Assembly (NCBI RefSeq): GCF_048593235.1
Contig: NC_133617.1
Coordinates: 741,872,958-741,908,011, forward strand
DNA from: Sminthopsis crassicaudata
Lineage: Eukaryota
DNA: 35,054 nucleotides
Reading direction: 5' to 3'
Below are positions 1-35,054 of this stretch, piece by piece. Each line of letters begins with the position of its first letter. Position 1 is the first letter of the stretch. The notes under the pieces are model-generated. The model worked only from the letters and a program-made list of their open reading frames with translations. It ran no database searches and had not been told where the DNA came from. The translations under genes were made by a program, and so were the position numbers.

Positions 1-354
1 GTCCTGGGGACCAAGGAGTCGTGCTCGCCCTTCAGGGCTGCACCCGAGCATATGCGCGTCCCTCCATGACCAATTCCAGTTAGATTGTATCACCAGTGTC
101 GTTCTTAGTGCCGCATCAGCCGTGGCCACGGAGGGGCGAGCAGAAAAGCCTGGACGGGCAGAAGAGCCTTCTTCACAGTCTCCCTTAAGCCACCAAGAGC
201 ATCATCAGGCCTGGAGTCCTGGGACCGGAACTGGCCCTCCCTCAATTCTGCCTCCCTCCCAGTTTAAATAACAGTTGATAAAAGTAACAGTAAAAGTGTG
301 CATTGTTCTTAAAGCATTTCTGGGTTCTTTGGAGTTATAGGGTCATTGTTTTTC

Positions 355-1186
355 TTTTTTTTTTTTAGTTGTCTCTAATATTTATTAATTTGATTTTAAA
401 ACAAAACTTTCTTGTAAACATTTTGTTTTCAGATACTGTGGGACCTTTTATACTTGATTTTTTTGAAACACTTTTATTTACAATAAGATCTAGAATTATA
501 AAAAATAATAAGAATACTTTATTAGACATTGTAACTACAAATGGAGCATTTTATCCTGTTTTTTTTAAAGAATTGAAGTAGATTATTTGATATCTTTTTT
601 TTAAATTATATATATATATATATATATATTTTATAATATTATCCCTTGTATTCATTTTTCCAAATTACCCCCCCTCCCTCTATTCCCTCCCCCCGACGAC
701 AGGCAATACCATACATTTTACATGTGTTACAATATAGTCTAGGTACAATACATGTGTGTGAATATCATTTTCTTGTTGCACAATAAACATTAGAATCCGA
801 AGGTACATGCAACCTGGGTAGATAGACAGTAGTGCTAACAATTTACATTCACTTCCCAGTGTTTCTTCTCTGGGTGTAGCTACCTCTGTCCATCATTGAT
901 CAACTAGAAGTGAGTTGGATCTTCTTTATGTTGAAGATTTCCACTTCCATCAGAGTACATCCTCATACAGTATTGTTGTTGAAGTGTACAGTGATCTTCT
1001 GGTTCTGCTCATTTCACTCAGCATCAGTTGATTTAAGTCTCTCCAGGCCTCTCTATATTCCTCCTGCTGGTCATTTCTTACCGAGCAATAATATTCCATA
1101 ACCTTCATATACCACAATTTACCCAACCATTCTCCAACTGATGGACATCCATTCATCTTCCAGTTTCTAGCTACAACAAAAAGAGC
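355..1186 (-). mobile_element. 5'-truncated, young-looking L1 insertion: ORF2 C-terminus and 3'UTR (595-1186) plus a probable 3'-transduced segment (367-594) and poly(A) tail (355-366)
   Basis: ORF 950-1195(-) ALFVVARNWKMNGCPSVGEWLGKLWYMKVMEYY...EAWRDL matches the L1 ORF2 C-terminus. A perfect 17-bp TSD tagggtcattgtttttc lies at 338-354 and 1187-1203. There are two tail tracts: T12 at 355-366 and T8/(AT)n at 595-630. Confidence 0.92.
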
Positions 1187-1214
1187 TAGGGTCATTGTTT
1201 TTCATTGATAAGAG

Positions 1215-2040
1215 GTTGCTAGAACTGGATGGATCTCAGAGGTCATCTGGCCCGAACCCTTTGATGGGGTCTTCAGGGTTGGGTGTGGTTAACAGAGGAA
1301 CTGGTAGAAAATAACCCCTGAGGCAGGCAGGAGAGAGATAGCTCCTACCTTTGGGGAGGTCTGAAATCCAAGCTCTGTAAACCCCAGAAACCCTCCCTCT
1401 GTGTCTCTAGCAGTCTGCCCTTGCCATGCCCTATCCCAGTCATGTCCTGGAGCTTCCAACTTCCCTCTAGAATCTGCTCACAGCCATCCCACGGCGGCTG
1501 CCCCCCTTGGGTCAGTCCCCCGGCTCTCTGCCCGGTGGGCTTTCCCCTTCCCCCATGCCTTGCATGTCTCCCCCTGAGCCCAGTAGGCCCTCACCCCATT
1601 TCTCCCAGCCCTTTTAGGGGCCGAGTCCTTTCAGGGTTTGGTCTGCCAGCCAAGGGTGAGCCTGACCTCTGGGGGGGTTCCCTTTCCCCTGGGTAATTAG
1701 TTGTGAGTTCCACTGAGGGCCTTGGCCCTCACACGCTCTAGTTCATATTCACCATTCCCGGTTCCTACTGTGTCCCTCCATTTTGTCTGTCACTCCTTCC
1801 CCTAAATAAATGCTCCAAAAACAGCCGGCATTGTGACTCCTTCAGGTGCCGACCCCACCTTTTGGGGGCTGCCATCATCGGGTGTCTACGGCACCCACAT
1901 CATGTTGGTGTTGAACCCAACATCCATAACGGTCATTTTACAGATGAGGAAACCAAGGGTCAAAAAACTGGGACCTGCCCGTGGGCTTAGCCAGTGTGGT
2001 AGAGATGAGAGTCCCAGCTTTCCGCTTCAGGTTCTTCCCA
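1215..2040 (-). mobile_element. MIR-like SINE split by an LTR (pieces ~1215-1261 and ~1932-2040)
   Basis: ctcagaggtcatctggcccgaaccct and cattttacagatgaggaaaccaagg are normally adjacent parts of the MIR/CORE consensus. Confidence 0.6.
1262..1902 (+). mobile_element. ERV LTR (solo or orphan 5' LTR)
   Basis: Terminal inverted repeat TGATG...CATCA, ~640 bp length, AATAAA at 1805-1810 about 90 nt from the 3' end, and insertion inside a MIR. No clear TSD. Confidence 0.65.
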
Positions 2041-2991
2041 CCCTGGAACGTTGCCTTCAGACTCACGCTCAAAAAATAATTGTGAGGAGATATTTTGAGG
2101 AAGAAAAACCAATCTTACGGTCAGAGCAGGGGTTTTTGTTGTGACTCTGCCCCTCTATCCTTGTTCTTCCCTCCATTTTCCCACGTGGTGATGACCCAGC
2201 CATGAGAAAAAGATGGGGGGAGATATTCCACAATGACATCTTTGATTTCGCATTGCCTTTCTGATGAGGGTCACGACCTGTGCTTTTTATGAGCAAACTT
2301 AAGGAATCAGCAGCTGTCAAAGATGGTGTAAATCTTTGGGAGAAATTGAATTTATTCTGCAGTCCTGCCTAGGAGAACCGCGGCAGTGGACTTGGGTCAT
2401 CCAGTGCTACATTCTAAGTGGAGCGGTGAGAAAGAGCTGTCGAGCCGGCCTAAGTGGGCCGGACAGGGGCCTCCTAGGGGAAGGAGAACCGAAAAGGGCT
2501 CCAGGACCCAAGTGGTCCCTTCTGGCCTCCGGATCATTTCTGAAATTCCGTGCTGCCATAGTTGTTTCTTTTCATTGAGAAAAGGTTCCCCTTGTACTTC
2601 TAAGTCAAACATAGGGCCAGACAGCCGTCACGAAGCTGAAGGTGCTCCGTGGAAGAGGTAAGAGGGGCTGGGGCTGAGGGATTTAAGGGGGAAGTGGAAG
2701 CTCTTTATTTTGTGACCAATAATGATCCTTCTGAGCCAATATTTAATTCTCCTTAAATTAAATGATTTATTACACTTATATTATCATATATAATATAATA
2801 TATTAATTACAAACAATCATTTATTTATTTATTTATTTAATTGAGCTAAATTTGTAGTTTAATGCAAAGAACCCATTGTGGTAGTTTAGCTGTGTGATCT
2901 TTGGCAAGTCACAGATAAATGAAAAAAACCATTAGGTCTCAGAGTTGAAATAGATGATCTCCAAGACTTCTTTCAACCTATTTTTTGAGCA

Positions 2992-3170
2992 GTATTTTTT
3001 TTTTTTTTTTAGTTAAGAAAAACATTTTAAAGCACAAACTTAAAGTTGTTTTAAGTTTTTCACGTTCTCTCCTTCCGTCCTTTCCTCCACGCTGCCCAAA
3101 GAAATTGCAAAAAAAAGACCTCTTGCAAATATGTCTAGTTATGTAAAAAAAATCCCCCCATTAGCCATGC
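2992..3170 (-). mobile_element. Old L1 3'UTR fragment
   Basis: A poly-T run is followed by a C/T-rich block and sequence resembling marsupial L1 3' ends (cctcttgcaaatatg...cccccattagccatg). Confidence 0.5.
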
Positions 3171-3252
3171 GAAGGCCCCCTTTCTAGGAGTTAGGCTCTA
3201 AGGCCTTTAGCATCCAGGATCCCCCAAAGAAAAGGAGACAGAGGAACCTTTC

Positions 3253-3271
3253 TGACCACCAGAGGGCGACG
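3253..3271 (+). promoter_or_regulatory. CTCF motif 1
   Basis: tgaCCACCAGAGGGCGacg matches the CTCF core CCNCNAGRKGGCR. Confidence 0.65.
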
Positions 3272-3333
3272 TGCAGCTGGTCTGCCCAAAATTCAAGCAT
3301 TTAAAGGTAGAATCAAATAGATGTAACCAGCCT

Positions 3334-3352
3334 CGACCACCAGATGGCACCC
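3334..3352 (+). promoter_or_regulatory. CTCF motif 2
   Basis: cgaCCACCAGATGGCACcc matches the CTCF core, in the same orientation as motif 1 and 81 bp downstream. Confidence 0.65.
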
Positions 3353-3689
3353 TGGAGTCAGCCTGACCAGCATCTCTCTGCATTTATTCTCTTTGTTGGA
3401 GACTTGTGCCTCATTTCCCAGTCTTGCTTCCTCTGGCCCACCCTGGCCCCTCCAGCCAGTTCCCCACCTGGGGTCTCTGTACCAGGCCCTTTCCGTGGTG
3501 ATGGTTAAGCCAATCGGGGCTCCTCCCGTCCTGGAGCCCGGACCTGCCTTGGCACCCTGGGGGGAGGCGCTGAACCCCGCGGCTGCTTTCTGGTTGGCAC
3601 TAACTCTGTCCTGGACACAAGCCAGCCCTTCCTTGTCCTTGCTCGCTCCCATCTCCCAAACAGCTCCCGCAGCCTCCCAAGGCTCTCTG

Positions 3690-3925
3690 TGTTACGTGCC
3701 GTCCTTGGTTTTGCTTTTAGCCCTGCCTCTGTGTGACCTCACTTGGGGTTTTCTTGGCAGAGATGCTGGAGCGCTTTGCCATTTCCTGCTCCAGCTCACT
3801 CTATACTTGAGGAAACTGAGGCAAGCCAGGTTAACTGACTTGTCCAGGGTCACACTGCTAGGAAGTGTCGGGGCCAGATTTAAACTCAGGAGCATGAGTC
3901 TGCCCGACTGTAGGCCCAGCTCTGC
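3690..3925 (-). mobile_element. MAR1-like CORE SINE
   Basis: ttggggttttcttggcagagatgctggag...gaggaaactgaggcaagccagg...gggtcacactgctaggaagtgtc is the reverse MAR1 pattern. Confidence 0.75.
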
Positions 3926-4309
3926 CTCCACTATGGAGGGAGGCGTATTTTACCCTACCCATTTACTTAAGAAAGTTGGGAAAGTGCAAATGAAGACCTC
4001 AAGGCTAGGTTGAAAGAAAAAGTGGGGAAAAGAGGCCAAGAAAATCAGGAATAGTTAAATGCCTTTTGGGGTTGGTGATCTTGCTTCCTTGTTTCATTTT
4101 TGATCTGTTTGTCCATTTCTGCATTTTCTAGCCCACTTTGATTTTTTTCTCGTACATTTTGGAACTATTTCCCAACTTGTTCATTTACAGTGTCTCCTGT
4201 TACATTTTTCCTTTATCTAGAACTTTTATTTTCTTGTTTCCCTTTCCATTAGGCAGAGCTGGAAAAGTTTTAATTAAAAAAATCTATTTGGAACAATATT
4301 AAAAGTTAT

Positions 4310-4490
4310 AAAATAAAAAGCTTTAATAATAAAAAAATCTATTTCTCCCCCTACTGAAGGAAAAAAAAATAACAACAAAAAAATCCCAAACCTTGTATCA
4401 AATACTTATAGTCAAGCAAAACCCTTTCCTATATTGGCCACGTTAAAGATGTTTCATTTTGCACCTTGCCTTTATCACTTCTTTCAGCAG
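4310..4490 (-). mobile_element. Old L1 3'UTR fragment
   Basis: caaatacttatagtcaagcaaaac...cctatattggccacg resembles marsupial L1 3' ends. Confidence 0.5.
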
Positions 4491-4509
4491 ATTTTTTTAA
4501 AATGAGAAA

Positions 4510-4780
4510 TTGTAGAATTTCATAGTAGGAATAGACTCAGCAGTCCAGTATAGAACAGAAGAGGAATCCCCGCTTTGGCGTCCCCAATTGCTCACTCATC
4601 CTGTGCTTGAAGACTTCCTGTGAAGGGCATCCCACTTAGGAAGCTCTCCTAGTAAAATTATATTTTTTATTCCACCTAAGTTAAGTTTGCTTCTTTTCCT
4701 ATTTCTACCCTTCGGGGCAAAAAGAACACATGGAATCCATTTTTCCTATCTTATCCCTTCAAATACTTGAAGACATCCTA
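4510..4780 (-). mobile_element. CR1/L3 3' fragment
   Basis: tcatcctgtgcttgaagacttcc...ggggcaaaaagaaca...cccttcaaatacttgaagaca matches the reverse L3 3' region. Confidence 0.7.
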
Positions 4781-5029
4781 GCTAGTAAGGAAAGGATCAT
4801 TAATCACGGGTCAGCCATTAAGTGATGAGTTTTCTGTGACCCACGGACGCAGAAAAATACAAACTGACCCCTTCCCTATTTGGGTTAACCTTTCACATAA
4901 GCACATGGTGAGATTTTTGGACCATGTATAGCATTCATTTTACTGCTGCTAATCTAAATGGGAGAGCATTTCCCCTAAAGGGAAGGACTCCTCAGCTCAA
5001 GCAGCCTCTGGGGCTCTCTTTTACCCTTA

Positions 5030-5640
5030 AGATTAAGTGCAGATGCCTCTTTTTGGAATTCAAAGCCCTTCGCAATGGGTTCATCTTCCAGAACTGATGA
5101 TGCCGTATGTTCTGTTAGACACTCACTGCTCCCGATATGTGACATTCTGTCCCTCACCTTTGGGCCTTGCACAGAATGTCTCATACCTGGAATTTCCTCT
5201 CCTCGCCTTGCTTCTTTGGCCTTTCCTTACTCTTCCAGGTGTTAGTGCTGTGCTCTCAATAACTGGGTTGGGGAGTTCCCTTTCTAAAGTATTCCTGTAT
5301 TTATTTTTGTAATACCCTGGATTTATTTAGCTGTGAACATTTAGCATTGTCTTTGTCATTATTGTTGTTAAGTCATTTTTCAGTCACGTAAAGGATAATA
5401 AACTCCTCATTATGGAATACGGTATCATGCTTTAAGATTTGTCCATACAGACTGATGATTTTTTGTTGTTTTTACCATTATTTTATGTTTTTGTGCATTG
5501 CGTAAATAAATAGCTGCCCCATACCTGAAAAAAGGAATTTAGCCTCTTGAGAGCAGGACCTGGCTTGCCTTTGTGTTTCTCTCCTCTGAGGGTGATGTAG
5601 TGCCCAGCCCAGAAAATAAACTTGTTGATTATTTGATATG
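5030..5640 (+). mobile_element. L2 3' fragment with a SINE piece nested at ~5360-5470
   Basis: tggaattcaaagcccttc, ttgagagcaggacc and gtgcccagccc...aataaacttgttga are L2 3'-end motifs. Confidence 0.55.
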
Positions 5641-5699
5641 ATAAATAAATACTGACATTTTGTCTTTGTATCCTTAGAGCTTAGTCCGGCATCAGGCAC

Positions 5700-5950
5700 A
5701 TGGATGTTTTTTATCATTCAGTGGCATCTTATTCTATGTGATCCCATAGTCTTGTCCAAGGGGACAAAGATATTGTAGTGGTTTGCCATTTCCTTCTCCA
5801 GTATGTTCCCATTTTACAGATGAGGAATTGAGGCAAATAGGGGTTAAGTGATTTGCCCAAGATCACATGGCTACTCATTGTCTGAGACCTGATTTCAAAG
5901 AGATCTTCCTGAATTTAAGTCTGGTGCTCTACTCACTGTACCACCTATCT
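5700..5950 (-). mobile_element. MAR1/MIR-like SINE
   Basis: gtggtttgccatttccttctccag...ttttacagatgaggaattgaggcaaataggggttaagtgatttgcccaag. Confidence 0.75.
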
Positions 5951-6111
5951 GCCCCACCTGGCACAAAGCAGGTACTTAATGAACAATTGTTTGGAGCAGA
6001 TATGCCAGGCCCATGGAAATGGGCCACTTCTAGATTCACGATCTCACCCCAAATTAAGCTAATCTAAAAAGTAACCGTTAAATGAAAGGACAGCCCCTAG
6101 ATTCTCCTCAG

Positions 6112-6221
6112 GGCCCTGGACAAAGCAGAAATGCTTCCAGAATAAGCCCAAAGATGGCAAGACTTGACTGCATGGAAAAACACTCAGTCCTCCTGCCTTG
6201 TGCTGCTCAGGATGCCCACAG
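6112..6221 (+). other. Candidate 110-nt exon of an unknown, probably non-coding transcript
   Basis: Acceptor attctcctcag|G and a perfect donor CAG|GTAAGT. One frame is open (GPGQSRNASRISPKMARLDCMEKHSVLLPCAAQDAH) but matches no protein I recognise. Confidence 0.25.
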
Positions 6222-6369
6222 GTAAGTCAGTTTGATATCTCTGAATTCGTGGAGGTGGCCTTGACCTTGGACTGTCTTCAGTGAGCAGTGTAAGCAGGGA
6301 GGGGGAGATGAGCACCCACTGTCTCCCCTCCCCTTCTCAGACCACTCCTTGGATGTTAGGATCCCTTTA

Positions 6370-6595
6370 GGGTGACGTTGAGAATGATGTTGGCAAGCTG
6401 GAGAACTCCCAGGAGGGCAGCTGGTCCTGGGATGGGGCCACGTAAGAGCAGAGAAGGATCTGGGGAAGAAGAATTAGGAGGAACCTGTGGCATCCCTCAG
6501 ACAACAAGCATCAATGAAGTGCCAGAGCTTGTGCCGGGTGCCAGGAGCACAGACAAAAATGAGCCAGTCTGCTTCTAAAGAGCTTAGATAAACAT
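6370..6595. mobile_element. CR1/L3 fragment (+, ~6370-6450) followed by an L2 3' end (-, ~6500-6595)
   Basis: gatgttggcaagctggagaactcccaggagggc is L3-like; agcatcaatgaagtgcc...ttctaaagagcttaga is reverse L2-like. Confidence 0.45.
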
Positions 6596-6719
6596 ATACA
6601 TATACCCCCTCTAGGGTGGCTTCAGGACCCCCCACCGGTTAGCTCCTCAATATCCATCATCCAATTGACATGTTAGGTTTTACAAAAGGAATAGATAAGG
6701 AGAAGGTATAGCAAGAAAA

Positions 6720-6945
6720 GGCAGTAGGCGGCCCCGTGGATAGAGTGCCAGGCCAGGAGTCAGGAAAACCTGAGTTAAATTTTGATCTCCCACGCTTACT
6801 AGCCAGGTGACCCTGGGCAAGTCACTTAATCCTATTTGCTCAGTTTCCTCAATTATAAAAATGAACTGGAATAGGAAATGGCACTCCAGTGTCTTTGCCA
6901 AGAAAACCTTCAAAAGGGATGATGGAAAACAACCAAACAATAAGG
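6720..6945 (+). mobile_element. MAR1-like SINE
   Basis: tRNA-like head (gtggatagagtgccaggcc...gagtcaggaaaacctgagtt), CORE domain, and gtctttgccaagaaaacc tail. Confidence 0.8.
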
Positions 6946-7330
6946 TTGAATACCAAGAAAAGTAGTTCTAAAACACCTCCCCCTCTCCCACCCCAGTAGG
7001 GGCACATTCTTCCCTTGCACACACGTTCCCAGAGAGAGTGGGCACCAACTTAGGGATCATCTATGGAAAAAAGGATAAATTCATAGCTCCTAGTTCTGGA
7101 AAGCTCCTTCCTCTTAGGAGTAGTGAGCTCTCCCGGCTGGTCCCAGAGTGGCCTTTCCTCAATGTGCCCAATTTGTCCTTGGGTTGCTTCCAGCTCTTAG
7201 GCAGCCAGGTGTGCTCTGGGGATCTGATGGATGCTGATAGGGATCTCCAGATTGGATCCCTTTAAATCTACCGGGGCAGGTAGGGACAGAAAGGAACTTC
7301 AAACAAGGGAAGATTTTATATAGTATTGTG

Positions 7331-7460
7331 NNNNNNNNNNNNNNNNNNNNNNNNNNNNNNNNNNNNNNNNNNNNNNNNNNNNNNNNNNNNNNNNNNNNNN
7401 NNNNNNNNNNNNNNNNNNNNNNNNNNNNNNNNNNNNNNNNNNNNNNNNNNNNNNNNNNNN
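7331..7460. other. Assembly gap (130 N)
   Basis: Run of N. Confidence 1.
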
Positions 7461-7790
7461 ATTATACCAAAGTGCCTGCTTTTCTGGGTCCCCTTTGGAA
7501 CTTCCTTCTGCTCTCTTGTGGCTATTAATTTTTGTTGTTGTTGTTGTTGATGTTTTTTCCTTTTTTTGGCATCCATTTTAGTACTTTCCCCCTCCCTCTA
7601 TAATAAAATTCCTTTCTCCTAAAATAAAAGTTTTTCCCTTGCAACAACTAAGTACAGACAATCAAAACAAATACAGGTTTTGGTCGGGTCTGAAGATGAA
7701 TGTCTCACTCTTTGCTTCTCTGTCAAGAAGTGGGAAATGATTCACCCTCGGTCTTCTGTAGCTGAGATTGGTCATTTCATTGTGATGGTT
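7461..7790 (-). mobile_element. Old L1 3'UTR fragment
   Basis: T-rich tail followed by cccttgcaacaactaagtacag...ctctgtcaagaagtggg...ggtcatttcattg. Confidence 0.5.
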
Positions 7791-9544
7791 CTCCCTTGAA
7801 CACCAGGGAGAATGGATTTGTATTCAGTGATACCCTGTGGAACCTTGGGGTGACCCTCCTTTGGGCCTGAGGATTCAGGGGCTCGTACTGTGTAGTGATG
7901 AAGAAACTGGAAGAAATGGTGGCTCCTGTGGCAAAGAGCCCCTTGGGGTGCTCCTCATGGTGATCTCACCCCTTTCCCCCTTTTTCCCATTGTGGCTGTG
8001 TGGAAGCAGGATTGTCTTGGGCAGGTTCAAGAGCTGGGAGTGGGGCGGGAGGAAGGCTGGCTGTCCCGTTTCCCAAGCAGCCGTGAGCATGTGGCCCTTT
8101 CGGAATACTTGGGAATACTTTGAGGAGTCCAAGTGCCTTGCGCGTTAGGGACTCCAGAGCTCCCCGGAGGTCCCACCGGCTTACACAGCAGCATCCTCAG
8201 TGTGTGCCCGAGGAGCGGTGGCCAGTGGCCATGGAAGTGCCCACTCTGAGAGCAGAGGGACAGACTGAGGACAAGTGGACGAGGATGGAGACTTAGAAAG
8301 GCGGTTTTGTGGTAGAGGGGAGCTCCAGGTTTGTTCCCCAGAGGGAGTTTCCAGGTTCAGCAGAGAGCTACCTCCAGAGGGGTCTTCAGGTGGACTCTAC
8401 ATGGGGAGCAGACTTTTAGTGCAGGAGATACAGGTGCCTACTACCAGTGGAGTCAGGGTAGAGCCCCCCTCCCCATGGATGTTAGGTACATTTGTGGGAG
8501 AGGCTGCCTTAAGAAAGGAAAAGGAATATTCTGTGCTGACTATTTTTACTACACCATCTGTACAAATACCTATTTGAAAGCTAATTATTATGCTTGGCTG
8601 ATTGTTAGTGTGGCGTACACCAGTGGGGGCTCAGGAGCCACAGTATTGGAAACAGCCTCTTGGGGTTACCCTGAGGATTCATTCTGAGGAGCCCTGTCAG
8701 GAAGCATGAGTTGGGATGGTGTAAATTCAGAGTATCATGAGAGATTGGGAGTCTACACAGATGCTCTGCAGCTGGATCCAGGCTGGCCACAGGGTGAAGG
8801 AGGAGCTCTTCAACAGGAGGTAGTGTTCCATTTGAACTTACTCTTCCGAAGAACTTCAGGTGGAATGGGGAGAGTGTGCCCCTGAAGTAAGTGTGCTCGT
8901 GCATGTGTAAATATGTATGTGTGTCCTTGTGCTAGCTGTGAAGCAAACACCCTTTTTATCTAATTTTTTATTTTTATATATTTATTTATATTTTATATAT
9001 TTATTTTTGTATAATTTTTATATAATTTGATATTAATCGATTAGAAGGACCTGCAACACTGGTCACTATTGTTTAACAGGAGTGACCCCGCCAGAATAAG
9101 GGCTTGACCTAAGGACATTTGAAAGACTCTCTGACCCCCAAGAACACCCGTAGAAGTCTCAGATGGAGATGGAGCAAGCCTCAGCTCTGGAGAGGGAGGC
9201 TGGAGCACCTGCTGCACCCGAATGAGGGGGGACTGGCCAAGAACACTAGGGGGGGTGAGAAAAGGCCCTGAACCGGACTTCTGATCTGAGTGATAATCAA
9301 GAACTGAGAAATGACAGAATTACTTAACGTTTATCTTGTTCTCTATTTTCCAGAATCATTTTCAGGCTCTGGAGAATGGATAGGAATGGTTGAGAGACTC
9401 ATGACCCAAGACAAGGGAGATGTTGAGAGATCATTCTCTCCTGCTTCCAGATCTGAGTGAACTTATACCCCAGGGGGCCAAAAAATGGCTGAGCTGCTGC
9501 AGGGGAATCTTTGAAGGGATGGTGAGAACAGCTTGGACACAGCC

Positions 9545-9710
9545 CATTGAGGTTTGCAAAGCACTTTACACGTACTGTCCCATCTGATTCTCACAATCTT
9601 CTCAGATAAAATGCTGTTATATTCCTTTTATAGATGAGGAAATCAAGGCACAGAGAAGTTAAGGATCTGAGGCAGGATTTGAAATCAGATTTTCTTGGCT
9701 CCAACTCTTG
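9545..9710 (-). mobile_element. MIR
   Basis: aggtttgcaaagcactttaca...tatagatgaggaaatcaaggcacagagaagtt. Confidence 0.7.
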
Positions 9711-10439
9711 CTGTGTAAGTGTTGGGACCAGAGGACCCAGTTCTCCAAAATGGGAGGGTCAAGCCTTCCGGTTTTTGACAAGAGAGACTTTAGTCCCTGG
9801 CAAGATTCTAGAGTGCTTTTCTATTTTGAAACAGCTCTTCCATAGTTATATAAGAAGCCTTTTTTCCGATTTGTTTTTTGGATAAAAAAAAGCAGAGATT
9901 ACCTACTTCTCTGCCACTAGGTACATGTGGGTAATCAGGTTTTTGAAATGTCTGATTAAATGTCAATCATACCAGAATACACCCTCTGCTCCCAGAATTC
10001 ATTAGCATGTATGTGTGGCCATGAAGAATCCTGGTCAGAAGAGTGAGCAGGAGGACTGAGCTTGCTCGGTAGTTCTTTGGGACTTGATGTAGTGGGAGCC
10101 GACTGTTTATACTGTATGACAGTGAATATCTGGGAACATAAACTTGGGCATCAAGAAACGCTTGCCCTTGTAGGCTGGCAAGACAGAACGCAATAGAGAT
10201 GGCGAGACTTTTCCAAAACCTTTGCTTTGTTCCTGGGTTATTCCGAGGCGGCTGGAGATGTCCTGCCTTTTGTTTCACTTTAGTCATGGCACCTGGCCCA
10301 GTGTCTAGCACCAAGTCAGAACTTAATAAAAACTGGTTGCTTGCTTGCTTAATCGTCTCCTGTCTCCAAGTCCAGCAAGCCACCCTTGACGGCGGCTGTC
10401 TCCCTCCAAAGGGATGGGCTCCATACCAGTAAGGGCTCT

Positions 10440-10620
10440 CTCAGCCAATCAACCAATCAATCACCAAGCATTTACTAAGCACTTACCTTGTGCCAGGTGC
10501 TGAGGATATAGAGAAATGGCCAATAACCTCTGTCTTTAAGGATCTTACATTCTGATGGGGGAAGCAACAAGGACACGGGTAAATATAAACTGAATAAATG
10601 CCAAATGAAGACAAGATAAA
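10440..10620 (-). mobile_element. L2 3' end
   Basis: aatcaatcaccaagcatttactaagcacttaccttgtgccaggtgctg...cttacattctgatgggg. Confidence 0.75.
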
Positions 10621-11731
10621 TAATAACAACTAACATTTAGAGGGTGCACTAAGGTTTGTGAAGTTCAACAACCTGGGAGCATGGCCTTGGGACCATACTC
10701 GGGAGCTGATCCCGCCCTTCCCCTTGCCCTTTTACAGTTAGGTCCATCCACTTGCACTCAGCAACCCCGCTGTTTGCCTTGGGATTTAGTTAGCCCCCTC
10801 TTAAACACCTCATAAGATGGGGGAAGACCTGGGAAAGGACCTGCCTGCCTTCTGTCGATTGGACTTTTGGACGTGACTTGGGCTGGATATAAGGTGACTT
10901 TGATGGAATGATATCCCCTCAAAACAAAAACAGGGGTGAGAAAGAAAATTGCATTGGAAGAAAGGAGGGGGAGATTGAATTGGACAGATTATCCCGCATA
11001 AAAGAGGCATGAAAGAGATATCATAATGGAGGGGAAAATGAAGGGGTGATGGGCAAAGCTTAAACCTTCCTCTCATCAAAGTAGGCTCAAAGAGGGAATA
11101 CCATTACACTTAATAGTTCAGAAATCTATCTTATCCTATAAGGAAGTAAAAAGGGATGTGGAGAATAGAAAAGGGAGGGAAAACTGATAAAAGGAAGAGC
11201 TTATTGAGGAAGAAGTAAAACAGTTTTGAGAAGGGAAAGGGTAGGGAATAAGAAAGGGGGATAAATAAGGGGAAAATAGTATGGAAGGAAATACACAGTT
11301 ATCATAACTACAAATGAGAAAGGGATGCTCTCACCCATAAAACTAAAATACAAAGGACAATGGATTAAAAACCAGAATCTACAATACTTTGTTTACAAGA
11401 AACACATTTGAAGCAGAGAGATAGACACAGGATAATGGTAGGGGTTGGAGCAAAATTTATCGGCTTCAGCTGAAGCAAAGAAAACAGGAATAGCAATTGT
11501 GATCTCAGACAAAACAAAAGCAAAAAGATCTCATTAAGAGAGATAAGGAAGGAAACTACGTCTTGCTGAAATGTGCCAAAGACAATAAAGTCATATCAAT
11601 AGTAAACATATGTACCAACTGATATAGCATCTAAATTTTTGAAGAAGTTGAATGAGTTATAGAAGAAAATTGATAATAAAACTATACTAGTGGGGGACCT
11701 CAACTTTCCCCTCTCAAAACTAGATAAGTCT

Positions 11732-13070
11732 TTTTTATATATTCAGATTTTAAAAACAAGTTTATAAAACATATATTGCATGTTGTATATAATATATGAG
11801 GACTGGATAGTACAAATTTATGTTCACAGTTTGACGTGACAAAATATCATTATTGAATTCCTATTGATCTACCAAAGTAGAAACAGTGAAGTTACATAAA
11901 ATACTCACATCCTTAGGAAGAAAGGTTGCCAAAATGTTTCATTATTTGCAAGTTATATTAATGAATGCTAAACACCTTTTACCCATTCATTCTTATTAGC
12001 TTATAGAATATTTTGCATTTATTAAAATATCTGCATAATTTACACAAGTATTAAAGTACTATAAAGTAATATTCTGCTATATTGGCAAGTATGGTTTAAG
12101 AAATGCTAAACAGAAATATTACTTTAACCCTCTAACATTAAGTAAAATAAATAGAAAAAAAAGAGGGTAGTATTTGTAAAACATAGCATTGTTGTAGCCC
12201 TCATTTAATCTGTGTAAAATGGCTTTATTTTAGAAAGAATTTCCGGTCATTTTAGAAGTTGTTCACTTGACTGAAGAGAAAGAAGACAATATACTCTGAT
12301 CAACTTTATGTCCTTCAGGGATTTTTCAAGAACTATGATCTATTTTTCAAACAAGCCAAATCACTGCCAAACCTGCTTTCCTCAAAGAGATTGTCCATAA
12401 AAATAATCACAAAAATGATCACAAATGACAAACAGTGCTATACAGTATCAGCAAAATGCAGATGAGTCATTTTTAAAAATTTCACATCTAGTTCTCCTAA
12501 GGATCTTTTTTAAGGCTCTTGAGAACCTTCTGCTAATTTAGCACCTCTTTGGTTGTATGCAATATCTATTCTGATAATATATTCCCTAACCCAAAAGTCC
12601 ATTAGAAAGTTCATGCCCATTGAAGAGGTAGATTCCCATTTTAAAACTCTAATGTGAGACATATTTATTGTTAATTTCCTGTCTTCTTCCCTGTGACACA
12701 CAAGGAATCTGAGAAATCATTTAGCAAGTAGAATTTTCAAAAGAATTCCATGTGAACAAACAATCGTGGTTGATTAAGGATATTGTTACTAAAATGACCA
12801 TTGAGAGTGATAGGATATATAACGCAAAAATATGTTCAAGAGCATTTCAAGATTATGCTGTATTTGAATCCTTCCATAATAAATAGCTTCGAATCACCGA
12901 GAGACTAGAATTTTCATCAATGAAAATAAAATACATTATTTATAAAGGAAATTTTGTAAAGGACCAAATAACTAAACTAAACAAAAGACAAGAGAGAGAA
13001 ACATGGGAATGCACAATCATGTCTCAAGGTTGTTTTCTTTTTTTGAAGTTGATCAGTTGTTGATAAATAA
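11732..13070 (-). pseudogene. 1.34-kb non-repeat, AT-rich retro-insertion (3'UTR retrocopy or orphan transduction) inside L1
   Basis: Flanked by tagataagtct (11721-11731) and tagataaatct (13071-13081), an 11-bp TSD with 1 mismatch. There is a short T tract at the left end and an ATCT/AA target site. It has no recognisable TE or long ORF. Confidence 0.6.
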
Positions 13071-13283
13071 TAGATAAATCTAACAAAAAAATAAACAAGA
13101 AGTTAAGAAATGTTAGATACGGTAGCTCTCTGGAGAAACTGGAATGGGAATGGAAATTTTTTCTCAGAAGTACACAGAACCTGCACAAAAATTGACTATA
13201 TGTTAGAATATAAAAACCTTATAACCAAATGCATAAAAGCAGAAATAGTAAATGTATCCTTTTTAGATTATAATGCAATAAAA

Positions 13284-14144
13284 TTATTTTTTACTTTAAA
13301 ATTTTTTTATTAAAGTTTTTTATTTACAAAACATAAGCATGGGTAATTTTTCAACATTGACCCTTGCAAAACTTTCTGATCCAAATTTTTTCCCTCCTTC
13401 TTCCCACCCCTTCTCCTAGAAGGCAGTAGTCCAATTCATGTTAAACATGTTAAAATATATGTTAAGTCCAATATATGTATACATATTTATATAGTTATCT
13501 TTTTAAAAGTTTCTAATTAATTAATTAATTAAAATTTTTACACAAATTTTATGCATAGATAATTTTTCAGCATTGACAATTGCAAAACCTTTTGTTCCAA
13601 CTTTTCCCCTCCTTCCCCCCACCCCTTCACCCAGATGGCAGGTTGCTAATATATGTTAAATATGTTAGAATTATACAGTTATCTTGCTGCACAAGAAAAA
13701 TTAGATCAAGAAGGGAAAAAAAAACTGAGAAAGAAAACAAAATGCAAGTAAATAACAACAAAAAGAGTGAAAATACCATGTTGTAATCCACACTCAGTTC
13801 CCACAATTCTCTCTCTGGGTGTAGATGGCTCTTTTCATCACTCAACAAATGGAATTGGTTTGAATCATCTCATTGTTGAAGAGAGGCATGTCCATCAGAA
13901 CTGATCACTATATGATCTTGCTGTTGCCGTGTGCAATGATCTCCTGGTTCTGCTCACTTCCCTCAGCATCAGTTCCTGTCAGTCTCTCCAAGCCTCTCTG
14001 AAACCATCCGGCTGGCCATTTCTTATACAACAATAGTATTCCATAACATTCATATACCATAATTTATTCAGCCCATCAATTGATGGGCATCCATTCAGTT
14101 TCCAGTTTCTAGACACCACAAAAGGCTGCCATAAACATTTTGCA
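13284..14144 (-). mobile_element. L1 3' fragment (ORF2 C-terminus and 3'UTR) inserted into the older L1
   Basis: ORF 13979-14203 ...FVVSRNWKLNGCPSIDGLNKLWYMNVMEYYC...FREAWRD. TSD tgcaataaaa lies at 13274-13283 and 14141-14150. Confidence 0.88.
13501..13670 (-). mobile_element. Second, very short L1 3' end nested within the previous L1 3'UTR
   Basis: A new T/AT-rich tail and a second copy of the cattgac...tccccccacccc...ggcagg block are flanked by ttatatagttatct (13487-13500) and ttatacagttatct (13671-13684). Confidence 0.65.
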
Positions 14145-16420
14145 ATAAAAACTATATTCAATAATGGACAATGGAAAGACATTAAAAGTAATTGGAAATT
14201 CAATAATTTAATCTTAAAAAAACAAGAGGGTCAAAGAACAAATTATAGAGACAATTGATAATTTCATAAAATTATCACAAAAAACAAGACAGCCTACCAA
14301 AATTTATGGAATGCAGCCACAGTGGTATGTAGGGGGAAAATTATAGCTCTAATTGTTTACATCAATAAAGTAATTGAGAAAAAGGAGATCAATGAATTGG
14401 ACATGCAACTAAAAAAAAACTAGAAAAAAGAACAAATTAAAAATCCCCCATTAAACACCAAATTAGAAAACTTGAAAACCAAAGGAGAGATTAATACAAT
14501 TGAAAGTAGGAAAACCGTTGAACTAATAAATAAAACTAGAAGTTGGTTTTATGAAAAAAATCAATGAAACAGACAACTCATTGGTTAATTTGATTAGAAA
14601 AAAGAGAAAACAAAATTACTAGTTTCAAAAATGAAAGGGGTAAGTTCACCACAAATGAAGAAGAAATTAAAACAATTATTAGGAGCTATTTTGCCCAATT
14701 ACATGCCAATAAGTTTGACAATTTAAATGAAATAGATGAATTTCTATGATGATATAAACTGCTCAGATTAATAGAAGAAAAAAATACTTAATCCAATCTT
14801 AGAAAAAGAAATTGGAAAAGCCATTAATGAACTTCCTAAGAAAAAATCCCCAGGATCAGATGAATTCACAAGTGAACTCTATCAAACATTTAAAGAACAA
14901 ATTAATTCCAATTCTATATAAGCTATTTGAAAAAAATAGGTGGAATCCTGCCCAATTCCTTTTATGACAAACATGGTGCTGATACTTAAATCAGGAAGAC
15001 CCAAAACAGAGAAATTTCCCTAATGAATATTAATGCAAAGATTTTAAATAAAATACTAGCAAGGAAATTACAGCCACATATCACAAGGATCATACATTAT
15101 GAGTAGGTGGGGTCTATACCAGAACTGCAGGGCTGGCTCAATATTAGGAAAATATCAGCATAATTGACCATATCAATAACAAAACCATTAGAAATCATAA
15201 AACTATTTCAATAGATAAAGAAAAAGCCTTTGACAAAAAACAGCACCCATTTCTATTAAAAATACTAGACAGCATAGGAATAAATAGAGCTTTCCATAAA
15301 ATGAATATTTTACCTGAAAGCATAAACAAGAATTATTTGTAACCGAGGTAAGCTAGAATCCTTCCCAATACAATCAGGAGTGAAGCAAGGATACCCATGA
15401 TCACTTTTGTTATTTAATATTGTACTAAAAATATTAGCTACAGCAATAAGAGAAGAAAAAGAAATGAAAGGAATTAGAAGAGGCAATGAGGAAACAAACT
15501 TTTCAGTCTTTGAAGATATGTTATGCTTAGGAAATCTCACATAATCAACTAAAAATTACTTGAAATTATTAGCAATTTTGGCAAAGTTGTAAGATACAAG
15601 ATAAACTCACAGTATATCATCATTAGTATGTTACTAACAAAGCCCAGCAGCAAGAGATAGAAAGAGAAATTCCATTTAGATAACTGTAGACAATATAAAA
15701 TTTCTGCCAAGGTAAACCCAGGAACTATGTGAATACAACTATAAAACACTTTCCACCCAAATCGAACCAGATACAATTAGAATTGGAAAAATGTTAATTG
15801 CTCATGGGTAGGCTAAATCAATATAATAAAATGACAATTCTATCTAAATTTATTTATTCAATACCATGCAAATCAAACTTTCAAAAACTCATTTTATAGA
15901 ACTAGAAAAAAATAACAGGATATATAGAACTAGAATAAATAATATAAATATTAAAAAATCAAACTAAAAAATTAAAAATTCATCTGGAAGTTCAGGGATA
16001 TCAAGGGGATCAATGAAAAAAAAATGTGAATATAGGTTATCTAGCCATACCAGATCTCAAACTGTATTATAAAGTGGCAATTATCAAAACAAAACTGACT
16101 AAGAAGCAGAATAAATTAGGTATAAATTACATTATAGCAAATGACCAGAGTAATCTAGTATATACGATAAACCCAAAGACTTAAGATTTTAGGACAAAAA
16201 AACTTCATTATTGATAAAAGTGTTATTACTAGACTCTTATGATTCTTCTTTTCCCACCATCCATACTTTGTCCTGCACCTACCTCATGGTAAGCCTTATC
16301 TGGGTAGTACTTAGACTCTTTCTTGGGGATTTAGTGAAGACTCCCTATTTTTTGTTTTGCTGCATATCTCATTGGATCAAATAAAATAAACTTTCTTACT
16401 CAATGGACAAATTTAAGATT

Positions 16421-16563
16421 TTTTCCCCTCCTGAGGCTGGGGTTAAGTGACTTGCCCAGGATCACACAGCCAGGAAGTGTTAAGTGTCTGAGACCAGATT
16501 TGAATTCAGGTCCTCCTGACTTCAGGGCTGGTGCTCTATCCACTGCACCACCTAGCTTCCCCT
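16421..16563 (-). mobile_element. WSINE1, full length
   Basis: The reverse complement reads ...ctaggtggtgcagtggatagagcaccagccctgaagtcaggaggacctgaattcaaatctggtctcagacacttaacacttcctgg. A perfect 15-bp TSD gacaaatttaagatt lies at 16406-16420 and 16564-16578. Confidence 0.93.
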
Positions 16564-16807
16564 GACAAATTTAAGATTAAGAAGGAACATTGATAAAGGC
16601 CTCTTAGGTGGAAGTAGCAAAGGGTCATCAATTCTTTGGACCTAACGGTTTCTAGAATGGAGAAAGGAAATTCCTGGGGATTATAATTCAAGAGAGAGAA
16701 GACGGTATTTTCTGGAGACTGCTTTTCAGTTGGGGAAAATAATTTCTTGGTGATCTTGCTAAAAGTACCATGCTCCTTCATATAGTAAAATATTAAAGAC
16801 GAGAAGT

Positions 16808-17057
16808 AAGGAGATACCAGTAAACATTTAACAACCAGCTCCACTCACCTCCTCCACCAAATATATATAACACATTTTCATGTTTAATCTGAATTATTAA
16901 TATTTTCTCCATCCCTTTTTAAGTTTAGACAATCAACAAAACAATAAATTGAGCCTTGATTTGTACCACTTACTGATTTCTGAGGTGTGAAATGCTCACA
17001 GTGAAAATTTAATAATCAGCTCTTCCAAGGCTTTGAACTGGTTCCAGTACATCTCTG
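16808..17057. mobile_element. Non-autonomous hAT (Tip100-like) DNA transposon remnant
   Basis: Left end cagtaaacatttaacaaccagctcc and right end aatcagctct...gaactggttccagtacatctctg match recalled hAT-Tip100-type termini once CpG decay is allowed for. No TSD is visible. Confidence 0.5.
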
Positions 17058-17092
17058 GGTGAAAACAATTTGAGGTAAGTACAGGGTACAGA

Positions 17093-17290
17093 AGGGAAGC
17101 TAGGTTGCCCAGTAGGTAGAGTTCTAGTCCTAGAGTCAAAAAAACCCGAGTTCACCTCCAGTCTCACTTATTATCTGTGTGAACTATGTCAAATCCAGTT
17201 TCCTCAACTGGGAGAAGGTGATAATAATAGCACTTACTTCCTGGGGTTGTTGTAGTGCCTGGCACATAGTAGGGGCAATATAAATATCAT
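17093..17290 (+). mobile_element. MIR-like SINE with an L2-like tail
   Basis: tRNA-like head, cagtttcctcaactg, and aataatagcacttacttcctggggttgttgt. Confidence 0.6.
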
Positions 17291-17877
17291 TATTAAAAAA
17301 ACCTTTCCCTTCTTTAAGTTTTAAGAGACTTTGCATTTCTTTAATTTGTAGGGATAGAAAGGATTTTCCTGGAGAAAGCCAACATGGCGCTCAGCCCCAT
17401 TCATGGTCCATGGAGGATTTCTTTCCTTCTCCCATTCTCACCAAACAAGTAGAGTGGTTCACACACAAGTGGAAGGCAGAGGGTGGGAAAGAGCTAAGCC
17501 TGAAGAACAGCATTGAGGTTTGACCAGATTGCTAGGGCTGGCTTTCAATGGCGGCACTTCAACAGACAAGGCCCTGGAAAACGGTGGTCTGGGTTGTGTC
17601 TCTGCTGGGAGTGCTCGGCGGTTAGTGTTGGCGGGGATCTGGAAGACGGCCCTCTCTCCACAATGGTTACTCTTCTTGCTGACATTTGTCATGCTAGGCT
17701 GGAAGGAGGCTGGTGGGCTGAGAGGCTTTTATGTTCTCAAGGCTTTTGGGTTCTAGATTCAAGGCTATTCCCCTGGGGACTGAGGATAGCCAATGGGGGC
17801 TTGTTTAACTTGCCTGGAACACATTGACTCTGGATGGGAAGTGCTTGAGAACTCCTCCCTTGAAATACTGTCTCTTT

Positions 17878-18020
17878 GGGGCAGCCAGGTGGGTCAGTGG
17901 GTAGAGCATCCGCTCTGAAGTCAGGAGGACCAGAGTTCAAATTTGACCTTAACACTTAACACTTCCTAGATGTGTGACCCTGGGCAAGTCACTTAACCTC
18001 AATTACCTCAGGGGGGGGGG
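17878..18020 (+). mobile_element. WSINE1 with a poly-G tail
   Basis: gggcagccaggtgggtcagtgggtagagc...cttaacacttcctag...cttaacctcaattacctca, then a G run. TSD gaaa(g)tactgtctcttt lies at 17862-17877 and 18021-18037. Confidence 0.9.
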
Positions 18021-18779
18021 GAAAGTACTGTCTCTTTTATGATTGGAGCAGCAGGAAGAAGTCATTTCTTCCACAAAGTCCTGGCTGACTAGTACTTCAG
18101 AATATGCCCTGATTCTGGCTGCGCAGCTGGCAGCCCATCCAAGGGGCTCTAATTCACTGAACAAATGGCAGGCTGGCCTCAGTTACAGACCACCTGTACA
18201 TGGTCCAGATCTCTCCCAAGCACTCCCGGTCGCCATCATCCTCAGTCCTTAGCTTCTTCCACTGGACACATCGCTCTCAGTCCTGGGCTCGCCGGCCACT
18301 GCCCCACTGGACTTGTCACGTCCTCTCGGCTTCTCGCTGCCTCGGTTGCCCGTCTTCTGTTACGCTTAAGAAGTATCTACCATGAGTCGCCATACCAAAT
18401 ACTTGTAACCTCTAAACTACCTGGAAAAACCCACCTTTGAAATGTAGAAAGCTAGCAGAGGAGCTCCAACTCTGTGGGCGCAGGATGCCGTACACAGCCT
18501 CCCTGTCATCCTGCCTGACACCGAGATTGTCCCGAAGCTGCTTTTCAAGGAGCCTGCAGAGGTGAACTCGCATCCCAAGGCTTTCATTTACCTGCAGAAG
18601 GCAGTTATGTTATCCACTTGTGCCTCAGCTTACAGAACATTAAACAAAAACAGATGGCGGGGCAGAAGGACTTGTCCCAGGACGGTTTCTATTTGAACCC
18701 CCTGGCATAAGATGAGAAGAACAAGACAACAGCCCTACCAGCGACCGTCGAAGCAGCTTGGGTTCGAATAGGACGCTCA

Positions 18780-18920
18780 GGTTTGCCAAGAGCTTCACAA
18801 AGCCCTGGCTTTGCCCCCCACAACCCTGGAAAGGAGACACTACCGTTAGCCTCACTTTACAGATGAGGAAATTGAGACTTGGAGAAGGGAAGGGGCTTGC
18901 CGGGGGTCCCAGAGCCAGTG
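18780..18920 (-). mobile_element. MIR
   Basis: gtttgccaagagcttcaca...ctcactttacagatgaggaaattgagac. Confidence 0.65.
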
Positions 18921-19253
18921 AACCCCAAAGGAGGAGCCAGAAACCCATTCTGAGCAGAGCGGCTTCTCCCAGCCTTTTTTATCCAGGTTCCGTGTTGCTG
19001 GAATGAATAGCGAGGGCAGGTGTGGGAGGGAAGAGCAGGAGATGGTGACAGGTGTGCACGGGAGTCAGTGGGAGATGGCAGCTTTCTGGGCTGCTAATTG
19101 TATTTTCTTACCGTGAAGGCAGTTCTAGCTGCTTTTTACCTTGGGAGGGAGAGGCAGGGTGGGGATTCTCCATATTTTGTGCTAGGACATCTCTGCTTTT
19201 CTCTTTTGTTGGTCATTTAATCACAGAATCTTTGTGGATCTAACCCTGCCACC

Positions 19254-19258
<5 letters not shown>

Positions 19259-19314
<56 letters not shown>
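19259..19314. repeat. (TG)28 microsatellite
   Basis: Perfect dinucleotide run. Confidence 0.98.
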
Positions 19315-19315
<1 letters not shown>

Positions 19316-19848
19316 TTCAGACCACAGCACAATGTGTTTCCTCAGTAAGAATGTGCCGAACTTCCTGTTCTCCACGAAGGTGCCCAATGTTCATTTCTCA
19401 AATTTTGAGACTCTTAGAATAAGGGATGGGGCCAGAGAGTGAATCTGGAATGGTGGGGTAGTGGACAAGCTCACTCTATGCTGTCTGAGGCGCTTTCTCC
19501 TTTGAGGCTCTGTCATTTAGTTTTTATTTTTACATTTATTTTTTTCTTCTTCTTTAAAACCCTCTTGTGGAGGCTCCTCCCTCGGGCAGACTCCTACTTT
19601 CCTCTATTTTCACCATTTGAGGATGCTGGCACGAGGTGGTCCCAGAGCCGATGGAACCTTTCAGACCCGACTTGAGCAACTCCGTTCACCAGCAGGACAC
19701 ATATGCTTTGGAGGTTATATATTTGAGTTCTCATGTGAAGTAGAGACATTCAGATATAGAGTCTATCCATTCCTCTGACTCCAGCTGACTAAATCCTTGT
19801 TCCCAGAATCCTTTGCCCTTCCTACTTGTTCTTCCCTTTGTCCTTTCA

Positions 19849-20021
19849 AGGCAAGGTACAGTGTGTCCAACTGGGGCTGCTCAGTCCACAATAAGCTCAG
19901 AACCTTAACCACAAGTCAGGCACAAATGGTCCATGGGAACATTTGAAATGGAGAGGTCTCTAGATTTGAGCATCTCATTTTTTTTTTTTTTGGTGCTACT
20001 ACAATTCTGCTTCCCTCGCAG
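19849..20021 (-). mobile_element. RTE 3'-end fragment, near-copy of 21461-21630
   Basis: The reverse strand corresponds to the RTE C-terminal zinc-finger region and is ~90% identical to the copy 1.6 kb downstream. Confidence 0.8.
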
Positions 20022-20259
20022 CTACGTGCTGAACAATATAGGGACCAAAACAAAGCCATCTCTGCTTCTAAGGAAATACATGCAAAGTAGCCACCTTTAG
20101 GCATTAGCCGCTGAGGAGCTGGGAACTCCCCCACATTGGGGCACTGTATGTTATAGTGGGAAAACATACTGGGTATGGAGTTAGAGGACTTGGGTTCAAA
20201 TTCAGCTCATTAATAATTGACTCATTAATAAATGAATTACCTATTCCACGGTAGAGCTC

Positions 20260-20690
20260 CCTGCATCCTCTCTCTCCCCTCTCCCCTCCATCTTCCACCT
20301 GGCTTCCTAAAGCACAGGGCTAACCATGCTATTTCCCTAAGGGAGCTCCGAAAAAGGTTCAATGGGCCCCTATTTCCTAGAATCAAACATAAACTCTGTT
20401 TGGCATTTACACAGTCTGACTTCAGCCCCGCTTCCCGGACTGATTTCACCTTATTCCATCTCACACACGCTCTGATCCAGATGCTCCCTGGGGAACTGCG
20501 CCAGAAAACCCCGTCTCTCATCTCAAGGTCTCTTGCCTAGAATGCCCGCTCTCTCACCCCTGTCTGTCACTTCCAGATTAAATGTCACCGTCTTCACGAG
20601 TCCCTTCCCAGTTTCCCAGCTGCTAGATTGCTTTGTTTTAGTCCCTGGATGCTTCAGCCCCTGGCACAGTGCATGGCACATAGAGAGACC
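20260..20690 (+). mobile_element. L2 3' fragment
   Basis: ttcctaaagcacagggctaaccatg...agaatcaaacataaactctgtttggcattt...cccctggcacagtgcatggcacatag. Confidence 0.7.
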
Positions 20691-21234
20691 TCTTTACTTC
20701 CCAATTTTACTCCATGGTTGGACTAAATTCAAAGGAAAGGTTCCTTTCAGCTCTGAATTCTATAATTACAAGTGAAAGGATAACAAGGAGCCGCTCTCAG
20801 ATTTTGTCAACGTAGGGATTTTGTTATTTAGTCGTCATTTAATCAGAGGTAATTTTCCTGACTTTTCCGTCTTCTGTTGGTTTGTGGATTGTATCACGTG
20901 CCTTTGGGCAGGTGTGGGCTCACTAGCAGAGAGATAATAGACTTGTTAAGCCATGCGCTCTGAGGAGTTATAACGTAGGTGGGTGAGTACTTGGACCCTC
21001 TTCAGCCTTCTCTTTCAGTGCCCTTCTCTGCTCTCTCCTGCTCCGCTGGGATTTTTCCTCCCTCAGGTGCTTGTCCGGTGGCCCATTTTTGCCAGCTTTC
21101 AGTTGGCTAACGGTCACAGATGTCTGTTAAGGTCTGAACCCACAGGTTGTGCAAACAGAGATCGGTGTCCCAGCTGGACCACTTTGGAAGCATTTGCATT
21201 TTCACAGAGATATCTGAAGACGCAAAGGAATGAA

Positions 21235-21390
21235 TTCCATAATTCAAGAAGCATTAATGAACAATTCTCTGTTACGTACAAGATATCACTGTACTGGGTT
21301 CTAGGTCACAAGAACAAAAGCAAACTTCCTTAAGGAAGTAATCTGTTACTGAGGGTACACAAAATGTATACAGATGGGTAAATACAATAT
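21235..21390 (-). mobile_element. L2 3' end
   Basis: aattcaagaagcattaatg...actgtactgggttctagg...ccttaaggaag. Confidence 0.5.
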
Positions 21391-21424
21391 ATATATATAT
21401 ATATGCATATTGTTTGTGTGTGTG

Positions 21425-21775
21425 TACTTGTAGAGGACTAAAGTGACATCATGATGCTGGAGGCAAAGTACAGTGTGTGCAACTGGGGCTGCTCAGTCTG
21501 CGATAAGCTCAGAACCTTTACCACAAGTCAGGCACAAATGGTCCATGGGAACATTTGAAATGGAGAGGGCTCTAGACTCGAGCATCTCGTGTTTTATTTT
21601 GGTGCTACTGCAGTTCTGCTTCCCTCACAGCGCCTTGTTTGATGCTGGTGTGCTCTGCTTGGTAGTCCTGTGTCAGCGTCTCCTGTGTCTCCCAACGGGC
21701 ACTAAAGTTCTTCCCAGAGACCTCGGGAGTGTCCTTATGCAGCTGCTTCTGCTCTCTGTGTGAGCACTTGCTTGT
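21425..21775 (-). mobile_element. RTE LINE 3' fragment
   Basis: agaggactaaagtgacatc...gtacagtgtgtgcaactg...gagacctcgggagtgtcctt...tgtgagcacttg is collinear with the reverse RTE 3' end. Confidence 0.8.
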
Positions 21776-21913
21776 GCTATGTATGCTAGGGTTTAAAGTC
21801 AAGTAAACACACTTTGCTTAAGTGTTGACCATGCGCCAAATATTGTGCTAAGTTCTGGACACACACACACAAACCCAAAACAGTGGCTGCCCTTCAAGGA
21901 ACTTCTAATCTAA

Positions 21914-22322
21914 NNNNNNNNNNNNNNNNNNNNNNNNNNNNNNNNNNNNNNNNNNNNNNNNNNNNNNNNNNNNNNNNNNNNNNNNNNNNNNNNNNNNNNN
22001 NNNNNNNNNNNNNNNNNNNNNNNNNNNNNNNNNNNNNNNNNNNNNNNNNNNNNNNNNNNNNNNNNNNNNNNNNNNNNNNNNNNNNNNNNNNNNNNNNNNN
22101 NNNNNNNNNNNNNNNNNNNNNNNNNNNNNNNNNNNNNNNNNNNNNNNNNNNNNNNNNNNNNNNNNNNNNNNNNNNNNNNNNNNNNNNNNNNNNNNNNNNN
22201 NNNNNNNNNNNNNNNNNNNNNNNNNNNNNNNNNNNNNNNNNNNNNNNNNNNNNNNNNNNNNNNNNNNNNNNNNNNNNNNNNNNNNNNNNNNNNNNNNNNN
22301 NNNNNNNNNNNNNNNNNNNNNN
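21914..22322. other. Assembly gap (409 N)
   Basis: Run of N. Confidence 1.
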
Positions 22323-22425
22323 GGTAAATGACTTACTTGCACAGGATCACACAGCTACTAAGTGTTAAGTGTCTGAGGCCAGATTGGCTCAGGTCCACCT
22401 GACTTCAAGGCTGGTACTCCTTCCA
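22323..22425 (-). mobile_element. WSINE1 fragment abutting the gap
   Basis: aggatcacacagctactaagtgttaagtgtctgaggccagatt...ctgacttcaaggctggtac. Confidence 0.75.
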
Positions 22426-22984
22426 CCAGTTTCTGCCTCTCTTTTTTTTCCCCCAGACATCAAACAGAAATTTAATTTCAAAGTGCGGAAAATGACTCAC
22501 AGACATGTGCCAGGAGCTCACCACTTCATTGTAGCTGAACCTTGATTTATATACTTGTGGCTGGACAAAGAGTCAGTGTAGTATAACAACAGTAGCAAAG
22601 AACAACAACAGCAAGACAAGTTGTCTAGTGACAGAAAGTCCGTCCATAGCAGGGATTTGTGTCTGGGCCTGCTGGTGCTTGTCTGAGCTCAGGAGCCATC
22701 TGTACAGAAGGTGAGTGCAGAGGATTATTGTTAGAGCAAACTTGGGGCTTGTCTGCTGGGCCTTAGCGCTGGAAACTTGATCTCTCTTAAGATCCTGACA
22801 ATTCTAAAATATCCCCTTACAATGAAGCCTGCATTTCCTTCTGTTCACCTTGTTTGGGGTTTTCCCCTCTAGGGTAAGCGGAACATGTGCATCCTTAGAA
22901 TGTTCAAGGTCTCCCTCTGGTCATCAAGAAGTTGATCTCTATGGTTTTAAAGGCCCGGGCTTTTTCACCATTCTAAACCCAATG

Positions 22985-23665
22985 TGCCCGTCTTTTTAAC
23001 ATCCCAGAGATGTTACTGGGTGAGCTCCTGACTCACAAGAATTGGATCTAAGGAAGCCAGAATTGCCCAAAATCATCATTAGTCTCCCCAGAGCTGGGAA
23101 GGCACTCCTAGCTGGAGCACTGGGAATAACACTTATCCAGGTTGATAATATTTCCCCTGAGGTGGAAATGCTTCTTCCCCAAAGAAGAAAAAGCAGTGAC
23201 TTTGTCGGCAGCATATCCTGTCGACCACCCGGACAGAAGAAGGAACAGAAGAGAAGTTCAGAAAGCAGACCTTGAAGCCTGATCCGGAGACATGATATAC
23301 TCGTGACGGGAGCCTCCGACATCCTGACATCTGCTTGTGCTCTGGGCCTGTCAAAAGCAGAGGAGTTAATAACTTCATGACTTGACTTAATGATAATTTC
23401 ATATTTCAAAATCTTCAGAAACCAGCAAAGGGAAATTTTCTCCGGGGTTTGATTTGTACTAGCAGGGAGGAACTGGTTGCTTGGGAGGAAATGATGGGAA
23501 TTCTGGGAGAAATGCCCACTCCCTCCTAGTGTTTATGGTGGAGAAACTGAGGCAAATTGGATCGAATTTCACATGTGCTTCAGACATAAGGGAAGCAGAG
23601 TCAAAGTGGGGAGAATCCTAAAGTTCCATGAGGATGTCAGCCAGGAAGGCTAGAAATGCTTAAAT
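22985..23665 (+). mobile_element. CR1/L3 endonuclease-region fossil
   Basis: tgtcgaccacccggacagaagaaggaa gives (Y)RPPGQK(E)E. Downstream gacatctgc...aataacttcatgacttgacttaatgataatttc...gggaggaactggttgct...atgatggga follows the L3 ORF2 layout (DICW...FLTCLNDNF...NREELV). Confidence 0.75.
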
Positions 23666-23719
23666 TGCCTCCTTCTTCAGTCTCGTGGTGCCTTTCCATA
23701 TTCTAATAGCTCCCAAATT

Positions 23720-24275
23720 TGGAGGAGGGAGGGATTTGGGGGAAATAGAGTAAGTTCAGTTTTGGGAATTTCGAGTTTGAGGTACTTATGGGAAAGGGAG
23801 CTCTTACGATCCATCAGTCACTCGATCCATAAATATCTGCATCACCTACTATGTGCTAGGCAGATACAGAGACAAAAATGAATGTTTATTCTCTCAGGAA
23901 GCCTGGATATACGTAAATGTGTTCAAAATACAGACAAATAAGTACAAGATGATTTTAGAGGGGCGGTTAGGAGGCACCAGCGATGCATAGAGCATCAGGC
24001 TTGCAGTCAGAAAGACATCTCCCCGAGTTCGAACCTCAGACATGTAGTAGCTGTGGGACCTGGGCAAGTCACGTAACCTCATGCCTCAGTTTCCTCACCT
24101 GTAAAATGAACTGAAGAAGGAAATGACAAACCACTCTGCCCAGAAAATGCCAAAAAGGGAGCACCGAGAGTCAGGCAGGACTGAACAATCATTTTTGAAG
24201 GAGGCACTAGCAGCTGTGGGGAAAGAGCAGGAAAGCTTTCACGTAGGAGAGGGTGATTGAGCTGAACTTTCATAA
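23720..24275 (-). mobile_element. L2 fragments with a MAR1-like SINE (+) nested at ~23960-24190
   Basis: taagttcagttttgggaatttcgagtttgagg and cacctactatgtgctagg are L2-like. The SINE shows a head, CORE and gagagtcaggcaggactgaacaa tail. Confidence 0.6.
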
Positions 24276-25384
24276 CAATGTGACAGGCTGTATACTTTTA
24301 TGGGGGTGAAGGAGTTGGTTTTTGTGAGAGGACGAAGCCTCCCATGATGCTCATCATGGCTCATCTTCGCCTTTCCTGGACCCACGATGTTTGCAGTCAC
24401 GAGATGTAACAAAGGTTAGACCGAACATTTCCTGCTTCTTTGTTACAAAGGAAAAAAAAAAGGTCTTTGAGTTGTTAGAATCTACTTTTGCTCTCTTGAG
24501 GGGCTGTCATTCATCAGGGCCATGCATAAGAAATGCGAGGTGTCTGCCTTCCCAGTGATTCATGCATCAGCATCTATTCTAAGAGAGAACTGCACTGATT
24601 CCTTTTGGGAACCTTCAAACCCGAAACCTTTGGGATGTCAAGAAACAGCATGTGCAGAGGGCAGGAGCCATTTCGCTTCCCAGAGCACCAGCCCTTCCAA
24701 CAACTTCTGTCGTGAGCCATGTCTTAGACATGGACCAAAAGCAGCTGGGAGTTAGGAAGGTTTCCCCTTTCTCTCACAGAGCAGAAAAAGATATCGTGAT
24801 TTCTCCCTTTCTATCACAAAGAGGAAGCAGTACCGTCAGTTGCACATGATGTCTTTTTCTGTGGTCGACTGAGATGAAGACCCGCCGGGATCATCCAGTT
24901 AATAAATATTCTAGGACAGATTTCAACTCAGATGCTCCTGACTCCAGACTCAGACCTCTATCCACTGAGCCTCCTCTGCCCCAGTGGGTTCTGGGAAAAT
25001 CTTTATGTCCTTTCCTGCCTTCCCTAACTGGCTGGTCATAAAAAGCACATCTCTAATGTTAAACCTCTGAGAGACTCTGTCCAGCTGACTATGTAAAACC
25101 ACAATTTCAGAAGAATCCGATGGTAGGGGACCCAGAGGGAATGGAGTGACACATGGTGGGCACAAGGATTTGATCAGTGGCGATGCCATGTGAGAAACGG
25201 CGTCGAGGACATGGAAACCTGGAAAAAAGAGAGCTGACCAATGGGCAGCCCACATGCTCCCGTGGTGCTCTCTGGATGTTGGCAGAAGCCCCCGGAAGGG
25301 ATTTCCTGAGATGAGGCAAGGGGAGACTCATCTCCAGGAGATCCCAGAGCCATCATAATTGTTACAGGGATTGTTACGCCTGTA

Positions 25385-25615
25385 ACAGTTATTATCGTTA
25401 CATTGATACAGTGGTTTGAGGGTTGGAAAGCCCTTTTACACACATCATCTCGTTTTGATCCTCAAAACAACTTTATGAGGTAGTTGTTATTCTTATCCTC
25501 ATCTTGAAGATTAAAAACCTATGTTCGGGAGGTTAGATCACTGATCACAAGGTTAGCATCTGGGGCAGGATTTGCACCTCAAACTTTGTGACTTAGCATC
25601 TTGTAGCCACTACAG
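25385..25615 (-). mobile_element. MIR
   Basis: ggttggaaagcccttttacacacatcatctcgttttgatcctcaaaacaac... Confidence 0.65.
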
Positions 25616-25794
25616 TATCGTAAAAGCCCTAGAGCAGCACTCAGGTTTCTAGTCTCAGCACTGCTGTCAATTAATTGGTATGATTTTAAATTCATTTCAT
25701 GCTTTCTGGCTTTGGTTTTCTCAATTGCAAAATATGGGGGCTGGGCTAGAAAAGTGATTTTTAACCTGTTTTATATTATGGAATTCTTTCTATA

Positions 25795-26010
25795 GTCCTG
25801 GGTCTGGGACCAGGAAGACTCACTTCCCGAGTTCAAATCCAGCCTCCCACTTAATAGCTTTATGAAGGGTAAGTCACTTCACCCTGTTTGCCTCAGTTGG
25901 TTCATCTGTAAAATGATCAGGAGAAGGCGATGGCAAGTCACCCCAATATCTTTGCCAAGAAAACTCCAAATGAGGTCACAAAGAGTCAGACACAACTGAA
26001 AACAACTGAC
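25795..26010 (+). mobile_element. MAR1-like SINE
   Basis: caggaagactcacttcccgagttcaaatccagcctc...tctttgccaagaaaactccaaatgaggtcacaaagagtcagacacaactgaa. Confidence 0.8.
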
Positions 26011-26027
26011 CTCTGAACCTAAAAATT

Positions 26028-26074
<47 letters not shown>
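26028..26074. repeat. Compound (CA)n(TA)n microsatellite
   Basis: Seen directly in the sequence. Confidence 0.95.
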
Positions 26075-26649
26075 TCATATATATGGATATATAATATATA
26101 AAGTCTTGGGCTAGACAAACAGTAAGGGTCCTTTTAACTCTTATCTATGAGATGTCTATAATACTGTGAACTTGGAAAGGGAACAGGAAATGCCAAGTGT
26201 TATTAACGGAAGGAGCCATTGCATTTGATGAGCCTTAGAGAGGAGACTTTACTCATTGCCTCAATGCCATCACCTGTGAAAACTAGGAGCAGGCTGTGGG
26301 CTTGTGTGTGGGCTTGCTTCCAGGTCATGTTGGAGAAAAATCCCAAACAGGAGGAACTTTGTGTATCATAGAATTTAGTAAGGATACAGGCTCACGTGGG
26401 TGACAAAGGGCTGCGTTTGGCCAGCAGGGATAAAGGGACTCGGTGATGGCTTGATAGCTGTGCCCACACTGAGGGTCTACCTGCTTACCCCAACCTTCCC
26501 ATCCTCCCCCGGTGCTGGTTAGCCAGAGACGTGATGGCCGAGTTATGGCTCTCTATCTTGATGTTCCAGAAAGCATGCTTGGGTGTGGGGGTGAGAGATC
26601 TCAGACCTCATGAGCATATGTGCCAGCTAATGCTTCAGCTTAACTCCTT

Positions 26650-26860
26650 AAGGTTTGCAACGCACTTTCAAAATTTTTATTTTATCCTTGAAACAACTCT
26701 GAGTAGATGCTATTCTTATCCCCATTTTAGAGATGACAAAATTAAGGAAGGCAGAGATTAAGTGACTTGCCAGGTTACAGAGTTAGTAAGTGTCTGGGTT
26801 AAATCTGAAATCAGATTTTCCTGACCTCAGGCCTGGTGTTCTACTCACTGTGCCCCCTGA
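26650..26860 (-). mobile_element. MIR
   Basis: aaggtttgcaacgcacttt...ccccattttagagatgacaaaattaagg...aagtgacttgccagg. Confidence 0.7.
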
Positions 26861-27449
26861 GATGCTAATACTAAATATTCCTCCGGGAGCTAAGGTCAGA
26901 GCAGGACAAGATGGAGGAGCTTGCTATCTGTTTAACTTACAATTTCAGCTAATTATTCTTGCCCCTATAGAGTGCAAGTGCTCTAAATTTTGGCACCTGG
27001 GGTCAAAGCCTCAGTCACTCCACCCTAGTTATAGCTTTGGTGGTAGGGATTGTTCAAAGCCAGAATGTGGGACAAGAAAGAAGGAGTCTCCCTTTTCACA
27101 CTTTCAGAACTTTACAGATAGGGAAACTGAGGTCCAGATTAGTGAAGCGACTTGTCACACAGAGGGCAGAGGTTGCCCCGGAGTTCTTATCCATAGGCAG
27201 TATGGTTCCCTAGAGGCAGAGTGGCTGGCCATGGATGCATGGAGAGCAGATGTAGAAAAGCACTTGTGGCAGAGTACAAAACATGGGGAGATTTCACGGT
27301 AAACCTGAGAAGCATTTCCCCTGCCGGAGGTCCCTGTCCCCTCCTTCCTATCGCTCTCGATGGACTCGGGGCCGATTTATTTCTGTGCTTTTAAAAGCGG
27401 GGTCCTGCCCTTGTCCTAATGGGGACCGACAAGAGAGGACACCCACCAT

Positions 27450-27590
27450 CAGACAAAGCAGACTCCAGCTTGATCCAAGTAATTAGTTTGTCTTTGTCAG
27501 ATTGATGTCTATAAAAAGCGCCTCCCCATGGCAACAGTCCCAAGGGGCTAAAAGGCTGGGTCCTTCCACTTGGTCTAATTAATGCTGATA
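27450..27590. promoter_or_regulatory. Candidate enhancer or promoter E1 (SOX, homeodomain, TATA-like and RFX half-site motifs)
   Basis: Unique sequence containing ACAAAG, TAATTAG, TTTGTCTTTGTC (27487-27498), TATAAAAAG (27510-27518), CATGGCAAC (27527-27535) and CTAATTAAT. Confidence 0.35.
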
Positions 27591-28284
27591 TTTAAAAACA
27601 AAAGGGATATACAGCCCCTCCTCCATCCTGTTTATTGTTCCCCTTCTCCCAGAGTAAAAAAATGGAAGCAGGGTTGGCAAAGCCAAAGCCCTGGCTCTCT
27701 GTTGCACAAGTCAGGATGGAAGATGATCGCTGGACATTCAGCAGCATCTGCTTCTAGGGCCCCCACCCAGCCCTTTCAATTTGGGTAAATCACTGTCAGT
27801 TTCCCCATCTCTAAAATGATGGAGATCTATTACTCCCTGATGTCACCATCCTCTCTAGAATGACGGACAAACAACAATATCAACAAATGATCCACTAGCT
27901 CTGGGACCTCGGGACTAGTGGGAATGCTTTAGTCATAACTGACTTTGGGTCACAGATCAAGAAGTGGGAGGGACCTTGGAAGTGATCTGGTTTAACTCTC
28001 TCATTTGACAGAGGGTGCCCCAGAAACTCAAATCACATGCTGAAGCCATCCCTGGAATCAGAATTCAAAGCCAGGGCCTCCATATCTGAAGGCAAAGCTC
28101 CCTTTTTATGGTACGAGGAAGGCTGTTTCTCTTCTACAGGTATTTCTTTCTCAAGAGAAAAAAAGTAAGATAGGAATATTCATATTAAAATGTGATAATG
28201 GACTTATTTCCTTGCCCAGTTATTCCTGTGCTTGCAGTATTTCCTGTAAATGTATGTTTGTTAGAAAAGTATTAAATCGCAGCT

Positions 28285-28520
28285 TAGGGGCACTTAGGTG
28301 GCTCCTCAGTGCACAGAATCTTGGACTTGGGAGTCAGGAAGATCCTCTTCAAGAGTTCCAATCTGCCTTCAGACACTGCACAGGTCACTTCACCCTGTTT
28401 GCCTCAGTTTCCTCATCTGTAAAATGAGCAGGAGAAGGGAAAGATAAACCACTCTAATATCTCTGCCAAGAAAATCCCTAATGAGGCCCAGAGTCAGACA
28501 GTCTGAAACCACTGAACGAC
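28285..28520 (+). mobile_element. MAR1-like SINE
   Basis: ggggcacttaggtggc...gagtcaggaaga...cagtttcctcatctgtaaaatgag...ctctgccaagaaaatccc...gagtcagaca. Confidence 0.8.
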
Positions 28521-29659
28521 AAAATCAACATAATCACTTTTGACTGGAAACTAATTTACAATAGAACAAATAGAATGCAATGCACAAACTGTCCACAGCA
28601 ACTTTTCTGTCGTCCCCCCAAGCCTGCGCTATGACATTTCCTCCCATTTCTTGCCATTTGTCCTTTCTGTGGTCATAATTAGCACGTGCTCCGGTCTGTA
28701 GCTTTGTATTATACTCTAAATGCCTTTCCAGAATTCTTTCTATTCCTCAAACACGCTTTGATGCTTCGTGGTATTCTATTACATCAAATTACTCTGATTT
28801 AGGGGCCCTCATTTTTCTCAAACCTTGGCTCAGGTGCCACAGCGGATATGAAGGCTTTCCTGAGCGCCCGTGATAGTGCTACTTCCCCAGCCCCAATTAA
28901 TTACTGGGTATTTATTTTGCAACGACCTAGCTACGTATATGTTGTCTCCCCTTGGAGGGAGGGATATTGCCACCTCCGAGAGTCACCTGAAACCTCTTAA
29001 TTTCTGGTTCCAGTAAAGAAATTTCCTTTCCCCAATCCAGGCCACTCTGAGAATTCATTACATTTGGGACTGACTAGAAACGGTCTCAAATCTGACCCCA
29101 ATTCTCTGTTTTCCTATTTTAGGGCACATAATCTCCCCATTTGAACCCCAACTTTGAACACTTCCTCAATAACCAACTGAGGCTTTGACCCCAGGAGCTG
29201 AAATTTAAAACAGGAGCACTCTTTCTAACATGGGGGTGGGGGTAATCTCTGTCTGTCTCTCTTGCCACATACTATGCAGGTATATACACCCCCCCCTTTT
29301 TTTTTAACTTACTTGCTGAACCGCTTACTAATAAACCTTTTGTTTGTACCAGCTTTCCAAGTATCAGTTTTCTGTAAATTCCCTAGGTCATGTAAAACAT
29401 TCTTTCTAGCTCTGATATAAATTTCTTTTCTGTGTGATTTAGTTGTGTATACGAACACATCCATGTATTCAGGTATATGTGTTTGTGTGTATATATGTGT
29501 ATGCGTATACATACATGTGTATATGTATGTGTACATAAATATATATATATATATTTTAAAAAATACATATATACAGGGATTTGTGACATGATCTATTTTG
29601 TCAGTGTGAGGAACTTTTACTGTGGAGACTTCTCCCACCAACTAATTGCGTACTTTTTA

Positions 29660-29920
29660 TCCATCTCCCATCTCTGTGCCTTTGCCCAGGCTGTTCCCCA
29701 TTCCCAGAAACCTCTCTCTCCTCACCTTTGTCTGCATGAATTTTGTCCTTTTAAGAAGTCATAACTGAGTGCCCCTTCCTACAGGACCCCTCCTTGGATT
29801 CTTCAGTTGCTAGTGCCATGCCCCCAAATTACCTGGATATATTTTGTATTTACTCGTTAGAGTGAATGTTGCATTTCTCCTTTCCCTTCCCCCAGTTAGA
29901 ATGTAAGCTTTATGAGGTCA
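29660..29920 (+). mobile_element. L2 3' fragment
   Basis: tgtgcctttgcccaggctgttccccattcccagaa...ttagaatgtaagctttatgagg. Confidence 0.7.
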
Positions 29921-30294
29921 GATGCTGCTTTATTTAGAGAAGATATAATTGTAGGTATTTAGCAGATCTGTTGAATGGATGGCCCATATGTGCCTTAGTG
30001 GACAGAGGGAACTATATACATAGAGATTAAATGCCTTGCCCATGGTAACATAGCTATTAAGTGCACAAGGTCAGGTTCGAACCCAGAATTCCCTGCCTCC
30101 AAAGCCAGTCCCTTGTTTGCAGGGCTGCCTTCCTCTCTCAAGTTTGCTTTGAGTCACTAAGCATTCCCTGAGGGAAGGTCATATGCTGCGAGTGGCTTTC
30201 CTTGGGATGCCCTCCATGTTTCCTCCATCCTTTGTCAACTCTGAGATTTCTGCTTCTTTCTTGAGACTTGGCTCTGTGGGCCATAATTATGTCA

Positions 30295-30450
30295 GCAGAC
30301 ACAAAGCATAGTAATCAGCCCTGTGCGTGCAGATGGACCAGGGCCTCAGTGAATCACCAAGATTAGATTTGTCTTTGTCTCTGGCTCCAACTCCCAACCC
30401 CTAATTTGATGGCAACAATTAAGAGCAATTCTGTCACTCCTGCTAATAGT
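30295..30450. promoter_or_regulatory. Candidate enhancer E2 (SOX, TAATC homeodomain, E-box and RFX half-site motifs)
   Basis: ACAAAG, TAATCA, CAGATGG, GATTAG, TTTGTCTTTGTC (30368-30379), CTAATT and ATGGCAAC (30409-30416) lie in unique sequence. Confidence 0.35.
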
Positions 30451-30524
30451 CTCCAGATTTCAATAATGGGAATGATGGGAGAATTTTGACCATTGTCTAG
30501 ATTTCCCACCCAGTCTCAGTCTCT

Positions 30525-30970
30525 CTTTTTTAAATTTAATTTTTTTCAATTAACAAGCATTTATTTTCTTTCTCTCCCACCTTCCTCTCCACTGGGAAAG
30601 AAAAACCTAAAACTTTGTGACAAAGAAACATAAGGAAATTCCCATATTGCCGATGTCCAAAAATGTGTGTCTCATTTTGCTCTTTATTTATTTTTCAATT
30701 AACAAGCATTTATTTTCTTTCCCTCCCACCTTCCTCCCCACTGAGAAAGAAAAACCTAAAACTTTGTGACAAATAAGCATAATCAAGGAAACAAATTCCC
30801 ATATCATCAATCTCCAAACATGTGGGTCTCATATTGCTTATTAGTCCATTGCCTCTTTTTCAGGAATTGAGTAGCTTCCTTTATCACAGGTCTTCTGGGA
30901 CATGGTTAATTATTGCTTTGATCAGCGTTCTTGAGGCTTTCAAGTTACTTGTTTTTATGATTTTGTTAAG
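30525..30970 (-). mobile_element. Old L1 3'UTR whose terminal ~150 bp is present twice in tandem
   Basis: tttttcaattaacaagcatttattttcttt...gaaagaaaaacctaaaactttgtgacaaa starts at 30542 and again at 30691. Confidence 0.75.
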
Positions 30971-31099
30971 CCTAAGGAAGATAGGGCTAAGGGATTATAA
31001 ATCGAGAGCTGGACAGTCATTCAGGACAAACTTCTCATTCTTCAGATGATCCAGAAAGGTGAAATCATAAAGTCTGGATTTAGGGTTCAAAGGGACCAT

Positions 31100-31265
31100 C
31101 TCTGAACAATTAGCGTTTTCCAAAAGTGGACTGAGCAGCCTCAGGAGGGATGGGTTTCCACATAGTGAAAATCATCCCAGTGCCTTGGAGCAGGGGACGA
31201 TCTTGGAGAAGTGTGGGTTGTACTTGTCCACTATGAGGTCTCTTAGCTCTGAAATTCTGTGATTC
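31100..31265 (+). mobile_element. CR1/L3 3' end
   Basis: ccaaaagtggactgagcagcctcaggagggatgggtttcc...tgaggtctcttagctctgaaattctgtgattc. Confidence 0.6.
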
Positions 31266-32171
31266 AAACACTGGATAGATAGCATTGGCTTGGAAGTTAA
31301 GACTGAGATGTAGAGTGCTTTAATTCAATTACTCTGCTAAGCATTTTTCATATAGAATACTGGGTGGGCTGTTGATCAGAAAGGCAAGCTATTATATTTC
31401 CCATCCACTTTGTGTGGGCAGAGTTCTCTTGGGGCTTATTGTCTTTCCTGAAATCCCCTCCCATTTGGAAGCATGGTTTCTTTTAAAATTGGCTTTTAAA
31501 AATTGGGGGTTGTGGTGACTGACTTCTCATTTACCTCAGACAGGCCCCTCTTTGATTACTGATATGTTTTAATTCTAGAGCCCTGGAGAATATATTTTCT
31601 CTGTAAATGAAGTTTGTCCTTTTGCCCAGCTGGCCAACATGTGGCTCTGTGAATATAGAATATTAATATTTATTCTTTGGGTAAAAAAGAGTGGAGGCTG
31701 CAAACCGGTCAGTAATAGGGGAGGCCGAGGTGTTTGGAAGTTGAATCTGTGAAAGGTTTTTTTGGCCAGCCTAGGCCAGTATCGTGACCAAATGACTTCT
31801 GGGTCCTGGAACGGTACATATGGACGTGAACGTGAGAGGACCGACTCCATGTAGAAAGTGCACTGAGTATGAGACCGCTTTCTCCAAAGGCCGGTGATAT
31901 AAGGGAAAGTCTGACCCTGAAATGTTGGGGATAAATGTTTGTACTTCCATTCCTGTTATATATCTTCTAAATAAATATGCTTTTATAAAAAACTAATTGA
32001 TAATTAATTGACTAAATGGCTGGTAGTGAGCAGTGGGGAAAATCACTTGGAAGAGTGACTTGAGGGGACCAGTAGAGAAGAGACATCCACGTTCCCTCAG
32101 GAGCCACCCTGGCACACAGAGAGGGAGACAGGGCAGCCGATAAGAGGAGCTCAAAGGGTCCTTACCACATG

Positions 32172-33215
32172 GTTGTTTCCCTCCGTTCTCGAAGAGGATC
32201 AAAATGACATCACTAGGTCAGAGTCAAGCCAGTGTCTGACCTGCAATCAGCCAACAAGAGCTGTCACAGGGTGGCACACGTGAACATTTGGTGGCTTCTC
32301 TAACTCTGACTAATTCCGTTCTGCTCATGGAGCACGGCCCCTTCTCCGATGTGCTTGGGGGTCTCGGGCCAGTGTCTCCCATGTCACACTCCCAAGCGCC
32401 TTGAGAGTGACCTTGTTGCACCTTTCCTGACTGCCTGTGAGCGCTTGCCCCTGTGAGTTCTCTTGGCAAGCGTACATTCGGACAACGTGGCCCGACCAGT
32501 GGAGTTGCACTCTCTGCAGTAGTTGGAGCGCTGGGCAGATGAGTTGGATAAAGCACCTCAGTGTCCAGTACCTTCCCCTGCCTAGGATCTTCCTAAGACA
32601 AATGGACGCGATTCCGTCCCGGCCTGGCGCTGGTGACTGTCCGGTATCACAATCAGTGCCCCGGCTCTCAGACCCTCAGTTGGGTCAGCCTCCCCTCCTT
32701 TTCTTCCGAGCCTCCCAAAGGCTGAGCCAGCTCTGGCAGTGAGTGCATCAACCACGTGTACGCTGGCATGCATACTGTCAGTGCAGGAGAACTTGCCCTC
32801 AGCGTTCACACCCGCTCCAGTCGCTGTAACCGAGGGTTCTACGTGTGGCTGGCCTGGCGCTGGCTGGTGGAAGACTCGCGTTTTCTCGGGGTCCATTGTT
32901 GGACAAAGTCAGTGCGAGCAGCAGGGAATCCACCCATATGTCATTGCGTCTCGGCCTCGGAGGCCACAGTGAGGCACGCTCCTCACCAACAAGAGTCCCG
33001 GACCGGCCTCCTGCACTGCGGCCTGGCTCGGAGCCTTTCCGACCTGGAGACTCTGGGGTCCTGGGGGAGCGACTTCAACGCCTCATTGGCGGCATTTGGC
33101 AGCATGACTGGAAACACCGTGGAGCAAGCGCCCGGCCTTGGGCCGCTCCTGGGACACTGGGAAGCTCGAGAGCTGCCCGAGACCCCGCGCAGGAAGGCCG
33201 TCATGAAACTGACAC
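32172..33215 (-). mobile_element. RTE LINE (RT C-terminal half to 3' end), degenerate and GC/CpG-rich
   Basis: Minus-strand peptides QLHWSGHVVRM...VTWETLARD, ARAGSAFGRLGRK and STVFPVMLPNAANE resemble RTE ORF motifs (QLRWAGHVVRM, ARASSAFGRL, MFSAMLSDAFNE). The 3' end reads gttctcgaagaggatcaaaatgacatcact. Confidence 0.9.
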
Positions 33216-33663
33216 ACTGGAGGGAAGTTCATCAGCATAATACTACATATACACACAATAATAATGACACAAATTATAGTGCAATAATGGTGATGATATT
33301 GAACCTAATGATTATAAACACCTGTTTTGCAAATCATCTATAGCCTCAAAGCTTGACATAAATTAGGCTTAATTACAAAACAAGGATTTTTACCCCAAAT
33401 AGGAAAATGAAGACAATCTAGCTTATTTATTTCTTCAGGTTGTGGTTTCAATTACCAGGGAGATTTAAGAGTTTGAAGTTAAGGCAGAGCTACCTCCTAG
33501 GGAGGCCTCGTCTGATGGTTGATAGTCTTTTCCTAACTCAGCATTAATTTTATTCATTTATTTTGTATTTATTGAACTCCATCCATGTTGGCTGATACCC
33601 CCAAGAGACTATGGTTCCCTGTGGGTAGGAAGATTTCTTTTTTTGTCTTGCCATCCTAGTGTT

Positions 33664-33885
33664 TGGGGCAGCTAAGGGCACAGAGGGCACAGGGAGACTC
33701 ATGCTCTTGAGTTCAAATCTGGCCTCAGATACTTACTGCCTGCCTGGCCAACTCACTTAGCCCTGTGTGCCTCGGTTTCCTCATCTTTAAAATGAGTTGG
33801 AGAAGGAAACAGCAAATCATTCCAGCATCTTTGCCAAGAAATTCCCAAACGGGGTCACAGTGTTAAACACGATCAAAAACCGGCT
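33664..33885 (+). mobile_element. MAR1-like SINE
   Basis: ggggcagcta...gagttcaaatctggcctcagatacttac...aaaatgagttggagaaggaaacagcaaatcattccagcatctttgccaagaa. Confidence 0.8.
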
Positions 33886-34471
33886 GCATCTCCAGTGTTT
33901 AGCACCCTGCCTGGTACAGATAGTCAGTGCTTCACAAATGCTCGTGGACTTGGGGAGATTCCACATCTTCACTCCTGGAAGCAGCCTGGGAAAACAGGAA
34001 AAGGACAAAATCTTCTGAGCCCGGGCAAATGCAGACGCCCAGATTCTACTCTTTTAACGACAAAGGATGCTTATAAATGGCCTCATCTCTCCAGGGACAC
34101 CGCTTTTTCCCGTTTCCTGTTCCATGCACTTATCTGCTTGTATCCACAGGGGGAATTCCCACATCAACAAGTCCTAGATGTGTTGATGTCTTAGGAAAAG
34201 TGTGGTCTCCCGGGGAGATGATACACTCTCCTCAGGGAGGGAGACATTTCCACTTGCATGTTATGTTGTTGCTGCTACTTTGAGCCCTTCCCTATGGAAG
34301 GCTGACAACAGGGCTGCCTTTGAAATGGGGAGGAAAAGATGAATGTATGCGTTTTCTCTCGCATGTCAACTCTCTAAAAAGCCAAGAGTCAGCGGTGTAT
34401 GGAGAGGTCAAAGTACAAAGTCAAAGCTCCTGCTAAAAAAATTGCTGGTAAAAGTCTTTGGAAAAGGCGCC

Positions 34472-34660
34472 GGACTGGTGGTGTAATGGAAAGAACACCG
34501 AGCTGGGTATCTAGAGACCTCCGTCTCGTCCTGGCTCTCCTTCGCTAACTAGCTGTGTGATGTTGGGGAGCAAGCTTAGCCGAGTTTGTTTCTTCTTTGT
34601 ACAATGGAAGGCAGACTAGATGGTCTCTAAGATCTTTCCAGCTAGAAAAATTCTGTAATC
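34472..34660 (+). mobile_element. MIR/MIR3-like SINE
   Basis: ggtggtgtaatggaaagaaca...ctagctgtgtga...gactagatggtctctaagatctttccagct. Confidence 0.65.
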
Positions 34661-35054
34661 ATCGGGCCGAGAACATGAAGGGCCAAGGTACACGGAGGGA
34701 TTTCCCGCTTTCTGTCCCATTACTTCCACTTAACTAATACTCATCCTGCATACCAACTCCCCTAGGAAACCCATGGTTCTTAAGGCTTAAATAAGAATCA
34801 GGATTTATGGTTAAATTAACGAAAATAGATAGAATACATACCAGAGCCCCCTCCAAATAATGCCCACTCAAGAATAAGTCTTCCTTTTCAGCCTCATTAG
34901 CTTCAGTGATTTGACAGATTTACACTAGGCAGAAATCCCAAATGAAATCCTGTAGCATGACATTTCATGTATATTTTTTATTGAGATACTTGTGGCCATT
35001 CCTGATATTACTATATTACTTCTGGGCCATGCATCTTCTGGTTCACTTAGGGTT

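What the first reader, a model, noticed from the sequence alone, without database searches (positions are those of the whole stretch)
338..1203. Probable L1-mediated 3' transduction: ~230 bp of foreign DNA carried inside a 17-bp TSD
Seen: a perfect 17-bp TSD (338-354 and 1187-1203) encloses, on the minus strand, an L1 ORF2 end and 3'UTR, then a first A/AT tail (630-595), then 228 bp of unique AT-rich sequence (594-367), then a second A12 tail. An AATAAA (TTTATT at 381-386) sits 14 nt before that second tail. No AATAAA is visible just before the first tail. Established: this double-tail layout is the signature of read-through L1 transcripts. Inference: the segment tags a source L1 elsewhere in the genome. 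That would identify a once-active marsupial L1 master copy.
Basis: partly seen in the sequence, partly recalled or inferred. Interest (0 to 1): 0.75.

Follow-up and report, generated by a model that had tools for sequence, protein, structure and literature searches.

The report
Truncated L1 carrying extra flanking DNA
A short, 5'-truncated L1 retrotransposon copy carries 228 bp of foreign AT-rich DNA and a second poly(A) tail inside one 17-bp target-site duplication; this is most likely an ordinary L1 3' transduction, but its source locus could not be looked for here.

Summary
A perfect 17-bp direct repeat (338-354, 1187-1203) encloses an 832-bp insert. On the minus strand the insert reads:
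- the last 78 codons of L1 ORF2;
- a 3'UTR ending in (TA)11-ATTT-A8;
- 228 bp of 21.5%-GC DNA found nowhere else in the window;
- AATAAA, 14 nt, then A12.

Older L1 3' ends in the window align with this copy only as far as the first tail, so L1 ends there. The canonical AATAAA of the older copies is missing in this one. The 228 bp resembles no L1 3'UTR here and no Rfam family.

A partnered L1 3' transduction is the most likely reading (about 0.7). It is not proven. The segment is also flanked by AAAAAAAAGA at a perfect TTTT/AAA endonuclease site, so a second retro-insertion into the L1 tail stays possible (about 0.15).

The decisive test is finding the segment next to a source L1.

L1 3' transduction is textbook, and it is already documented in Tasmanian devil tumours with 35 source elements. 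The same scan has noted at least 17 such layouts elsewhere in this genome. Low interest.

The parts
338..354 (-). Target-site duplication, the copy on the 3' side in L1 sense (GAAAAACAATGACCCTA on the minus strand)
   Evidence: a perfect 17/17 match with 1187-1203, and 0 of 100 shuffles reach 2 matches.
355..366 (-). Second (terminal) poly(A) tail, A12
367..594 (-). 228-bp non-L1 segment, the candidate transduced flank of a source L1. GC is 21.5%. It carries three AATAAA: 523-518, 478-473 and 386-381.
   Evidence: Unique in the window. Composition and hexamers. Local alignments to the L1 3'UTRs of the window score no better than shuffles. No Rfam match.
381..386 (-). AATAAA polyadenylation signal, 14 nt upstream of the A12 tail
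595..602 (-). First tail, A8. Under the transduction model this is the source element's own genomic A-tail.
603..632 (-). AAAA-(TA)11-ATTT, the AT-microsatellite end of the L1 3'UTR. It occupies the place where older L1 copies carry ...ATGCATAT..GTAAATAAAAAA.
   Evidence: TRF finds period 2, 11.5 copies, 607-629. Alignment A2.
603..949 (-). L1 3'UTR, with a G-rich tract at about 700-665
   Evidence: Alignments with the older L1 at 13.3-14.1 kb.
950..1186 (-). L1 ORF2 C-terminal 78 codons plus the TGA stop (952-950). The 5' truncation point is at 1186.
   Evidence: Match to human ORF2p residues 1200-1265, E = 7e-12. About 75% nucleotide identity to the older L1 at 13790-14123.
1187..1203 (-). 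Target-site duplication, the copy on the 5' side in L1 sense. The inferred first-strand nick on the + strand is TTTTC/ATTG.

Best explanation
This is a partnered L1 3' transduction made in a single retrotransposition event.

A source L1 elsewhere in the genome was transcribed. Its 3' end lacks a canonical AAUAAA and ends in (TA)n-ATTT plus a short genomic A-tail. Transcription ran through that weak end into 228 nt of AT-rich flanking DNA, and the RNA was cleaved and polyadenylated 14 nt after a flanking AAUAAA.

L1 endonuclease nicked the + strand of this GC-rich locus at TTTTC/ATTG. Reverse transcription primed on the poly(A). It copied the flank, the source's tail and the L1 3'UTR, and stopped 78 codons before the end of ORF2 (5' truncation). 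Staggered second-strand cleavage produced the 17-bp TSD.

Shown: the layout, the L1 identity, the position of the L1 end, the foreign nature of the 228 bp, and the TSD. Inferred: read-through from a source element, and the existence of that source.
For: - A single perfect 17-bp TSD encloses everything.
- The L1 ORF2 C-terminus and 3'UTR are in sense orientation directly upstream of the segment.
- Alignment with two older L1 3' ends shows homology running up to the (TA)11-ATTT-A8 block and no further. So L1 ends at the first tail. The older copies' AATAAA is replaced here by AATTTAAAAAAAA.
- Only weak hexamer variants precede tail 1. That is the condition that favours read-through.
- The segment ends in AATAAA-14 nt-A12.
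- The segment is 21.5% GC, while the flanks of the insertion site are 53-55% GC. It was therefore imported.
- It resembles neither the L1 3'UTRs of the window nor any Rfam family.
- The published L1-1_SH 3'UTR is 415 nt including the tail (PMC4408412). Here the distance from the stop to the second tail is 595 nt.
- Priors: about 25% of human tumour L1 insertions carry a transduction (abstract of PMC13009371). In Tasmanian devil tumours, 94 of 1,141 candidate L1 insertions carried one, from 35 source elements in DFT2 (10.1101/2022.05.27.493404).
Against: - No source locus or sibling copy was found, because no copy of this genome could be searched.
- The segment has its own possible TSD, AAAAAAAAGA, at a perfect TTTT/AAA endonuclease site. 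Under transduction the 'GA' part is a coincidence with a chance of about 0.08.
- Read-through had to pass two earlier AATAAA inside the segment (523-518 and 478-473). The first is followed by a U-rich stretch.
- Whether the 228 bp is single-copy in the genome is unknown.
Confidence: 0.7

Rival explanations
1. Two events. First, a 5'-truncated L1 inserted with the 17-bp TSD and a short A-tail. Later, a 5'-truncated copy of another polyadenylated RNA (a 3'UTR fragment or an unrecognised retroposon) inserted by L1 endonuclease into the TTTT/AAA site at the start of that tail. This second event made a 10-bp TSD, AAAAAAAAGA.
For: AAAAAAAAGA flanks the segment exactly, at 602-593 and 362-353. The + strand reads CTTTTTTTT/AAATT there, the L1 endonuclease consensus. 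The two non-A bases match with a chance of about 0.08. Published TSDs of devil L1-1_SH are 5-15 nt. The window itself holds such a tail insertion among older elements: a second L1 3' end (13290-13510) sits right behind the tail of another (13515-13760).
Against: Eight of the ten repeated bases are tail A's, which any double-tail layout gives. A nested element must be younger than this young L1, yet the segment looks like no L1 3' end, no CORE-SINE of the window and no Rfam RNA. It would therefore be a fragment of a unique transcript hitting one particular tail. From general knowledge of retrocopy numbers, that is orders of magnitude rarer than transduction. If the full 10-bp TSD is taken, the insert's tail would be only 4 A's.
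Confidence: 0.15
2. Template-switch chimera. Reverse transcription began on the poly(A) of an unrelated mRNA, copied its last 228 nt, then jumped to the 3' end of an L1 RNA. This gives the same order of parts in a single event.
For: The layout and the single TSD are equally compatible. L1 reverse transcriptase is known to switch templates, as in U6-L1 chimeras (own knowledge; PMC4476161, listed, was not read).
Against: In known chimeras the 5' partner is typically a small nuclear RNA and L1 or an mRNA is the 3' partner. An L1 RNA as the 5' partner joined exactly at its tail is not the usual form (own knowledge). There is no positive evidence here.
Confidence: 0.05
3. The 228 bp is not unique. 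It is a 3' extension carried by a whole young L1 sub-lineage, that is, an old transduction that became part of the element. On this reading it tags a family, not one source locus.
For: The segment is A-rich on the L1 sense strand (A 43%, T 35%). No other copy of this young subfamily is in the window to compare with. L1 lineages are known to replace their UTRs (own knowledge).
Against: The A/T excess is not significant. The L1-1_SH 3'UTR is reported as 415 nt including the tail, far less than 595 nt. Older copies end where the first tail lies.
Confidence: 0.05

Closest known systems
Human L1 3' transduction (partnered type): read-through of the weak L1 polyadenylation signal, as defined in cell-culture and genome surveys from 1999-2000 and in cancer genomes (own knowledge; abstract of PMC13009371)
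   Same: L1 3' end, retained tail, unique downstream DNA, downstream AATAAA and a second poly(A), all within one TSD. The L1's own signal is weak or absent.
   Different: Here the source locus is not identified. The first tail is an AT-microsatellite plus A8 rather than a plain A-run.
L1 3' transductions in Tasmanian devil transmissible tumours (10.1101/2022.05.27.493404)
   Same: The same mechanism in a dasyurid genome. That study found 35 source elements, one of them highly active.
   Different: Those are somatic events detected from discordant reads. This one is fixed, or at least present, in a reference assembly, so it is a germline event. The species of this window was not established here.
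Retro-insertion into the A-tail of an older element (tail-to-head L1/L1 or SINE/L1 pairs)
   Same: A TTTT/AAA target at the start of an A-tail, with a short A-rich TSD. An example lies in this window at 13.29-13.76 kb.
   Different: The inserted piece here is not a recognisable repeat.

Membership tests
L1 3' transduction (partnered) | A genuine L1 3' end in sense orientation directly upstream of the extra DNA | tested here: met
   ORF2 C-terminus matches human ORF2p 1200-1265, E = 7e-12. The 3'UTR is homologous to older L1 3' ends.
L1 3' transduction (partnered) | L1 ends at the first tail, and the extra DNA is not L1 | tested here: met
   Homology to two older L1 3' ends stops at (TA)11-ATTT-A8. 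The segment scores no better than shuffles against three L1 3'UTRs.
L1 3' transduction (partnered) | The extra DNA ends in a poly(A) tail 10-30 nt after a polyadenylation signal | tested here: met
   AATAAA at 386-381, then 14 nt, then A12.
L1 3' transduction (partnered) | One TSD pair encloses L1, extra DNA and both tails | tested here: met
   17/17 identical, and the only two matches in the window.
L1 3' transduction (partnered) | No separate TSD around the extra DNA alone | tested here: inconclusive
   AAAAAAAAGA flanks it. Eight bases are tail A's, and the chance of the GA match is about 0.08.
L1 3' transduction (partnered) | The extra DNA maps to a locus directly 3' of a source L1 of the same subfamily | not testable with these tools
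Metagenome scans were blank. The protein word search was blank.
Nested L1-endonuclease-mediated retro-insertion in an L1 tail | Own TSD at an endonuclease consensus site | tested here: inconclusive
   There is a 10-bp low-complexity repeat at CTTTTTTTT/AAATT. This cannot be told apart from two A-tails plus a 2-base coincidence.
Nested L1-endonuclease-mediated retro-insertion in an L1 tail | The insert derives from a transcript or repeat that has no L1 upstream at its origin | not testable with these tools
   No genome or transcriptome of the species could be searched.
Template-switch chimeric retrocopy (U6-L1 type) | The 5' partner is a small nuclear or other abundant RNA joined to a 3' L1 or mRNA part | tested here: not met
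   The 5' partner here is L1 itself. No Rfam RNA lies in 338-1203.

The most novel reading that the evidence does not exclude
The 228-bp tag leads to a germline-competent source L1, with sibling insertions carrying 72-, 117- or 228-nt tags that end at the three AATAAA of the segment. This would be in a dasyurid lineage once reported to have no functional L1. Alternatively, the tag has become a fixed new 3' module of a young L1 sub-lineage.
Probability: 0.15. Interest if true: 0.3.

Novelty: new member of a known kind. Interest (0 to 1): 0.12.

Why it matters
If the tag can be mapped, it names one germline source L1 and lets its offspring be counted in a marsupial lineage. L1 activity in that lineage was disputed: an in-silico screen found no intact L1 (PMC4408412, PMC5010896), whereas tumour data later showed 35 active sources (10.1101/2022.05.27.493404). 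As a mechanism it adds nothing new. It is one more instance of a textbook process, and the same scan has flagged many like it in this genome.

Tried and rejected
One findings look-up by place reported that it covered window 1-2703 on its own, so it did include the flanks.
- A protein word search with the 70-aa ORF of the segment found no candidate. The same search with the ORF2 end found only one UniRef protein. The collection therefore holds essentially no marsupial non-coding ORFs, and I left a third search unused.
- Two exact-pattern scans of JGI metagenome contigs were blank. One used a 25-mer of the segment, the other a 26-mer of the L1 3' end.
- Pfam did not recognise the 78-aa ORF2 end. 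The PDB sequence search did.
- I looked for another 3' end of the same young subfamily at the other (TA)n sites of the window (8.9, 21.4 and 29.5 kb). None is an L1 end.
- I suspected by eye that the end of the segment resembled an older L1 3' end. Local alignment against shuffles rejected this.
- The reverse order of events was rejected: the 228-bp retrocopy first, then L1 inserted at its 5' edge. The L1 part alone has no flanking repeat.
- The scan's own notes gave nothing by sequence or by relatives.

Full report
**Observation.** I read the stretch on both strands. The 17-mer TAGGGTCATTGTTTTTC stands at 338-354 and at 1187-1203. Those are its only two matches in the 35,054-base window even with two mismatches allowed, and none of 100 dinucleotide shuffles gave two matches. 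Between the two copies lie 832 bp.

On the minus strand the order of parts is as follows.
- An open frame of 78 codons runs from 1186 to 953 and ends at TGA (952-950).
- A 3'UTR follows, with a G-rich tract.
- The UTR ends GGGATAATATTATAAAA-(TA)11-ATTT-A8. The (TA) run is 607-629 by TRF and A8 is 602-595.
- Then come 228 bp (594-367).
- Then A12 (366-355), followed directly by the TSD.
- AATAAA lies at 386-381, 14 nt before A12.
- No AATAAA or ATTAAA lies within 60 nt upstream of the first tail. Only TATAAA (635-630), AATATA (630-625) and TTTAAA (605-600) are there.

Every coordinate in the finding is correct.

**Identity of the L1 part.** Pfam gave nothing for the 78 residues. A sequence search of the PDB matched them to residues 1200-1265 of the 1275-residue human LINE-1 ORF2 protein, E = 7e-12. 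An older L1 on the same strand at 13.3-14.1 kb is about 75% identical to 845-1181. The only hit in the large protein collection was a Sarcophilus harrisii UniRef entry that contains an L1-like stretch. That fits a dasyurid origin but does not establish the species. The scan's own notes show that the window lies more than 663 Mb along its sequence record, as expected for the very large marsupial chromosomes.

**Where L1 ends.** I aligned the young 3' end with two older L1 3' ends of the window, 13515-13760 and 13290-13510.
- TACAAGGGATAATATTATAAAAT in the young copy pairs with TGCAAGGGTCAATGTTGAAAAAT in the old ones.
- The (TA)11-ATTT-A8 block occupies the place where the old copies carry ...ATGCTTATGTTTTGTAAATAAAAAA and then their tails.
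- Homology therefore runs to the first tail and stops there.
- The canonical AATAAA of the older copies is absent from this copy. This part of the alignment is low-complexity and should be read with care.

The published devil consensus L1-1_SH has a 3'UTR of 415 nt including its tail (PMC4408412). Here the stop-to-first-tail distance is 355 nt and the stop-to-second-tail distance is 595 nt.

**The 228-bp segment.**
- It is 21.5% GC (A 43%, T 35%), whereas the DNA on either side of the insertion is 53-55% GC. It was brought in with the insert.
- It has no second copy in the window.
- It gives no Rfam match at E <= 1.
- Its best local alignments to the three L1 3'UTRs of the window score no better than dinucleotide shuffles: 62 to 183 of 300 shuffles reach the observed score. 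A resemblance I thought I saw by eye to an older L1 end was thereby rejected.
- It contains three AATAAA (523-518, 478-473, 386-381), and the last was used.

**Models.** Two models fit the anatomy.

Model A is one event, a read-through transcript of a source L1 (3' transduction).

Model B is two events. An L1 with a short tail inserted first. Later a polyadenylated RNA fragment inserted into the start of that tail. On the L1-sense strand AAAAAAAAGA stands at 602-593 and 362-353. The + strand reads CTTTTTTTT/AAATT there, a perfect L1 endonuclease site.

Weighing the two:
- Under A, the two A-runs are given by the layout. Only the 'GA' is a coincidence, with a chance of about 0.08 from the segment's own composition.
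- Under B, a transcript that is neither an L1 nor a SINE of this genome has to hit this one tail. Anything nested must be younger than the host L1, and young L1 3' ends would be recognisable.
- Transductions accompany roughly a tenth to a quarter of L1 insertions. The figures are about 25% in the abstract of PMC13009371 and 94 of 1,141 candidate insertions in devil tumours.
- Retrocopies of unique transcripts are far rarer than L1 copies (own knowledge). The devil genome holds 1.18 million L1 copies.

I therefore put A at about 0.7 and B at about 0.15. A template-switch chimera and a lineage-wide 3' extension each get about 0.05.

The reverse order of events, with the segment first and L1 inserted at its 5' edge, is excluded. 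The L1 part alone has no flanking repeat.

**What could not be done.** It needs sequence of this species.
One findings look-up by place reported that it covered window 1-2703 on its own, so it did include the flanks.
- The protein word search with the segment's 70-aa ORF found no candidate.
- Two exact-pattern scans of metagenome contigs were blank.

The source L1, any siblings and the copy number of the segment therefore remain unknown. The statement that the segment 'identifies a master copy' is untested.

**Comparison and novelty.** The layout is that of a partnered L1 3' transduction. In dasyurids the process is already documented. Devil facial tumour 2 carries 83 transductions, which identified 35 source elements, one of them with at least 29 offspring. 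This came after an earlier in-silico claim that the devil has no functional L1. The same scan holds at least 17 notes with 'transduction' for other windows of this genome. They are unchecked and I did not use them as evidence.

This is one more probable instance of a known process. Its only specific value would be as a tag for a germline source element, once it is mapped.

Noticed in passing
window 13290-13760 (minus strand): Two older L1 3' ends lie head to tail. One ends in a (TTAA)n tail near 13515. It is followed at once by a second fragment of about 190 bp of L1 3'UTR, which ends in AAATAAAAAACTTTAATAAAAAAA near 13300. It looks like a short L1 inserted into, or just behind, the tail of another.
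   Followed up: partly
window 19849-20022 and 21461-21631: A direct repeat of about 170 bp at 89-90% identity, 1.6 kb apart, in a GC-rich stretch. It is not an obvious SINE.
   Followed up: no
window 30542-30843: Two tandem copies of a unit of about 150 bp (92 nt at 95% identity and 51 nt at 80%, spacing 149-157).
   Followed up: no
window 3723-3868, 16438-16562, 17878-18011, 24082-24137, 25871-25989, 28372-28486, 33752-33854: Many copies, in both orientations, of a CORE-SINE-like repeat (…GGCAAGTCACTTAACC…CCTCAGTTTCCTCATCTGTAAAATG…). This is typical marsupial or MIR-type SINE content.
   Followed up: no
P0001 (UniRef, Sarcophilus harrisii, 103 aa): A protein named 'mitochondrial import inner membrane translocase subunit' shares 74% identity with the L1 ORF2 C-terminus over about half of the 78-aa query. 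The gene model probably runs into an L1 fragment.
   Followed up: no
window 7331-22322: There are 539 N's within this span (masked or gaps).
   Followed up: no

What the first reader, a model, noticed from the sequence alone, without database searches (positions are those of the whole stretch)
11721..13081. 1.34-kb captured cellular sequence inserted in the L1 endonuclease coding region
Seen: the host L1 reads ...LSKLDKS, is interrupted, and resumes at DKSNKKINK. An 11-bp TSD with 1 mismatch flanks the insert, and the target ATCT/AA resembles the L1 TTTT/AA site. The insert is AT-rich, has no recognisable SINE or LINE in an otherwise repeat-dense window, and has no long ORF. The minus strand reads like a 3'UTR, with an internal AATAAA near 12225, TATAAA ~30 nt from the end, and a short decayed A tail. 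Inference: a 5'-truncated retrocopy of an mRNA or lncRNA 3'UTR, or an orphan transduction. The parent gene is unidentified.
Basis: partly seen in the sequence, partly recalled or inferred. Interest (0 to 1): 0.7.

Follow-up and report, generated by a model that had tools for sequence, protein, structure and literature searches.

The report
Dead KLF3 3'-UTR retrocopy in L1
The 1.34-kb insert is a decayed copy of a stretch 2.1-3.4 kb behind the stop codon of the KLF3 gene, sitting between an 11-base duplication inside an old LINE-1; it was likely copied from the tail of KLF3 messenger RNA by LINE-1's enzymes, probably tens of millions of years ago, and is likely an ordinary functionless processed pseudogene.

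Summary
Real but ordinary. Window 11732-13070 is a minus-strand copy of the distal 3' UTR of KLF3, whose intact gene lies on contig C6. It aligns colinearly: 82.7% identity over 1,281 columns, 18 indels, 13 of 13 parental CpGs lost. The 11-bp TSD is genuine: 12 of 19 sibling L1 copies show the empty site exactly. The copy ends 14 nt behind the parent's AATAAA, with a 5-6 A remnant. No L1 lies in the parent UTR, so orphan transduction, a new repeat family and a viral origin are not supported. It is best read as a 5'-truncated, UTR-only processed pseudogene made by L1 in trans, about 20-60 Myr old (rough). The genome holds at least four further KLF3-derived pieces; one is spliced and ends at a proximal poly(A) site, one sits behind an LTR. 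Two copies share TTTAAA where the parent has AATAAA, hinting that today's signal is derived. Expression and orthologues were not tested. The scan has found the same kind of object in other genomes (e1-7855497, e1-9278541).

The parts
10884..11731 (+). Host L1, 5' part (5'-truncated; upstream-of-ORF2 stretch and start of ORF2, endonuclease-like, frameshifted)
   Evidence: Six sibling loci stop aligning at 10884-10891 although they extend further; translation; 6,167 candidates in the genome
11721..11731 (+). [quoted passage not shown]
11732..11736 (-). Remnant poly(A) tail, 5 A (6 with the TSD edge), not templated by the parent
   Evidence: alignment
11737..13058 (-). Copy of KLF3 3' UTR, about nt 2100-3440 after the stop codon (parent G000:C6:29127705-29129037, + strand)
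   Evidence: 1059 of 1281 aligned columns identical, K2P 0.20
11749..11766 (-). Poly(A)-signal region: TATAAA (11761-11766) and TTTAAA (11749-11754); the parent has AATAAA at the second place
13059..13070 (-). 5' junction: poorly aligned 12 nt, of which about 5 look untemplated; no inversion
13071..13081 (+). Right TSD copy; followed by AA, so the inferred first nick reads ATCT/AA on the + strand (degenerate TTTT/AA)
   Evidence: consensus from PMC2912911 passages
13082..16200 (+). Host L1 continued (rest of endonuclease-like part, linker, RT), many stops and frameshifts; right end approximate
13274..14150 (-). Separate nested antisense insertion of L1 3'-end type between a perfect 10-bp TSD (13274-13283 / 14141-14150), with a second tail piece nested in it; not part of the retrocopy

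Best explanation
The insert is a decayed, minus-strand copy of the distal KLF3 3' UTR between an 11-bp target-site duplication, likely made when L1 ORF2p took a polyadenylated KLF3 mRNA in trans, nicked an A/T-rich site inside an already inserted L1, and reverse-transcribed about 1.33 kb before stopping; it likely has no function. Shown: source, colinearity, TSD against empty sites, end behind a poly(A) hexamer, short untemplated A run, CpG loss and indels. Inferred: the RNA intermediate (no intron lies in the copied part, so intron loss cannot be seen), L1 as the enzyme, a germ-line event, age of roughly 20-60 Myr, and neutrality. The host L1 is only the landing site: it is antisense to the insert and lacks its 5' promoter.
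For: One full-length source, C6:29127705-29129037, query 3-1322 of 1339, E 0. It lies 2.1-3.4 kb behind the stop of a five-exon gene matching possum KLF3 at 91-100% per exon. Alignment ends 14 nt behind AATAAA, followed by A5 and the TSD; the parent has only 7 A in the next 20 nt, so internal priming is not favoured. A second copy on C2 ends at the same base within 2 nt. TSD exact in 12 of 19 sibling L1s. Decay: 126 transitions, 96 transversions, 18 indels, 13 of 13 parental CpGs gone, 12 of them by C>T and/or G>A. A spliced KLF3 retrocopy with a 16-bp TSD and A tail (L033) shows that KLF3 mRNA was a substrate in this lineage. Hallmarks as in PMC5470649 and PMC2912911.
Against: No intron loss can be shown. 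The A tail is only 5-6 nt and the nick site matches TTTT/AA at 4 of 6 positions. The parent's poly(A) site is inferred from motifs and copy ends, not RNA. Identity to the parent is uneven, 72-89% per 100 columns, rising to the 3' end (chi-square p 0.025, Spearman 0.57); constraint on the parent explains this, but constraint on the copy was not excluded without an outgroup. RTE elements were also active in marsupials (PMC5322556, PMC4408412 passages), so the enzyme is not proven.
Confidence: 0.9

Rival explanations
1. A retrocopy that was later put to use: read through from a neighbouring promoter, it would give sense RNA (miRNA or RNA-binding-protein decoy) or antisense RNA (siRNA or piRNA source) acting on KLF3.
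For: Known in principle (PTENP1 decoy, oocyte endo-siRNAs; PMC5470649 section 10). The 3' half is 81-89% identical to the parent.
Against: Only 2 of 1,309 31-mers are shared with the parent; all parental CpGs lost and 18 indels; divergence is of the same order as the host L1 from its siblings (median K2P 0.217, n=19); the host L1 lacks its promoter; no Pfam hit in 108 of 108 window ORFs of 72 codons or more, so no host gene was identified, though short exons would be missed.
Confidence: 0.03
2. Capture without TPRT: a KLF3 DNA or cDNA fragment patched into a staggered double-strand break inside the L1.
For: Degenerate nick site, very short tail. Two other KLF3 pieces (L031, L034) have no tail and no TSD, so other capture routes occurred in this genome.
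Against: A clean 11-bp TSD without target loss, an end right behind a poly(A) hexamer shared with the C2 copy, and an A run on the side that TPRT predicts.
Confidence: 0.05
3. Orphan 3' transduction by an L1 upstream of the source, an unannotated repeat family, or an endogenous viral element.
For: None found.
Against: The source is the KLF3 last-exon region with no repeat match between stop codon and segment; 3 matches in the genome including self (lower bound); 1,320 of 1,339 bases are explained by a host gene, with no ORF over 68 codons.
Confidence: 0.02

Closest known systems
5'-truncated mRNA retrocopies (processed pseudogenes) made by L1 in trans (PMC2912911, passages; PMC5470649, passages plus section 6 part 1 and section 10)
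   Same: TSD of 10 bp or more, poly(A) remnant, intact 3' end, 5' truncation, a few extra bases at the 5' junction, TTTT/AA-like target. Opossum alone has 1,992-3,036 retrocopies (PMC5470649 Table 1).
   Different: Holds no coding sequence at all, so protein-based surveys (the usual approach per PMC5470649 section 6) would miss it; intron loss cannot be tested.
Tailless retropseudogenes (PMC5322556, passages)
   Same: L1-type TSD; 5'- and 3'-truncated mRNA pieces are described there; may fit the side copies on C2 and at L034.
   Different: This copy ends behind a poly(A) hexamer and keeps a short A run, so it is the tailed kind.
L1 3' transduction, orphan type (PMC5470649, passage)
   Same: Unique non-coding sequence, A tail and TSD with no L1 body attached.
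   Different: The source is a gene's own UTR with no L1 upstream within the last exon.
KLF-family retrocopies: KLF14 from KLF16, Zfp352/Zfp353 from KLF18 (PMC3820594, passages)
   Same: A KLF mRNA as template.
   Different: Those keep a coding frame; this one has only UTR and is decayed.

Membership tests
L1-mediated processed pseudogene, 5'-truncated | Colinear match to the exonic sequence of a parent gene at another locus | tested here: met
   that the whole segment is exonic (3' UTR) is inferred from its place behind the stop codon
L1-mediated processed pseudogene, 5'-truncated | Target-site duplication | tested here: met
   11 bp, 1 mismatch; single in 12 of 19 sibling L1s with exact overlap
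L1-mediated processed pseudogene, 5'-truncated | 3' end at the parent's poly(A) site | tested here: inconclusive
   Ends 14 nt behind AATAAA, same end as the C2 copy; no RNA evidence
L1-mediated processed pseudogene, 5'-truncated | Untemplated poly(A) tail | tested here: met
   5-6 A not in the parent; short, so weak on its own
L1-mediated processed pseudogene, 5'-truncated | L1 endonuclease target TTTT/AA | tested here: inconclusive
   ATCT/AA, 4 of 6
L1-mediated processed pseudogene, 5'-truncated | Loss of introns | not testable with these tools
   The copied part lies behind the last intron; shown only for the sister copy L033
L1-mediated processed pseudogene, 5'-truncated | Neutral decay, no function | tested here: inconclusive
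   CpG loss, indels and K2P 0.20 fit; no orthologue or expression test
Orphan L1 3' transduction | Source lies directly 3' of a donor L1 | tested here: not met
   No repeat match in the 3.45-kb UTR against 44 loci; nearest L1 match to the window's L1 is over 30 kb upstream, beyond the gene
Unannotated interspersed repeat family | Many dispersed copies | tested here: not met
   3 of 3 candidates: self, parent, one 115-bp piece; counts are lower bounds
Endogenous viral element | Similarity to viral coding sequence | not tested
   No TBLASTX run; the insert is explained by a host UTR and has no long ORF

The most novel reading that the evidence does not exclude
The copy is not dead: transcribed through the old L1, it makes RNA antisense to the most conserved end of the KLF3 3' UTR and tunes KLF3 in the marsupial germ line or embryo, a UTR-only retrocopy turned regulator. 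A milder and likelier reading (about 0.5, interest about 0.3): the KLF3 copies in this genome are a dated fossil series of the mRNA, recording a proximal and a distal poly(A) site and showing that the present distal AATAAA arose after two of the copies were made.
Probability: 0.03. Interest if true: 0.55.

Novelty: new member of a known kind. Interest (0 to 1): 0.15.

Why it matters
Little on its own: therian genomes hold thousands of retrocopies. Its use is as a fossil. It fixes a likely distal 3' end of marsupial KLF3 mRNA (UTR about 3.44 kb), suggests that KLF3 was expressed in the germ line or early embryo while L1 was active, and is a homoplasy-poor presence/absence marker for marsupial phylogeny. 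With its sister copies it would record two poly(A) sites and a change in the distal signal. It also shows that UTR-only retrocopies, invisible to protein-based surveys, can be recovered from junction anatomy.

Tried and rejected
No reads were laid, so expression, the parent's poly(A) site and orthologous insertions stay open. PDB search with KLF3 exon 3: 0 hits. Pfam on 108 window ORFs: 0 hits; on 16 host-L1 fragments: 2 weak RVT_1 hits and 2 likely chance hits. Rfam: 0. TSD search at the C2 piece gave only an A/T-rich 11-mer with 1 mismatch and no tail, at L031 and L034 nothing convincing. That the C2 piece derives from the window copy: not favoured, since each has 8-9 private columns of 121, but a very early secondary copy is not excluded. 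L035, L037, L039 match only the zinc-finger exon and were set aside as probable paralogues (not tested); L038 (68%) is unresolved. Literature: KLF3+pseudogene+retrotransposition gave 3 papers, none by listing on a marsupial KLF3 retrocopy (passages of one read); two searches gave 0, searches gave 4 and 3; the term '3 UTR' scored 0 occurrences throughout, so those searches are weak. PMC1360558 is not held. No supplements were read.

Full report
Observation. The host frame ends ...LSKLDKS at 11731 and resumes DKSNKKINKK behind the insert. The junction repeat is 11721-11731 / 13071-13081, 11 bp with one mismatch. I tested it against empty sites: the top 19 non-self matches of the left flank (of 40 scored, 6,167 candidates) were aligned to both flanks, and in 12 of 19 the flanks overlap by exactly 11 bases; the other 7 carry indels or insertions of their own or a misplaced right alignment. 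So the duplication is a true TSD with no loss of target. The insert is 1,339 bp, 29.5% GC, with no frame over 68 codons and no Rfam match.

Source. A genome search gave 3 matches from 3 candidates: self, C6:29127705-29129037 (query 3-1322, 79% by BLAST) and a 115-bp piece on C2. Upstream of the C6 match lie five coding exons matching brushtail possum KLF3 at 91-100%. Exon 3 alone found 52 proteins, 41 or more named Krueppel-like factor 3 or KLF3 and none named another KLF, best 98% to wallaby and possum; the four larger exons map together only at this locus. The organism is therefore a marsupial; 3.24 Gb in 8 contigs fits a dasyurid karyotype (recalled). The copied segment is nt about 2100-3440 behind the stop codon, on the gene's strand, which is the window's minus strand.

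Anatomy. Read on the minus strand: TSD, about 5 untemplated bases, colinear UTR without inversion, end 14 nt behind the parent's AATAAA, five A, TSD. The parent's next 20 nt hold 7 A, so internal priming is not favoured. With the A tail at the left junction, TPRT predicts a first nick on the + strand after the TSD, ATCT/AA, a 4-of-6 match to TTTT/AA (PMC2912911 passages).

Decay and age. 1059 of 1281 aligned columns are identical (K2P 0.20 by global alignment, 0.16 by a local aligner that absorbs mismatches in gaps), with 18 indels and 13 of 13 parental CpGs lost. The host L1 differs from its 19 siblings by median K2P 0.217, range 0.189-0.253, about 0.1 per lineage, and the insert must be younger than the host. 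At the 3' end a three-way comparison gives 8 columns private to this copy, 9 to the C2 piece, 6 to the parent and 2 all different, of 121. The copy's own branch is thus about 0.07-0.12. At 0.0045 per Myr (a fast, SINE-derived rate; PMC3403934 passages) that is some 16-27 Myr; at about 0.002 per Myr (recalled) 35-60 Myr. L1 was active through about 50 Myr of dasyuromorphian history (PMC4408412 passages). This is a rough inference. Identity rises towards the 3' end (p about 0.03), most simply from constraint on the parent.

Mechanism. L1 ORF2p, acting in trans on polyadenylated KLF3 mRNA, nicked an A/T-rich site in a resident, 5'-truncated L1, primed on the tail and stopped after about 1.33 kb; second-strand cleavage 11 bp away made the TSD. 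Source, TSD, end point, tail and decay are shown; RNA intermediate, enzyme, germ-line timing and neutrality are inferred. Landing in an L1 needs no special cause: L1 is 16.9% of the Tasmanian devil genome and nested integrations are common.

Sister copies. A search with the whole last exon gave 10 of 10 candidates: the gene, this copy, the C2 piece, L033, L031, L034, L038 and three zinc-finger-only matches. L033 (C3:450.98 Mb) joins exons 4 and 5, runs 144 nt into the UTR, ends 17-18 nt behind ATTAAA with a long A tail and has a 16-bp TSD with 1 mismatch: a textbook processed pseudogene that records a proximal poly(A) site. L034 is UTR nt 30-207 at K2P 0.07 without tail or TSD. L031 is UTR nt 458-1645 at K2P 0.08, directly behind a complete LTR-like element (TG...CA ends, 40 scored of 5,305 candidates), joined where 5 of 13 sibling LTRs show a primer-binding-site-like stretch; LTR plus UTR replace about 205 bp of an L1 (7 of 9 siblings give 201-208) with no TSD. 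It may be an LTR-element capture of KLF3 RNA. An outgroup is needed.

Rivals. A regulatory role is known for some retrocopies (PMC5470649 section 10), but only 2 of 1,309 31-mers are shared with the parent, the host L1 has no promoter and no host gene was found (0 of 108 ORFs). Orphan transduction fails because the 3.45-kb UTR matches none of 44 repeat-rich loci. A repeat family fails on copy number. No read-level test was obtained, so expression, the poly(A) site and orthologues remain open; the run listing is not used as evidence.

Known and novel. This is a new member of a known kind: a 5'-truncated, UTR-only processed pseudogene (PMC5470649, PMC2912911). My searches found no paper on a marsupial KLF3 retrocopy (weak, see Tried and rejected). 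The scan's notes hold two near-identical cases in other genomes (unchecked AI notes, not support) and none near this place. Interest 0.15.

Noticed in passing
L031:1058-2700 (G000:C3:195759379-195761021): A younger KLF3 3' UTR piece (nt 458-1645, K2P 0.08) fused directly behind a complete LTR-like element at the place of its primer-binding site, with no second LTR, tail or TSD, replacing about 205 bp of an L1. Possible LTR-element capture of a cellular mRNA by template switch; arguably odder than the finding itself.
   Followed up: partly
L033:1369-1869 (G000:C3, about 450.977 Mb): Spliced KLF3 processed pseudogene (exons 4-5 joined, 144 nt of UTR, A tail, 16-bp TSD with 1 mismatch) that records a proximal poly(A) site behind ATTAAA; it too sits inside an L1.
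   Followed up: yes
L003:1501-1615 (G000:C2:242290527-242290641): 115-bp copy of the extreme 3' end of the KLF3 UTR, same end point as the window copy, no clear tail, only an A/T-rich candidate TSD; shares TTTAAA with the window copy against the parent's AATAAA.
   Followed up: partly
L034:1501-1674 (G000:C1:745149684-745149857): KLF3 UTR nt 30-207 at 92% identity, without tail or TSD, 3.3 Mb from the window; route of capture unexplained.
   Followed up: partly
L038:1501-1979 (G000:C3, about 440.186 Mb): Very old KLF-like retrocopy (68-71%) with zinc fingers, about 240 nt of UTR-like sequence and an exon-3-like piece close by; KLF3 or a paralogue not resolved.
   Followed up: no
window 13274-14150: A second, antisense insertion of L1 3'-end type in the same host L1, perfect 10-bp TSD, with another tail piece (about 13300-13520) nested inside it.
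   Followed up: partly
L004:7937-7950 (KLF3 3' UTR, G000:C6): A palindromic X-box-like motif (RFX-type, recalled) in the UTR, overlapping an AATAAA at UTR nt 1553; kept in L031.
   Followed up: no
window 32001-33000, 8001-8500, 1501-2000, 3501-4000: GC-rich patches (56-59%) with no Pfam-matching ORF; no host gene identified in the window. N runs at 7331-7460 and 21914-22322.
   Followed up: partly
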